DNA of 64,000 nt from an uncultured Bifidobacterium sp. (GTDB lineage: Bacteria; Actinomycetota; Acidimicrobiia; Acidimicrobiales; Ilumatobacteraceae): the NCBI GenBank assembly GCA_964563545.1, contig CAZLXB010000001.1:80064-144063 (forward strand), given 5' to 3'. Below, piece after piece: positions 1-64,000 of this stretch. How positions within the stretch are numbered: the first letter of the stretch is position 1; every line of letters starts with the position of its first letter. Under the pieces are notes generated by a model. The model was given only the letters and a program-made list of their open reading frames with translations, was not told where the DNA came from and ran no database searches. The translations under genes and the position numbers were made by a program.

Positions 1-58
1 CTCCACCCCGCGTCGTGTACCTCATGCTACGGCCACACATCGCCGAGCCCAACCCGAC

Positions 59-811
59 TCAATCCAGTTGGGCGAGATCCCTCGGGATCAACCAATCCAC
101 CACCCGCAGGAGTTCTTCGGCGAGTCGACGGGAAGCCATCAGGAGGTTGGCGTCGAACTGCTCAGCCGTCGATGTCGGATGGTCGACCAGATCGGTGATC
201 GCCTTCACGGCCGTGAACGGCACCGACATCTGCGAGCACACGTACCCGACCGAAGCCGCTTCCATGTCCTTCACCGCCGCTCCCGATGCCACGATCATGC
301 GTCGATCGGGTTCGGATTCGTCGAGCGAGTTGCCGGTCGTCACCACACCGATCTTGAGGCCGAGTTGGGCGGCCATGTTCCGCAGACTCACCACCGGATG
401 ACGACCGATTCCGTACTCGGCGAATCCTGGCAAGTCGATGCGCCGATCGTGATGCACCACATGGCGATCGCTCACGTACACATCACCGATCTCACCTCCG
501 GCGCGGCTCCAACCGCCCGCGGTACCGGCCGAGATCACCATGTCGGGTTCGAATCGTTCGATCACCGCATAGGTGTTGAGAACGGCGGCGTCGGTGCCGA
601 TCGAGTCGACGCCGTACCGGCGATCGCGGCCGTTCAAGGCGATCAGGATCTCCGCACCGTGACGCCGAGCGGAGAACCACTTCACGGTGAGCGGCGGTGC
701 ACCGTGCACGGCCACCGCCGACAGCGAGACGAGGAGCGAGGAGGCTTCAGCCCCCATCGCCATCACGATCGCAATGCGCCGCACGAAGTCATCGTAGGTT
801 CCCCCGACCAT
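59..811 (-). CDS. Nucleosidase of the MTA/SAH nucleosidase (PNP_UDP_1) family
   Basis: The 250-aa ORF has a layout typical of MtnN/Pfs-like nucleosidases: AIVMAMGAEA near the N-terminus, then ISAGTAGG and KDMEAASV. The overlapping plus-strand ORFs are Arg-rich shadow frames. Confidence 0.7.
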   Translation of the reverse strand: MVGGTYDDFVRRIAIVMAMGAEASSLLVSLSAVAVHGAPPLTVKWFSARRHGAEILIALNGRDRRYGVDSIGTDAAVLNTYAVIERFEPDMVISAGTAGGWSRAGGEIGDVYVSDRHVVHHDRRIDLPGFAEYGIGRHPVVSLRNMAAQLGLKIGVVTTGNSLDESEPDRRMIVASGAAVKDMEAASVGYVCSQMSVPFTAVKAITDLVDHPTSTAEQFDANLLMASRRLAEELLRVVDWLIPRDLAQLD

Positions 812-840
812 CCCGACCGGGACGACTAAGTTGATGACGA

Positions 841-1254
841 ATGGGCATCTTCAAGCGATCACCGCGGGCCACGCGAGCCGAGGTCGACGAGATCCGGTCT
901 CAAGTCGGTGCCCTCGTCGCCCGGATCGAGCAGATCGTCGCGTCCGATTCTTCCCGCGGCGAGCAGCTCGAAACCGTCGTTACCCAATTGCGTCAACTCG
1001 ACGGACGTATCGGTCAGATCGGCAACGAAGTGACGCACCAACTCACCGAACTCTCGACCGACATCGACAAACTCGGGCACAGGACGCAGGATCTCACTGA
1101 TCACATCGGACAACTCACCGAACTGCCTCAGGTGGTCGAGGGAGTTCGCAGCGATCAGGCTCGTCTCGCCAACGAGCAGGCTCGCTACGAAATCGCCTTC
1201 CGGCAGGATCTCGCCGAGGTCGCCGAAATGATCATGAAGAAGCGACCTACCTGA
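841..1254 (+). CDS. Hypothetical coiled-coil protein
   Basis: The 137-aa ORF has an ATG start and a Q/E/L-rich heptad-like sequence. It fills the gap between flanking genes. I recognise no family. Confidence 0.5.
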   Translation: MGIFKRSPRATRAEVDEIRSQVGALVARIEQIVASDSSRGEQLETVVTQLRQLDGRIGQIGNEVTHQLTELSTDIDKLGHRTQDLTDHIGQLTELPQVVEGVRSDQARLANEQARYEIAFRQDLAEVAEMIMKKRPT

Positions 1255-1255
1255 A

Positions 1256-4177
1256 TCACGCGTTCAGCGCGGCCAGAGCCTGACTGATCAGGTCCTGAGC
1301 TTGGGCAACCTTCTCCTGGTAGAGACCAAGATCGCCATCGCGCAGAGCCTGATCAGCTTCGTCGAACACCGCCTCGGCCCGCTCGAGAAGTACGGCCGGA
1401 TCGGTGGACGTGGGAGTTTCGTCATCGGACGGTGTGGTCGGCTCGGTACCGGTGTCGGTCTCGGTGGATGAACCATCGGTCGACACTTCCTTCAGGTCCA
1501 CGTCGGCGGTCGGGAAGAGTCGGTTCACGGCATCCGTGAGGGTGTCGCCGATCACCGAGCGACCGTCGTACCAAGCCAGAACACGACGTACGAACACCTG
1601 CTTCGATCCCGCATCGTCCGGGCGCACATAGAGCGGGCGCACCCACATGACACCGTCCCCGACCGGTATCACCTGCAACTGGCCGAACACCACGCGCGAA
1701 CCGCGTTGATCGAGAAGGGTGATCACCGGCGAGATCTCGGTATCGCTGCCGAGTTCGGCGGCGACGGTCGCCGGACCTTCAGGGAGCGCGCCCTCGATGC
1801 TGTACACCGTGATCTGACCGTAAGTATCGGGATCGCTGGACACCGCCATGAGCGCCCGCAACTCCTTACGGGTGTCATCGGGTGAGAACGGCACGAACGG
1901 ACGGATCAACGAAAACTCGGAAGTGTCCGAGCCCGGAGCGTGGAAGAGCGTGTAGTACGGCTCGAAGCGGCTCACGCGCGCATCGGCGACGTCGCCGGTA
2001 TTGGCTTCGGCCGCCACATCGGTCACCGCGACTCCGGTGGCGCCGACCGTCACGAGTTCGGGCTCGCGGACGGCGGCCTGCGCAACGCTCCACGCCGCGT
2101 CACGGTTGAAGAACTGATCGGCGTCGGAGAATTGGTAGCGGCCGTAGAGATTGGTCTGCACCCGGAACAAGTCTTCGGGGTAACGGAAGTGCGAACGGAG
2201 TTCATCACTGACCTGATCGGCCGGAGTGAAGAGTCCGGGGTAGGCCTTCGACCAAGCCCGCACGATCGGGTCGGTGGGGTCGATCACGTACAGCGTGATA
2301 TCGCCCGTGTACGCGTCGACCACGGCCTTCACGCTGTTGCGCACGTAGTTGAAGTTGTGGTCGAGTCCGGAACCGGGAGTGAGGTTGTCGGTGTTGGCCT
2401 TCTGCGCGTACGGGTAACGAGAGGTCGTGGTGAACGCATCGATCACCCATTGCACCGAACCGTCCACGGCCACGGGGTACGGATCGGCATCCAAATGGAG
2501 GAAAGGAGCGACCTTGGTGACCCGATCGCGCACGTCGCGAATGTGCAGAATCCGCGACGAATCCTCGAGCAGATTCGAACCGAACAGGTTGAACTCGCCG
2601 AAGTGGACAGCCATGGCCAGACGACGGAAAGTGGAGTTCATCCGAATGCCACCTTCGCCTTCGTAGGCGGCAGCTTCGGTGTCGGGACACGCTTGCTCGA
2701 CCTGGTTCGTGTTCACGATCGCGTATCCGGGCTGCTCGGTGCCGAAGTAGAGCTGAGGACGATCGACAGGGAGAGGCTCGTAGATCGGACGGCCATCACT
2801 CGTGACGCGGCTCGCCGAGGCCGAGATCAAACCGCAACCGTGCGTGTAAATGAGATGGCGCGAAACCCACGTACGGTTGGGAATGCCGTCCGAGTTGAGT
2901 TCACGGGCCGCCACGAGTGTCTGCTGGCGACGGCCATCGATCTCGTAACGATCCACATCGAGATCGTTCACGGCGTAGAAAGCGAACTGCCCCTCGTCGA
3001 GAGCGAAGCGATCCCGCATCTCGGTGACGTCGAGCAACCTCGTGTCGGCCAGAGCTGCGGTTCCGGCTTTCACCTCGGTGGGTGTCACATCACCGAGGGT
3101 GACGGGAACGGTCACGACCGAGTCGAGCCCCATCGCCGCCTGAGTGGCTTCGATATTGCGTCCGATGTACGGGCGTTCACGCGTTGTCACGTTCGGTTGC
3201 ACCACGAAACGCTGGATGATCGCCGGATACACGGCACTGGCCACCACGGCGATGATCGCCCACAGAGCCATCGAGAGAAGCGGGAAGCGCCAACCTCCCC
3301 AACGAATGCCGGCCAAGAACAACACGGCAACGAGAAGGCTCACGAGGATCAAGAGGTTGATCGCCGGAAGTTGAGCTTTCACGTCGGTGTAGGTGGCGCC
3401 CTGAACCACACCGCGTGTCGACACCGTGAGTTCGAATCTCTGTAGCCAGTAGTCGACGGCCTTGACGACGGCGAGCAGCGCGAAAAGGACGCTCAGGTGA
3501 ACACGCGCACCCTTGGTCACTCTCTCCTTGGGGGTCTGGACGCGGATCGCACCGTTCAGGAAATGAACGACGGCCGACATGAGAGTCACGAGCACGATCG
3601 CCGCGAATGCCCAGTCGACGACGTACGTGAGGAACGGAAGTCGGAACACGTAGAAACCCACGTCGACCTTGAAGAGCGGATCCTCCACCCCGAACGACTG
3701 CGCATTCCGGAAGAGCAACCACTCCTGCCACTGGCTGACAGCCGGTAGGCCGATCATGATCCCGACCACGATCGACACCACGAAACGCAGCAACCGCGAA
3801 CGACCGGCGACGATGGCCCGATAGCGCTCGACGATCTCGCGTTCAGGACCGAGCGGGAGGTCGGGCGGTGCGAGGCGTTGGGCGAGAGTCAGACTGAAGA
3901 AACAAACAACGGCGAACCCGACGCTGAAAACGGCACCGAGCATGACCTTGGCCCACAACGAGTCCCAGAAGACATTCGAGCGATCGACCGAGTCGAACCA
4001 CAAGAGGTCGACGTAGAAGTTCGAGAGTGATCGCGCCGACAGCACGAGCAGAACGAGGACGACGGCGAGAACGATGACCACCAGTCGGCCACGGGAGGCC
4101 CAGGCCGGACGTCCGGGTCGAGGTAGGCGAGGTCCGCGACGGCGCGGACCTCCGGGAAGGTCCGAGGGGATGCGCAC
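1256..4177 (-). CDS. UPF0182 family integral membrane protein
   Basis: The 973-aa ORF has multiple N-terminal TM helices, a large soluble region and an acidic S/T-rich tail. Its size and layout match actinobacterial UPF0182 proteins. The start is GTG at 4177. Confidence 0.85.
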   Translation of the reverse strand: MRIPSDLPGGPRRRGPRLPRPGRPAWASRGRLVVIVLAVVLVLLVLSARSLSNFYVDLLWFDSVDRSNVFWDSLWAKVMLGAVFSVGFAVVCFFSLTLAQRLAPPDLPLGPEREIVERYRAIVAGRSRLLRFVVSIVVGIMIGLPAVSQWQEWLLFRNAQSFGVEDPLFKVDVGFYVFRLPFLTYVVDWAFAAIVLVTLMSAVVHFLNGAIRVQTPKERVTKGARVHLSVLFALLAVVKAVDYWLQRFELTVSTRGVVQGATYTDVKAQLPAINLLILVSLLVAVLFLAGIRWGGWRFPLLSMALWAIIAVVASAVYPAIIQRFVVQPNVTTRERPYIGRNIEATQAAMGLDSVVTVPVTLGDVTPTEVKAGTAALADTRLLDVTEMRDRFALDEGQFAFYAVNDLDVDRYEIDGRRQQTLVAARELNSDGIPNRTWVSRHLIYTHGCGLISASASRVTSDGRPIYEPLPVDRPQLYFGTEQPGYAIVNTNQVEQACPDTEAAAYEGEGGIRMNSTFRRLAMAVHFGEFNLFGSNLLEDSSRILHIRDVRDRVTKVAPFLHLDADPYPVAVDGSVQWVIDAFTTTSRYPYAQKANTDNLTPGSGLDHNFNYVRNSVKAVVDAYTGDITLYVIDPTDPIVRAWSKAYPGLFTPADQVSDELRSHFRYPEDLFRVQTNLYGRYQFSDADQFFNRDAAWSVAQAAVREPELVTVGATGVAVTDVAAEANTGDVADARVSRFEPYYTLFHAPGSDTSEFSLIRPFVPFSPDDTRKELRALMAVSSDPDTYGQITVYSIEGALPEGPATVAAELGSDTEISPVITLLDQRGSRVVFGQLQVIPVGDGVMWVRPLYVRPDDAGSKQVFVRRVLAWYDGRSVIGDTLTDAVNRLFPTADVDLKEVSTDGSSTETDTGTEPTTPSDDETPTSTDPAVLLERAEAVFDEADQALRDGDLGLYQEKVAQAQDLISQALAALNA

Positions 4178-4186
4178 GCTGCGAGA

Positions 4187-6091
4187 TTAGTTGTGATTCG
4201 GCACGATGGCACAGCGGCACCCGGCATGCGCCGGGGCGTGAGTGTGACCGGTGGGAAATGCTTCACAGCCGGCGATCGGACCGGCGAGTGAATTGTCCTC
4301 GGCGTCGGCACAGGCCGGACCGGCCGGGTCGAATTTCCAGCACACGTTCATGTCGGGAGTGAGCACCGCCAGGGCTCCACGGCCGTATGCGGTGTAGGCG
4401 ATGTCGTTGATCGTCTCGTCGACGATCTGGTTCTTCCATTCGCGGTACACCACACGCACGAGTGACGAGAGTTCCGCGTTGCTTCCATCCGCCTGCGAGA
4501 TACAGCGGCTGAGTCGCTCGCGCAGCGGCTCGACGATGGATGTCACGATGAATTCGTCGATCGCCTTCATCTGCTTGGCCACGGCGGTGCTGAGATCACG
4601 ATCGGAGGGCATGCTTCCCGATGCGTGCAACGACCGTGCACCGGCCACCGCAGCCGACTTGATCGAGGGAGCCAGCGCAGCGCAGAAGCGCTTCGCGTGC
4701 TCACTCTTCGGTCCGACGATGGCATCGAGCGTCTTCACGACCGCCTTGCCGCGCAATGTGTCGAGAATCTGATTCTGTTCATCGGCCAGCACACGCTTCG
4801 TCTTGCGACCCATGGTCAAGGTGAGCGGAACAAGGATCTCGTCGCGCGTCTCGAACACGGTGGCCGACTCGACCACCTCGGCCGCGTCGATCACCGACAC
4901 AACCGAAGCAACCGGCTCATCGTCGGCTTGCTCGGCGGCGTCACCGGCCTTGGTCGCCTCTTCGGCGACGACCGTTGCACTTGCTCGACGCAGTTTGGCG
5001 AAGATGTCGTCGGCACCTGCCGCACCCGAACGCTCCGTCCTTGCGGACTTGCCGGTCGACTTCGGCTCGGGGCTCGTCTCGGATTTGCCGAACAGAGGCA
5101 CCACATTCGACGGCGTGGTCTTGAGTTCGACCACCGGTGCGGGCAGAGTCACTTCTTCCTCGACGGCTGTTTCTTCCTCGACGGTTTCGACGGCTTCGGC
5201 GACAACATCGCCCGCGACTTCCGCGTCGTCATCGGATTCATCGACTTCGGGGATGATCGTCTCGACCGGGATCGACCGTTCGAACGACGGGTGCATCGCG
5301 CGCGGCTCCTCCTCATCGTGGTCCTGGTCGTAGAACGGAGTACGAGCAACCGGCGCCATCGTTGGTTCGGACGACTCGTCGAGTTCCTCGACCGGCACCA
5401 TGATCGGGATCGGTCCGGTGGTCATGGCGAGATTCACGTAGGCAGCCGGTTCTTCCCCGACGTCGCTGAGATCACGCAGAACGTCGTCGGTTGCGATGCG
5501 TGCGCGCTCGAATGCCTGAACGAGCCGGTCGCGCCCATGGAAGAGATCTTCGATCTGTTCACGCGCGAGTTCACGGCGTCTCGAAACGTCGGCGAGCACC
5601 CGCTCGCGGTAGGCCCGAGCCTCGTTCACCATGTCGCGGCCCTGTTGCTTGGCCATCAGGATTTCGGCTTCGGCATCGGCGGTCGCGTCCTGGCGAATGC
5701 GCTCACCCTCGAGTTCGGCCTCCTCACGAATCCGAGTCGCCTCGTCGGTCGCGTCACGCACGAGACGCTGGGCGGTCTCTTCGGCGCGCGAACGGAACTT
5801 CGCCGCCGCCTCCCGGGCGGCCTGGATGATCCGGGCCGTCTCTTCTCCCAGCACCTCGGCCAATTTGTCCTCGTCGAGTTCACCCGGGATGATCCCGACG
5901 TCGGTCGGGCGGGTCAGGAGTTCGCGTTCGAGAAAACGCTCCCTCTCCTGAAGACGGGACAACTCGGCGGCGACCATCCGCAGGAAGTCACGGACCTCAT
6001 TGGGGTCGAAGCCGCGGCGGGTCGTCGGGAAAGCCGCCCCGGCCACTGCGGCGGGGGACGACGGATCGGGACGCGAAAAGGAGATGGCCAT
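4187..6091 (-). CDS. DivIVA-domain protein with a long coiled coil, an acidic linker and a Cys/His-rich C-terminal domain
   Basis: The N-terminus carries FPTTRRGFDPNEVRDFLRMVAAEL, a DivIVA signature. A Glu/Arg coiled coil and an acidic low-complexity stretch follow. The C-terminus reads VCWKFDPAGPACADAEDNSLAGPIAGCEAFPTGHTHAPAHAGCRCAIVP. I chose the ATG at 6091; a GTG at 6157 that overlaps the upstream stop is an alternative start. Confidence 0.8.
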   Translation of the reverse strand: MAISFSRPDPSSPAAVAGAAFPTTRRGFDPNEVRDFLRMVAAELSRLQERERFLERELLTRPTDVGIIPGELDEDKLAEVLGEETARIIQAAREAAAKFRSRAEETAQRLVRDATDEATRIREEAELEGERIRQDATADAEAEILMAKQQGRDMVNEARAYRERVLADVSRRRELAREQIEDLFHGRDRLVQAFERARIATDDVLRDLSDVGEEPAAYVNLAMTTGPIPIMVPVEELDESSEPTMAPVARTPFYDQDHDEEEPRAMHPSFERSIPVETIIPEVDESDDDAEVAGDVVAEAVETVEEETAVEEEVTLPAPVVELKTTPSNVVPLFGKSETSPEPKSTGKSARTERSGAAGADDIFAKLRRASATVVAEEATKAGDAAEQADDEPVASVVSVIDAAEVVESATVFETRDEILVPLTLTMGRKTKRVLADEQNQILDTLRGKAVVKTLDAIVGPKSEHAKRFCAALAPSIKSAAVAGARSLHASGSMPSDRDLSTAVAKQMKAIDEFIVTSIVEPLRERLSRCISQADGSNAELSSLVRVVYREWKNQIVDETINDIAYTAYGRGALAVLTPDMNVCWKFDPAGPACADAEDNSLAGPIAGCEAFPTGHTHAPAHAGCRCAIVPNHN

Positions 6092-6153
6092 CGGAGTGAG
6101 GGTATGAAACCGCAGGTGAAAAGGGGTGGCAATCGCGACCACCCTCGTCGGGT

Positions 6154-7323
6154 TCACCCCCTTTGAACTGGGCTTCCTCCCCGTTTGGCCAGTGCGGCGA
6201 GGGCATCCCCGAGCGACTCGACGGTGACGATCTCGACATCGTCACCCACGGCCAGACGGGCGGCCTCGATCTCGGCCTCGGATTGGCTCGCCGGCACCAG
6301 GAACAACCCGGCACCCGAGCGCCGGACGGCCACGGCCTTTTGGACGAGGGCCCCTATGGGACCCACCGATCCGTCCTCGGCCATGGTGCCCGTGGCCGCA
6401 ACACCCCCGGGTGGGCTCAATTCACCCGGCGACAGTTCGTCGATCAGAGCGAGAGTGAACGCCAACCCCGCCGACGGCCCGCCGATGCGGTCGGTGTCGA
6501 AGTCGACGTCGACCGGCAACACGACCGTGCGCGTATCGCGCGCGTTGAAGCCGACAATCGTGCGCGTCGGATCATTCGGGCTCGCCATCAACTCGACTTC
6601 GACCGTGCGAACCTCGTCGTCCGGAACATCGATACCGCGCACCTTCAAGATGACTCGGTCACCGGGTCGGGACGAGGCCAGCGCTTCCGACAGATCGCTG
6701 ACGACGCGAACTCCATAGACGGCGCCATCGGAAGTTCCGGGTATCTCGACCGACACGATCGTGTCACCGACTTCGAGAACGCGGCAGGCGCGATCGGCCG
6801 GCGCGTCATCCGGGCAGAGTTCGGAGTCGAACGAGCCGACCTGTGCAACTCCTTCGTCGAGTCGGGCATCGAGTCCGAGATAATCGAAGGCCACGTAGGC
6901 CGCGATCTCCTTGGCCGTCGCCATGGCTCCGAGTTGAATCTCGCGATCGAGGTCGGGCTCACAACTCCCGAATCGCTCCTCGCACGTCTGCACTTTCACG
7001 TAAGGATCGATCCAACCCATGAACGCCTCGAGTGGTGTGAGTCGTCCACCGAGAGCGGTCACGAACCTCACGCTCTGGTCGGGTGCGTGGAGTTCGATCC
7101 CGGCCGCCGAGGCCGCCACCGGGTCGATGATCAGCTTCGACTCCACCCGAGGCGCCGAACCCGGGGCCGTCGAGTAGCGCTGCAGGGGCCAGAACATCGC
7201 CCCGATCACGGCGACGATGGCCACGAAAGCGATGGTTGCCAAGGGGACACCCCAGATCGGGGGCTTCCCCACACCGGTTCCTTGAGCAACTACCGTTTCG
7301 TGTTGCGTGTCGATCTCTGACAT
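6154..7323 (-). CDS. PDZ-domain plus Lon-like (S16) serine protease, membrane anchored (YlbL/SdrC-like)
   Basis: An N-terminal TM helix (IWGVPLATIAFVAIVAVIGAMFW) precedes a PDZ-like middle region. The C-terminus has IGGPSAGLAFTLALIDEL, the Lon proteolytic serine motif. I chose the ATG at 7323; the ORF stays open up to 7635. Confidence 0.8.
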   Translation of the reverse strand: MSEIDTQHETVVAQGTGVGKPPIWGVPLATIAFVAIVAVIGAMFWPLQRYSTAPGSAPRVESKLIIDPVAASAAGIELHAPDQSVRFVTALGGRLTPLEAFMGWIDPYVKVQTCEERFGSCEPDLDREIQLGAMATAKEIAAYVAFDYLGLDARLDEGVAQVGSFDSELCPDDAPADRACRVLEVGDTIVSVEIPGTSDGAVYGVRVVSDLSEALASSRPGDRVILKVRGIDVPDDEVRTVEVELMASPNDPTRTIVGFNARDTRTVVLPVDVDFDTDRIGGPSAGLAFTLALIDELSPGELSPPGGVAATGTMAEDGSVGPIGALVQKAVAVRRSGAGLFLVPASQSEAEIEAARLAVGDDVEIVTVESLGDALAALAKRGGSPVQRG

Positions 7324-7618
7324 CACCGTTCGCGTCGCCGTCATCGCCGGGTGCGCCCTCGTGGCCCTCCTCGTGATCGGCTGGAGACAGCCTGCCAGAG
7401 GTGTCGCCTCGACTCCACGCAGTCGGTCCGCGGAGGCCATCGAACCCCCGACATCGGCCCGCCGACGGATCCGACGCCAGGCTCTTGATTTGTCCGCCCT
7501 CGGTGGAGTTGCATTGTTGGCGGGGGTCGTTGTTGCCACATTGGTGTCCGTTGCCATGTCCTGGTTGGTCACCAACATCATCGATCGCCTCTGACCTACC
7601 CCTACAGGTGAGAAATTC

Positions 7619-8221
7619 GTGACCGACAACACCAATCAGAACATCGTCGAACTTCGGCGCGCCATCGTCATCGCCGGTCACTCCGGTGACGAAGCGACCG
7701 TCCGTGCCGCCCTCACCCATTCATCGGGCTCGGTGCGCGACGCCGCCTTGGGCGCGATGGCCCGCCTCGGGCTGCTCACCCACGATCTCGCCCTGGCCGC
7801 CATGTCCGACAAGGACGCACGGGTGAGGAGTCGTATCGCCGAACTATCCGTCGATCTCCCCGGCCTCGATCTCGCGCCACTTCTCGACGACCACGATCCG
7901 ATGGTGGTCGAAATGGCCGCCTGGACGTGTGGCGAACACGAGACGGTCGCCGATCACATCATCGCGAAACTCATCCAGTTGTGCACCGGGCACGAAGAAC
8001 CACTGGTGCGCGAAGCCGCAGTGGCTGCACTCGGTGCGATCGGCGATGAACGCGCATTGAAGGCCATCCTCACCGCGTGCAACGACAAGCCGGCCGTGCG
8101 CCGTCGGGCCGTGCTCGCGCTCGCACCCTTCGACGGTCCGGACGTGAAGGCCGCGCTCACTACCGCCCTCGAGGATCGTGATTGGCAGGTCCGTCAGGCC
8201 GCCGAAGATCTTCTCGGCTGA
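7619..8221 (+). CDS. HEAT-repeat protein
   Basis: The 200-aa ORF has repeated ~30-aa units (VRxAAxxALGxxG, e.g. VRDAALGAMARLG, VREAAVAALGAIG, VRRRAVLALAPF, VRQAAEDLLG). These are typical of HEAT/PBS-lyase-like repeats. Confidence 0.7.
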   Translation: MTDNTNQNIVELRRAIVIAGHSGDEATVRAALTHSSGSVRDAALGAMARLGLLTHDLALAAMSDKDARVRSRIAELSVDLPGLDLAPLLDDHDPMVVEMAAWTCGEHETVADHIIAKLIQLCTGHEEPLVREAAVAALGAIGDERALKAILTACNDKPAVRRRAVLALAPFDGPDVKAALTTALEDRDWQVRQAAEDLLG

Positions 8222-8223
8222 AT

Positions 8224-8790
8224 TCAGATTCCTTCGAGAATCAGCAGCACACCGAAAACCACGAAAGAAATCGTCGCACCAATACGGATCCAGCGCTCGG
8301 GAAGGCGCTGACCGAGTTGCCGGCCCACCACGATCGCCAATGCATCGGCGGCAACCATCCCGAGGGTCGACCCGAGCCAGGTGCCCACGACTCCTTCACG
8401 GGTCGCGAGTGTGATCGTCGCCAACATCGTCTTGTCACCGAGCTCGGCGAGAAAGAATGCGACGCTTGCGGCAACGACAGCATTTCTCGTCGACTTCTCC
8501 GCCTGCCCCGCTTCTTCATCGGACAGCTCGTCGCCTCGCAATGTCCACGCTGCGAAGAACAAGAAGGCGATACCGGCGAGAATGGCAATGGTGTCGGTCG
8601 GGAGACGCGCTCCGACCACGGCTCCGACTCCGACGCTGATCGCATGAGTGAAAGCGGTGGCGATCGTGATTCCGAGTAGTACCGGCCACGGCTTGTAACG
8701 CGCGGCGAAGGCGAGAGCCATGAGTTGGCTCTTGTCGCCGAGTTCGGCCACGAAGATCACGCCGAAACTGATGAAAAAGGCCGAAAGCAT
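8224..8790 (-). CDS. GDT1/TMEM165 (UPF0016) family cation transporter
   Basis: The 188-aa polytopic membrane ORF has two copies of the family signature E-x-G-D-K-[ST] (ELGDKSQL and ELGDKTML). Confidence 0.85.
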   Translation of the reverse strand: MLSAFFISFGVIFVAELGDKSQLMALAFAARYKPWPVLLGITIATAFTHAISVGVGAVVGARLPTDTIAILAGIAFLFFAAWTLRGDELSDEEAGQAEKSTRNAVVAASVAFFLAELGDKTMLATITLATREGVVGTWLGSTLGMVAADALAIVVGRQLGQRLPERWIRIGATISFVVFGVLLILEGI

Positions 8791-8816
8791 GACGATGCGA
8801 CATTACCCTCGCTGCC

Positions 8817-9458
8817 ATGGGCCACCTTCTTCCCGATGAGGCGGTGATCGCCGCCTATCGCGAACTCCGGGAGCGCGTGATTGATCTGCTCCGATCGCTC
8901 ACCGAAGAGCAAGGATTGCTCGTGGTACCGGCGTGTCCGGCCTGGACCATCGCCGAACTCGCGTCCCACATGGTCGGAGTTCCCGAGGACATCCTCAGCG
9001 GACGAATGGAAGGGGTCACGACCGAAGCCTGGACTCGAGCCCAGGTCGATCGACATCGTGGCGCTTCACCCGTCGAACTCGCCAACCGCCTTGCGGCGAC
9101 GATCGAAAGTTTCGATGCCGTCCTTCCTCATATTCCATCGCCAACCAATTCGCAGATGGTGATGGACGCGGTCACCCACGAATTGGACTTGCACGGTGCC
9201 CTCGGGCGACCCGGTGTCCACGATTCATCGGCCGTGAAGGTTGGGCTCGGCTGGCTTCTCGATCGTGCCGCGTCTCACGACCCCGTCCTCGTCGATCGGC
9301 TTCGTGCGTCCGGGGCGTCCGACTTCGACATCTTGCGGTCGCTCAGCGGTCGGCGAACTCTCGAGCAGATCAACGCCATTGGCCTCGATGCGGAAGAAGT
9401 GGCGCGCCTTCTCGACGGGTCTCCCCTGCGGCTACCCGATCGACCGGTGGAATCCTGA
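8817..9458 (+). CDS. DinB-like, mycothiol-dependent maleylpyruvate isomerase N-terminal domain family protein
   Basis: The 213-aa ORF has the N-terminal pattern AAYRELRERVIDLL...PACPAWTIAELASHMVG. This is characteristic of actinobacterial TIGR03083-type DinB-fold proteins. Confidence 0.7.
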   Translation: MGHLLPDEAVIAAYRELRERVIDLLRSLTEEQGLLVVPACPAWTIAELASHMVGVPEDILSGRMEGVTTEAWTRAQVDRHRGASPVELANRLAATIESFDAVLPHIPSPTNSQMVMDAVTHELDLHGALGRPGVHDSSAVKVGLGWLLDRAASHDPVLVDRLRASGASDFDILRSLSGRRTLEQINAIGLDAEEVARLLDGSPLRLPDRPVES

Positions 9459-9469
9459 TCGAAGTTGTC

Positions 9470-9492
9470 GTTTAGTCATTTATTGACTAAAC
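9470..9492. promoter_or_regulatory. Perfect 9-bp inverted repeat, candidate operator upstream of modA
   Basis: The sequence is GTTTAGTCA-TTTAT-TGACTAAAC. It is an AT-rich island in GC-rich DNA within the 41-nt gap before the modA ATG at 9500. Confidence 0.5.
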
Positions 9493-9499
9493 AGATGGA

Positions 9500-10252
9500 A
9501 TGCGTCCCCGATGGCTCGTGCCCTTCGCGCTCGTCCCGTTGCTGACGACTTTGACCTCCTGCGGTTCCGATACGTCCACCACCACGCTCGAGGTTTCGGC
9601 CGCGGCCTCCCTCACCGGCGCCTTCGGCGAGATCGAGAAGGCCTTCGAACGAGCACATCCCGATGTCGATGTGGTCCTCAACTTTGCGTCTTCGTCCGAT
9701 CTCGTGACTCAGATCGTCGAAGGAGCACCGGTCGACGTGTTCGCCTCGGCCGACACCAAGAACATGGACAAAGTCTCCGAGGCTGGTCTGATCGCCGGGG
9801 ATACCGGAATTTTCGCCACCAATTCGTTGCGCATCATCGTCGCCCCCGGCAATCCACTCGAGATCACCTCACTCGCCGATCTCACCCGACCCGGGCTCGT
9901 GTACGTCACCTGTGATCCGAGCGTTCCGATCGGGCGATACGCACAAGAGGTTCTCGACGCCGCCGGCGTCGACCTCGCGCCGGCTTCCTTCGAAGAGAAC
10001 GTCAAAGGCATCGTGGCCAAGGTGACCGCCGGTGAAGCCGACGCCGGCATCGTGTACGCGACCGATGTTCTCGCCGCCGGGGATCGCGCCGAAGGTGTCG
10101 ACATACCGGACGAACTCAATGTGTCGGCCCGATATCCCATCGCCGCTCTGACATCGTCTGATTCGTCCGAAGTCGCCCGACGGTTCGTCGACTTCGTCGG
10201 CTCGAGCGAAGGTTCGGCGATCCTCACACGATTCGGATTCGGCACCCGATGA
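9500..10252 (+). CDS. modA: Molybdate ABC transporter substrate-binding lipoprotein
   Basis: The signal peptide has the lipobox LTSC. The remainder is ModA-like (AAASLTGAFGEIEKAF..., VFASAD, AGIVYATD). It is first in a modABC-type operon. Confidence 0.9.
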   Translation: MRPRWLVPFALVPLLTTLTSCGSDTSTTTLEVSAAASLTGAFGEIEKAFERAHPDVDVVLNFASSSDLVTQIVEGAPVDVFASADTKNMDKVSEAGLIAGDTGIFATNSLRIIVAPGNPLEITSLADLTRPGLVYVTCDPSVPIGRYAQEVLDAAGVDLAPASFEENVKGIVAKVTAGEADAGIVYATDVLAAGDRAEGVDIPDELNVSARYPIAALTSSDSSEVARRFVDFVGSSEGSAILTRFGFGTR

Positions 10253-11058
10253 AACAGCGGCGGCGTCAAGCTCCGATAGCCGTGCTCGTGTGGGCCGGTG
10301 TGGCCATCACCTTCTTTGCACTTCCCTTCATCGGCATCCTCGTGCGGGCGCCCTGGAGCGATCTCCCCGATGTCATCACCGATCGAGCAGTTCGTCGAGC
10401 ACTCTGGCTGTCGCTGCGAACGTCACTGATCGCATCTCTGTTCGCCGGAATCCTCGGTGTGCCGCTGGCCTGGGTGCTTGCCCGCGTCGATTTCCCGGGT
10501 CGGCGAGTGGTGCGAGCAGTGGCCACGCTGTCGATGGTTCTGCCACCGGTGGTCGGTGGCGTCGCGCTCTTCACATCGTTCGGTCGTCGGGGGATCGTCG
10601 GGCAATACCTCGATGAGTGGTTCGGTGTCCGACTTCCGTTCTCCACCGCCGGAGTGATCGTCGCCCAGACTTTCGTGGCGATGCCCTTTCTGGTCCTGGC
10701 CGTCGAGTCCGCGTTCCGTCAACTCGACGTCCGGTACGAAGAAGCGGCGGCCACGCTCGGAGCCCGACCGTTCTTCGTCTTCCGACGGGTCACACTTCCG
10801 AGCGTGCGACCGGCGCTCGTCGCCGGTTTGGTGCTCGCCTGGGCGCGAGCACTCGGCGAATTCGGAGCGACGATCACTTTTGCCGGCAACCTGCCGGGTC
10901 GAACACAGACGATGCCACTTGCGACGTATCTCGCCCTCGAATCACAACCCGAGCGAGCGCTCGTCTTGAGTCTCGTGATGATCGGCATTTCGTTCGCCGT
11001 ATTACTGGGGTTGCGTGAGCGCTGGCTCACCACTTCGCTGCCCGAGGTTCGGGCATGA
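10249..11058 (+). CDS. modB: Molybdate ABC transporter permease
   Basis: The 269-aa polytopic ORF overlaps modA by ATGA. It carries an EAA-loop-like segment (EEAAATLGARPFFVFRRVTLP). Confidence 0.9.
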   Translation: MKQRRRQAPIAVLVWAGVAITFFALPFIGILVRAPWSDLPDVITDRAVRRALWLSLRTSLIASLFAGILGVPLAWVLARVDFPGRRVVRAVATLSMVLPPVVGGVALFTSFGRRGIVGQYLDEWFGVRLPFSTAGVIVAQTFVAMPFLVLAVESAFRQLDVRYEEAAATLGARPFFVFRRVTLPSVRPALVAGLVLAWARALGEFGATITFAGNLPGRTQTMPLATYLALESQPERALVLSLVMIGISFAVLLGLRERWLTTSLPEVRA

Positions 11059-12110
11059 CACTCGAAGCCCGGTTCTTCCTTCGTCGAGGCGACTTCGAAT
11101 CGACGATCGATCTCACGGTCGGTGACGACGAAGTCGTCGCGATTCTCGGTCCGAACGGAGCCGGCAAGTCCACCTTCGTTCGTGTGGTGGCCGGTCTCGA
11201 GACGATCGACACCGGCACGGTTCGAATCGGTGATCGGATCGTCGATGAGCCCACGAGTTCGGTGTTCGTCGACACCGCCGATCGCAACGTGGGTGTGGTG
11301 TTCCAGGATCACCTCCTCTTCGACCATATGTCGGTTGAGGACAACGTGGCCTTCGGTCCACGAGCCCGGGGGTTCAGTCGACGTGAGTCCCGCCAGCAGG
11401 CACTCGATGTACTGCGACGTTTGGGACTACAGGATCTCGCGTCACGCGCTCCCCGCACCCTGAGTGGTGGGCAGTCCCAAAGAGTCGCCCTGGCCCGCGC
11501 GCTCGTCACTTCACCGCCCGTCCTTCTCCTCGATGAGCCGCTGGCCGCCCTCGATGTGTCGACTCGGCGGGAGATCCGGCGCGAACTTCGTCGACATCTC
11601 GACCAATACGGAGGCTCCACCATCCTCGTCACTCACGATCCGCTCGACGTCTACACGCTCGCTGACCGTATCGTCATCATCGAGAACGGGACGATCACGC
11701 AGTCCGGAACCATCGAAGAGATCACCACTCGACCCCGAACCCGCTACGTGGCCGAACTGGTCGGTAACAATCTCGTGATCGGGACCGCTCGGGGAACGAC
11801 CATCACATCCGAGGCCGGAGTCGAGCTGAGTGTTGCCGATTCGTGGGAAGGCCCGGTGCTCGCCACCATACGTCCACAAGCGGTCACCGTCTCACGAAGT
11901 TCCGACGCGCTCACGAGTTCCCGCAATTCGTGGTCGACGCGCATCACCGGCTTCGAGTCGTCGGGCGAACGGGTTCGCATTCACCTCACCGGTCCCCTCG
12001 ACCTCGTGGCCGAGATCACGACTCGAGCCGTCGATGCACTCGAACTGCAGGTCGGCGATGAAGTCACGGCATCGGTGAAGGCCACCGAAATCGAGGTCTA
12101 CGAACGGTGA
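11055..12110 (+). CDS. modC: Molybdate ABC transporter ATP-binding protein with a C-terminal TOBE domain
   Basis: It has Walker A (GPNGAGKST), the ABC signature (LSGGQSQRV) and Walker B (LLLDEP). A C-terminal TOBE-like beta domain follows. It overlaps modB by ATGA. Confidence 0.85.
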   Translation: MTLEARFFLRRGDFESTIDLTVGDDEVVAILGPNGAGKSTFVRVVAGLETIDTGTVRIGDRIVDEPTSSVFVDTADRNVGVVFQDHLLFDHMSVEDNVAFGPRARGFSRRESRQQALDVLRRLGLQDLASRAPRTLSGGQSQRVALARALVTSPPVLLLDEPLAALDVSTRREIRRELRRHLDQYGGSTILVTHDPLDVYTLADRIVIIENGTITQSGTIEEITTRPRTRYVAELVGNNLVIGTARGTTITSEAGVELSVADSWEGPVLATIRPQAVTVSRSSDALTSSRNSWSTRITGFESSGERVRIHLTGPLDLVAEITTRAVDALELQVGDEVTASVKATEIEVYER

Positions 12111-12628
12111 GCAGATCGAGTCGCATCGAATCCGACCTGTTGCTCGGCGAATGGGCCTGTCTCGGAATCGTCGCGCAAGAACCCACTCATGGTTTTGCGG
12201 TGGCGGCCCGGCTGAGGATCGACGGCGATGTCGGTCGTGTCTGGTCCCTGACCCGTCCGCTGACGTACCGAGCGATCGACCACCTCACGTCGATCGGCTA
12301 CGTCGAACCGGTTCGAGAAGAACAAGGCGTGGCCGGCGGAAATCGGACGATCATTCGCATCACACGGTCAGGTCGTTCCCAACTCTTACGTTGGCTCGCC
12401 ACCCCTACCACTCACCTGCGCGACCTGCGTAGCGAGTTCCTTCTCAAATTGACGCTGGGCGAGACGCTCGGCCTGGAGAACCGGACTCTGATCCGCGAAC
12501 AGAGAAAGATCGTCGAGCGGATTCTGAAAGGCCTCACCTCGCCCGCCACGGGAAACCTCGACCACGTGACCGTGTGGCGGATCGAAGCCGCCGAAGCCGC
12601 CCGCCGGTTCCTCGATCAGTTGTCCTGA
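12107..12628 (+). CDS. PadR-family transcriptional regulator
   Basis: The 173-aa ORF has a winged-helix N-terminus (LLLGEWACLGIVAQEPTHGFAVAARL...WSLTRPLTYRAIDHLTSIGYVE). A GTGA overlap couples it to modC. Confidence 0.75.
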   Translation: MSRSSRIESDLLLGEWACLGIVAQEPTHGFAVAARLRIDGDVGRVWSLTRPLTYRAIDHLTSIGYVEPVREEQGVAGGNRTIIRITRSGRSQLLRWLATPTTHLRDLRSEFLLKLTLGETLGLENRTLIREQRKIVERILKGLTSPATGNLDHVTVWRIEAAEAARRFLDQLS

Positions 12629-14211
12629 ATCACGCCTCCGAGGATGGGCAACAACGTCAATTCGGGTTCGTCCGAGATCAATCGCTGAAGTCGGTAGCGG
12701 TTCTCGAACAAGGCGACCAAGGCTCCGTCACCACGCTTCAGGATTCGAATCCCGCCGATTCGACGTAGGCGGTCGACCGAAGCATCGTCGGTGAGCCTGA
12801 TCGCCTGATAGCCCGCCGGCTCGATTCGACTCGGGGCGTTGAACTCGCTGTCGAGTCGATGGGCGAACACCTCGAACTGGAGTTGGCCGACGGCAGCCAG
12901 GATCGGATCAGCATCACCCATGTCAGGATCGCGAAGGACTTGGACGACACCCTCCTCGTCGAGTTGGGCCAGACCCTTGCGGAACTGCTTGAACTTGCCG
13001 GTGTCGACCGGACGCGCGGTGGCGAAGACTTCGGGTTCGAATCGCGGGACGCCGGGGAACTCCACGCGGGGCCCGGCGAACAGCGAGTCGCCGATCTGCA
13101 AACCGGCGGCGTTGATGAGCCCGATGATGTCCCCCGGATACGCCGTCTCGATCGTCTCACGCTCGGAACCGAACGCGGTTGTCGCGTACTTCGTACCTAC
13201 CGGCTTGGCCGTACGCGCATTGGTCACGTCCATCGAACGAACGAACTCACCCGAGCACACTCGCGCGAACGCGAGCCGGTCCCGGTGGTTCGGATCCATG
13301 TTGGCCTGCACCTTGAACACGAACGCCGAGAATGGAGAGTCGATCGTTCGCGGAACTCCACCGACGTCCTCTCGCGGTTGCGGGGATGGTGCGTAGTCGG
13401 CAACCGCGTCGAGCAACATTCGAACCCCGAAGTTCGTGAGGGCCGAGCCCACGAACACCGGTGTGGACTTGCCGGCGAGGAACGAAGGCATGTCGACGTC
13501 AGCGCCGATCGCCTCGAGAAGCCCGCATCCGTCGAGGGCTGTCTGCCAAGCCGATCCCTCTTCACGGGCGGCCACTTCGCGGTCGACCAATTCCTCCGGA
13601 GCGAGCGACGCACCGCGTGCCGTACGCGTGAATCGGATGTAGTCACCCGATCGACGATCGATGACTCCACGGAAATCGCCCGGGATCCCGACCGGCCAGG
13701 TCGCGGGCGTGGGTCGCAGTCCGATCTGCTCCTCGACCTCGTCGAGGAGTTCGAGCGGATCCCGACCGGGTCGGTCGTACTTGTTGAAGAACGTGATGAC
13801 CGGGAGGTTGCGACTCCGGCACACTTGGAACAGCTTGAGTGTCTGGGACTCGATGCCCTTCGCGGTGTCGAGCACCATGATCACCGCATCCACGGCGGCG
13901 AGCACGCGATACGTGTCCTCGGAGAAGTCGCGGTGACCCGGCGTGTCGAGGAGGTTGATCACCTTGTCGCCGTACGGAAACTGCAAGACAGCCGACGAGA
14001 TCGAAATACCGCGCTGACGCTCCAGTTCCATCCAGTCCGACGTCGCGCCGCGCCGATCACCACGCGCATGAACCGCACCGGCCTCTTGAATCGCACCCGC
14101 ATACAGCAGGAACTTCTCGGTCAGGGTGGTCTTTCCAGCGTCGGGATGGCTGATGATCGCAATCGTCCGCCGACGAGCAGCCTCCGAATCGACGTTCACG
14201 TTTCCCGACAC
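12616..14211 (-). CDS. prfC: Peptide chain release factor 3
   Basis: The 531-aa ORF has the GTPase G1 motif AIISHPDAGKTTLTEK and DTPGHRDF. Its overall length is typical of PrfC. Confidence 0.9.
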   Translation of the reverse strand: MSGNVNVDSEAARRRTIAIISHPDAGKTTLTEKFLLYAGAIQEAGAVHARGDRRGATSDWMELERQRGISISSAVLQFPYGDKVINLLDTPGHRDFSEDTYRVLAAVDAVIMVLDTAKGIESQTLKLFQVCRSRNLPVITFFNKYDRPGRDPLELLDEVEEQIGLRPTPATWPVGIPGDFRGVIDRRSGDYIRFTRTARGASLAPEELVDREVAAREEGSAWQTALDGCGLLEAIGADVDMPSFLAGKSTPVFVGSALTNFGVRMLLDAVADYAPSPQPREDVGGVPRTIDSPFSAFVFKVQANMDPNHRDRLAFARVCSGEFVRSMDVTNARTAKPVGTKYATTAFGSERETIETAYPGDIIGLINAAGLQIGDSLFAGPRVEFPGVPRFEPEVFATARPVDTGKFKQFRKGLAQLDEEGVVQVLRDPDMGDADPILAAVGQLQFEVFAHRLDSEFNAPSRIEPAGYQAIRLTDDASVDRLRRIGGIRILKRGDGALVALFENRYRLQRLISDEPELTLLPILGGVIQDN

Positions 14212-14264
14212 AGGAATGCGAATCTACCGACATCCGGGCACCGTGATTCCTCTACCCTGAACAG

Positions 14265-15548
14265 GTGACTTCGGTGGCATCGACTCCCGGTACCGCCGAA
14301 TCGTCCCGACGATCACGTTCGTCGTTCGCCGAGGGGCGTGAGTTCATCGTTCTGATGGTCGCCCTCATGGCGTGTGGTGCAGTCGCCATCGACCTCCTTC
14401 TTCCCGCGTTCCCCGACATGCGTCGCGAGTTCGGCATGGATCCCGACTCGACGCAGGTGAGTTGGTTGATCACCGCGTTCTTCCTAGGGATGGCCGTCGG
14501 ACCTTGGCTCTACGGTCCGGCGTCCGATCGTTATGGACGACGCAAGCCACTTGCGGCCGGTCTCGTCCTCTATATCGCTGCCGGTATCGCTGCGAGTTTC
14601 GCCCCCTCGTGGAAGTGGGTGGTGATCATTCGCTTCGTCTGGGGAGTCGGTGCGGCCGCACCTCGATCTCTCAGCACGGCGATGATCAGGGATCGTTTCG
14701 CCGGCAACGAAATGGCGCGATTGATGTCGATGATCACCGCCGTCTTCCTTCTGGTTCCGATCTTCGCTCCGAGCATCGGTGCCGGTCTCATCGCCCTGCT
14801 CCCCTGGCGCGTCGTGTTCTGGTTCCCATCCGTGATCGGCGTGATTCTCCTCGTCTGGTCACGACGGCTCCCCGAGACTCTCGATCCGGCCAATCAGCGA
14901 CCATTCACTTGGCGAGCCGTCGGTGCCGCGGGTCGGGAGGTTCTGTCGACGCGGGAGACCATCGTGTACGGAATCGCCACCACCTTCCTGTTCGGCGTGA
15001 TGACCACTTATCTGTCGGGTTCGGAAGTCATCATCGAAGACGTCTACGGATACGGACCGTGGTTCCCGCTCATCTTCGGTGTCATCGCCGTCGTCTTCGC
15101 CATCAACTCGCTCAACAACGCGCGACTGGTGAAGGTTCACGGCATCGAGACACTCGTGCGGCGCATCGTCCTCGTCGGATCCGGATCGTCGGTTCTGCTG
15201 CTACTCATCGCTTTCAGTGGTGACGGCCGGCCCAACTTCTGGGTCTACTGCACGGCGGTTTCGCTACTGATACCGATCGCCCAGGGTCTGGCACCCATCT
15301 GCAACACGGCCGCCATGACTCCGGTTCCGCACATCGCTGGCACGGCATCGGCACTGCTGCTCACGGTCACCACCGCCGGCGGATCACTTCTCGGTGGGCT
15401 CGGCAGCAGCGCGTTCGACGGCACGATCCGACCTTTTGCTCTCTACGTAGTCGGATACTTCGCGATCGCCACGACGTTGATCCTCTGGACGACCGGACGA
15501 GGTCGTCGAGTTACCGAGTCAGGCTCCGCAGGCCGCGAAAGCCGCTGA
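14265..15548 (+). CDS. MFS transporter, Bcr/CflA-type drug efflux family
   Basis: The 427-aa ORF has about 12 TM helices and the MFS loop motif GPASDRYGRRKPL. Confidence 0.8.
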   Translation: MTSVASTPGTAESSRRSRSSFAEGREFIVLMVALMACGAVAIDLLLPAFPDMRREFGMDPDSTQVSWLITAFFLGMAVGPWLYGPASDRYGRRKPLAAGLVLYIAAGIAASFAPSWKWVVIIRFVWGVGAAAPRSLSTAMIRDRFAGNEMARLMSMITAVFLLVPIFAPSIGAGLIALLPWRVVFWFPSVIGVILLVWSRRLPETLDPANQRPFTWRAVGAAGREVLSTRETIVYGIATTFLFGVMTTYLSGSEVIIEDVYGYGPWFPLIFGVIAVVFAINSLNNARLVKVHGIETLVRRIVLVGSGSSVLLLLIAFSGDGRPNFWVYCTAVSLLIPIAQGLAPICNTAAMTPVPHIAGTASALLLTVTTAGGSLLGGLGSSAFDGTIRPFALYVVGYFAIATTLILWTTGRGRRVTESGSAGRESR

Positions 15549-16661
15549 GACGAGCGAAGTTCCGCGGTTGTCGCCGAGAAGTCCTTCGGCCATCCGGTTC
15601 ATCACATAGGTCACGGTGAGACCGAGATCGAGATCGTTGACGATCGCCGATCCACCCCATCCGCCCCAGAAACACGCGCGTCGATCCATCGGCAGGTGGG
15701 CAACGGTCGGATTGGGCAGGCCATAACCGATTCCGAATTTCACCGGCGCCATCAGCACCTGATCCATGCCGTCGCTCTGCACGCGGAAGATCTGATCGAT
15801 CGTCTTCTGGCCGAGCAAACGACGCCCACGAACCACACCGCCATTGGTGATCGCACTCTGCGCCCAGGCGAGCGACCGCGCGTTGCCATGACCGTTGGCG
15901 GCGCCGATGTCGGCCTGCCGCCATTCCTTGGTCCAAGCCGCCTCGGCACCCGGAGCCGGACCAGTGAACGTCTTGACGACGACCGAATTCGGATCGAGTT
16001 GCGTCATGTCGACTGGCAAAGGAGGCGGTGGGATCACGTTCGACACCCGGCCGAATTCGCTCTCGGGCAGGCCGATGTGGAAGTCGAGATCGAGTGGTTC
16101 GGCGACTTCACGCCGGAAGAACTCCCCCAGCTTGGAACCGGTGATACGGCGGATCACCTCACCCACGAGATGTCCTTGGTTGAGAGCGTGATAACCCGAC
16201 GACGATCCGGGCTCCCACCACGGGGCCTGCGCGGCGAGCTTCGCCGTCGACTTCTCCCAGTCGTAGAGGTCACCCACTTCGATCGGTTGATCCCAGCCGG
16301 ACACGCCCGAGGTGTGCGAAAGAAGATGACGCACGAGTACTCCACCCTTGCCGTTGGCGGCGAACTCGGGCCAGTACTTCGCCACCGGAGCATCGAGATC
16401 GAGTTCACTGCGATCGGCCAGCATCAATGCACACAACGCCATCTGTGTCTTGGTACTCGACCAGACGTTGGTGATCGTGTCGGAAGTCCAGGGAGCCGAA
16501 TGTTGCTCATCGACCCATCCACCCCAGATGTCGACCACCATCTCACCCTTGAGAACCACGGCCACTGAAGCTCCGACATCCTCCCCGGAATCGATGTTGG
16601 CCGAGAGGATCTCGCGCATCTTCTCGAAACGCGGATCACAGGAACCATGAATTTGTGCCAT
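15519..16661 (-). CDS. Serine hydrolase of the beta-lactamase/esterase (class C-like) family
   Basis: It carries the S-x-x-K motif in VWSSTKTQMAL and has the length and sequence style of EstB-type esterases. I chose the ATG at 16661 (MAQIHGS...). The longer track ORF would overlap the upstream gene. Confidence 0.8.
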   Translation of the reverse strand: MAQIHGSCDPRFEKMREILSANIDSGEDVGASVAVVLKGEMVVDIWGGWVDEQHSAPWTSDTITNVWSSTKTQMALCALMLADRSELDLDAPVAKYWPEFAANGKGGVLVRHLLSHTSGVSGWDQPIEVGDLYDWEKSTAKLAAQAPWWEPGSSSGYHALNQGHLVGEVIRRITGSKLGEFFRREVAEPLDLDFHIGLPESEFGRVSNVIPPPPLPVDMTQLDPNSVVVKTFTGPAPGAEAAWTKEWRQADIGAANGHGNARSLAWAQSAITNGGVVRGRRLLGQKTIDQIFRVQSDGMDQVLMAPVKFGIGYGLPNPTVAHLPMDRRACFWGGWGGSAIVNDLDLGLTVTYVMNRMAEGLLGDNRGTSLVSAAFAACGA

Positions 16662-16701
16662 GTCGAACCCCCTTGTCGATGACCTTCGTGAACAGTATCC
16701 G

Positions 16702-17577
16702 TCAGGAAGCCCGGCGCTGACGCTGACGTTCCATGAGGCTGCACCAATCCCAATCGGCGCCACCCATAGCAGCCACCTCCGACAGCATCTGTCCGACCAT
16801 GGCCGTGACCGGTAACGGGATGTTCATGTTGCGGGCCTCGTCGAGGACCAACCCGATGTCCTTGCGCATCAGAGTGTTGGAGAACCCGTAGTCGTATTCA
16901 CCGGCGAGCATCCGCTCGGCGCGGTTGGCCATCTGCCACGAGGCCGACGATCCCTGCAACATCACATGGATCACCTTCTCCACATCGAGTCCAGCCGTTT
17001 CGGCGAAGTCGAGACCCTCGGCCAGGGCCTGACACAGACCGATCACGCAGATCTGGTTGGTCATCTTGGTGATCTGCCCCGCGCCGGAACCACCCATCAG
17101 GGTGACCCGTGCGCCGTAACTCGCGATCACGCTCTCGCTCCGCGTAAAAGCGGCGTCATCGCCACCGACCATCACCGTCAAGGTTCCGTTCTTCGCACCG
17201 TCGACTCCTCCCGAGACGGGGGCATCGAGAAACCGACCCCCGGTCGTGGCGACTCTCGCGGCCACCTCTCGCGCTGCCTCGGCCGATGTGGTCGAGTGGT
17301 CGATCCACACCACACCTTTGGTCGTGTGCGGGACGACTCGATCAGCGACGGCCCGCAACTCTCGATCGGCGGGCAACGAAGTGATGACGAATTCGGCACC
17401 CGATGCCGCGTCGCTCGGGTCAGTCGCCGATCGACCACCGAACTCAGCCGACCACTTGGTGGCCACGCCGTCCACTGCGTCGCACACCGTCACCTCGTGA
17501 CCTCCCTTCACGAGATGGCCAGCCATGTGCCATCCCATACGACCGATTCCGATGAAGGCGACCTTGGCCGAACTCAT
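16702..17577 (-). CDS. NAD(P)-dependent dehydrogenase, 3-hydroxyisobutyrate/6-phosphogluconate dehydrogenase family
   Basis: The N-terminal Rossmann motif is VAFIGIGRMGWHMAGHL. At 291 aa it has the typical length for HIBADH-like enzymes. Confidence 0.85.
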   Translation of the reverse strand: MSSAKVAFIGIGRMGWHMAGHLVKGGHEVTVCDAVDGVATKWSAEFGGRSATDPSDAASGAEFVITSLPADRELRAVADRVVPHTTKGVVWIDHSTTSAEAAREVAARVATTGGRFLDAPVSGGVDGAKNGTLTVMVGGDDAAFTRSESVIASYGARVTLMGGSGAGQITKMTNQICVIGLCQALAEGLDFAETAGLDVEKVIHVMLQGSSASWQMANRAERMLAGEYDYGFSNTLMRKDIGLVLDEARNMNIPLPVTAMVGQMLSEVAAMGGADWDWCSLMERQRQRRAS

Positions 17578-18158
17578 GCCGGCACCCCCGGTTGTCCGCG
17601 ATCGGCCAACGTGAATCCGCCGGCAAGACGGGCGTGAACGCGCCCACCGCTCGCCATGGCAAGGATCACCACCATCTCATCGGGTTTGGGGCCATCGGGT
17701 ACGCCGACTTCGATGGCGTCGTAATGACTGCCCACGTAGCTCCACTCGAGATGGGTGATCGGGACATCGAGCCGGGCACCAATGCCACCGACCTTCTTGG
17801 TGGAGGGAACGATCGAGGTCCCCTTGCCGAGTGCGGCCCGCATGCCACCGCCTCCCGGAATGTGCCACATCGCGCCGTGCTCGATCTCACCGGCCGAGCC
17901 GACGATCGTCCCCTTGCCGTAGCCATCGATCAACGAAGAATCCCCGCCGAGATGGGAGATGAGTATCCGTCCAAGGCGTTCGCCGAGGACTCGCAACTCG
18001 TCGACGGCCGGACTCAGATCCTCGACATAACGCCCGACGTACGGATTGCCCACCACGGCGGCCACCGCGCCCTTCAGTGCCGGACGTTCGCGAACCGGAC
18101 CCAGATCATGGTGGATCTCCTCGACCACGGTGACGATCTTGCGGATGGGGAAAAGCAT
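17574..18158 (-). CDS. Amino-acid-synthesis (AA_synth, PF06684-like) family protein
   Basis: The sequence MLFPIRKIVTVVEEIHHDLGP...GNPYVGRYVEDL...GKGTIVGSAGEIEHGAMW matches my memory of this family. I chose the ATG at 18158. An ATGA overlap links it to the downstream dehydrogenase. Confidence 0.7.
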   Translation of the reverse strand: MLFPIRKIVTVVEEIHHDLGPVRERPALKGAVAAVVGNPYVGRYVEDLSPAVDELRVLGERLGRILISHLGGDSSLIDGYGKGTIVGSAGEIEHGAMWHIPGGGGMRAALGKGTSIVPSTKKVGGIGARLDVPITHLEWSYVGSHYDAIEVGVPDGPKPDEMVVILAMASGGRVHARLAGGFTLADRGQPGVPA

Positions 18159-18214
18159 GGTGACTCCTCGACTCGGACCATCGGCGATTGTGCCACACCA
18201 TCGCCGGCAGCCCA

Positions 18215-18589
18215 TCAAGACGTCAGTGCCGGAGAACTGGTCACGAGGATCGACTTCCACCTCCGCTTCAGACTTTCAATCATGACGATGTAACCGAAAC
18301 CACCACTGAGGACCAGACTCCCGATCACGATCGTCGCGTCGACGACTTCTCCGAGAACAATCGACAGGATCGCAGCCACAACCAGAAGAAGGATGATCGG
18401 ACTCCGAAACTGGCGGAAAAGGAGGTGCCGACTCGACGACTCACGAACCCCGATGTGCAACGAGTCGTCACGGCGTCCAGCGACTTCGTTCGTCGTGAGT
18501 CCGGGAGGGACCGAATCGAAGCCTCGATAGACGTCCTCGATCGGACTCGACCAGTAGTCACCCGACGAGTCGAGCGGAACGCTGCTCAC
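18215..18589 (-). pseudogene. Remnant of a P-type cation ATPase (N-terminal domain and first TM pair only)
   Basis: The 124-aa ORF carries a Cation_ATPase_N-like segment (GLTTNEVAGRR...LLFRQFRSPIILLLVVAAILSIVLG). The A, P and N domains are absent, because the next gene starts 57 nt away. By eye the local GC content is lower than in the neighbouring genes. Confidence 0.5.
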
Positions 18590-18633
18590 CCGCAGAACCT
18601 ACGTCGATTACCGACCGGCCGAACTTCACCGGC

Positions 18634-19197
18634 TCAACCGAGTACGGAACGAATCTCCGAGAGGGATCGTCGGTACAGAACATGTCTCCGGTGTTCCCAC
18701 TCGGGGAGCCGAGGATGGTCGAAATCAGCCAACTCGTCACGAATCAGACCGATCTTCTCCATGACACGTCGCGAGCGCCGGTTCCCGACCGTGGTGAAGC
18801 TCACGATCTCGCCCCGAGGTGGGTTCAGATTGTGAACGCCCCACATCAGCGCCGCCCGCGCCGCTTCGGTGGCCAGACCCTTGCCCCACACATCAGCCCG
18901 AAGTCGCCAGCCGATCTCCACACACGGGGTGAAGGCCGCCTTCCACGTGGGTGCCGCAAATCCCGTGTACCCGATGAAGCGACCGGAGACGCGCTCCTCG
19001 AGGGCCCACAATCCGAAGCGTTGTTGCCATGCGACAACGGCGGCGTCGAAGAAAGCATTGGATTCGTCGACGCCCAGCACCGACGGAAAATGCTCCATCA
19101 CCACCGGATCGGCGTTCAGATCGGCGAATGGCTCTCGATCATTCTCGCGCCACTCGCGCAACACGAGACGATCGGTCGTAACAACCGGGACCGTCAC
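18634..19197 (-). CDS. GNAT family N-acetyltransferase (RimJ/RimL-like)
   Basis: The 187-aa ORF contains [28 protein letters not shown] and [13 protein letters not shown], both typical of the Acetyltransf_3 family. Confidence 0.8.
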
Positions 19198-20999
19198 GAC
19201 CTTCTGGTGGTCTCGAGTCCGACGAGATCACCACGAGCCCGCCATTTCTCGACGTATTCGACGAAACCCATCACACTCGTCATCCAGGCGATGGCACGAG
19301 CCGATTTCATGGCTGCTGCGCCGTCACGGTTCATGCCGCCACCTTCGCTATTGAGATAACCGGGAGTACACGTCATGTTGTACTTGGCGACTCCCCACAG
19401 TGTGCCGAAAAGAACTTGGAACCATTCCTCCTGCGCCTCACTCGTGGGTTCGATCGTTCCGACGTCGTCTTTCAGACAGCGATCCACGAGAAACGTGACG
19501 TGTTTGGCGATCTCACTGATCGAGTGCACGAAATTGGTCGCCTGTGCACCCTGCACCGTGCTGATCATGAACATGTTGGGAAATCCCTTGGTGAGAACAC
19601 CATGGAGAGTGGAGGGTCCATTGGCCCACGCGTCGCTCAACGACACGCCGTCGCGGCCCTTTGGATCGAATCCGAGTCGGTGGGTGTAGTCGGTCGTTAC
19701 CTCGAATCCCGAGGCGTAGATCAAGAGATCGACCGGGTACTCGACACCTCCGACGACAACTCCTCTTTCGTTGATCTCGTCGACGCCTTTGCCATCGGTG
19801 TCGACCAAATGAACATTGGTGCGGTTGAATGCCGGCAAGTACTCATCGTGGAAACACGGACGTTTGCAACTCTGTCCGTACCACGGCATGAGAAGTTCGG
19901 CCGTTCGGCGATCGGTCACGATGTCGGCGATTCGCTGGCGAACCCTCTCCATGTTGTCGAAGTCGATCCGTTCGAGTTCGGCGGCTTCCTCGTCGGTCTC
20001 CGGGAGTTTGCGGGTGTCGACCCACAACATGCGGGTCCATTCGTCGTCGACCAGATCGACCTCGGGCTGGGCGCCGGTGATCGCTTCGGTGAAATTGCGC
20101 ACGCGCTCGGCCTGCCAGCCCGGCTTCAGCGACTTGAACCACTCCACATCGGTCGGCTTGTTGTTACGCGCTCCGACACAAGCAGCCGTTCGTTGGAAGA
20201 CGTAGAGCTCCTTGGCCGACTCGGCAATCTTGGGGACGACCTGTACCGCCGTGGCGCCCGTGCCGATGATCCCGACGCGCTTGTCGGCGAGTTTCGACAT
20301 TCCCCCGCGCGAATCACCGCCGGTGTACGAATAATCCCATCGGCTCGTGTGGAAACTCTTGCCCTTGAACCGCTCGATACCGGGAATACCAGGAAGCTTG
20401 GCCTTGTGCAGCACGCCACCAGCGATGACGATGAACCGCGCCGAGAGATCATCGGCGCGCGAAGTGATGACATGCCAACGCTTCGCGTCTTCGTCCCAAC
20501 GCATGTCTTCGACCTCGGTCTGGAACAAAGCGGCTCGATACATGTCGAACTTCTGACCGAGAAGCTGGCAATAGGCGAAGATCTCGGGTGCCTTCACGTA
20601 TTTCTCGGTCGGCATGTAACCGGTCTCCTCGAGGAGCGGCAGATAAACGTACGACTCGACGTCGCAGGCAGCTCCCGGATACCGATTCCAATACCACGTG
20701 CCGCCGAAATCGCCGCCCTTCTCGATGATTCGGTAGTTGGTGATTCCGAGCTTGGTCAGTTGATAGGCGGCGATCATTCCGCCGAATCCGCCACCGATGA
20801 TCACGACATCGACTTCTTCGTCGACTGCCGGGCGGGTGAACCCGGGCTCGACGTACGGATCGCGATCGAAATCCTCGTAGTCGCCGGTCAATTCCTTGTA
20901 CTGGGCGATGCCATCGGCACGAAGACGTTTCTCCCGCTCGATGCGGTATTTCTCACGGGCTTCTTCCAAGGTCGACGGGCGTGAGCCGTTCTGCGTCAT
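19194..20999 (-). CDS. Baeyer-Villiger (flavin-containing) monooxygenase
   Basis: It has an FAD GxGxxG motif ([11 protein letters not shown]), [15 protein letters not shown], and the BVMO fingerprint [14 protein letters not shown] second dinucleotide motif is [11 protein letters not shown]. Confidence 0.9.
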
Positions 21000-21114
21000 C
21001 TCGAACCTGACTTTTCTGAGGGGTCATCAGAATCCTGACGGTTCCGAGCCCACGATGCCAACTTCCCCATCGATCAAACAGGGACTTTGGTCCCGCGGCC
21101 CGCTGGATGGGTGA

Positions 21115-22590
21115 TCAGGTGAACCGGGGTAACAGCGCCCGGCGCACAACCTTGCCGGTGGCGGTACGCGGCAGATCGTCGACCACATCGATGCGCTCGG
21201 GGGTCCGGCTGCTCCGGATCCGCCCCGCCACGAACTCACGAAGTTCCACGGCACTCACCGTCGAACCCGGTCGCAGCACGACGGCGGCGACGATTCGCTG
21301 ACCCCACTCTTCGTCGGGGATTCCGAGCACACACGCATCGGCGACCGAGGGATGTGCAGTGAGTGCATCTTCGATTTCGGCCGGAGCGATGTTCTCTCCG
21401 CCACGGATGATCGTGTCATCAGCCCGCCCTTCGATGAACAAGTAGCCGTCGTCGTCGATGAAAGCGTGATCGCGGGTACAGAACCAGCCATCTTCGTCGA
21501 GCAGGCTGCCGGACGAATACTCACCGGCGATCTGTTCTCCACGTAGGTACAAGATGCCCACTTCGCCATGTTTCAATACCAGGCCGTCGTCATCGCGAAT
21601 CTCGGCCTCGACCATCGGTAACAACTGGCCGGCCGAAGACAAGCGGCGGCGAACGAGCGGATCGTCGCTCGCCAAAGCCGCACGATGATCGTCGGGGCCG
21701 AGAAGTGCGATGGTCGATGCCGTCTCGGTGAGACCGTACGCATTGACGAAGCCCGTATCGGGCAGTGCACGCAGTGAACGTTCGAGAACCGAAGGTGAGG
21801 TTCTGGATCCACCGTAGGAAAGCGAGCGGAGTGAACGGGGCGGTTCTTCACCGGCGTCGAGAGCGTCGACGATTCGTGCCAACATCGTGGGTACCACCAT
21901 GGCATGGGTCGCCGAAGCCTCCCGTGCGCGTTGCAGCCAACCGGCCGCCGAGAAGTTCTCCAGGTACACGAGCCGACGACCAGCGAAGAGATTCGACAGG
22001 AGATTGGCCATTCCGGCGATGTGATACGGAGGGACACTGATGAGAACGGTCTCATCCTCTTGGGCGCTCGCGTATTCGACGGCACCCAGTAGGTACGCCA
22101 TGAGATGGCGATGACGTAACAACGCTGCTTTCGGTTCGGCGGTGGTACCCGAGGTGTAGAGGACGATGGCGACGTCGTCGTCGTTCTCGGCCGCCGTCGA
22201 AAGCGGCTGAACCTCCTTGGCGGCACCCAGCCATGCATCGATCGTGCGAGCGTCGATACCGGACGAGCGAAGGCGCTGTGCGGTGCGATGGTCGGCGACG
22301 ACCAGTGGGTGATCGAGACGACGAACGAGAGCGGCGAGTTGTTCGTCCTCCAACCGGTAGTTGACCGGCACGAAAGGGACCCCCGCCCACGCCGCCGCCA
22401 GTACGAGCACGGGGAGACGCTCGTGATTCTCCCCGGCATAGACGAGCGCACCCGCACGTTCGAGCAGAGTGGCCCCCCGGCGTGCGTGCTCGGACAATTG
22501 TTCGCCGGTCAGGGCATCGTCGCCGCTTCCCACGAGAGGACGATCGGCCAGACCGGATTCGATCATCTCGATGAGCGCGCTCAAGTGCAT
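21115..22590 (-). CDS. AMP-dependent acyl-CoA synthetase/ligase
   Basis: The 491-aa ORF has the AMP-binding motif LYTSGTTAEPKAA, YGLTE, and a C-terminal GKVVRRAL. Confidence 0.85.
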   Translation of the reverse strand: MHLSALIEMIESGLADRPLVGSGDDALTGEQLSEHARRGATLLERAGALVYAGENHERLPVLVLAAAWAGVPFVPVNYRLEDEQLAALVRRLDHPLVVADHRTAQRLRSSGIDARTIDAWLGAAKEVQPLSTAAENDDDVAIVLYTSGTTAEPKAALLRHRHLMAYLLGAVEYASAQEDETVLISVPPYHIAGMANLLSNLFAGRRLVYLENFSAAGWLQRAREASATHAMVVPTMLARIVDALDAGEEPPRSLRSLSYGGSRTSPSVLERSLRALPDTGFVNAYGLTETASTIALLGPDDHRAALASDDPLVRRRLSSAGQLLPMVEAEIRDDDGLVLKHGEVGILYLRGEQIAGEYSSGSLLDEDGWFCTRDHAFIDDDGYLFIEGRADDTIIRGGENIAPAEIEDALTAHPSVADACVLGIPDEEWGQRIVAAVVLRPGSTVSAVELREFVAGRIRSSRTPERIDVVDDLPRTATGKVVRRALLPRFT

Positions 22591-22602
22591 GCAACGAGCC
22601 GA

Positions 22603-23112
22603 TCAGTATGGTTCGACAGCCGGAGCCACATCTTCGCCTCGAAGACGAGCCCGCGCCGCCTGACCGCGTTTGCCCGCCGGCACGGCCCCGGTCACACCGG
22701 CCAAACCGAAAGTCGGCATGTTCCCGTAGACGGTCTCGACCGATGCATCGGACAACACGATCGTCTCGTGGTAGATACCGACCGAACCGTTGTCGCGAAT
22801 CCTCTTGTTGAACGCCCGCCAAGCCGGCAGATGCGCGAGGTCCGAGTTCCGTGAATACGACTCGAGCTTCTCGAAGGACTCCCAGTACTGCCACACGAGA
22901 AGAGTCCGCCCCGACAAGAAGAGTCGCGGGCGAGCGACAAGACCGAGTTCGGGGTTCTTCATGAGTTCGCTGATCATGCGGGGCATGGACACGAAGACCG
23001 GCATCCACTTCCAAACCTTGACCAAGCTGTTGATCCGCATTCCGATGAGGAAGAGGACCTTCCCATCAGCACCGGTGTCGGCCGTGAATCGCCCCTTGTT
23101 GATTCGTGCCAT
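22603..23112 (-). CDS. DUF4188-like protein
   Basis: The 169-aa ORF starts at the ATG at 23112 (MARINKGRFTAD...FLIGMRIN...WQYWESFEKLESY). The pattern matches my memory of DUF4188. The longer N-terminal extension in the track is Arg/Ser-rich and overlaps the next gene. Confidence 0.6.
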   Translation of the reverse strand: MARINKGRFTADTGADGKVLFLIGMRINSLVKVWKWMPVFVSMPRMISELMKNPELGLVARPRLFLSGRTLLVWQYWESFEKLESYSRNSDLAHLPAWRAFNKRIRDNGSVGIYHETIVLSDASVETVYGNMPTFGLAGVTGAVPAGKRGQAARARLRGEDVAPAVEPY

Positions 23113-23158
23113 GACCGCCAAGGTAGCCGCAACCCACAGAAGGGAGACGCCCCTCGAT

Positions 23159-23617
23159 TCAGAGTGTGTAGCGGTAGACGTTCGTGTCGCGGAGTTCGAA
23201 ACCGAGTCGCTGATACAAGCGGTTGGCGGCCTCTCGCGACGGTCGCGACGTGAGGTCGACGGTGATCGCTCCGTTCTCCTTCGCGTACCGAAGCGCTTCA
23301 CGGTTGAGTGCATCGCCCACACCATGCCCGCGCGCCTCGGCATCGACGACGACGTCCTCGATCCACGCACGAACACCGGTGGGAATTCGAAACATGGCGA
23401 GCGTGAGGGTGCCCACGATCCGCCCGTGCAGCCGGGCCACGAAGAGGGTCGATGCCCGATCGGCGGCGATTTCCTCGAGGGCCGCCCGAGACGGAGGCGG
23501 GTTCGACGACGACAACTGAGGAATCAGTCGTTCGAACGCGGCGACGACCTCGTCGTCGATCACCTCGCAGATGGAAACCTCGACTGCCACTCCGACCTCC
23601 GGGTGCTCGGTGAACAT
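23159..23617 (-). CDS. GNAT family N-acetyltransferase
   Basis: The 152-aa ORF has the acetyl-CoA binding motif VVVDAEARGHGVGDAL and RLYQRLGF. Confidence 0.8.
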   Translation of the reverse strand: MFTEHPEVGVAVEVSICEVIDDEVVAAFERLIPQLSSSNPPPSRAALEEIAADRASTLFVARLHGRIVGTLTLAMFRIPTGVRAWIEDVVVDAEARGHGVGDALNREALRYAKENGAITVDLTSRPSREAANRLYQRLGFELRDTNVYRYTL

Positions 23618-23647
23618 CCTACGGTTGCCGTGTCGTACCGTTGCCGC

Positions 23648-24550
23648 ATGTCATCGGATGCACTCTTGGCCAACGCTCGAGCTCTCGGTGGAGCTCTCGA
23701 ACCTTTCGTGGGACAGGTCTACTTCTCCCCCGAATGCCACCGTAACTACGCGGCGCTCGGTTTCCAGCCGAGCCCGGGTGAGATGAACGGTGTCGCGCTC
23801 CCCGAAGGAATCTCATACTTCACGAGTCGTGGTTCGCTCATGGGGCAGGTCCCCGGAGAACTCGTGGCGGCGGCATTCGCCGTGTTCAACCCGATCGTCG
23901 TGGTCCCCTCGGTCACCGCCGGCTGGAAGATCACCAATGCCGCCACTATCTGTGCCGCCCGACGCGACGGTGCCATCGCCCAACTCGAACGCATCGTCGG
24001 CGCGAAGCCCGGCGGTGTCACCAAGATCCGACCGATACTCGAACGCGCCGTAGGTGCCCTGCGACCGGAAGGTCGTCCTCTCTTCGCCGGAACCCTGTCG
24101 CAAGTCGTGCCGTCATCGGACCTCGGCGCGTGCTGGCACTTCGGCGACATGCTCCGTGAGTTCCGTGGCGATTCGCACACCGCAGCGTGGATCGCGGCCG
24201 GCCTCGACGCCACCGAAATCGGATTGCTCACCGAATTGTTCTGGGGGTTGCCCCTCAAGTCGTACAGCCGCACGCGTGGGTGGAGCGAGGACGACTACAC
24301 GGCGGCCATCGATCGACTCGAATCGCGCGGACTCATTGCGGATGGGGTCTTCACCACCAAGGGCCGTGAACTTCGTGAGTCGGTCGAGATCCGGACCGAC
24401 GAACAGATGCGCCCCGCGATGCAGGCCATCGGCGACGATTTCACCCAACTCGTCGAAGTTCTGGGCACGTGGAGTCGCGCCGTCCAGGCCATGAAGGGTT
24501 ACCCCGAATCCGGCCCGCACGAATTGGCCGAAGCGGCTTCCCGCCGATGA
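23648..24550 (+). CDS. Conserved hypothetical helical protein (possibly SCO6745-like)
   Basis: The 300-aa ORF starts at the ATG at 23648 (MSSDALLANARALGGALEPFVGQVYFSPE...). The upstream 286 codons of the track ORF are antisense to three recognisable genes, so I rejected them. Confidence 0.6.
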   Translation: MSSDALLANARALGGALEPFVGQVYFSPECHRNYAALGFQPSPGEMNGVALPEGISYFTSRGSLMGQVPGELVAAAFAVFNPIVVVPSVTAGWKITNAATICAARRDGAIAQLERIVGAKPGGVTKIRPILERAVGALRPEGRPLFAGTLSQVVPSSDLGACWHFGDMLREFRGDSHTAAWIAAGLDATEIGLLTELFWGLPLKSYSRTRGWSEDDYTAAIDRLESRGLIADGVFTTKGRELRESVEIRTDEQMRPAMQAIGDDFTQLVEVLGTWSRAVQAMKGYPESGPHELAEAASRR

Positions 24551-25872
24551 GCGATCTCGCCATCATCAACGCGACGATCCTGCCCATGGGCGGTCGTCCC
24601 CGGATCGACGATGGAGTGGTCACGATCTCGGGAAATTGCATCGAAGCCGTTGGCCCGTCAACCGAGGTTTCGGTGACCGGCGCGAAGAAGGTGATCGATG
24701 CACAAGGTGGAGTCGTGATGCCCGGCTTCGCCAACAGTCATACGCACATTGCCTCGAATCTGCTCTTGCGCGGCCTTCTCGAAGACGTCCTTCTCTTCGA
24801 GTGGCTACAAACCATGTGGCAGTTGAAGCGGAACTTCGATCACGACACCCTCTATTGGGCCAGCCTGTGCGGGCTGCTCGAGATGACCAAAGCCGGCATC
24901 ACCTCGTTCAACGAACACTTCGATGCCTACGCGGTCGAACCGGAGATCGAAGCGCTGAAGGTGATCCCACTTCGCGCGACCCTCGGACACGGATTCGCTG
25001 ACCGTGGTCTCTACGAGTCGATCACCGAGAAGTCCTGGCGGACTCTGGAGAACTTCGGTGAGATCGTGGCCGCTCACCATCGCACACGGGACGACATGCT
25101 CTGGATGGCACTTTCACCCCATGCGGTGTATTCGTGCGGTGCCGAGATGTGGAATCTCGTTCGCGCGGTGGCCGATGAGTACCGCGTTCCGATCCACACC
25201 CATCTCTCCGAAGGCATGCAGGAAGTCCGCTACTGCCTCGAGAACTACGGTCTGCGACCGACCCAATGGCTCCACTCCCTCGGCTTCCTCGGCCCGGACG
25301 TGACCGCGGCACACTGTTCGCAACTCGACGCGACCGACATCAAGCTCATCGCCGAGACCGGAACCAAAATCGCTCACTGCCCCATCTGCAATGCGAAGCT
25401 CGGCTCGGGCACCATGCCACTTCGCGAAGTGATCGAAGCAGGCATCACCGTGGGCCTCGCCACCGATGGTCCGGCGAGTCACAACTCGAGCGACCTCTTC
25501 GAAGAGATGAAATTCGCGGGTCTGATCCACAAGACCAAAACCGGTGACGTCGAGTTCCTGAAGATCGGGCAACTTCTCGAACTCTCCACCTGCGAAGGGG
25601 CCAAGGCCATGAACAGGCCCGATACCGGGCGACTCGAACCCGGCTTCAAAGCTGACGTGATCGTGGTCCGACTCGACACCGCCCACTCCCAGCCGATCTA
25701 CGACCCGCTGGCGGCACTTGTGTATTCAGCCCGAGCCGACGACGTCCAGCACACCATCGTCAACGGGCGTGTCCTGATGGAGAACCGGCAGGTCATCGGC
25801 GTCGACGAAGACGAAATTCGGGCCAGGTTCCACGAGAAGGCTCACGCACTCAAGAAGAAGAGCCTCGGCTGA
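24547..25872 (+). CDS. Amidohydrolase, TRZ/ATZ or MtaD-like deaminase family
   Basis: It has the metal-binding motifs GFANSHTHI and IHTHLSEG, plus a late DG...HN segment. At 441 aa it overlaps the upstream gene by ATGA. Confidence 0.85.
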   Translation: MSDLAIINATILPMGGRPRIDDGVVTISGNCIEAVGPSTEVSVTGAKKVIDAQGGVVMPGFANSHTHIASNLLLRGLLEDVLLFEWLQTMWQLKRNFDHDTLYWASLCGLLEMTKAGITSFNEHFDAYAVEPEIEALKVIPLRATLGHGFADRGLYESITEKSWRTLENFGEIVAAHHRTRDDMLWMALSPHAVYSCGAEMWNLVRAVADEYRVPIHTHLSEGMQEVRYCLENYGLRPTQWLHSLGFLGPDVTAAHCSQLDATDIKLIAETGTKIAHCPICNAKLGSGTMPLREVIEAGITVGLATDGPASHNSSDLFEEMKFAGLIHKTKTGDVEFLKIGQLLELSTCEGAKAMNRPDTGRLEPGFKADVIVVRLDTAHSQPIYDPLAALVYSARADDVQHTIVNGRVLMENRQVIGVDEDEIRARFHEKAHALKKKSLG

Positions 25873-25911
25873 GTCGTTGATTCCCTGAGTCGAGCCGTCA
25901 TACTTCACGAC

Positions 25912-26991
25912 ATGATCCTCGACCAGCTTTCGGTACCGAGTTCCGACTTCGCCACCGCCACCGGATGGGAGCCCAAACCCGAGGGTCTCTGCCGCGGTGA
26001 GATCTGTGTCCCGGCTCCGGGTGCGCTCGACGGCCCGAACGTGAACGTCGAACGGGCGGCCGCTCGTCTGGGGATGCCGCTCGTCCATGACTCCGATCAC
26101 GGCGTGTGGTCGCTCGGTCCAGCCACTCTTGGCGGCCACTCCCTGTCGACGGCCGTGGCCGCCGATCCCGAACTCAAGAATTTCGACGGATCGACCTTCA
26201 AACTGTCGTCTCTTCGAGGACGCAAGGTCGTGTTCGTTGCTTGGGCGAGTTATTGAGGCTGCCGTTCGAGTCTGCCCGGGTGGCAGGCACTCCACGCTGA
26301 AATCGAACCGCTCGGAGCAACGGTCGTGACCGTCGCCCTCGACATCGACATCGAACACGCTCGACCTTGGAGTGCGGCCGCGTCGCCCACCCATCCTTGT
26401 GTGGTCGACACCACCCATGTGACCGGCCAGATGTTCGGATTCACGAACATTCCGATGGCCGTCTGGATCGATGAGAACGGGTATCTCGTGCGTCCGGCCG
26501 AAGGTGCCTCGATCGAACGCAGTCCACTGCGAGACATGGAGATCCCCGACGGTCTTCCCGAACGACTCGATGCCATGTACCGGGCCGTCAAGGCGATCCC
26601 GGACGACGCCGACGAATACAGGGCCGCGATCCTCGACTGGGTGCGCCATGGTGCATCGTCGAGATTCGCCCTCTCTCCGGATGAAGTTGTTGCGCGAAGT
26701 CAGCCCCGTTCCGACGATGAGGCACGGGCGGCCGCGTGTTTCGAACTCGGTGAACATCTCCGGCGCACGGTCGGTCCCGAAGCCGCCGTCCCGTGGTGGC
26801 GCGAAGCCCACCGCCTGCATCCACTGAATCTCACGTACAAGCGCCAAGCCTGGACGCTCGTCACCACCGCTCCCGACGCAACCGAGAACGACCTCATGCA
26901 GGGTCCGAACGAGGTCTACGAAAGCAACCTTCTGGATGATGTTCTGGGTGCCGGCGGATTCGGAGCCTTCATCGTTCGGCCGCAACTCTGA
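25912..26991 (+). CDS. Thioredoxin-fold (TlpA/ResA-like) protein with an in-frame UGA at the redox site; candidate selenoprotein, or alternatively a nonsense-disrupted pseudogene
   Basis: Track ORFs 25912..26256 and 26326..26991 share one frame, and the TGA at 26254-26256 is the only stop between them. Read-through gives KVVFVAWASY-U-GCRSSLPGWQALHAEIEPLGATVVTVALD. Confidence 0.6.
26268..26292 (+). promoter_or_regulatory. Candidate bacterial SECIS-like hairpin
   Basis: The element GAGUCUGCC-CGGGU-GGCAG(GC)ACUC forms 9 bp with a 2-nt bulge and a 5-nt loop containing GGU. It starts 11 nt after the UGA. Confidence 0.4.
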
Positions 26992-27000
26992 CGCGGTAGC

Positions 27001-27960
27001 GTGTCGGCAATGGCCGATCTCGAACACGTTCGGTGGATCCGGAGGCCCGAACTCCGCAAGCCGTACGTCGTCGCTGCCTTCACCGGCTGGAACGACGCCG
27101 CCGATGCTGCGAGTTCCGCGGTTCGCCACCTCGTCGAGACCATGGACGCCACTCCGCTCGCCGAAATCGACCCCGAAGCGTTCACCAACTTCGAGGTGAT
27201 CCGACCGCACGTGCGTCTCTCCGACGTCGGCCAACGTCACATCGTGTGGCCGACGGTGAGTCTCTGGACCGCCAGCACTCCCGAGCGCGATCTCATCCTC
27301 GTCCTCGGACCCGAGCCCTCCATGCAATGGAAGGCCTTCTGCAATCAACTCGTCGGCATCGCTACGGCGTACAAGGCCGTCTCCATCGTCACCATCGGCG
27401 CGCTGGTCGCCGACGTCGCACACCGTCGACCGACGCAGGTTCTGAGTACATCGTCCGACCAAGGTCTGATCGACCGTTTCGATCTCCGTCCGAGCCAGTA
27501 CGAAGGACCGACCGGAATCACCAGCGTTCTCGGTGATGCGTTCAACCGAGCCGACATGCCCAACATCGCTCTGTGGGCCGCCGTGCCCACGTATGCATCG
27601 CAGATCACCTCGCCGAAGGCTGCCCTCGCCCTCGTCGAACGACTCGGTGAAATCCTCGATACCGATCTTCCGTCGTTGCCGCTCAGCGAACTCGTCGAGC
27701 AATACGAAGAGCAGATCGACGAGATGATCAGCCAGGACGATTCGCTGACCCGTTATCTCGAGCGGATCGAGAACCTCGACGACGACGAAGACTACGAATA
27801 CGACGAGGACGACGACATCGATCTGGCGGCGGAAGACGACAACTCACTGCCGCTCGATGATCGCCCTCGCGATGACACGCCACTTCCTGACGGTCCGGTC
27901 GACAGTGACGCCCTCATGGAAGAGGTCGAGCGGTTCCTCCGTAGTCAGAGCGACGACTAA
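27001..27960 (+). CDS. PAC2 (proteasome assembly chaperone 2-like) family protein with an acidic tail
   Basis: PYVVAAFTGWNDAADAASSAVRHL is typical of actinobacterial PAC2 proteins. The C-terminus is highly acidic. The start is either GTG at 27001 or ATG at 27010. Confidence 0.75.
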   Translation: MSAMADLEHVRWIRRPELRKPYVVAAFTGWNDAADAASSAVRHLVETMDATPLAEIDPEAFTNFEVIRPHVRLSDVGQRHIVWPTVSLWTASTPERDLILVLGPEPSMQWKAFCNQLVGIATAYKAVSIVTIGALVADVAHRRPTQVLSTSSDQGLIDRFDLRPSQYEGPTGITSVLGDAFNRADMPNIALWAAVPTYASQITSPKAALALVERLGEILDTDLPSLPLSELVEQYEEQIDEMISQDDSLTRYLERIENLDDDEDYEYDEDDDIDLAAEDDNSLPLDDRPRDDTPLPDGPVDSDALMEEVERFLRSQSDD

Positions 27961-28655
27961 GGCTCACCGCGCCACACGATGTCGCGGGGCGGATCGAAAC
28001 TCGCGGCACCGATCGCGCCGCCGATGGCGGCGAACGCCATCGGACCCCACCAATTCGCACCGGCTGTCGGCTCGGGTAGTGAGTCGCGGCCGAACCATCC
28101 GATGCCGGCGGTTTCGAGCGGATGCCCCTGCAACGAACCACCGACGGCACGACAGTGGAAGAGAAGCATGTACATCCCGAATCGGCTGAACCCCATTCGC
28201 TGACCGTCCACCACACCGAGCAACTGGGTGGGTTCGCACTCGATACCCGTCTCCTCGCGGACTTCCTTGACCACGACCTCCGATGCCGAATAGCCCACAT
28301 CGGCCCAGCCGGTCGGATACAGCCACACGCCCGAATCAGGTCGCTTCACCAACAAGATCTCGCCGGCATCGTTACCGACAATCGCTCCGATGGCGACCTT
28401 GGGCGTCACATAACCCGGGACACCTTCACCGATCGACTCCATCCATTCCTGGACGAAGTGGTCCTGCTCTCGTCGGACCTCGAGCGCTTCGTCGGCCGCC
28501 GCCTTGATGTCGGCCGCCACGTGCAGAACTTCTTCGTATCGTTCGCGCTCGTAGAGGTTCTGCGTGAAGCCGAGACCGGTACGCGCGATCCCGGCCAGGG
28601 TTTCGCTCCAGCGCACGAGATCGCGGGTGAAATCCGCCGGGCTGGCGTCGCTCAT
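27957..28655 (-). CDS. NUDIX hydrolase with a NUDIX N-terminal helical domain
   Basis: The Nudix box is GWADVGYSASEVVVKEVREETGIE. The N-terminal helical region reads LVRWSETLAGIARTGLGFTQNLYERERYEE. Confidence 0.8.
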   Translation of the reverse strand: MSDASPADFTRDLVRWSETLAGIARTGLGFTQNLYERERYEEVLHVAADIKAAADEALEVRREQDHFVQEWMESIGEGVPGYVTPKVAIGAIVGNDAGEILLVKRPDSGVWLYPTGWADVGYSASEVVVKEVREETGIECEPTQLLGVVDGQRMGFSRFGMYMLLFHCRAVGGSLQGHPLETAGIGWFGRDSLPEPTAGANWWGPMAFAAIGGAIGAASFDPPRDIVWRGEP

Positions 28656-28686
28656 GCACCCACGCTAGTACGGCGACGAGAAGGGT

Positions 28687-30984
28687 TCAGCCGGCAGCAA
28701 GAGTGAAGAGAATCGCCCGGACAACTTCGTTCCGGTGGAACGGATCGGTCAGTTTCTCGCCGACCGATGTCCGAACGTAGAACGCGTCGACGACTTCGTC
28801 ACCGATGGTCTGCACCGAGGCATGGCGGATGTCGAGGCCGACTTCAGCCATCGCCTTGGTGATCCGATGAAGAATGCCGTGCTGATCGGGTGCCCGCACC
28901 TCGAGAACGGTGGCATTCGACGACGCCTCGTCGAAGAAGGTCACCTTGGGCGGGGCCAACTCACCCGCCGAACGACGGCGACGGCGATAAGACTTGGCTC
29001 GTTCGGCCATGCGAGCCTCGATGGCCAGTTCACCGCGCAACGCGCGCTCGAGATTCGTGATGATCGGGGCCCACTCGATCGGTCCGTGACTCGGTACGTG
29101 AACACGGAACTGCGACGCCGCCATACCTTGCTCATCCGAGTGAGCCTGGGCGCCGATCACACTCAATCCATGCAGGGTGAGCACTCCGGCCACCCGGCTG
29201 AAGGTTCCTGGTCGGTCGGGGCTCACGACCGTGACCGAATCATCGGTGACTCCGACCGATATCGCGCCCTTGGCCATCATCTCCAGAACCCCGGCGTCGG
29301 GGAACAACCGCCACTGAACCTCATCCATGTCGCCACCACCGAGGACGAGGTGAACCCGCTTCACCAATTCGGCGACGAGTTCGGCTTTCCACGATCCCCA
29401 CGCAGCCGGACCGGTGGCCAAACTGTCGGCCACCGTCAGCCCGTGCAGCAGATCGAGCACCAACGGTGACGTCACGTGCTCGGCGACGTAGGCGATGGTT
29501 GCCGGATCGGCGAGATCACGTCGGGTCGCCACATCGGGCAGAAGCAGATGGTGTTCGACCATCGTCTGCAGAATCACCATGTCGTCAGAGGCGATACCGA
29601 GACGCGGGGCGATACGACCGACGAGCTCCACACCGACTTCGTTGTGATCGCCCGGATATCCCTTGCCGATGTCGTGGAACAGCGCGCCGAGCACCAGAAG
29701 ATCGGGCCGACTCACGTTCTGGGCGAGATCACTCGCGTTCGCCGTGGCCTCCCACAGGTGACGATCGACGGTGAAACGGTGGTAGGCGTTGCGTTGCGGG
29801 CGACTGCGGTTGGGCGCCCACTCGGGAAGGATGCGCACCCAGAGTCCGCGCTGATCGAGGGCCTCGAGAACGGGAATCGCGTCATGCCCGGTCAGGAGCA
29901 GACCCACGAGATCGTCGATCGCCCCCACCGGCCACGGTGACGGCATGGCGGGCGACGACTGTGCCAACCGGTCGAGTGTCGGCCGATCGATACGCGCCCG
30001 ATGCCGCGCCGCCGACGCAGCCACGCGCAGAACGAGAGTCGGATCGGATGCCGGATCGATGGTGTCGTCGAGATGGATCTCGCCGTGACGGAGTATCACA
30101 CCCGGTGCAACCGCCTGATCGGGCTGTGGTTTGGCACGCGCCGCCTTCACCCGCGCCCAGACTTCGTCGCCGACCCACGACACCGAGCGGGCGACGTTCG
30201 ACAACGACGACATGAGCGCATCCGCATTGGGATATCCACACAGTGACGCGACCGCGTCCTGGTCCTCCAGGTGGAGAACCTCGCTCGCGCGACCCACGTG
30301 GCGGTGCAGCGCGACACGAACCGACATCAGTACATCACTCGCTCCGTCGAGAGAAGCCTGGTCCGATCGCGAAATCGGCACGCCCGCCTCCTCGGCCCAT
30401 TTCAGGGCGTGGATGTCGCGGAGTCCGCCGTATCCCTCTTTCAGGTTGGGTTCGAGCAGAAACGCGACTTCTCCGAATTCCTCTTGTCGATCGCGAACTC
30501 TGCGCATCAGTTCGGGAAGACGGGTCTCGGCTCCGGCTCGCCAAGCCTTCTCCGCCGCAGTGCGTAGTTCATCGGTGAGCGATCGGTCGCCGGCGATGTG
30601 CCGAGCGCTGAGATTCGCGGTCGCCGAGTCGAGTTCGGTACGAGACAACTCGATCAGTTGTTTGACCGTCGTGACCGAATGCCCGAGTTTCACGCCGGAA
30701 TCCCAGATCGGATACCAGAGCTTGGTGGCGATCTCGTCGATGTTCTTCACTCCATCGTGCAGGAGAACGAGATCGAGATCACTGAAGGGCGCCAGTTCGC
30801 CCCGCCCGTAACCACCGACGGCGACGAGCGAGGCTCGTTTCGACACGTTGTCGACCGCCGAAGTCCAGAGTTCGGACAACCAATCGTCGGTCGCCCGCGC
30901 CAACTCACGCGCCAAACGGATGCCACGCAGCGATGAGTTCTCGAGGACCCCACGACGGCCGGTCATGGACTCAGTTTCGCCCAC
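28687..30984 (-). CDS. glnD: [Protein-PII] uridylyl/adenylyl-transferase
   Basis: The 765-aa ORF has the nucleotidyltransferase motif GGYGRGELAPFSDLDLVLL, an HD domain (LFHDIGKG), and two C-terminal ACT-like domains. Confidence 0.9.
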   Translation of the reverse strand: MGETESMTGRRGVLENSSLRGIRLARELARATDDWLSELWTSAVDNVSKRASLVAVGGYGRGELAPFSDLDLVLLHDGVKNIDEIATKLWYPIWDSGVKLGHSVTTVKQLIELSRTELDSATANLSARHIAGDRSLTDELRTAAEKAWRAGAETRLPELMRRVRDRQEEFGEVAFLLEPNLKEGYGGLRDIHALKWAEEAGVPISRSDQASLDGASDVLMSVRVALHRHVGRASEVLHLEDQDAVASLCGYPNADALMSSLSNVARSVSWVGDEVWARVKAARAKPQPDQAVAPGVILRHGEIHLDDTIDPASDPTLVLRVAASAARHRARIDRPTLDRLAQSSPAMPSPWPVGAIDDLVGLLLTGHDAIPVLEALDQRGLWVRILPEWAPNRSRPQRNAYHRFTVDRHLWEATANASDLAQNVSRPDLLVLGALFHDIGKGYPGDHNEVGVELVGRIAPRLGIASDDMVILQTMVEHHLLLPDVATRRDLADPATIAYVAEHVTSPLVLDLLHGLTVADSLATGPAAWGSWKAELVAELVKRVHLVLGGGDMDEVQWRLFPDAGVLEMMAKGAISVGVTDDSVTVVSPDRPGTFSRVAGVLTLHGLSVIGAQAHSDEQGMAASQFRVHVPSHGPIEWAPIITNLERALRGELAIEARMAERAKSYRRRRRSAGELAPPKVTFFDEASSNATVLEVRAPDQHGILHRITKAMAEVGLDIRHASVQTIGDEVVDAFYVRTSVGEKLTDPFHRNEVVRAILFTLAAG

Positions 30985-31029
30985 TACCGCGCCGAGTTCA
31001 TCCTGCCGGCCAACGGTTTCATCGACCGT

Positions 31030-31485
31030 TCACAATTGATTCTCGGACCGCCCCCGTTGCCGCTGGATCACCGATGCCGCCTTGAAGGCCCCCCATTCGA
31101 GTCCCGGCTCCACGAGGGATTCGTCGATATCGGCCCACGTGGCCGGGCAGAGCCCGAACACATCGGCGGGGAAGGACCGCACGTGGAACTCGTCGCGTTC
31201 GATCGGCGTACCACCCACTCGCCGGAGTTCTTCGGTGATCGGTGCCGTGGATCGACGAAGGATGTCGAGCGGATTGGTCCGCTGGGCCACGACGTCGAGC
31301 GAGAAGAGAGTCGACAGATCTTCGAGGGCGCGCGACGCAGCACTCTCGATCGCCGTTCGTCGTCGATCGGGATCGACTCGATCGGACAGAAACTGAGCCG
31401 AGACCACGCGATCGAAGGCCACACCCAACCATGGTTCGACCGTTCGCTGGCACGTTTCGAGAAGGCGCGACGAGTAGGGGTCCAT
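31030..31485 (-). CDS. Hypothetical protein
   Basis: The 151-aa frame has a balanced composition. The three overlapping alternative frames are Arg-rich. I recognise no family. Confidence 0.5.
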   Translation of the reverse strand: MDPYSSRLLETCQRTVEPWLGVAFDRVVSAQFLSDRVDPDRRRTAIESAASRALEDLSTLFSLDVVAQRTNPLDILRRSTAPITEELRRVGGTPIERDEFHVRSFPADVFGLCPATWADIDESLVEPGLEWGAFKAASVIQRQRGRSENQL

Positions 31486-31594
31486 CGATCAACTCCTCGT
31501 GTTTCACGGCTCGCGCCGGACGGAGTCGACAAACTAGTCCGATTTAGCGGCGATCGTTCGGGCTAACGTTCAAAGCCATCTTGGGTGAAGGCGG

Positions 31595-32851
31595 TTGGCG
31601 TTGCTGAAGGATCTGCGGTTGTTGTGGGCCAACCGTCGCTATCGGTTTCTCTTGCTGGCCCGTTTCGTGTCGAACATCGGCAACGGCATGTCGCCGGTCG
31701 CCTTGGCCTTCGGTGTCCTCTCGCTCCCCGGTGGTAATGCGACGGATCTGAGTTACGTCACCACGAGTCGCATGATCCCGGTCGTGGTGTTCCTGTTGAT
31801 CGGCGGCGTCGTCGCCGACCGCTTCGGTCGAGCGCAACTGGTCGGGGGGACCGACATCATCGGTGCGCTCGTCATCGGCGCGACCGGTCTCCTCTTCATC
31901 TTCCATCAGGCATCCATCGTTCTGCTCTGCATCAGTGGCGCGATCTTCGGTGTCCTGAACGCTCTGTGGTACCCCGCTTTCAGCGGTCTCATGCCCGAAA
32001 TCGTCGAGTCCGAACACCTCCAGTCGGCGAACTCGGTCATGGGCTTCGGCGCCAACATCGGCTTCACGATCGGCGCCAGTGCAGCCGGCATCATCGTGAG
32101 TCACGTCGGTCCGGGCTGGGCGATCCTCGCCGACGGTGGTTCGTTTCTGATCGCCGGACTTCTCGTGTGGCAACTGCGCCAGCCCGTCGATGACCGTGAG
32201 GTCGAATCCCCCGAACGCGAGTCGATGATCTTCCAGATGAAGGAAGGTTGGCGAGAATTCGTGAGCAAGAGATGGCTCGTCATCATCGTCGCGACCTTCT
32301 CGCTCACCAATATGTGTTACGAGGGATTCTTCGGAGTGCTCGCACCGCTGCAGATGAAAGAAGAATTCGACGGCGCGCGCGACATGGGCTTCATGATGTC
32401 AGCCTTCGGTGTGGGCAGCATCGTGGGAGTGCTCGTCTCGATGCGCCTCCGCCCCCGACGCCCGCTCGTGATCGCCATGTCGGCGCTGCCCGTCATCGGA
32501 CTGTGGATGTTCCTCCTCGCCTGGAGCGCACCCATGATCCCGGTGATGCTCATGGCCTTCGGAGCCGGGGTCGCCCTCGACATCTTCTTCGTCCTCTGGA
32601 TGACCACGTTCCAACGCGAAGTTCCCGAAGACATGTTGTCGCGCGTCGGCTCCTACGACGCATTCGGCTCGACGGTTCTCGCACCGTTGGGACTTTTCTT
32701 TGCCGGTCCGCTGGCCAGTTGGGCCGGTGCCGAAGTAGCGCTCGTGACCGCCGGAGCGATCGTGGTGGGCGCCAATCTCATCGCCCTCGCCTCGCGAAGT
32801 GTGCGCGACGTACGCGGGCCAGCCGACGCACATCCTTCGGTCGTCGGCTGA
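31595..32851 (+). CDS. MFS transporter (EntS/MFS_3-like)
   Basis: The 418-aa ORF has about 12 TM helices and the N-terminal motif WANRRYRFLLLARFVSNIGNG. It appears to use a TTG start. Confidence 0.8.
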   Translation: MALLKDLRLLWANRRYRFLLLARFVSNIGNGMSPVALAFGVLSLPGGNATDLSYVTTSRMIPVVVFLLIGGVVADRFGRAQLVGGTDIIGALVIGATGLLFIFHQASIVLLCISGAIFGVLNALWYPAFSGLMPEIVESEHLQSANSVMGFGANIGFTIGASAAGIIVSHVGPGWAILADGGSFLIAGLLVWQLRQPVDDREVESPERESMIFQMKEGWREFVSKRWLVIIVATFSLTNMCYEGFFGVLAPLQMKEEFDGARDMGFMMSAFGVGSIVGVLVSMRLRPRRPLVIAMSALPVIGLWMFLLAWSAPMIPVMLMAFGAGVALDIFFVLWMTTFQREVPEDMLSRVGSYDAFGSTVLAPLGLFFAGPLASWAGAEVALVTAGAIVVGANLIALASRSVRDVRGPADAHPSVVG

Positions 32852-32863
32852 TCGACTCGAGAT

Positions 32864-33637
32864 TCAATCGTCGAGAATCTCCACTCGAACACGCTTGTTG
32901 CCCTTGCCCTTGTTCTCGATTTTCACGACTTTGACACGACCAACTGCACGCGTCGAATGAACGTGGGTGCCACCATCGGCCTGCTTGTCGAGACCCACGA
33001 TGTCGACGACTCGGATCTCACTCACCGATTCGGGGATCAGTGACACCTTGGTACGGATCAGATCGGCATCCATGAGCGCGGTGTCTCGGGGCAGGAACTC
33101 CACCCGTACCGGTCGGTCGGCATCGATCTCGGCGTTCACGAGTTCTTCGATGCGGGACGCGAATCCCTCGGGAACCGGATCGAACTCGAAATCCATCCGG
33201 GCGCTCAGTGGTTCCATGTTGCCGCCGGTGACGGGCACTCGCCATTCGTTCCAAATCACACCGCACAGGATGTGCATCGCGGTATGAGTGCGCATCAACC
33301 GATGGCGACGTTCGACCTCGACCACTCCGTGCACCACTCGGCCGACTTCGGGAACCGGACCATCGATCTCGTGCCACACCCACTGGTGGCCACCGTCCGC
33401 CGACGTTCCTTTGCGGACTTCGACCACGCCGACCCCATCGAGGTCGCCCACGTCGTGTGGTTGACCACCACCCGTCGGGTAGAAGGCCGTCCGGTCGAGC
33501 GCGACGGCTCTGCCATCCACGGCGATCACCGTGGCGTCGAACTCGAGGACGTCGACATCACGTAAGTAAAGAAGCTCGGTGTCGGCGGAGAACTCGGCCA
33601 TGTCCAAGTGTGCCTCGGTCCACTGTCGGATCACCAA
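32864..33637 (-). CDS. Alanyl-tRNA editing protein (AlaX-like)
   Basis: It has the editing-domain zinc motifs HTAMHIL and GGTHV. At 257 aa it matches the AlaXM class in length. Confidence 0.8.
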   Translation of the reverse strand: MVIRQWTEAHLDMAEFSADTELLYLRDVDVLEFDATVIAVDGRAVALDRTAFYPTGGGQPHDVGDLDGVGVVEVRKGTSADGGHQWVWHEIDGPVPEVGRVVHGVVEVERRHRLMRTHTAMHILCGVIWNEWRVPVTGGNMEPLSARMDFEFDPVPEGFASRIEELVNAEIDADRPVRVEFLPRDTALMDADLIRTKVSLIPESVSEIRVVDIVGLDKQADGGTHVHSTRAVGRVKVVKIENKGKGNKRVRVEILDD

Positions 33638-33664
33638 CCGTCAGCCGACCTAACCTCGGAGCGA

Positions 33665-34891
33665 ATGCCTGCTCGTCGAATGATCCAACGTTTCTCGGTC
33701 GTACTGGTGGTCGGCATCGCGATGACCGCCTGTGGATCGGGCTCCACCGGGCCGGTGCCCGAGACCGAACCGCGGGTCACGACCACGGCCACCCCGGCCC
33801 GAAGTGACGGCGTACTTCGCATCGGTCTTCTCGTGCCTCGGTCGGGAGGTGGAGCCTCTCTCGGCGAACCACTCGTCGAGGTAGCCGAGCGAGCAATCGC
33901 CGAGATCGAGAATTCGGGTCTCGGAGGATTCGAAATCGAGCTCGTCGTTCGCGACGAGGGGCCTGACACCGCCACGGCTCGTTCCGCGGTCGACGAGTTC
34001 GTCGACGACGTCGGCGTGGATGCCGTCGTCGGTCCCCTTTCGTCATCAGTTGCTCTCGGAGTGCTCCCGACTCTCATCGCCAACCGAATCGGTGTCTGCT
34101 CACCCGCGGCGACGACCGCGTCCCTCACGAACTTCCCCGACGATGGCCTATTCGTGCGAACGACTCCGAGTGACGCCATGATCGCCCTCGCCATGGCCCA
34201 AACCGTCGCTCAGACCGGTGTCGACGCCACGACACTCGTCTATCCCGACGATCCGTTCGGTCGGGATTTCACGATCGAGATCCGACGGGCGCTCGTACAA
34301 CAATCGATCACGGTCGCCGGTGATTTCCCCTACGACACCACCGATGACGACTACCGAGACGACATCGACGATTTGTTGAAGTCCGACCCACGCGTGATCA
34401 CCATGATCGGCGACAAGGAAAGCGGTGGCCGTTTCATCGGGGCCGTCCTGGCAAGTGGTACCGATGCCGATGTAGTCGTGAACGACGCACTCGCCGATGC
34501 CGATCTCAGCGGTGATCCGAATCTGGCTCGCCCGACGCGCTCACGCATCACCGGGATCGCGATCGATGCCGGTCGCATTCCCTTCGCCACCGCCACGGTC
34601 GACTGCATCAACCTTCTCGCCCTGAGCGCCGCTCAGGCCCAGAGTGACGTCGCCGATGACTTCATGCCACTCATGATCCCGACGAGTCGTGGTGGTTCCG
34701 CGTGTCGGGAATACGACGACTGTCTGACACTGATCGACGACGGTCTCAACGTCGATTACAACGGTCAGAGCGGGTTGCTGACCCTCACTGCCAACGGCGA
34801 CCCCGGCGTGGCGACGTTCGTGACCTTCGGATTCGGTGACGACGGCAAAGCGTCGTACCGCGCGTCGATCGGTGTGATCAGCGCTCCGTGA
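33665..34891 (+). CDS. Type I periplasmic binding protein (branched-chain amino acid ABC SBP-like) lipoprotein
   Basis: The signal peptide has the lipobox MTAC. The remainder is LIVBP-like (LRIGLLVPRSGGGASLG...VDAVVGPLSS). No cognate permease or ATPase gene is adjacent. Confidence 0.8.
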   Translation: MPARRMIQRFSVVLVVGIAMTACGSGSTGPVPETEPRVTTTATPARSDGVLRIGLLVPRSGGGASLGEPLVEVAERAIAEIENSGLGGFEIELVVRDEGPDTATARSAVDEFVDDVGVDAVVGPLSSSVALGVLPTLIANRIGVCSPAATTASLTNFPDDGLFVRTTPSDAMIALAMAQTVAQTGVDATTLVYPDDPFGRDFTIEIRRALVQQSITVAGDFPYDTTDDDYRDDIDDLLKSDPRVITMIGDKESGGRFIGAVLASGTDADVVVNDALADADLSGDPNLARPTRSRITGIAIDAGRIPFATATVDCINLLALSAAQAQSDVADDFMPLMIPTSRGGSACREYDDCLTLIDDGLNVDYNGQSGLLTLTANGDPGVATFVTFGFGDDGKASYRASIGVISAP

Positions 34892-35599
34892 TCAGAGCAG
34901 ACGCGCGAGCTCGGCTACGTCGGTGACCGAACCGACGTAGAAGTCACCGAACTCCGCGTACACGGCCGACGCCTCGTCGAATCGCATGGTGTAGACAACT
35001 TCTTTCAGATCGTCGGGGCGAGTGGCGAACAACGTCACTCCCCATTCGAAGTCGTCGATGCCCGTCGAGCCGGTGACCACCTGAACGACGCGGCCGGCGA
35101 ATTTGCGCCCACTCGTTCCGTGCTCGTGCATCAGCTCCTTGCGACGGTCGTAAGGAAGGGTGAACCAGTTGGATCCGTCTCCCCGACGCTTGCTCATCGG
35201 ATAGAAGCAGAACGCAGGCTTACCCTCGGGCGGTAACTGCGGATAGAGGCGTGGCTGAAGCATCGCTTCAGGCATCCCCTGTGCGTATTCGCTGACCTCG
35301 GTGAGCGACACGTACGAATCGACCACGTCGAGACCGGAGTTCTGGACCGCCGACTGGAACCGGCGGAGCTGACGCCAGTCCTTGGCCAGAGCCATGAGGG
35401 CGGCATCGGCCTTGTGCCCGAGCATCGACACGCATACGACTTGGGTTCCATCGGCCTCGGCCTGCTTCACGGCCTCGATGAGAGATTCGGCGTCGAAGCC
35501 GGGACGCGGTTTGACGAACAAGTGCACAACGGCCAAGCCGATACTCGGAGACACCTCGCCCGCGACCGAATCCGTCGTGTTACCGGTGTTCTCGCTCAT
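34892..35599 (-). CDS. chdC: Coproheme decarboxylase / chlorite-dismutase-family HemQ
   Basis: The ORF contains CFYPMSKRR...NWFTLPYDRRKELMHEHG...FEWGVTLF, typical of actinobacterial HemQ. I chose the ATG at 35599. Confidence 0.85.
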   Translation of the reverse strand: MSENTGNTTDSVAGEVSPSIGLAVVHLFVKPRPGFDAESLIEAVKQAEADGTQVVCVSMLGHKADAALMALAKDWRQLRRFQSAVQNSGLDVVDSYVSLTEVSEYAQGMPEAMLQPRLYPQLPPEGKPAFCFYPMSKRRGDGSNWFTLPYDRRKELMHEHGTSGRKFAGRVVQVVTGSTGIDDFEWGVTLFATRPDDLKEVVYTMRFDEASAVYAEFGDFYVGSVTDVAELARLL

Positions 35600-35628
35600 G
35601 TCCGAAACCCTATCCAGATGCGATACTG

Positions 35629-36297
35629 ATGGTCTTGTCGTCGTTGCGGTCGCCCCTCGTGTCACCCGGCTCACGGAGCCGATTGGTCGCGGTCGTCGTC
35701 GGGGCGGTTCTCACCATCGCCGCATGTGGCGAGTCGTCGAACCGCTACCTCGCGAACTCGGAGGAGAAGGTCTTCTTGAGGGTTCCGCGTGATTGGAACG
35801 AGATCGAGTTCACGGATACCGATGCCGATCGCCTCGAAAGTCTCACGTCACAGGCCACTGTGGTCTGGCGGGCGGGCAGCACCTCGGCGCCCGATCCGGC
35901 GCCCGACACCGTGAGTTCGGAGGCCCCGCTCGCGTTCACCGCGGTCTACGAACTCTCCGGACAACTCAATCAGCAGATGTCGGCCTCGCTCGCCCGTCTC
36001 GCCGCTTCACCCACCGGCTTCGACCCGGTTCTGCCGTCCGACGATGCCCAGAGCGCCCTCGTCGAAGTGCTGGACTATCAGCCACTCGGATTCGAGGGCG
36101 TCAACGGAAGTCGCATCGTGTTCCGACTCCGCGACTCCGACACCGACTCGTGGAAGGCCGTGTACGACGTGAGCGCGGCCTACGACTCCAAGCGATTCCG
36201 TCTCTATGTTCTGCAGGTTGGTTGCAGCGCTTCCTGCTACGAACTCAACAAGTCGACTATCTCCGCGATCGCGGATTCCTGGCTGGTGAAAACGTGA
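35629..36297 (+). CDS. Hypothetical lipoprotein
   Basis: The signal peptide has the lipobox IAAC. The 222-aa ORF is joined to the downstream FtsH-like gene by a GTGA overlap. Confidence 0.6.
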   Translation: MVLSSLRSPLVSPGSRSRLVAVVVGAVLTIAACGESSNRYLANSEEKVFLRVPRDWNEIEFTDTDADRLESLTSQATVVWRAGSTSAPDPAPDTVSSEAPLAFTAVYELSGQLNQQMSASLARLAASPTGFDPVLPSDDAQSALVEVLDYQPLGFEGVNGSRIVFRLRDSDTDSWKAVYDVSAAYDSKRFRLYVLQVGCSASCYELNKSTISAIADSWLVKT

Positions 36298-38648
36298 CCG
36301 ACATCGTCCCTGGCAACGATCTCCCCGAGATCGTCAACGTTCCACTCCTCGAGGCTCCGCCCGAGAAGCGTCGCAAGATGTTCTTCTTCGACCGGATCAA
36401 GGTATTCGTCGTCCTCGGCATCTACGTGGTCATCACCGCGTCGTACGAACAGAGCCAGATCCCGCTCATGTCCTGGGGTGAGGCATTCCGTGACCAGTCA
36501 CGAGCCAAGTGGTGGGTGTGGATCGTCGCTGGCATCGAACTCCTCCGCCAGATCCACATCCTCATCAGCGAACGGTCGGCCGGCTGGAACACTTGGTGGC
36601 AGCGCAAGGTATGGGACGCATGGGAGCGCCAGATGACGCGCTTCAAGCCGTACACGAGGTTCCGTCTCAACCGTCTGGTGAAGCGGCTCATCTTCGTGAC
36701 GCTGCTCGGATTCGTGCTGTCGTGGAAGTGGAGTCTCCCCTTCTTCCAGGCTCTGGCTGAGGCTCCGAGCCGTTGGTTCAACATCCTCTTCGTCGAACGC
36801 AATGTCGGAACGCCACTCGCCATTTCGATTCTGTTGTCGGTCACGTTCAGCGCCTTCTATCTCATCTTCTTCTACGGCATCTTCTTCATCGGTGGAATCG
36901 AGACCTTCAAGCCCGGAGAGATCAAGACCCGCTTCAAGGACATCTGGGGCCAGGATCACGTGGTCAACCGCGTGAAGGAGAACCTCGACTTCCTCGAGAA
37001 GCCTCAAGACATCGAATCGAAGGGTGGATACGTCCCGAGTGGCATCCTCCTCTGGGGTCCCCCCGGTACCGGCAAGACGTTGATGGCCGAGGCAGCCGCC
37101 GGTGAAACCGAACGGCCGTACGTGTTCGTGGACCCCCAGGCTTTCGTCCAAACCTTCATGGGTGTCGCACCGATGAAGATGAAGTGGCTCTACCGACGCC
37201 TCCGCAAGCTCGCATTGCGCTACGGAGGTGTGGTCGTCTTCTTCGACGAAGCCGATGTGCTCGGAAGTCGCGGGCAGATCAGTGGGCAGTTCGACAACGC
37301 CGAAGCACTCGCCCGTGAACAGGTCGACCATCTGCACTGGCTTTCACCGGCCAGCCAGCACTTGATTCTCGATCAACTTCGCAGCAACTCGACCCCCGGA
37401 CACGATGCCCACAGCCAACCGTCCCCGCGCCGGACTCTCCGCGAGCGGATCATCATGGCCGGTATGGGTGGTGGCGGGATGGGGACACTCCAGTCGCTCC
37501 TCACCGAAATGAACGGATTGAACAAGCCCCGTGGCTTCTTCTCGCGCCGACTCCGTCAGTTCCTGAACATGCCGGCCAAGAAACCACCGAAGTACCGCAT
37601 CCTCCATATCTTCGCCACCAACCTGCCCAGTGCTCTCGACGCAGCTCTCCTTCGTCCCGGACGTATCGACCGCATCTACAAGGTCGGTTACCCCATGAAG
37701 GAAGGTCGCAAGAAGACGTACGAGGGCTACTTCGCCAAGGTGAAGCACACGCTCTCCGCCGACGACATCGAGCGACTCGCAGTGATGACCCCGTATTCCA
37801 CCGGTGCGTCGATCAAGGATCTCGTCAACGAAGCACTGTTGGTGGCCCTTCGCGAAGGCCGCGAGATCGTCACGTGGAACGACGTCATTCAGGCGCGCTA
37901 TCTCCGCAAGGTCGGCGAGCACGAACACGTCGACTACATCGAACGCGAACGACATGCCATCGCGCTGCACGAGGCCTCTCATGCGGTCGCGGCGTACATG
38001 CGCCGCAAGGATCTCGTGATCGACTTCGTGAGCATCGAACCGGGTGGCAGCTACCTCGGAGTCGTATCGAGCACATACGACGACGAAACCTTCCTCCGGT
38101 GGCGCAGCACCTTCGAGATCGACATCCTCGTTTCACTCGCATCGCTGGCCGGTGAGCGGCTCTTCTTCGGCGGTGACTCATCGGCCGGTGTGAGCGGCGA
38201 CCTCCGGAACGCAACCACGGTCTCGACCTGGATGGAGGCGATGTGGGGAATGGGCTCCACCATCTCCTCGGCACCGGCTCTCATTCAGACCATCGGGGCC
38301 GGATTCCCCACTGCGACCGGCACCAACATCGATCGTGAAGCGGCCAATCTCTCGAGCCGTATCGAGAGTCGCCTCAGTCGGATCTACGACCAAGCCCGAG
38401 ATCTGCTCAGCGAACAGCGCACCATGGTGCTGGCCGTCGCTCACGCCCTCGAGACACACAAGACGATCAGCGGCGAAGACGTGGCGGCGATCATCGAGAA
38501 CTCGGTCGGACCCAAGGTCGACGGTCGCGTGTATCACCAACCCGGATTCGCTGCGATCGCCGAGCAGTATCACGTGGCCGCACTCGAGGCCCACCAGCAG
38601 GTCGACGACGTTTCCGCGCCGCTACCGGTGCTCCCACCCGTCGAGTGA
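36294..38648 (+). CDS. Atypical FtsH-family AAA+ zinc metalloprotease paralog
   Basis: It has Walker A (GPPGTGKT), a pore loop (TFMG), Walker B (VVFFDEAD), sensor-1 (ATN), an SRH segment (LLRPGRIDR), and HEXXH (HEASH). It has four predicted N-terminal TM helices and about 78 extra residues inside the AAA module compared with E. coli FtsH. Confidence 0.85.
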   Translation: MTDIVPGNDLPEIVNVPLLEAPPEKRRKMFFFDRIKVFVVLGIYVVITASYEQSQIPLMSWGEAFRDQSRAKWWVWIVAGIELLRQIHILISERSAGWNTWWQRKVWDAWERQMTRFKPYTRFRLNRLVKRLIFVTLLGFVLSWKWSLPFFQALAEAPSRWFNILFVERNVGTPLAISILLSVTFSAFYLIFFYGIFFIGGIETFKPGEIKTRFKDIWGQDHVVNRVKENLDFLEKPQDIESKGGYVPSGILLWGPPGTGKTLMAEAAAGETERPYVFVDPQAFVQTFMGVAPMKMKWLYRRLRKLALRYGGVVVFFDEADVLGSRGQISGQFDNAEALAREQVDHLHWLSPASQHLILDQLRSNSTPGHDAHSQPSPRRTLRERIIMAGMGGGGMGTLQSLLTEMNGLNKPRGFFSRRLRQFLNMPAKKPPKYRILHIFATNLPSALDAALLRPGRIDRIYKVGYPMKEGRKKTYEGYFAKVKHTLSADDIERLAVMTPYSTGASIKDLVNEALLVALREGREIVTWNDVIQARYLRKVGEHEHVDYIERERHAIALHEASHAVAAYMRRKDLVIDFVSIEPGGSYLGVVSSTYDDETFLRWRSTFEIDILVSLASLAGERLFFGGDSSAGVSGDLRNATTVSTWMEAMWGMGSTISSAPALIQTIGAGFPTATGTNIDREAANLSSRIESRLSRIYDQARDLLSEQRTMVLAVAHALETHKTISGEDVAAIIENSVGPKVDGRVYHQPGFAAIAEQYHVAALEAHQQVDDVSAPLPVLPPVE

Positions 38649-39446
38649 TCAGCCCGGGCTGTAACGCACGGCTTGGTCGCCCCGCGTGAAGCCATACAAG
38701 GTGATTCCCGCCCGCTTGGCGGTCTGCACCGCCAATGCAGTGGGGGCGCTCACCGACACCACCGTGCCAAAGCCCGCCGCCCACGCTTTCTGAATCATCT
38801 CGAAGCTCGCCCGACCGGAAACGAAAAGACCGAGATCGGTGGCCGGTAGTCGACGATCGAGCAGTAGACGACCCACGACTTTGTCGACGGCATTGTGGCG
38901 ACCGACGTCTTCGCGTACGACCACGATTTCGCCATGTTCCGTGAAGGCGGCCGCCCCGTGCACGGCACCGGTCTCGCTGAATAGGTCCTGACCACTCTGA
39001 ACGACTTCGGAAATTCCAAGAATGATCTCGCGATCGATGCGCGGCACTCGCGAAAGTTCGAGCGGGGTCAGTCGGTCGGCGAGTTCGTCGATCGATTGCG
39101 AACCACACAGACCACAACTCGACGATGTCGTGCCCAGCCTCGGGGCCGGGACCGGGGCCCGGCCACCGGTTTCCACGGTCACGACGTTGAAATTGCTGTC
39201 GGCGGCCGAACCGTTCGCGCAATAACGGACACTCACGACCGGATGTCCGGAGAGCAGACCATCGGCGTGGCAGAAACCAACCGCGAGTTCGTAGTCGTGG
39301 CCCGGCGTTCGCATCGTGGTGGCGACGAGGTGACCATCGAGTTGAATCGACATCGGTTCCTCGACCACCAGTTGATCGGGAAGTCGGCGATCGCGAACAC
39401 CCTGAATCTTGACGACCAGAACGGTGTCGGTGCGCTTGCGGGCCAC
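38649..39446 (-). CDS. fdhD: Formate dehydrogenase accessory sulfurtransferase
   Basis: The 265-aa ORF has SSCGLCG (the Cys loop) and GRHNAVDK, both FdhD signatures. Confidence 0.85.
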   Translation of the reverse strand: MARKRTDTVLVVKIQGVRDRRLPDQLVVEEPMSIQLDGHLVATTMRTPGHDYELAVGFCHADGLLSGHPVVSVRYCANGSAADSNFNVVTVETGGRAPVPAPRLGTTSSSCGLCGSQSIDELADRLTPLELSRVPRIDREIILGISEVVQSGQDLFSETGAVHGAAAFTEHGEIVVVREDVGRHNAVDKVVGRLLLDRRLPATDLGLFVSGRASFEMIQKAWAAGFGTVVSVSAPTALAVQTAKRAGITLYGFTRGDQAVRYSPG

Positions 39447-39469
39447 GACCGCAAGGCTACGGTTCGCTC

Positions 39470-40696
39470 ATGAGCAACGGCGGCAAACGTTCCGACGACT
39501 CATGGGATCTGGTTCGGCCCTCTGGACAGCCCGCGCCTTCGATGGATCCGTCACTTCTCGCCACTCCCCAATGGTCGCCGCCTTCACTACCCGACCTGCC
39601 ACCGATGCCCGACGAGCCGGAGGGCAAAGACGATCGGGGAACCGACTGGTTGATCGGGCTCGCCTCCTTCATCGGCATGGTGATCATCGGACTCGTCGCG
39701 GTTCTCATCTTCCACGACGATCCGAAACCCACCGTCTCGACCACACCGGTCGTCAGTTTCTCGGCCAGCACCATTCCGGCCTCGACGAATCCGCTCACGA
39801 GTACGGCGAGCACTGTTGCCGAGACCACCACGACGACGTCGATTTCACCCACGGGATCGCCGTTGCTCGATTCGGTGGTGGTTGCGGGACCCGATGGAAT
39901 CTGGCTGGAGACATCGGCTGGGAAGTCGAAGATGGTCGAAGGCTCCTTCGACATGGTTCTCGATCTCGGTGACGGCAACTTCTTGGTTCAGGCGCGTTCG
40001 GGTCGCAACGCCGAACCTCAAGACACCGTGGTACTGCGAGTCGAAGCCGGCGGAACGCCCGAGCCGGTCATCACGCCATCAGAGGACGAGCAGGAATGGA
40101 TCACCCTGCACGATGCGATCCAGCGCGACGGTCGATGGTGGGCACTCGTCACGGTCGCCACTGGCGTGGGATTCGACGATGCGGCCGACCAGTTGGTGGC
40201 CGTCGATATCACGAGCGGCGAACGCGAGGTGATCGAGACCGTCGGTGGTTGGGAGGAGAGCACGGGTCGCTTCACACACGGCGGTGGTCACCTGATCAGC
40301 GACTACTACTCGAATGCCATCCACGGGCCACTCTTCATGGCTCTCGACGGCACCGCACCGCTGTCACCCACACCGTTCGGACTTGCCGAACAATACGACG
40401 ACTGTTCGGTGTGTCCGCGGGCCTTTGCGATCAGTCCGACCGGTCATCGACTCGCCTGGATCGAAGCCGATCTACTGGTCGTGGCCGACACGACGTCTCA
40501 CGAACGTGTCCTCCAAGTCACGCTCCCCAAGGACTCCGGCGCCGAGGTGACGTCGCTCGAAGTCGGAGAATCATCGATCGTCCTCAATCGTGCCTCGACA
40601 TCGATCGGGCCGTACGAAGGCGCCTACGTCGTGACTTCCGACGGCCGCATCTCGACACTGTCGACGCCCGGATTCGCAGTGTTCAGCGCGAGCTGA
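39470..40696 (+). CDS. Hypothetical single-pass membrane protein with an S/T/P-rich linker and a beta-rich ectodomain
   Basis: The 408-aa ORF has a TM helix (WLIGLASFIGMVIIGLVAVLIF), a Thr/Ser/Pro-rich stretch, and then beta-strand-like repeats. I recognise no family. Confidence 0.6.
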   Translation: MSNGGKRSDDSWDLVRPSGQPAPSMDPSLLATPQWSPPSLPDLPPMPDEPEGKDDRGTDWLIGLASFIGMVIIGLVAVLIFHDDPKPTVSTTPVVSFSASTIPASTNPLTSTASTVAETTTTTSISPTGSPLLDSVVVAGPDGIWLETSAGKSKMVEGSFDMVLDLGDGNFLVQARSGRNAEPQDTVVLRVEAGGTPEPVITPSEDEQEWITLHDAIQRDGRWWALVTVATGVGFDDAADQLVAVDITSGEREVIETVGGWEESTGRFTHGGGHLISDYYSNAIHGPLFMALDGTAPLSPTPFGLAEQYDDCSVCPRAFAISPTGHRLAWIEADLLVVADTTSHERVLQVTLPKDSGAEVTSLEVGESSIVLNRASTSIGPYEGAYVVTSDGRISTLSTPGFAVFSAS

Positions 40697-41546
40697 ACGA
40701 CGCGATCGCCCGCGCCGCGTTGCCCGGGGCTTCGGGGTGCGTGTGCAGGAAGAGCGACGGTTCGGTCAGTTCGAGTTCGATGATCACCGGACCCTCGGCG
40801 GTAGGGAGAAGATCGATACGCGCATACAGCGGTGTTCCGAATCGAGAGGTCAGCCAATGAACCGCATCGTCACCGAGTCGGCGTTCGAGATCGCTCGGTG
40901 AGCGCGGTTCGATCCGCTCCCGGGCGAAGAGCCCACCGGCCACATCCTTGCTCGTGGCCAACAACGGGCCTTTGGCGAAGGCATGGCTGAACTGACCGGC
41001 CAGGTACACGAGCCCCGTCTCGTCGGCGTGGTCGACGTCGGCCAGGTAGGGCTGCAGCATCACCGATCGACCGCTGTCGAGGAGCGACGTGATGTGTTCC
41101 GAGGCGGAATTCGTCATCGAGTGACGTTCGGTGTCGTTGCTTCCCGCGCTCACTGCCGGCTTCACCACGAGATCACCGTCGGCGAGGAGACGCTCCACTT
41201 CGGCTGACCACTCGGACTCACCCGGTTCGACGAAGGTCGTCGGCACGATCGGCAAACCGCGCGCCGATGCATCGAGCAAGTAGTGCTTGTCGATGTTCCA
41301 ACGGAGCATCTCGGGTGGGTTCATGAGCGAGGTCGTGGCACTCACACGCTCGATCCACGCCAGGAATTCGTCACGCCGTTTGTAGTAGTCCCACGTGGAT
41401 CGCACCACCACCAGCGAGAACTCGGCCCACTCGATCGAATCATCGTCCCAGGCCACCTCGACCCACGGTTGGCCGATGTGGTCGAGAGCGCTCTGGAGGT
41501 GCGGCATGTCTTCGTCGAGACCCCACGCAGCACGCGCGGTCACCAA
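40683..41546 (-). CDS. ATP-grasp domain protein (RimK/glutathione synthetase-like)
   Basis: The 287-aa ORF has the general ATP-grasp layout (VVKPAVSAGSNDT..., LQPYL). I assign the family from memory of similar actinobacterial proteins. Confidence 0.65.
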   Translation of the reverse strand: MVTARAAWGLDEDMPHLQSALDHIGQPWVEVAWDDDSIEWAEFSLVVVRSTWDYYKRRDEFLAWIERVSATTSLMNPPEMLRWNIDKHYLLDASARGLPIVPTTFVEPGESEWSAEVERLLADGDLVVKPAVSAGSNDTERHSMTNSASEHITSLLDSGRSVMLQPYLADVDHADETGLVYLAGQFSHAFAKGPLLATSKDVAGGLFARERIEPRSPSDLERRLGDDAVHWLTSRFGTPLYARIDLLPTAEGPVIIELELTEPSLFLHTHPEAPGNAARAIASFSSR

Positions 41547-41551
41547 CGCGA

Positions 41552-41579
41552 CAGGACCCCGGGTCGCCCCGGGGTCCTG
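41552..41579 (-). terminator. GC-rich hairpin downstream of groEL
   Basis: CAGGACCCCGGG-TCGC-CCCGGGGTCCTG forms a perfect 12-bp stem 27 nt after the groEL stop. No U-tract follows it. Confidence 0.5.
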
Positions 41580-41605
41580 CGCAGTACTCGAGCCGTTGGT
41601 TGGGC

Positions 41606-43249
<1,644 letters not shown>

Positions 43250-43262
43250 CTAGAGACTCCCG

Positions 43263-43312
43263 TTCGCACTCGGGCGGAACGAGTGCTAGCACTCTACGGG
43301 GGTGAGTGCTAA
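43263..43312. promoter_or_regulatory. Two overlapping CIRCE (HrcA) operators upstream of groEL
   Basis: The two elements are TTCGCACTC-N9-GAGTGCTAG (43263-43289) and CTAGCACTC-N9-GAGTGCTAA (43286-43312). The consensus is TTAGCACTC-N9-GAGTGCTAA. Confidence 0.8.
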
Positions 43313-43320
43313 CACGACAA
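43291..43320 (-). promoter_or_regulatory. Possible groEL promoter overlapping CIRCE
   Basis: On the minus strand the layout is TTGTCG (43320-43315), an 18-nt spacer, then TAGAGT (43296-43291). The -10 fits the actinobacterial TAnnnT pattern. Confidence 0.35.
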
Positions 43321-43351
43321 CCAGCCCCGAAACCCTCTACTCTCTGCCCCT

Positions 43352-44803
43352 ATGCAGGTACTTGTCGTTGGCGGAGGGGTCTCTGGTCTTTCCACCGCCC
43401 TCAAATTGAGCCGGCGGGGGCACCAGGTCACGGTGATCGAGCGGGACGACACCCCCATGCCCCAGAGCGCCGATGAGGCCTTCGACTGGGACCGTCGAGG
43501 CGCCCCCCAGGTCCGCCACAGCCACGCCTTCCTCGCCCGGCTCGTCGGCCTTTTGAAGAAGAACGAGCCCGACGTGATCGCCGCGCTCTACGAGGCCGGG
43601 GCCGCCGAACTCCCCTTCGGCGCCGACCTTCCGCCCACCATGGTCGGATTCGAACGGGAAGAAGCCGACGACGAGCTGACGATGCTCACGTGTCGGCGGA
43701 CAACCTTCGAATGGGTCCTTCGGCGAGTCGTCCTCGATGAGGGTCGAGTCGAGTTCCGGACCGGCGTCGGGGTGAACGGACTCCTCACGATCGACCACGA
43801 GTCGGGTATCCCACGCGTGAACGGCGTGCGGCTCGAGGACGGCACGACTCTCACTGCAGACCTCGTGGTGGTGGCCACCGGCCGACGATCGGCGCTCCCC
43901 GAGTGGCTCGCCGATCTCGGAGTCGGGCCCGTCAACGAGTTCGTCGAGGACACTGGCATCGTCTACGCGTCGCGTTTCTATCGATTGAAAACGGGCGAGT
44001 CGTATCCGCCGCGCAATGGACCCATCGGCGGCGACCTCGGATACATCAAGTACGGCGTGTTCGTGGGCGACAACGACACGTTCTCCATCACACTCGCCGC
44101 GCCCACCGACGACACCGAACTGCGTGCTCGTCTGAGCGATGCTGCGACCTTCGATGCCGCGGCGCGCCAACTCGTGGCCACTGCGCCTTATTTCGACGGT
44201 CGCGCCGAACCCATCATCGATGGTGTGTACATGATGGCCGGGTTGCTCAACCGACATCGTGAGTACGTCGTCAATGGCCAACCATTGGTTCTTGGCATGT
44301 TGCCCGTGGGCGACGCGGTGATCTGCACGAATCCGCTCTACGGACGCGGTTGCTCCATCGGCTACTGGGGTGCACACCTCATGAGCGAGGCCCTCGATTC
44401 GTTCGACGGCGACTTACGACGACTCGCAGTCGACTACGACGCCGCCATCAACCGCGAGATCATGCCGTGGTACAAAGCCGGCGTCGAACAAGATGCCGAG
44501 GCTCGACGCGTGTCCAGTGCACTTCTGAAGGGCGACGATCCCGACGGCGATACTTCCGATCCGAAGACGTTCATGCGATCGGTTCTGCGCGAGGGACTCC
44601 TGCCTGCGCTGCGCACCGATCCGGTGGTGCTGCGCGCATTCATGCGCAATCTGAATCTCCTCACCGCTCCTGACGCGATGACCAAGGATCCCGAGGTCAT
44701 GAACCGCGTGTTCGCGGTGTGGCAGGACCGCGACAATCGCCCGGCCGAGCCGCCCATGGGCCCGAAGAGACGAGCCGAGTTCCTCGAGCTGTTGCCGGCT
44801 TGA
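43352..44803 (+). CDS. FAD-dependent oxidoreductase
   Basis: The N-terminal dinucleotide fold is VLVVGGGVSGLSTALKLSRRGHQVTVIERD. The subfamily of this 483-aa ORF is not resolved. Confidence 0.75.
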   Translation: MQVLVVGGGVSGLSTALKLSRRGHQVTVIERDDTPMPQSADEAFDWDRRGAPQVRHSHAFLARLVGLLKKNEPDVIAALYEAGAAELPFGADLPPTMVGFEREEADDELTMLTCRRTTFEWVLRRVVLDEGRVEFRTGVGVNGLLTIDHESGIPRVNGVRLEDGTTLTADLVVVATGRRSALPEWLADLGVGPVNEFVEDTGIVYASRFYRLKTGESYPPRNGPIGGDLGYIKYGVFVGDNDTFSITLAAPTDDTELRARLSDAATFDAAARQLVATAPYFDGRAEPIIDGVYMMAGLLNRHREYVVNGQPLVLGMLPVGDAVICTNPLYGRGCSIGYWGAHLMSEALDSFDGDLRRLAVDYDAAINREIMPWYKAGVEQDAEARRVSSALLKGDDPDGDTSDPKTFMRSVLREGLLPALRTDPVVLRAFMRNLNLLTAPDAMTKDPEVMNRVFAVWQDRDNRPAEPPMGPKRRAEFLELLPA

Positions 44804-45079
44804 TCAGCCGCCGGCCACGGCCGGAATGATGCTGACCGTCTCACCGGCCGGAACCGGCGTATCGAGACCCTGCAGATAACGAACGTCGTCGTCGGCCACG
44901 AAGAGATTCACGAACCGACGCTGGTTGCCCTGCTCGTCGAACAAACGATCCTTGAAACCGGGGTGGGCCGCATCGAGGGCGGTGAGAACCTCACGCAACG
45001 TGCCGCCCTCCACCTGCACGGTCGCGTTTCCTCCCGACAGAGGACGAAGGGTCGTGGGGATGCGCACGGTCACGGACAT
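44804..45079 (-). CDS. MoaD/ThiS-family beta-grasp sulfur-carrier-like protein (C-terminal GG)
   Basis: The 91-aa ORF starts at the ATG at 45079 (MSVTVRIPTTLRPLSGGNATVQVEGGTLREVL...) and ends in ...IIPAVAGG followed by the stop. The longer track ORF is Ser/Pro/Ala-rich and unconvincing. Confidence 0.75.
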   Translation of the reverse strand: MSVTVRIPTTLRPLSGGNATVQVEGGTLREVLTALDAAHPGFKDRLFDEQGNQRRFVNLFVADDDVRYLQGLDTPVPAGETVSIIPAVAGG

Positions 45080-45149
45080 GACCGAAACCCTACCGAGTGA
45101 GTCGGGAATCGCCACAGCCGAATCGCAACTCAACGACAAGACTGACGGG

Positions 45150-46163
45150 GTGCGGGTGGTGGCAGCAGTCGACAAGTTCAAGGGCACGGCCACCGCCGCC
45201 GAGGTGGCCACGGCCATCGGGCATGCGTGTTGGGAACTCGGCATCGACTGCGACGAAGTCCCGGTGGCCGATGGCGGTGAGGGAACGCTCGACGTTCTCG
45301 GCGGGGCCAACCGAACGAACGTCGTGACCGGCCCACTCGGCGATGCCGTGGAAGCAGCATGGAGATTCCATCGGAGAACCGCGGTGATCGAGATGGCGAG
45401 AGCATCGGGCCTGACTCTCGTGGGTGGTTCCGAGCACAACGATGCCGTCGCCGCGTCGACCACCGGCACCGGAGAACTGATCGATCGCGCGCTCGACATG
45501 GGAGCCGAGCGGATCATCGTGTGCCTCGGTGGATCGGCCACGACCGATGGTGGCCTCGGAGCCGTGCGCGCGATTCATGCACCCGCACGTCTACGCGCGG
45601 TCGAGTTCCTCGTCGCCTGCGATGTCGACACTCTCTTCGTCGATGCGGCACGCGTCTTCGCCCCGCAGAAAGGCGCAACCGCATCTCAAGTCAGGATGCT
45701 CGAGGGTCGACTCGAACGGCTCGTGCAGATGTATCGCGAGGAGCACGGGGTCGATGTCTCGAAGGTACCGGGTTCGGGTGCGGCCGGTGGACTCGCTGGT
45801 GGACTCGTGGCACTGGGCGGTCGGCTGATTCCGGGGTTCGACATGGTGGCCGACGAACTCGATCTAGCCGACCGACTACGTGAAGCCGACTTCGTGATCA
45901 CCGGTGAAGGTCAACTCGATGCCACGAGTTTCGAAGGCAAGGTCGTGGGCGGCGTCAGCCATCTCGCGGCTGAGTTCGACAAGACGGTGGCCGCCATCGT
46001 CGGGCGCATCGATCCGAGTGCGGCCGAGTGCGATGACTACGCCTCGTTGAAAGGCGGCGTGTTCGACCTCGAATCGCGCTTTGGCGTCGACCGATCACAC
46101 AACGAGACCCGAACGTGCATCGAGGCCGCGGCCCGCGAGGTTCTCGCGAAACTTCGGGCCTGA
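45150..46163 (+). CDS. Glycerate kinase
   Basis: VRVVAAVDKFKGTATAAEV...VPVADGGEGTLDVLGG is typical of glycerate kinase. I prefer the GTG at 45150. An ATG at 45078 is possible but would overlap the divergent gene's start codon. Confidence 0.8.
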   Translation: MRVVAAVDKFKGTATAAEVATAIGHACWELGIDCDEVPVADGGEGTLDVLGGANRTNVVTGPLGDAVEAAWRFHRRTAVIEMARASGLTLVGGSEHNDAVAASTTGTGELIDRALDMGAERIIVCLGGSATTDGGLGAVRAIHAPARLRAVEFLVACDVDTLFVDAARVFAPQKGATASQVRMLEGRLERLVQMYREEHGVDVSKVPGSGAAGGLAGGLVALGGRLIPGFDMVADELDLADRLREADFVITGEGQLDATSFEGKVVGGVSHLAAEFDKTVAAIVGRIDPSAAECDDYASLKGGVFDLESRFGVDRSHNETRTCIEAAAREVLAKLRA

Positions 46164-46167
46164 GATA

Positions 46168-46785
46168 TCAGCCAGCGACGGTGGTGCTGGCGGCTGCGCT
46201 GGGGTCGGCCGTGGGCAGGGCGCCCGGCAGGAGTTTGCCCGCGAGGTCGGTGCCCAAGAGGACGAGCACCGTGGCTTCGCCAAGGTCACCCGACTCGACC
46301 GGGGGCGGTGAGGCCACCGGCTGGGTGGCCACTCCACCCAGGACCTGCGACACCGCAGCCGCGCCCGACTCGTAGCCCGGCACGTAATACACGACGGTGA
46401 TCGACTGCTTGCCCACCGTCTCGGCGGCATTGGTCGCCGGTTGAACCACGACGAATCCCTGAGCTTGCAGTGCGGTGCTCATCTGACCAGCCGTACCCGA
46501 GATACCCGAACCGTTGGCGACGAGCACCTTGTAACCGGTGCGGGGCAAGGTGGTGGTGTCCATCGGGACGAGCGTCGAGTCCGACATTCCGGGATCGGTG
46601 GTCATGGGTTCACTCGACACGGGGCCGGCGGAGACGTTCGAATCGCGGTCGCGGTTGATGTCGCGCAGTATGAGGAATCCGAGCAAAACCGCAATGGCGG
46701 CCACGATGATGCCAAGGGTCGTAGAAACGCCGACGCCGGCCGAAGCAGGCCGGCCGCGGGATCCGGTGGGCTGTTCGTCACTCAT
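46168..46785 (-). CDS. LytR_C domain membrane protein
   Basis: An N-terminal TM helix is followed by VLVANGSGISGTAGQMSTALQAQGF, typical of the LytR C-terminal domain. Confidence 0.7.
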   Translation of the reverse strand: MSDEQPTGSRGRPASAGVGVSTTLGIIVAAIAVLLGFLILRDINRDRDSNVSAGPVSSEPMTTDPGMSDSTLVPMDTTTLPRTGYKVLVANGSGISGTAGQMSTALQAQGFVVVQPATNAAETVGKQSITVVYYVPGYESGAAAVSQVLGGVATQPVASPPPVESGDLGEATVLVLLGTDLAGKLLPGALPTADPSAAASTTVAG

Positions 46786-47042
46786 GCCTGCAATCCTCCA
46801 GATTCAGTCGAGCCATCGAGCCTCATCTTGCGGCGCCGCTCGCGTGCCCGCTGCAAGCGACGTACGACCAGCGGGTCGTAGGCCAGCGCATCGGGGGAAT
46901 CGAGCAGGCGGTTGAGTTCGCCGTAGTACTCATCGGCCGAGCAGTCGAAGCGTTCGCGAAGCATGAGGTCCTTCACGCCGTCTTCGGTCCACCATCCTCG
47001 CTCGAAGTCGATGATCGCCTTCTCGCGGTCGGTGAGTGCCAT
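46782..47042 (-). CDS. DUF3263 domain protein
   Basis: The 86-aa ORF reads LTDREKAIIDFERGWW...DEYYGELNRLLDSPDALAYDPLVVRRL. An ATGA overlap links it to the LytR_C gene. Confidence 0.7.
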   Translation of the reverse strand: MALTDREKAIIDFERGWWTEDGVKDLMLRERFDCSADEYYGELNRLLDSPDALAYDPLVVRRLQRARERRRKMRLDGSTESGGLQA

Positions 47043-47088
47043 TCGTAAAGCCTGCCCGTTCCGGGTGCCTATTTACAAGCACCCCCAC

Positions 47089-47757
47089 ATGGAAGATGTG
47101 TCCGTCCCGACCAGTACTCTCGGGGCGGTGAGCAGGCAGAACGTGCGACCCTTCGTGATCGGAGTGGCCGGCGGCACCTGTTCGGGCAAGACAACGGTCA
47201 CCGAGCGGCTCGTCGACCTCGTCGGTCCGGATCATCTGGCCGTCATCAAACAGGACGCCTATTACATCGAGCGCCACCATCAACCCTTCGACGAACGGGC
47301 ACGGGCCAACTACGACCATCCCGAAGCCTTCGACTGGGAGCTCATGAACCACCAGTTGTCCGAACTCCTGAACGGACGAACGGTCGATGTGCCGGTGTAC
47401 GACTACGCGGACCACAACCGTTCGTCATCGGTCGTCAGTGTGTCGCCCACCCGGGTCATCGTGTTCGAGGGAATTCTCGCCCTCTACGACGAAAAGTTAC
47501 GGGAGAACTTCGACCTCAAGGTGTTCGTCGACACCGATGCCGATGTTCGGCTCATCCGGCGTTTGCAGCGAGACGTGCGAGACCGCGGGCGGACACCCGA
47601 CAGCATCATGGCGCAATACATGGCCACGGTTCGGCCGAGCCATCTTCAGTTCATCGAACCGAGCAAAAGGTACGCCGACGTCATCTTCCCGGAGGGCGGA
47701 CACAACGACCGCGCTCTGGAAATGTTGATCGCACGCGTGCGACGGGCCATCGACTGA
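47089..47757 (+). CDS. udk: Uridine kinase
   Basis: It has the P-loop VIGVAGGTCSGKTT, a DAYY motif and a lid region RRLQRDVRDRGR. I chose the ATG at 47089. Confidence 0.85.
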   Translation: MEDVSVPTSTLGAVSRQNVRPFVIGVAGGTCSGKTTVTERLVDLVGPDHLAVIKQDAYYIERHHQPFDERARANYDHPEAFDWELMNHQLSELLNGRTVDVPVYDYADHNRSSSVVSVSPTRVIVFEGILALYDEKLRENFDLKVFVDTDADVRLIRRLQRDVRDRGRTPDSIMAQYMATVRPSHLQFIEPSKRYADVIFPEGGHNDRALEMLIARVRRAID

Positions 47758-47758
47758 G

Positions 47759-47833
47759 TGGAGCCGGGTGTGGGGATTGAACCCACGACCTACCGCTTAC
47801 AAGGCGGTTGCTCTACCACTGAGCTAACCCGGC
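47759..47833 (-). tRNA. tRNA-Thr (anticodon UGU), CCA encoded
   Basis: I folded the cloverleaf by hand. The acceptor stem is GCCGGGT/ACCCGGC, the D stem GCTC/GAGC, and the anticodon stem ACCGC/GCGGT with loop CTTGTAA. The T arm is GTGGG-TTCAATC-CCCAC, followed by discriminator T and CCA. Confidence 0.9.
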
Positions 47834-47852
47834 GCTCGATTACCGAGTCAGG

Positions 47853-48833
47853 CTAACGCCGGTGCCGGGCCACTTCGTAGGTCGCAAGTGCCGCGGCGGT
47901 CGACACGTTGAGCGAACTCAGTCGTCCCCGCATCGGAATGCTCACGATCACATCGCAGCGTTCGCGCACGAGACGCGAGAGGCCAGCTCCCTCGGCGCCC
48001 ATCACGAGGCAGATCCCTTCGGTGGCGAGTTCACCGAGATCGAACAACGATTTGTCGGCCGCGTCATCGAGGCCCACCACCCAAATGCCGACGTCGCGCA
48101 TCTTGGCGAGTGCCGTGGGCAATCCGCCGACGAGGGCCATGGGTACGTGCTCGCATGCACCAACCGATGCCTTGGCCACGGTCGGGGTCACGTGCACCGA
48201 CCGGTGACGTGGCAGCACCACGCCATCCACACCGGCACCATCGCAGCAACGCAGAACGGCTCCGAGGTTGCCCGGATCGGTCACGCCGTCCATGGCCACG
48301 AGGAACGGCGGCTTTCCGGGCCGCCGCTTGACGAGTGCATCGAAGGGAACGGGCATGAGCGCATCGGCACGAGCGAGCACTCCCTGCGGGGCCTCGCTGC
48401 GAGCCGCGTAGTCGAGCTTCTTGCGGCTCACCTCCACGACGGGAACCCGATTGGCACGCGCCAACTCGATGATGTCCTCGACGATGTCGCTCGCGTCGCG
48501 ATCGTTGGCGATCCATACTTCGTGCACACGACGACGACCGGCGATGAGCAACTCACGCACGGCCTGTCGACCCTCGACCTGAGTGCCACCCAGATCGTCT
48601 CGTTCGTCGGAACGCTTGTCACGACTCGATCCGAGCGCGGTCGCCCGACCCCTGCCGCGACCGGCCGGCTGACCCGGATGACCGGGACGACCACCCTTCG
48701 TGTCGCCATCGCGACGCGTATTGCGCGCGCCTTTGCCGGCTGGCTTCACCGGACCGGTGCGGCCCGCGCCACGCGAACTCGGTGCTCCACTGCGACGACC
48801 ACGACCAGCCGCTCCTGAATTCCGACCCGCCAC
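47853..48833 (-). CDS. rlmB: 23S rRNA 2'-O-methyltransferase, TrmH/SpoU family (RlmB-like) with an Arg/Gly-rich N-terminus
   Basis: The SpoU motifs are DGVTDPGNLGAVLRCCDGAG and SLNVSTAAA. I chose the GTG at 48833, just after the ispF stop; the true start is uncertain. Confidence 0.8.
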   Translation of the reverse strand: MAGRNSGAAGRGRRSGAPSSRGAGRTGPVKPAGKGARNTRRDGDTKGGRPGHPGQPAGRGRGRATALGSSRDKRSDERDDLGGTQVEGRQAVRELLIAGRRRVHEVWIANDRDASDIVEDIIELARANRVPVVEVSRKKLDYAARSEAPQGVLARADALMPVPFDALVKRRPGKPPFLVAMDGVTDPGNLGAVLRCCDGAGVDGVVLPRHRSVHVTPTVAKASVGACEHVPMALVGGLPTALAKMRDVGIWVVGLDDAADKSLFDLGELATEGICLVMGAEGAGLSRLVRERCDVIVSIPMRGRLSSLNVSTAAALATYEVARHRR

Positions 48834-48835
48834 GA

Positions 48836-49333
48836 CTACTCCCGTCCTGCGCCGCGCACGATCACGGCCGATGCCCAACACGCAATTCCTTCGCGTCGGC
48901 CGAGTGCACCAAGACCCTCGGCACGCCGACCCTTCACGCTCACCGGCGCACCGACGACGCGGGAAAGTTTGGCTTGCATCGCGTTGCGATGCGGGGCGAG
49001 TTTGGGTTCTTCGCACACCACGCTGCAGTCGACGTTGCCCACCGACCAACCGTCGGCAGTGATCATGCGCACGACTTCGGCCAGCAGCACGAGTGAATCA
49101 GCGCCCCTCCACTGGGGATCGGTGTCGGGGAAGTGCTCGCCGATGTCGCCGAGACCTGCTGCTCCGAGCAGAGCGTCGGCCGCCGCATGCGCGATCACGT
49201 CGGCGTCGCTGTGACCGTGCAGACCCCGTTCACCGGAAAACGTGACTCCGCCCAGTACGAGCTGGCGCGTCGCGTCGTCGCTGAAACGATGGATGTCGAA
49301 GCCTTGTCCCACCCGAACCGCGAATTCGCTCAT
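48836..49333 (-). CDS. ispF: 2-C-methyl-D-erythritol 2,4-cyclodiphosphate synthase
   Basis: The ORF contains GQGFDIHRF...GHSDADVIAHA, the IspF metal and substrate motifs. An ATGA overlap links it to ispD. Confidence 0.9.
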   Translation of the reverse strand: MSEFAVRVGQGFDIHRFSDDATRQLVLGGVTFSGERGLHGHSDADVIAHAAADALLGAAGLGDIGEHFPDTDPQWRGADSLVLLAEVVRMITADGWSVGNVDCSVVCEEPKLAPHRNAMQAKLSRVVGAPVSVKGRRAEGLGALGRREGIACWASAVIVRGAGRE

Positions 49334-50031
49334 CGGTCGCCTCGTGTCTGAAGGTACTGACGTGCCCACTCGAGATCTTCGGGGTGAGTGATCTTGCGAT
49401 TATCGGCTTCACCGGGCACCACCACGACGGTACCGCCGATCGATTCGACGAGCGATGCATCGTCGGTTCCGTCGATGTCGGAGCGATACGCCCGACGGAG
49501 AACATCGGCGCGGAACGCTTGCGGCGTCTGTACGGCGACCATCGTCGCCCGATCGGGAGTGGTGACGACCCTCGGTATCGCTCCGGATGCCCTCGATCCG
49601 AGCGCTGAAGCCTCGACAACCTCGATCATCTTCACAGTGTCGGTCACGGGGAGTCCGGGCACGGCTCCGTCGGCTCCCTGCGCCACCGCGTCGATCACCG
49701 ATGCATACAGATGGTCCGAAGCGAAGGGGCGGGCCGCGTCGTGCACGAGGATCACCGAAGCCTCGGCCGGAACCGCGGCCAAACCGTTGCGGACGCTCGC
49801 GGTTCGGGTCGGACCACCGGCGACTCCGTTCTCCCGTTGGGCATCTTCGGCCGGCACCACCAACACCACGCCGTCGCTGCATCGGCTGGCGACCTCGAGT
49901 GAGAGGTCGACCACCCGCTGACCTCCGAGTTCGGCGAATTGCTTCAACGACCCGAAACGACGACCGGATCCACCAGCCACGACGATCGTCCATACCGAGC
50001 CGTCAACTTTCTTCGACTCGGACTTCGCCAT
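49330..50031 (-). CDS. ispD: 2-C-methyl-D-erythritol 4-phosphate cytidylyltransferase
   Basis: The ORF contains VVAGGSGRRFG and is IspD-like throughout. I chose the ATG at 50031. Confidence 0.9.
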   Translation of the reverse strand: MAKSESKKVDGSVWTIVVAGGSGRRFGSLKQFAELGGQRVVDLSLEVASRCSDGVVLVVPAEDAQRENGVAGGPTRTASVRNGLAAVPAEASVILVHDAARPFASDHLYASVIDAVAQGADGAVPGLPVTDTVKMIEVVEASALGSRASGAIPRVVTTPDRATMVAVQTPQAFRADVLRRAYRSDIDGTDDASLVESIGGTVVVVPGEADNRKITHPEDLEWARQYLQTRGDR

Positions 50032-50060
50032 ATCCAAGGAGGGTAGTACCGTTCTCCGCA

Positions 50061-50723
50061 ATGGCCTACGAGGACGTTCTCGCCCGGACCGACTTCTTCG
50101 GCGATGCGCCGACGGAAGACCTTGCCCGCATCGGAGGTCTCGGCCGCAAGCGCGTGCTGTCGCGTGGCGATCACCTCTTCGAAGCCGGCGAGGAAGCCGA
50201 GTCGATGTACATCGTTCTGAACGGCCGTATCGCCATCGCTATCGCCAACGAACTCGACAAGCGCGAGAGCATGGTCGCACTCATGGAAGCCGGCGACCTC
50301 TTCGGCGAGATGGGACTTCTCGACGAAGGTCCGCGTTCGGCCATGGCTCGGGCCATCGAGCCCAGTGAGGTTCTCGAGATCCCGTACGATCCGGTGCAAC
50401 AGCTCCTCGACGGAAACCCACGTGTCTTCCGAGGCATCGTGCGCATGCTCGCCGAGCGACTCCGCGTGATGGACGGTGCACTCGCTGATTCGGTGTTCCT
50501 CGACGTGACCGGCCGCACCGCCAAGCGACTCCTCGAGCTCGCCGGTAAGAACGACGAATTCGTTCTTCCGGTGACGCAGGAAGAACTCGCCGGGATGGTG
50601 GGCGCGTCACGCGAGCGCGTGAACAAGGCGATCAGCAGTTTCATCCGCCTCGGCTGGATCGAACAGCACGAGCGTCGCTACAAGATCCTCCTGCGCGACC
50701 GTCTCGAACTACGCGCGCGCTAG
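50061..50723 (+). CDS. Crp/Fnr-family transcriptional regulator (cNMP-binding)
   Basis: It has a cNMP-binding domain (GDHLFEAGEEAESMYIVLNGRIAI...LFGEMGLLD) and a C-terminal HTH (ELAGMVGASRERVNKAISSF). Confidence 0.85.
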   Translation: MAYEDVLARTDFFGDAPTEDLARIGGLGRKRVLSRGDHLFEAGEEAESMYIVLNGRIAIAIANELDKRESMVALMEAGDLFGEMGLLDEGPRSAMARAIEPSEVLEIPYDPVQQLLDGNPRVFRGIVRMLAERLRVMDGALADSVFLDVTGRTAKRLLELAGKNDEFVLPVTQEELAGMVGASRERVNKAISSFIRLGWIEQHERRYKILLRDRLELRAR

Positions 50724-51368
50724 AAGCCAGTCGCGTGCTCGGCTGAATGCATCAGCCGCATCGTCCTTCCGATGTGCAGGTCGGGAGACGTCGTGCGCGA
50801 AGCCGTGCTCAGCGTCGCCGTAGAACGCCAGGTCAACCCCGGTCTGTCGCAAGCGTTCGACATCGGGGTTCGGAGTCCAGGTGTCCTTTCCGCCGATCAC
50901 CGCCAGAACCCGGGAAGCGTCTCCGCTGGTGAGGTAGTCGACGGGTTCACCCTGATCGGCGCCCCGCCAGGCTTCGGGTAGGGAGATCATCCCGTAGAAG
51001 CTCGCGATGCGATCGAACACGTCGAGCGATGCGGCCTTGAAGCAATACATGCCGCCCATGCAAAAGCCGATGAGCCCAACTCGGCTGCACCCGGTTGCGG
51101 CCGCCGCCTCCCGAAGGTCACGGAACTTGTCGGCATCGCGCAACGTGGCGACGGCCGCGAATCTTGAGTCGAGATCGACATCGGCCGGCAAACCAGGGAA
51201 GGGTTCGATGGCAACCGTGCTCATCCCCCATTCAGTTGCGAAACGAGCGACATGGTCGTCGAACAATGGGCGCAACCCGAAGATGTCGGGAATGACGACG
51301 AGTCCGCGTTCGGCCCCGTCGACGCGCTCGATCTCGGCCGGGGTTCCAGAGGGAAGGGTGATCCGCAT
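50709..51368 (-). CDS. Dienelactone hydrolase family protein
   Basis: The ORF starts at the ATG at 51368 (MRITLPSG...). It has the nucleophile elbow GFCMGG and a late GAEHGF motif. Confidence 0.8.
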   Translation of the reverse strand: MRITLPSGTPAEIERVDGAERGLVVIPDIFGLRPLFDDHVARFATEWGMSTVAIEPFPGLPADVDLDSRFAAVATLRDADKFRDLREAAAATGCSRVGLIGFCMGGMYCFKAASLDVFDRIASFYGMISLPEAWRGADQGEPVDYLTSGDASRVLAVIGGKDTWTPNPDVERLRQTGVDLAFYGDAEHGFAHDVSRPAHRKDDAADAFSRARDWLLARA

Positions 51369-51559
51369 GTTGCGATCTTGCCACCTCCGACGAACAACGA
51401 GATCAGTGTTCGGGTGGCGGCGGCGAACACGATCACCGCCGCGACGAAGCGCAACAACATGGTCCGATCCGAGCCGAGGACTCTCACCGGAGGTCTCACT
51501 GGACACGCATGACTCGGCCGACGTGATGGTCGGAGATGGTCGAACGGTGCGCTGGGCGC

Positions 51560-52429
51560 ATGACCGACACATCAACGCACATCTCCCTCGCCGCCCAACG
51601 TCTCGGGGCTCTCGGACACCGATCGGGGCAAAGTCCCTTCGGCTCGAGCCTGCCGACGGCGACGCGTCTCTGGCTCGACTGGGCTGATCTTGCATCCCGT
51701 CGAATCAACATCCGCCGGGCCAACGACTGGGGCTTGCCCGGTTCACCGGTCCACCATCTCGACGAAGTTCTCGAGCGTTCGGGCTACGGCCAGGGGCCCA
51801 CCGACGAGGGCTGCGACTCATATCTTTCGCAGCTCACCGTGATCGCCAAGACCGACCAACTCGCCTGCCGCATCGTGGTGCAGAGAATTCTGCCCGGACT
51901 CATCGCCACGGCACTGCGTCGCGGCCGCATCGTTCACGAGGGGGCGTCGGGTGCCCTCGACGAGCTGTCGTCGGCAGCCTGGGTGGTGATCGCCAAGTAT
52001 CCGATCGAGCGTCGCTCACGTCGGGTGGCTGCCAACCTCTTGCGTGACATCGAGTATCACGCATTCGTTCGCGATGCCCGAACCAAGCGCGCTCGCTCCG
52101 AATTCGCAAGTGAGGCGTCCACATTGACGATTCTCGGGGCGTCGACTCCCAACCGTCGCGTGTCGTCAGTGGCCGGCGCATTCGGGAGTGATGATTCGTT
52201 CGACCCGACCGCCGATGCCGCCGAGATCACGAGCTTGCTCCACGATCTCGAGCGTTTGGGGTTACGCACCATCGACATGGAGTCCTTGCACGAGATGTTG
52301 TCGGACAAACTCAGCCCGGAATCGGCGCGCGAGGCCGGTATCTCGGCCCGGGCACTTCGTGATCGGCGGGCCAACGCCGTGCGGCGGGCTCGCGAACTCC
52401 TCAACGTCGCAGACGAAGACTGTTCATGA
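51560..52429 (+). CDS. Hypothetical protein with a weak sigma-factor-like or HTH-like character
   Basis: The 289-aa ORF has a helical core (ACRIVVQRILPGLIATALRRG...AAWVVIAKYPIERRSRRVAANLLRDIEYHAF). The C-terminal helix-rich end reads ESAREAGISARALRDRRANAVRRAREL. I recognise no family with any confidence. Confidence 0.45.
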   Translation: MTDTSTHISLAAQRLGALGHRSGQSPFGSSLPTATRLWLDWADLASRRINIRRANDWGLPGSPVHHLDEVLERSGYGQGPTDEGCDSYLSQLTVIAKTDQLACRIVVQRILPGLIATALRRGRIVHEGASGALDELSSAAWVVIAKYPIERRSRRVAANLLRDIEYHAFVRDARTKRARSEFASEASTLTILGASTPNRRVSSVAGAFGSDDSFDPTADAAEITSLLHDLERLGLRTIDMESLHEMLSDKLSPESAREAGISARALRDRRANAVRRARELLNVADEDCS

Positions 52430-54644
52430 CCACGAACACACTCGATAAAGCCATGGCCAAGCCGGCGAGGACCGGATTCATCAATCCGAGAACGGCGAGG
52501 GGAAGGGCAGCGATGTTGTAGGCGAAAGCCCAGAAGAGATTGGCGCGGATGATGCGCAAGGTCCGCCGACTCAAGTGAAGTGCCTTTGGAAGTAGCCGCA
52601 GATCACCACTCACGATCGTCAGATCTCCGGCTTCCATGGCGGCATCGGTGCCGGTTCCCATCGCAATGCCGAGATCGGCCGCCACTAGAGCCGGCGCATC
52701 GTTCACACCATCACCTACCATGCCGACGTGATGTCCGGCCGCCCGTAACTCGTCGATCACCGCCAGTTTGTCGGCCGGTAGGACTTCGGCTCGGGTGTCC
52801 GAGGAATCGATACCCACCTGTCGGGCCACGTTCTCCACGACTCCACGCGCATCACCCGACACGATCATCGGTCGGACCCCCATGCGCTGCAAGGCAGCGA
52901 TCACCGATGGTGCCTCGATTTTGGGTTCGTCACGAACCGTGAGCCGGGCCGTCGAGACACCGTCGACCACGACCTCCACCACCGTGTCGCCCGAATTCGC
53001 GTCGTCCGCCGAACGCCTCAATACAACGGCGCGCCCATCGGCCGATGCCGATACACCGACCCCGGGCTGATTCACGAAAGCATCGATGTCGACGACGGAA
53101 TCGTCGATGCCCCTCGATCGCAGGCCAATCACGATCGCTCGGGCGATCGGATGCTCACTTCGCGCCTCCACCGCACAGGCCCTGGCCAAGACGTCGATGT
53201 CGACCCCTGCGGGTTCGACCGATACCAACGACATCGCGCCGGTCGTGATCGTGCCCGTCTTGTCGAGCACCATCACATCGACGGAACGAGAAGCTTCGAG
53301 CACGTGAGCGCCCTTGATGATGATCCCTTCCCGAGCCGCACGACCGGTACCCACCAAGAGGGCAACAGGAGTGGCGAGACCGAGCGCACACGGGCAGGCG
53401 ATCACCAAGACCGACACCGCGGCCTGGAACGAACGCTCGGAATCACCAGTGACCACGAGCCACACCGCGAGAGTGAGGATCGACAAGGTGATCACCATCG
53501 GGACGAACACGGCACTCACACGGTCGGCAAGTCGTTGGACCGGGGCCTTGGCATCCTGAGCTCGCTCCACGAGACGCGACATCTGTGCCAGTACGGTGTC
53601 GCGGCCGATGCGGGACGCACGAACCAAGAGCCGACCGTTGGTGTTGAGGGTTCCGCCGGTCACGTCGTCACCCACGGCCACGTCGATCGGATTGCTCTCG
53701 CCGGTCAGAAGACTGCGATCGACCGCGCTCGCACCTTCCACGATCACCCCGTCGGTCGCGATCTTCTCGCCTGGGTGGACCACGAAGATCTCGCCGACAC
53801 CGAGCGCACCGACAGGAATGGTGGTCTCGACTCCATCACGCCACAAGGTTGCGTTTCGAGCACCCATGGTCGCCAACGCCCGAATCGCCGAGCCGGCCCG
53901 ACGCCTCGACACGAGTTCGAAATAACGACCGGCCAACAAGAAAGCCACGAGGGTCGTGGCCACCTCGAGATAGATCTCGTGATGCTCGTCGACCGACATC
54001 ACCATGCCGTCGTGCACCGAGGCACCCGAAGATCTCGGGAACAACGACATGTCCATCTTCATCCCGATCGCACCGGCACCACCGAACAAGAGGGCCCACA
54101 TGCTCCACAACATGGCCACGATCACGCCGAGTGACACGAGCGTGTCCATGGTGGTGGTGAGGTGACGGGCGTTGCGCCAAGCGGATCGATGGAAAGGAAG
54201 CGCCGACCAGCACGACACCGGAAGAGCAAACGCCAGACACACCCACTGCCAGCCATCGAACTGCCAGGCCGAGATCATCGAAATGAGCATGACCGGAATC
54301 GCACCGATCGCGGCCACCACCAGTCGACGGCGAATATCGGCGAGGTGAACCGCGTTGGCGATTTCGGTCGTCGATTCACCGAGTCCCGACGGCTCGGGGG
54401 CGACGGCACCGTAGCCGAGTCCCTCGATGGTCGAAATCAGTGCGTCGACGTCGACGTCGGCCGCGTGGACCGTGGCTTTCGAGGTCGCGTAGTTGACCGT
54501 GGCCGCCACGCCATCGATGCGATTGAGCTTCTTCTCGATTCGGGTCGCGCACGCCGCGCACGACATGCCAGTGACGGCCAGGACGACGGGGTCGTCACTG
54601 ACCGACGGCTTCGAATCCTGCTTCATCGACGGCGGTGACGACAT
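52401..54644 (-). CDS. copA: Copper-translocating P1B-type ATPase
   Basis: It has an N-terminal HMA domain (GMSCAAC), the TM CPC motif (ACPCALGLATP), DKTGT and GDGVNDAP. Confidence 0.9.
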   Translation of the reverse strand: MSSPPSMKQDSKPSVSDDPVVLAVTGMSCAACATRIEKKLNRIDGVAATVNYATSKATVHAADVDVDALISTIEGLGYGAVAPEPSGLGESTTEIANAVHLADIRRRLVVAAIGAIPVMLISMISAWQFDGWQWVCLAFALPVSCWSALPFHRSAWRNARHLTTTMDTLVSLGVIVAMLWSMWALLFGGAGAIGMKMDMSLFPRSSGASVHDGMVMSVDEHHEIYLEVATTLVAFLLAGRYFELVSRRRAGSAIRALATMGARNATLWRDGVETTIPVGALGVGEIFVVHPGEKIATDGVIVEGASAVDRSLLTGESNPIDVAVGDDVTGGTLNTNGRLLVRASRIGRDTVLAQMSRLVERAQDAKAPVQRLADRVSAVFVPMVITLSILTLAVWLVVTGDSERSFQAAVSVLVIACPCALGLATPVALLVGTGRAAREGIIIKGAHVLEASRSVDVMVLDKTGTITTGAMSLVSVEPAGVDIDVLARACAVEARSEHPIARAIVIGLRSRGIDDSVVDIDAFVNQPGVGVSASADGRAVVLRRSADDANSGDTVVEVVVDGVSTARLTVRDEPKIEAPSVIAALQRMGVRPMIVSGDARGVVENVARQVGIDSSDTRAEVLPADKLAVIDELRAAGHHVGMVGDGVNDAPALVAADLGIAMGTGTDAAMEAGDLTIVSGDLRLLPKALHLSRRTLRIIRANLFWAFAYNIAALPLAVLGLMNPVLAGLAMALSSVFVVMNSLRLRR

Positions 54645-54804
54645 CGGACCACGTGAGATCCTGCTGGCTCGACACCTTCACCACTTTGGTTTCGAGATCC
54701 ACGTCCACTTCGGTGACACCCGGGATCTTGGCGATTTCCGACGACACGGCTTGTTTGCAATGACCGCATGTCATGCCCGGGACCGAGAACGTGATGGTGC
54801 TCAT
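54595..54804 (-). CDS. copZ: Copper chaperone (HMA domain)
   Basis: The 69-aa ORF contains MSTITFSVPGMTCGHCKQAV. A GGAGG lies 7 nt upstream of the ATG at 54804. Its 3' end overlaps the copA start region. Confidence 0.85.
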   Translation of the reverse strand: MSTITFSVPGMTCGHCKQAVSSEIAKIPGVTEVDVDLETKVVKVSSQQDLTWSDVVTAVDEAGFEAVGQ

Positions 54805-54820
54805 GGTGTTTCCTCCGAGG

Positions 54821-55618
54821 TCATTCAACCGGTGGCCGCTGACGGAACGACGGTGTGCGCTTGGCCAAGAACGCGCTGATTCCCTCTTGGGCATCATCCG
54901 ACGTCGCCGCCCGGGCCATCACCTCTACCGCGTACTGGTAAGCCTCGTCTTGCGGAAGATCGATCTGGGCGTAGAACGCCTGCTTGCCGAGAGCCTTCGA
55001 ATACACCGATCCGCGCGTGGCACGAGTGAGGAGTTCGAGTACCGCCTGGTCGAGTTGGGCATCAGGAACCACCCTGTTGACGAGCCCCCAGTCGGCGGCG
55101 GTCTGCGCATCGACGGTGTCGCCGGTCATGGCCATTTCGAGAGCGCGCTTACGACCGACATTGCGAGCCACGGCCACGAGCGGCGTGTGGCAAAAGAGCC
55201 CACCCTTGCCGCCGGGGATGGCGAAGGCCGCCGATTCGGCCGCCACCGCCAGATCACAGGTGGCGACGAGTTGGCACCCGGCCGCCGTGGCCAACGCGTG
55301 TACTTGTGCGATCACCGGTTGGGGAATTCCTTGCAGCGTGTTCATCATCTCGGTACACACCGCAAACACATGTCGCGTCGACTCGAGATCGGCACCCGCC
55401 ATGTCGGCAAAGTTGTGGCCGGCGGAGAAGACCGGTCCATTGGCGGCGAGGATCACGCCATCGATATCGGAACCACCGATGCGCCGCAGAGCGTCCGTGA
55501 TCTCGAGCATCACGTCGACGGCGAGTGAGTTGCGCTTCTCGGGCCGGTCGAGCGTGAGCGTGACGAAACGACCGTTGCGTTCGACGCGGATCGACTCGTA
55601 GGCGGGGAACTCGGCCAT
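54821..55618 (-). CDS. Enoyl-CoA hydratase/isomerase (crotonase) family protein
   Basis: The 265-aa ORF contains VTLTLDRPEKRNSL and FSAGHNFADM, the crotonase oxyanion-hole region. Confidence 0.85.
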   Translation of the reverse strand: MAEFPAYESIRVERNGRFVTLTLDRPEKRNSLAVDVMLEITDALRRIGGSDIDGVILAANGPVFSAGHNFADMAGADLESTRHVFAVCTEMMNTLQGIPQPVIAQVHALATAAGCQLVATCDLAVAAESAAFAIPGGKGGLFCHTPLVAVARNVGRKRALEMAMTGDTVDAQTAADWGLVNRVVPDAQLDQAVLELLTRATRGSVYSKALGKQAFYAQIDLPQDEAYQYAVEVMARAATSDDAQEGISAFLAKRTPSFRQRPPVE

Positions 55619-55653
55619 GTCGGCATTCTTCCATCCGGCTCCGGCGGAGCCAG

Positions 55654-55726
55654 TGCCCCCTCAGGGGCTCGAACCCTGGACCAACGGATTAAAAGTCCGC
55701 TGCTCTACCGACTGAGCTAAAGGGGC
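55654..55726 (-). tRNA. tRNA-Lys (anticodon UUU)
   Basis: I folded the cloverleaf by hand. The acceptor stem is GCCCCTT/AGGGGGC, the D stem GCTC/GAGC, and the anticodon stem GCGGA/TCCGT with loop CTTTTAA. The T arm is CAGGG-TTCGAGC-CCCTG. CCA is not encoded. Confidence 0.9.
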
Positions 55727-55808
55727 GGGGGCGGAGCCGGCCCGCGCAACACGTCGCAGACCGAACCGACCGGCTTCTCAGGCTAGTTCGGAGCAGAGGA
55801 AACCGACT

Positions 55809-55825
55809 CTTAGGATTGCCGGGTG
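55809..55825 (+). promoter_or_regulatory. TAGGAT -10-like box, then 6 nt, then GTG (putative leaderless start)
   Basis: The sequence is CTTAGGATTGCC-GG-GTG. The same 12-mer and the same spacing recur at 56098-56114. Confidence 0.3.
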
Positions 55826-55901
55826 GTCCGCTTCATCCACGCCGAACACCCACGCCCGTGCGGGGTCGGTGTCCTCCAGCTACGCCGTCGGTCGTGATTC
55901 C

Positions 55902-56048
55902 GTGACCCGTGAGGCTCGCACCAAGAATGGATTTGCCCCGCGTGTGTGTGCTGCGTGCGGACGCCCCTTCGAGTGGCGTAAGAAGTGGGCGCGCGACTGG
56001 GAAAACGTTCGTTGGTGCTCAGACGCGTGTCGGCAGCGCGGAGACTGA
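55902..56048 (+). CDS. DUF2256-like zinc-ribbon small protein (absent from the ORF track because it is shorter than 60 aa)
   Basis: My manual translation is [48 protein letters not shown] followed by a stop. The CxxC...CxxxC pattern and the GRPFxWRKKW core match my memory of DUF2256. An alternative GTG start lies at 55869. Confidence 0.6.
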
Positions 56049-56097
56049 CGAATCCGACACGGCCATCGAGTTGGTGGTTCGCGAGATCGGGTGCGGA

Positions 56098-56114
56098 CTT
56101 AGGATTGCCAAGTG
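56098..56114 (+). promoter_or_regulatory. TAGGAT -10-like box, then 6 nt, then the GTG start of the MoaD-like gene (putative leaderless)
   Basis: The sequence is CTTAGGATTGCC-AA-GTG. The GTG at 56112 is the start of the track ORF. Confidence 0.35.
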
Positions 56115-56381
56115 GCTCGGGTGGTCTTCACCAAAAATCTGCAACGTCATGTGCCGTGTCCCCCGACCACTGCACCCGGCACCTCGGTGCGGGCGGTCCT
56201 CGACCATGTTTTTGCCGAGAATTCTCGTTTACGCGGGTACATCGTCGATGAAAGGGGATCGCTTCGCAAGCACATGACGATCTTCGTCGACGGGCAAATA
56301 CTCCAAGACCGGCGATTGCTCAGCGACCCGGTCGGCCCGGACTCGGAGATCTACGTCATGCAGGCCCTGTCAGGAGGATGA
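56112..56381 (+). CDS. MoaD/ThiS-family ubiquitin-like beta-grasp protein (C-terminal GG)
   Basis: The 89-aa ORF ends in ...EIYVMQALSGG followed by the stop. An internal segment LRKHMTIFVDG is typical of the family. An ATGA overlap links it to the next gene. Confidence 0.65.
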   Translation: MARVVFTKNLQRHVPCPPTTAPGTSVRAVLDHVFAENSRLRGYIVDERGSLRKHMTIFVDGQILQDRRLLSDPVGPDSEIYVMQALSGG

Positions 56382-57487
56382 CCATGAGCAACACCACACT
56401 GCACATCGGAACGCGAAAGGGTTTCTTCGTCGTCGAGGGAACCGGTCGAGACGCACGAATCGTCGGCGAGCACTTCGTCGGCGACAACGTGGTGCTCTCG
56501 ACCACCGATCGCCGCGATGGCACGTGGTACGTCGTCCTCGATCACGGGCATTTCGGTATCAAGTTGCATCGCTCGGAAGATCAAGGGTCGAACTGGACCG
56601 AAGTCGCCGTTCCCGAGTACCCACCCAAGCCCGAGGGCTTCGTCGACATCTCGATGTGGGGCAACGAACGCGAGTGGGTGCTCGCCAACATCTGGTCGCT
56701 CGAACCAGCCCTCGACCGCGACGGAGCGCTGTGGTGCGGCACCGTTCCGGGTGGCCTCTTCCGATCCGAAGACCGCGGGAGTTCCTGGAACCTCGTCGAG
56801 TCGTTGTGGAGCGTCGAGAGCCGAACCCGTTGGGGTGGTGCGGGCTCCGATCAACCGGTGGTGCACACGATCAACGTCGACCCTCGCAACCCACTCTGGG
56901 TCTCGGTGGCGATCTCCGCCGGTGGTGTGTGGCGCACGAAGGACGGTGGTGCCACCTGGACTCCACACACGAAGGGTATGCACGCCGGCTACGTGCCGCC
57001 CGAGCAATCCGATTGGCCCGAACACCAGGACGCACACTGCGTCGTCCAGAGCCCGTCGTCACCCGAAGTCTTTTGGTGTCAACACCACATGGGGATCTGG
57101 AAGTCCGACAACGACTTGGAGTCATGGACGGAGCTCCATGTGGAGCCATCGTCATTCGGCTTCCCCGTGGCGGTGCATCCGCACGACGGTGACACCGCGT
57201 GGTTCGTCCCCGCACACTCCGACCAGAAGCGCGCCCCCATCGACGGCCGCGTCGTGGTGACGCGCACACGAGATGGTGGAAAGACTTTCGAGATCCTCAC
57301 CAAGGGCCTGCCGCAAGAACACGCCTACGACCTCGTGCTGCGCCACGCTCTCGACATCACCAGCGACGGAGACTCACTCGCGTTGGGCTCTACTACCGGC
57401 AACCTCTACGTGACAGATTGCCAAGGCGACGAGTGGTTCTGCGTCGCCAACAACCTGCCGCCGATCTATTCGGTCCGTTACGCGTAG
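56378..57487 (+). CDS. BNR/Asp-box repeat beta-propeller protein (sialidase-like or Ycf48-like fold)
   Basis: The 369-aa ORF has four Asp-box-like motifs: SEDQGSNW, SEDRGSSW, TKDGGATW and TRDGGKTF. Confidence 0.7.
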   Translation: MTMSNTTLHIGTRKGFFVVEGTGRDARIVGEHFVGDNVVLSTTDRRDGTWYVVLDHGHFGIKLHRSEDQGSNWTEVAVPEYPPKPEGFVDISMWGNEREWVLANIWSLEPALDRDGALWCGTVPGGLFRSEDRGSSWNLVESLWSVESRTRWGGAGSDQPVVHTINVDPRNPLWVSVAISAGGVWRTKDGGATWTPHTKGMHAGYVPPEQSDWPEHQDAHCVVQSPSSPEVFWCQHHMGIWKSDNDLESWTELHVEPSSFGFPVAVHPHDGDTAWFVPAHSDQKRAPIDGRVVVTRTRDGGKTFEILTKGLPQEHAYDLVLRHALDITSDGDSLALGSTTGNLYVTDCQGDEWFCVANNLPPIYSVRYA

Positions 57488-57512
57488 ATAGATCTTTCGA
57501 CTCGATCGTCGA

Positions 57513-59837
57513 CTACTGAGCCGAGACGCTCGCCCGAAACTCCCACTCAGACAATCGAGCTTTGTCCTCGGCCGACAACTCACTCAATCTCTCGAGGGTG
57601 ACCGACTCGATTGCGGCGCAGCACTCGAAGACGTGTGGGTACGGACCCACCGGTGCTCCCGTGTCGAGACCGACGTCGAATGTCTCCCCACTCATCGAAA
57701 ACACGACCGGGATCGTCCGCTCGATGCGATTCGAGGCCACCACATCGTCGTCCACCGACAGATAGACCATCCCGCCGGCGCCCAGGCCTCCGTCGTAGTC
57801 GAATTCCACCACGATTCGGTGCGTACCTGCGCTCAGCTGCCGACCCCGCACGAACGTGAGATCACGACCGAAGGCGTTGTAAAGAAAAACCGGTGTGCCG
57901 TTCTCGAGATACAGGCTCCACCCGGCCATGTTCCCGCCCTGGCAACAAATCACACCTTCGTCGTCGGTACGGCGGACGGTGACGATGGCAGTGATCCGAT
58001 ACGAGCAGTTCTTGAGATTCACGACGACCGGTTCGGGAATACGTACGTGCGCCGTCGTGTATGTCATCTTGGTCAGCCCACCAAGAGCCTGCGGGACAGC
58101 GAACTCGGGATCGAAGCGGAATCCGGGATCGCGCAGCGGATAAACGCCACACCGCCGGGCTTCTTCATCGAACACCGTTTGCAGTTCGGCCAACTTCTCC
58201 GGGAATCGCGCGGCAAGGTCTTCACTCTGCGAGAAGTCGTGAGCTATGTCGTAGAGCTCCCACTTCTCCTGCGGCCCATCGAAGGGCATCGACACGAATC
58301 GCACCCATGGCGGCCGGCCGTGGAAGCACGATGCCATCCAGCCCTCGTGGTAGATCGCGCGGTTACCAAGGATCTCGAAGTACTGGGTGGCACGGTGGCT
58401 CGGTCCGTCACCCTCGGTGAACGTGTAGTTCATCGGGATTCCATGAACCGGGCTCTGCTCCACTCCGTTGACACTTTCGGGATACTCCACTCCGGCGGCG
58501 GCGAGGAGCGTCGGCGCGATATCGACGACGTGATGAAACTGCGAGCACATCTCTCCCGGTCGCCGAATGCCAGCCGGCCACTTGATCGCCATGCCATTGC
58601 GAGTTCCACCGAAGTGCGAAGCGACCTGCTTCATCCATTGGAACGGAGCGTCGAGCGCCCACGCCCAACCGATGTTGAAGTGGTTCTCGCATCGGGCCGA
58701 ACCGAAATCGGCCACGTGATCCACGAGCCAGTCGAGATCCTCGGGAACTCCGTTCTGGAAAGTCGGCGCGGCCCACGCACCGTTCACCGTTCCCTCGGCC
58801 GAGGCACCGTTGTCACCGGTGATGTAGACGACGAGAGTGTTGTCCTCGGCGCCGATTTCCTCGATGTGCCTCAGCAGACGTCCGATGTGATGATCGGTGT
58901 GGGCGAGGAAGGCGGCAAAGACCTCCATCAGCCGCGAAGCGACCGGCTTCAGTCGATCGGGATAGTCGTCCCAGGCCGGCACCCCTTCGGGCCGCTCGGT
59001 CAACTTGGTTCCCGGCGGGATGACACCCATGGTGATCTGGCGTTCGTAGATCTCCTGACGCAGAGCATCCCAGCCGGCATCGAAACGACCAGCGAACTTC
59101 TCGATCCAATCGGACGGCACGTGATGCGGAGTGTGCACGGCTGGGGTCGGCAGATAGAGGAAGAACGGGCGACCGGGGGCGGTGGCGCGCACCCGATCGA
59201 TCCAGTCGATCGATTCGTCCACGAGATCCTCGGTGAGGTGATAGTCGTCGCGATCGCGGTACGGGAACACCGGTCGGGTCTGGTCGTACACCGCTGGTTC
59301 GTATTGCGAAGCCTCGGCGTTGATGATCCCGTAGAAGCGTTCGAAACCCATGCCCGTGGGCCAACGATCGAATGGCCCGGCCGGTCCCATCTCCCACACC
59401 GGGGTGAGATGCCACTTGCCGATGCACGCCGTGGCGTAACCGTTCTGGCGAAGGATCTCGGCCACGGTGGCCGCCGACTTCGGAATCACGCTGTCGTACG
59501 CCGGAAATGAATTGGCGCCTTCGGGTATGCCACCCATGTGAACCGAATGATGATTGCGACCGGTCAGCAGCGCAGCGCGAGTCGGCGAGCACAACGCCGT
59601 CGTGTGGAACTGGTTGTAGCGAAGACCGCTATCGGCGACCGACTGGAACGTCGGGGTCGGGACTGGACCCCCGAACGTGCTGAACGAGCCGAAGCCAACG
59701 TCGTCGAGCATGATCACCACGATGTTCGGTGAGCCTTGGGTCGCCGAATCCTTCACGAGCCGCGAGGCGACCGAGTCATCGGTCAGCCGTTCGACGCGTC
59801 CTCCGAATGCGGGTGGCTCCTTGGGTAGTCGGGTCAT
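57513..59837 (-). CDS. Arylsulfatase (formylglycine-dependent sulfatase family)
   Basis: It has VVIMLDDVGFG and the sulfatase signature CSPTRAALLTGRNHH. I chose the ATG at 59837 (MTRLPKE...). It is joined to the upstream gene by a TGATG junction. Confidence 0.9.
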   Translation of the reverse strand: MTRLPKEPPAFGGRVERLTDDSVASRLVKDSATQGSPNIVVIMLDDVGFGSFSTFGGPVPTPTFQSVADSGLRYNQFHTTALCSPTRAALLTGRNHHSVHMGGIPEGANSFPAYDSVIPKSAATVAEILRQNGYATACIGKWHLTPVWEMGPAGPFDRWPTGMGFERFYGIINAEASQYEPAVYDQTRPVFPYRDRDDYHLTEDLVDESIDWIDRVRATAPGRPFFLYLPTPAVHTPHHVPSDWIEKFAGRFDAGWDALRQEIYERQITMGVIPPGTKLTERPEGVPAWDDYPDRLKPVASRLMEVFAAFLAHTDHHIGRLLRHIEEIGAEDNTLVVYITGDNGASAEGTVNGAWAAPTFQNGVPEDLDWLVDHVADFGSARCENHFNIGWAWALDAPFQWMKQVASHFGGTRNGMAIKWPAGIRRPGEMCSQFHHVVDIAPTLLAAAGVEYPESVNGVEQSPVHGIPMNYTFTEGDGPSHRATQYFEILGNRAIYHEGWMASCFHGRPPWVRFVSMPFDGPQEKWELYDIAHDFSQSEDLAARFPEKLAELQTVFDEEARRCGVYPLRDPGFRFDPEFAVPQALGGLTKMTYTTAHVRIPEPVVVNLKNCSYRITAIVTVRRTDDEGVICCQGGNMAGWSLYLENGTPVFLYNAFGRDLTFVRGRQLSAGTHRIVVEFDYDGGLGAGGMVYLSVDDDVVASNRIERTIPVVFSMSGETFDVGLDTGAPVGPYPHVFECCAAIESVTLERLSELSAEDKARLSEWEFRASVSAQ

Positions 59838-61534
59838 CAGTTTCGAAGACCTTGATTCTCGAACGCAGCCAGTGTGGTGAGAACACGGGAGGCCGAGCCG
59901 GTCACCCGAATGTCGCCTGCTTCGACGGCGGCCGACAATCCCACTGCGCCGGAAAGCACCTTGGCCCACAGCGCAAACGGCAGACCGATACGATCCGTCG
60001 CACCCGCCCCGTCGGTCGGCACCGCCACTCCGTTGCGGACATGGATCCCGAGCGGATCCACACCGATGAAATCGACACCGATGTGATGGTCGATTCCCAG
60101 GGCGAGTTCGGGTTCGAGCATCACCCGAAGGATGCGCAACGAATCAGAGGGGTGCATACCAAGAACCTGAGGTTCACGTAATCGATGCGTTCGCAGACGC
60201 GACAGATCGTTCGAGCCATCGAGATCACGGGCCTTGGTGATGCACCAGTTACGGATGTTGGCCGCCGCCGATCGATAGCCGACTTCACGCAACACATCAG
60301 CGAGACACCGTCGATCGTCGTCGGTTGCGTCGTGCCGGGCCACCAACCACGACGCGAGCTCGAGAGCCCAACGCAGATCGTTGGCGGAGACTGCTTCTGT
60401 GATCCGACGCGCCACAACCTCGGCGCCACCGAATCCCTCCACCAGTCTGGTCGCCCGCTCGCGGGGTTCGAGAGGGAACAACTTGGCCGGATCACCGTCG
60501 AACCAGCCGCGAATTCCCGCATGAATCTGACGTACATGGTGTTCGGCCACTCCGTAGAGCTCGGTGGTCAGATAATCGTCGTCGTACGAATCCGGTAGGC
60601 GGATGCTCGACGCGAGTTCGTCGGCGGTCATCCCCTTGTTGAGTCCGCGAACCGTCTGATCCCACATGAACTGGATCGAATCACGATCACCGGTGACCCG
60701 ACGCCGGATCTCGTCAGCACCTGCGATGGGCGGGCCGTGCGTCCCCACCAAGTACTCCGAACCCAACGACAGAACATGATCGATACCCCGAAGGAGGATC
60801 TGTGGATCGCGGTATTCCTCACCACGTATCGCGAAGACGTTGAACAACACCGGCCACACGATGTTGTGCACGCACGTGCTGATCTCCGGGAACCAGAGCG
60901 TCAACGAATCATCGGCATCGGACGGAGCGTGCGTGACCTCCACTTTCAGACCGGCGATCGTGGCCGTCTCACCTCCGCGCCAGGTCACAGTGGCTGGTAC
61001 GTAGCCGCCGGTGAAGGGATGATGATCTGGATTTCGGTAGAAGATGCCGAGTCCCACACTCACGATGCCGTCCGGCCCGTCGAGAGGCATGGTGGTGCCG
61101 AACTGATGGACGAGCCCACTCGAGTACGACGGCCCGATCTCCGACATGGCCCGCGAACGGTTGAACCCGACTTTCTCGTGGGCGTACACCGGCACCTCGT
61201 GACCGACCTCCCGGAAGATCTCCTCGGTGCCGTTCACGTAGTGGAAATGCGAGTAGATCACGGCCGCGATCGGTCGATCGGTGACTCGTCGGAGATCGAC
61301 GAGGGCCGAGCGCATCTCCTCGTTCGACTCGCCGGTATCGATGGCGATGATCCCCTCGGGGGCGTCGATGAACGTCTGGTTGGAAAGTCCGTTGCCCACG
61401 AGGTTCCACACCCCGGGTCGGACCTCGTACAACCGCCGAGCCAGACGTTCGGTGTGCTCGAGGGCGGACCGGTGCACGCGTTGACCACGTTCGGCCGTGA
61501 CGACCTGCGTCGGATCCGTGTCGAATGAGCGCAT
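59837..61534 (-). CDS. Alkylsulfatase-like MBL-fold protein with a dimerisation domain and an SCP2-like C-terminal domain
   Basis: The overall layout resembles SdsA1/YjcS/BDS1. The C-terminus WAKVLSGAVGLSAAVEAGDIRVTGSASRVL is SCP2-like. The MBL motif reads SHFHYVNG rather than HxHxDH. I chose the ATG at 61534. Confidence 0.75.
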   Translation of the reverse strand: MRSFDTDPTQVVTAERGQRVHRSALEHTERLARRLYEVRPGVWNLVGNGLSNQTFIDAPEGIIAIDTGESNEEMRSALVDLRRVTDRPIAAVIYSHFHYVNGTEEIFREVGHEVPVYAHEKVGFNRSRAMSEIGPSYSSGLVHQFGTTMPLDGPDGIVSVGLGIFYRNPDHHPFTGGYVPATVTWRGGETATIAGLKVEVTHAPSDADDSLTLWFPEISTCVHNIVWPVLFNVFAIRGEEYRDPQILLRGIDHVLSLGSEYLVGTHGPPIAGADEIRRRVTGDRDSIQFMWDQTVRGLNKGMTADELASSIRLPDSYDDDYLTTELYGVAEHHVRQIHAGIRGWFDGDPAKLFPLEPRERATRLVEGFGGAEVVARRITEAVSANDLRWALELASWLVARHDATDDDRRCLADVLREVGYRSAAANIRNWCITKARDLDGSNDLSRLRTHRLREPQVLGMHPSDSLRILRVMLEPELALGIDHHIGVDFIGVDPLGIHVRNGVAVPTDGAGATDRIGLPFALWAKVLSGAVGLSAAVEAGDIRVTGSASRVLTTLAAFENQGLRN

Positions 61535-61634
61535 GTCGCCTCCCCCGCCCGACATCTTGGCAGAGCAGACACCCCCGCTTACCAACCTCGAACCCACACT
61601 CCGACTCACCGAAAGGGACGAAAGGACCATTGAC

Positions 61635-61931
61635 GTGACGATCAGCGCCGCACAACGCTACGAACTGCACAGCGCACTTGTGACCACATTGGGGGACGAC
61701 GTGGCCAACACCTTGATGGAGCACCTCCCGCCGAGCGGATGGAGCGATGTCGTACGTCTGAGTCAGCTCGATGAAGTCGAGAAGAGACTCGGTTTGCGAA
61801 TCGATGGACTCGAACGGCGAATTGATCAACTTGATGGCCGAATGAAGCTCCTCCTCTCCGGGGGCTTGGCTTTCGCTTTGGCCATCATCGCGATTCAGGT
61901 CCAGATCATGATCAGCATCGCCCATCTCTGA
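61635..61931 (+). CDS. Hypothetical coiled-coil protein with a C-terminal TM helix (DUF1640-like)
   Basis: The ORF contains MEHLPPSGWSDVVRLSQLDEVEKRLGLRIDGLERRIDQLDGRM and then a TM segment. The start is uncertain: GTG at 61635 is preferred, and ATG at 61533 is possible. Confidence 0.45.
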   Translation: MTISAAQRYELHSALVTTLGDDVANTLMEHLPPSGWSDVVRLSQLDEVEKRLGLRIDGLERRIDQLDGRMKLLLSGGLAFALAIIAIQVQIMISIAHL

Positions 61932-62296
61932 CTCTCCCGAAGGCCTGACTTCCTTACCGAGTTGGCACCAAGGACGGATGCGAGTTCCCGCCGCTAGCTG
62001 GTCCCCGTACCGTGAGCGCATGAGAGCATTCAGCTTTGGAATCATTCTTCTCGTGGCCATCATCGCGGCCGTCGGCGGTGGGGTGGCCTTCACCCGACGG
62101 AAGTCATCGACGGGTCATTGAGACCGCAATTCGTCTTCTCGGGTGGATTTCACCCGGTTCACCCCCATACTTGACTCATTGATCGGCACGTCTTGCCGTT
62201 CATGAGTGGCGTGCGACGTGACGAACATTCAGGTTCGTCAGAGGCTTCCTCCCTAGGCATCTCGCTGATGCCGTCCCCCCTACATAAAGGAACCTC

Positions 62297-63673
62297 ATGT
62301 CCCCCACCAGCACGTCTTCTCGCGTGTCGTCTCGACCCGTGCCCGAAACAGCATCGTTCGCATCCCTCGGTGTGCCGGCGAATCTGATCCAGATCCTCGT
62401 TCGGTCCGGAATCACCGAGCCGTTTCCGATCCAGCGCCAGACTCTTCCCGACTCACTCGCCGGACTCGACATCATCGGTCGCGGTCGCACGGGTAGCGGT
62501 AAGACCCTCGCTTTCGTTCTGCCCCTCGTCGCTCGACTTTCGGCCGATCGTCGGGGTTCGGCACCTCGTCAACCGCGCGGACTGATTCTCGTACCCACCC
62601 GCGAACTCGCGGCCCAGGTTGCCGAGACCCTCGATCCGCTCGCCCGCGCCCTCGGACTCACGCACGTGGTGATCCACGGAGGTGTGAGTGCCGCACCTCA
62701 GGTGAAGGCCCTTTCGCGCGGCGTCGACATCGTCATCGCCTGCCCCGGACGTCTCGAAGATCTGATGCAGCAGCGTCAGTGCCGACTCGACCAGGTCGCC
62801 ATCACCGTCGTCGACGAAGCCGACCACATGGCGGATCTCGGTTTCCTTCCCGTCGTCAAGCGGGTACTCGACAAGACGCCGACCAACGGCCAGCGACTCC
62901 TCTTCTCGGCCACACTCGACAACGGTGTGGACGTGCTCGTGGATCGCTACCTGCACTCGCCGGCTGTTCACTCGGTGGACTCCGCCGAGTCACCCGTTCC
63001 CGACATGGAACACCACGTGTTGTGCGTGAGTCGCGACGACAAGCCAGCCATCGTGCAAGCCCTCGCATCCGGGCGTGAGCGCACGCTGCTCTTCACCCGA
63101 ACCAAGCACACCGCCAAGAAGATTGCCCTGCAATTGTCGAAGAACGGCATCCCGAGCGTGGATCTGCACGGAAACCTGTCGCAGAACGTGCGCACCAAGA
63201 ATCTCGAGGCCTTCGCCTCGGGCGAAGTCCTCGTGATGGTCGCCACCGACATCGCGGCCCGTGGCATCCATGTGGACGACATCACCCTCGTGGTTCATGT
63301 CGATCCGCCGGCCGAGCACAAGGCATTTCTGCACCGCTCGGGTCGTACTGCGCGCGCTGGCGCAAGTGGCACGGTGGTCACCGTGATGACACCCGATCAA
63401 CGGGGTGATGTGGACGTCCTCACCCGACGCGCCGGCATCAAGCCCACCCACACCAAGGTGCAGCTCGGACACCCGATCATCGTGGAACTCACCGGTCCGC
63501 CGGCCGAGCGACGTATGCGCAAGATTCCCGTCCCACAGCCGACGCCCCCGACTCGTTCGGCCAATGGTGCCAAGCCGGCCGGCAGTCGTTCCGGAGGCGG
63601 ACGCAAGCCCGGCCCGGGTACCAACGGACGTCGCCGTCGTCAGCCAGTGGCCAAGCGGAGCACCAGGACGTAA
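62297..63673 (+). CDS. DEAD-box ATP-dependent RNA helicase with an Arg/Gly/Pro-rich C-terminal tail
   Basis: It has the Q motif (FPIQRQ), motif I (GRTGSGKT), Ia (PTRELA), II (DEAD), III (SAT) and VI (HRSGRTARAG). An AAGGA lies 6 nt upstream of the ATG. Confidence 0.9.
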   Translation: MSPTSTSSRVSSRPVPETASFASLGVPANLIQILVRSGITEPFPIQRQTLPDSLAGLDIIGRGRTGSGKTLAFVLPLVARLSADRRGSAPRQPRGLILVPTRELAAQVAETLDPLARALGLTHVVIHGGVSAAPQVKALSRGVDIVIACPGRLEDLMQQRQCRLDQVAITVVDEADHMADLGFLPVVKRVLDKTPTNGQRLLFSATLDNGVDVLVDRYLHSPAVHSVDSAESPVPDMEHHVLCVSRDDKPAIVQALASGRERTLLFTRTKHTAKKIALQLSKNGIPSVDLHGNLSQNVRTKNLEAFASGEVLVMVATDIAARGIHVDDITLVVHVDPPAEHKAFLHRSGRTARAGASGTVVTVMTPDQRGDVDVLTRRAGIKPTHTKVQLGHPIIVELTGPPAERRMRKIPVPQPTPPTRSANGAKPAGSRSGGGRKPGPGTNGRRRRQPVAKRSTRT

Positions 63674-64000
63674 TGCACGGTCGCCGCACCGGCGACCAAC
63701 GCGTGAAAGATCTCGTGAAATCCGAAGATCTTCGGTAGCGGATTGGGGCGCTTGGCCGCATAGATCACCGCGCCGATCGAATACATTGCACCCCCACCCC
63801 ACAGGAGTGTGGTGTCGACTGCATTCAGCGCCGCCGACAGGGAGCCGATCTCGATCAGTGCACTCCAGCCGACGAGTAGATAGACACCGGCGATCACCGA
63901 GGGCGGGGCGTGCAACCAGGCCATGCGGATGATCACTCCGATGGTCGCCGCCGTCCAGACGAAGACGAGGAGTGTCATCTCACTGCGTCCGTTCAGACTC
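63640..64000 (-). CDS. Hemolysin III / PAQR family membrane protein (partial; N-terminus lies beyond the window end)
   Basis: The C-terminal TM helices include the HEIFHALV motif. Family members are about 210-230 aa, so the gene must continue past 64000. Confidence 0.75.
   Translation of the reverse strand, partial: SLNGRSEMTLLVFVWTAATIGVIIRMAWLHAPPSVIAGVYLLVGWSALIEIGSLSAALNAVDTTLLWGGGAMYSIGAVIYAAKRPNPLPKIFGFHEIFHALVAGAATVHYVLVLRLATG

Follow-up and report, generated by a model that had tools for sequence, protein, structure and literature searches.

Results

Locus and reading frame

The window considered here is the whole stretch of DNA that was analysed (64,000 nucleotides), which has a G+C content of 63%. 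Two of its open reading frames on the + strand, 25912..26256 (114 aa) and 26326..26991 (221 aa), share one frame, with the TGA at 26254-26256 as the sole stop separating them. The features discussed below are the following.

25912..26991, + strand: complete coding sequence of the putative selenoprotein, 359 codons plus the terminal TGA (26989-26991), member of NCBIfam family NF041054
25990..26007, + strand: N-terminal CxxxxC pair, C27-R-G-E-I-C32, in a beta-rich N-terminal domain (approximately aa 1-70)
26164..26505, + strand: thioredoxin-fold core with U115-G-C117 and the N-I-P cis-Pro loop (approximately aa 85-198), from Pfam, PDB profiles and Foldseek
26254..26256, + strand: in-frame UGA, very probably selenocysteine (Sec, U115), motif W-A-S-Y-U-G-C, from the TGA of orthologs, the Cys of homologs and the alignment to ResA/TlpA
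26270..26288, + strand: hairpin of the bacterial SECIS type inside the coding sequence, from pairing, covariation, synonymous suppression and the bacterial SECIS (bSECIS) criteria
26560..26967, + strand: all-helical, TPR-like C-terminal domain (approximately aa 217-352), from the model of homolog P0001 and PDB profile matches
27001..27960, + strand: PAC2-family gene (Pfam PF09754, 175.7 bits), starting 10 nt after the stop of the preceding gene

The initial annotation had described a single frame interrupted by one TGA, and the sequence is exactly as it stated: the read-through product runs as RGRKVVFVAWASY up to the stop and as GCRSSLPGWQALHAEIEPLGATVVTVALDIDIEH beyond it, with ...VVFVAWASY-[TGA]-GCRSSLPGWQ... 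as the local peptide. The motif W-A-S-Y-[TGA]-G-C occupies 26242-26262. TGA is also the normal stop in 14 of the 16 annotated genes of the window, including the end of this gene itself, so the genetic code is not reassigned and any decoding of the TGA at 26254 must be local. A scan of the window for further recoded TGAs, with high GC3 required both before and after the codon, returned only antisense-looking frames.

Conservation of the TGA and of the coding frame

Scanning one genome per species for orthologs gave 80 loci with a full-length match and 65-94% amino acid identity, all of them from Acidimicrobiia/Ilumatobacteraceae-type MAGs and mostly from rivers and lakes. A TGA occupies the homologous codon in 81/81 sequences (the 80 orthologs and the window), and the W-A-S-Y-[TGA]-G-C motif recurs in 80/80 orthologs. 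The frame is open in all 81 sequences, with at least 112 codons 5' of the TGA and 243-268 codons 3' of it; further stops or frameshifts in close relatives, which would have pointed to decay, occur in none of them.

Coding constraint was measured on the orthologous sequences as mean pairwise divergence by codon position. The ratio of position-3 to position-2 divergence is 2.58 upstream of the TGA, 2.70 in the 23-codon interval between the TGA and the GTG at 26326, and 2.90 downstream. The 23 codons that had been said to read like protein are thus constrained in frame just as the rest of the gene is, even though they would be untranslated if the locus held two genes.

Full-length homologs (340-410 aa) carry Cys at the UGA column as part of a C-x-C motif, mostly WASWCGC, with CSC, CEC, CLC and CRC variants. 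Carriers of WAS[YW]-C-x-C include P0001, P0005, P0008, P0016 and P0119, together with more than 25 representative clusters. The column is therefore TGA in close orthologs and Cys in full-length homologs, which is the Sec/Cys pair that serves as a criterion for a bacterial selenoprotein gene.

That standard ORF calling would split such a locus was anticipated, and the databases reflect it. Database relatives are mostly C-terminal fragments (204-244 aa) whose called starts disagree, and 13 clusters of a 50%-identity cluster library are N-terminal stubs that end exactly at ...VAWAS[YW]. These stubs are the signature of gene callers halting at a recoded TGA, and their number indicates that the recoded form is widespread.

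Family identity

When Cys is put in place of the stop, the NCBIfam model NF041054.1, 'WAxxUGC_long', recognises the protein (E=1.6e-142; 475 bits, curated cutoff 300), and aa 1-349 align to profile positions 1-345 of 354. NF041054 is an equivalog described as 'ResA-like WAxxUGC motif-containing protein', so the ResA-like WAxxUGC family that the initial annotation had mentioned does exist. By score, by coverage and by the TGA-encoded U within W-A-x-x-U-G-C, the window protein is an ordinary member of this family with no defining difference.

Pfam recognises the central domain only (residues 83-201), as AhpC-TSA at 41.3 bits (PF00578, above its gathering threshold of 26) and as Redoxin at 39.1 bits. 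When the site is compared with the peroxiredoxin signature, a peroxidatic Cys in the context P-x-x-x-T/S-x-x-C together with the catalytic Arg, the local sequence V-A-W-A-S-Y-U has Ser at -2 and not T/S at -3, and the nearest solved relatives by sequence and fold are ResA and TlpA, not peroxiredoxins. The NCBIfam models for ResA, TlpA and StoA score far below their cutoffs (33.2 versus 170, 29.5 versus 230 and 21.3 versus 210 bits, respectively).

The family is already known: NCBIfam curates it, and it has been described in print as a family of selenoproteins. In 2008, the GOS selenoproteome study listed a 'Prx-like (UGC-containing)' family with pfam00578, the motif UGC and 46 Sec sequences, and found it to be commoner in non-marine samples (PMC2398784), an enrichment that fits the freshwater Acidimicrobiia/Ilumatobacteraceae MAGs carrying our orthologs. 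One UXC Prx-like sequence had been recorded in the 2005 Sargasso study (PMC1088965), and a 2026 review names a 'UGC-containing TlpA family' (PMC13188914). Judging from the shared motif and the Pfam/CDD domain, these UGC families of the literature probably correspond to the 'long' NCBIfam model. Our literature search did not find the string 'WAxxUGC', its query on Ilumatobacter and selenocysteine returned irrelevant papers only, and the UGC family is absent from the main text of Peng et al. 2016.

Protein architecture

A profile built from 34 full-length family members matched ResA, TlpA, DsbE and related thioredoxin-family structures with E-values from 1e-18 to 1e-27, among them 3kcm, ResA 1st9 and TlpA 1jfu. 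The alignment sets WASWC-G-CR against WATWC-PP-CR and places U115 on the N-terminal nucleophilic Cys, as the initial annotation had proposed, with a one-residue deletion relative to CxxC. The cis-Pro loop (N-[IV]-P) is nearly invariant in the family, as are U/C115, C117, R118 and the pair C27 and C32, which the initial annotation had pointed out as CRGEIC and which is at least 90% conserved across the 34 members.

The AlphaFold2 model that we used (pLDDT 93.5, pTM 0.91) is that of the Cys homolog P0001, which is 61% identical to the window protein, and not of the window protein itself. In it, a beta-rich N-terminal domain, itself modelled with high confidence, precedes a thioredoxin fold, and helices 221-356 make up the C-terminal domain; the core boundaries given above were transferred from this model and are approximate. 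Foldseek matches cover the core only, with target-normalised TM-scores of 0.76-0.78 and an rmsd of about 2 A to ResA 1st9/2f9s (about 0.30 when query-normalised), and of 0.56-0.58 to TlpA 1jfu and 4txo. These matches identify a thioredoxin fold with a TlpA-type insertion. Foldseek returned no solved-structure counterpart for the N- and C-terminal flanking domains. The TPR-like character of the helical domain comes from PDB profile matches at profile positions 262-311, and weak PF07719 marks occur on database fragments.

No hydrophobic segment was found in the window protein, the maximum Kyte-Doolittle value over 19 residues being 1.14 and lying inside the thioredoxin fold. With no membrane anchor or signal peptide, the protein is predicted to be cytoplasmic, unlike ResA and TlpA. 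Some distant family members have signal-peptide-like N-termini.

Compared with ResA, TlpA and CcmG (DsbE), to which profile matches reach E-values of 1e-24 to 1e-27, the thioredoxin core of the family superposes on ResA and conserves both the W-A-[ST]-W-C...C-R context and the cis-Pro loop. In contrast, its active site, U/C-x-C, has one residue fewer than CxxC, the reference proteins are extracytoplasmic, and the window protein has additional N-terminal (CxxxxC) and C-terminal helical domains. By analogy, the protein would work like a ResA/TlpA-type thiol-disulfide oxidoreductase, but it is not a member of the ResA/TlpA family because it departs from it in the CxxC motif, the location and the model scores.

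The Cys-type homologs P0001, P0005 and P0008 share the three-domain architecture and the four conserved Cys positions at 57-61% identity, and differ in having TGC/TGT in place of the TGA.

A conserved hairpin downstream of the TGA

A hairpin starting 11 nt downstream of the TGA had been reported from the window sequence. The hairpin itself is confirmed; the distance of 11 nt reflects a window-specific extension from G26268, and the conserved core begins 13 nt past the TGA. It is formed by a 5' arm at 26270-26276 (GUCUGCC), an apical loop at 26277-26281 (CGGGU), which begins 20 nt past the UGA, and a 3' arm at 26282-26288 (GGCAGGC). The sequence common to all orthologs 3' of the TGA reads ...AGC CUGCC CGGGU GGCAG GC..., with AGGUU as a minority loop variant that retains G-G-U.

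In the 65 distinct sequences, standard pairs account for 97.1% of cells, and RNAalifold recovers the same six-pair helix. One pair covaries (25-39 in alignment A1: C-G in 55 sequences, U-A in 6 and U-G in 3, with a single C-A exception), through synonymous changes in Leu (CUG/UUG) and Gln (CAG/CAA) codons; two other pairs vary solely between C-G and U-G. With a stem that is almost invariant and that doubles as coding sequence for the conserved peptide L-P-G-W-Q, covariation is limited to the one pair. The near-absence of variation is itself informative, as synonymous diversity is suppressed over the hairpin: it averages 0.49 over the gene but lies at 0.12-0.29 in codons +5 to +10. The 3' arm can also pair with 26258-26263, and this alternative is as well conserved as the first pairing but shows no covariation; its 5' arm is fixed by the G-C codons.

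The bSECIS model asks for a stem-loop with a 3-9 nt loop, a 4-16 bp upper stem and a minimum free energy of at most -7.5 kcal/mol, for a G in the first two loop positions, usually followed by G/U, and for a distance of 16-37 nt from the UGA to the loop (PMC13188914). The present hairpin agrees with it in all four criteria, having a loop of 5 nt, a stem of 6-7 bp, G at loop position 2 followed by G, a spacing of 20 nt and a folding energy of -10.2 kcal/mol. Compared with shuffled sequences, the single-sequence folding energy is no better (z-scores 0.28 and 0.56); such folding is uninformative in GC-rich sequence, and comparative evidence was used for this reason.

The initial annotation had made the case depend on conservation of the hairpin in TGA-bearing orthologs. 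It is conserved there, and it is missing from the DNA of two Cys-type homologs, L081 (P0008) and L082 (P0001), where the sequence is unrelated and the peptides at the site read DHLAAWQ and DGIASWQ instead of SSLPGWQ. Like the E. coli fdhF-type SECIS, the hairpin lies in the coding region directly 3' of the UGA, and as in fdhF and the bSECIS consensus it has a small apical loop with G-G/U and a spacing within 16-37 nt; unlike the fdhF element, to which it has no sequence similarity, it contains no bulged U that we could identify.

Selenocysteine machinery and fdhD

No tRNA-Sec was detected in the 64-kb window (ARAGORN, Rfam) or in 60 related loci (ARAGORN), and tblastn with E. coli SelA, SelB and SelD found no selA, selB or selD in the window and 82 related loci (917 kb). 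Genes of the Sec machinery are usually unlinked to their target selenoprotein genes, so that their absence from the window and from these loci is no evidence against Sec decoding. A single weak SelB match in the window is RF3/prfC, not SelB. The presence of a window-encoded RF3 is uninformative on read-through without Sec.

The fdhD gene at 38649-39446 had been taken as a hint of a Sec-dependent formate dehydrogenase. The gene is genuine, with a score just below curated cutoffs, but it is an orphan: the adjoining ORF (951 aa) codes for an FtsH-like AAA protein instead of a formate dehydrogenase, and there is no adjacent fdhA. This hint was not upheld, and fdhD gives no support for Sec use.

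Gene neighbourhood

The PAC2 gene follows immediately downstream on the same strand in 76/80 orthologous loci and is a probable operon partner of the upstream gene; it belongs to the context and lies outside the recoding device. One frameshifted database entry (P0039) fuses the two genes. The conserved order is an SCO6745-family HTH gene (61 loci), the putative selenoprotein gene and PAC2, followed on the opposite strand by NUDIX (63 loci) and then glnD (43 loci). The Cys-type homolog P0008 has a different neighbourhood, made up of GSHPx, OsmC, Usp and MarR genes, a setting that agrees with a role of the family in oxidative stress.

The gene immediately upstream in the window encodes an amidohydrolase and occurs in 19 loci only. 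It was considered as a link to selenium metabolism and discarded, as the match to the SsnA model is weak (181 bits against a cutoff of 455).

Discussion

Decoding of the TGA

We conclude with high confidence that the TGA at 26254 encodes Sec in a thioredoxin-fold protein of the UGC family, and that this decoding involves the SECIS-type hairpin. During translation, the hairpin at 26270-26288 would act as a bacterial SECIS and recruit SelB-GTP-Sec-tRNA(Sec); the UGA would then be decoded as Sec and not as a stop, giving a 359-residue cytoplasmic selenoprotein.

Among the other explanations, the one that survives best is read-through without Sec, through a near-cognate tRNA that inserts Trp or Cys or through a route of the Cys-tRNA(Sec) type, with the hairpin merely slowing termination. 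In its favour, no Sec machinery was found in the window and the related loci (917 kb), and most of the probability left beside the Sec reading falls to it. We nonetheless consider it improbable, given that the hairpin has the loop size, loop G-G, spacing and energy expected of a SelB-type bSECIS, that the site is the redox-active Cys position of a classic Sec/Cys pair, that both the curated model and the literature treat the family as one of selenoproteins, and that most other genes annotated in the window end in TGA.

Two separate genes, one for a 114-aa protein ending at the TGA and one for a protein of about 221 aa starting at the GTG at 26326, are very improbable. A GGAG at 26314-26317 does precede this GTG, and gene callers do emit separate products. 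On the other hand, the constraint on the interval between the TGA and the GTG (ratio 2.70) is that of coding sequence, and this interval encodes the conserved G-C-R...W-Q helix that completes the thioredoxin active site; a split would cut the thioredoxin fold in the middle. The called starts of the C-terminal fragments are moreover inconsistent (204-244 aa products), and the Cys-type homologs are uninterrupted proteins of 350-370 aa.

A pseudogene, left by a nonsense mutation in a former Cys-type thiol-disulfide oxidoreductase gene and with its 3' part in decay, might be suspected from the split ORF call and from family database entries that are mostly fragments, but its probability is negligible in the face of the same TGA in 81/81 orthologs down to 65% amino acid identity without an extra stop or frameshift, of ratios of 2.7-2.9 in the downstream 244 codons that are as high as upstream, and of a curated selenoprotein model (NF041054) that matches the full length.

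Putative activity of the selenoprotein

If the UGA is decoded as Sec, Sec115 would take the position of the attacking N-terminal Cys and Cys117 that of the resolving Cys. Sec115 would attack a disulfide or peroxide substrate, and Cys117 would resolve the intermediate as a selenenylsulfide. Because the spacer lacks one residue relative to CxxC, the oxidised form would be a strained U-G-C selenenylsulfide, at a U-x-C centre that distinguishes the present family from relatives with U-x-x-C. From its sequence features, the activity of the protein is likely to be thiol/selenol-dependent disulfide or peroxide reduction in the cytoplasm. It is a speculative and rather unlikely extension that the N-terminal CxxxxC pair relays electrons to the U-x-C centre or is its built-in substrate, and that the module could also work with the PAC2 protein.

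Significance

Since the family is present in NCBIfam and has appeared in selenoproteome surveys since 2008, the locus adds little that is new scientifically. Any remaining interest comes from its three-domain architecture, its U-x-C centre and the conserved PAC2 gene next to it. We know of no function established for bacterial PAC2 proteins, and the reading of a redox module working with PAC2 would, if true, give them a redox partner. Gene calling breaks this gene up in almost all public assemblies and leaves mostly 'hypothetical proteins' of 204-244 aa or stubs of 115 aa. Once the recoded TGA is recognised, a complete, putative redox enzyme is regained in abundant freshwater Acidimicrobiia, and decoding of this TGA as Sec would imply that these bacteria depend on selenium.

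Codon usage and a possible alternative pairing near the UGA

The codons around the in-frame UGA that probably encodes Sec115 (window 26248-26259) are frozen beyond the hairpin as well. All 66 orthologs with Tyr at position -1 use TAT for it and none uses TAC. The Ser at -2 is encoded by AGT in 65 cases versus AGC in 10, and 77 of the 81 sequences have GGC as the Gly codon at +1. This preference for A/U-ending codons near the UGA, against a genome of 63% GC, may represent a decoding-context requirement. Base pairing is also possible between the codons for G116-C117, GCUGCC (26258-26263), and GGCAGGC (26282-26288), which forms the 3' arm of the SECIS stem; across the orthologs 97.9% of cells are paired, and no covariation was found in this pairing. 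It could be an alternative helix, mutually exclusive with the SECIS stem, or it could be a mere by-product of protein constraint.

Gene neighbourhood

The following genes of the window are considered here.

12616-14211, minus strand: prfC, peptide chain release factor 3 (635 bits)
24469-25872, plus strand: TRZ/ATZ-type amidohydrolase
27001-27960, plus strand: PAC2-family gene (PF09754, 175.7 bits)
35793-38648, plus strand: 951-aa ORF abutting fdhD, matched by FtsH/AAA models
38649-39446, minus strand: fdhD

The PAC2 gene, whose start lies 10 nt beyond the stop codon of the selenoprotein in the window, is likely an operon partner of the selenoprotein gene, because it is the direct downstream neighbour on the same strand in 76 of the 80 orthologous loci. 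We know of no established function for bacterial PAC2 proteins. The amidohydrolase, which resembles MTA/SAH or 5'-deoxyadenosine deaminase with scores below all curated cutoffs, lies between an HTH gene and the selenoprotein gene; among the orthologous loci only 19 show this arrangement, and the gene looks like a lineage-specific insertion. As listed, its ORF shares 82 nt with the end of the ORF before it (22790-24550).

The sole match to the E. coli SelB probe was prfC. No formate dehydrogenase catalytic subunit was found near fdhD in the window, leaving fdhD an orphan. In the adjacent ORF, the FtsH/AAA matches start only at about residue 380, and the first ~370 residues have no match in NCBIfam.

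Cys-type homologs

One Cys-type homolog was located on a related DNA locus, L081.

L081 8001-9098: Cys-type homolog P0008

Its neighbourhood, comprising GSHPx, OsmC, Usp and MarR/TetR genes, is oxidative-stress-like. Some distant Cys-type members (P0154, P0172 and P0174) have hydrophobic, signal-peptide-like N-termini, and the family may therefore include exported forms. In contrast to these possibly exported members, the Sec forms covered here look cytoplasmic.
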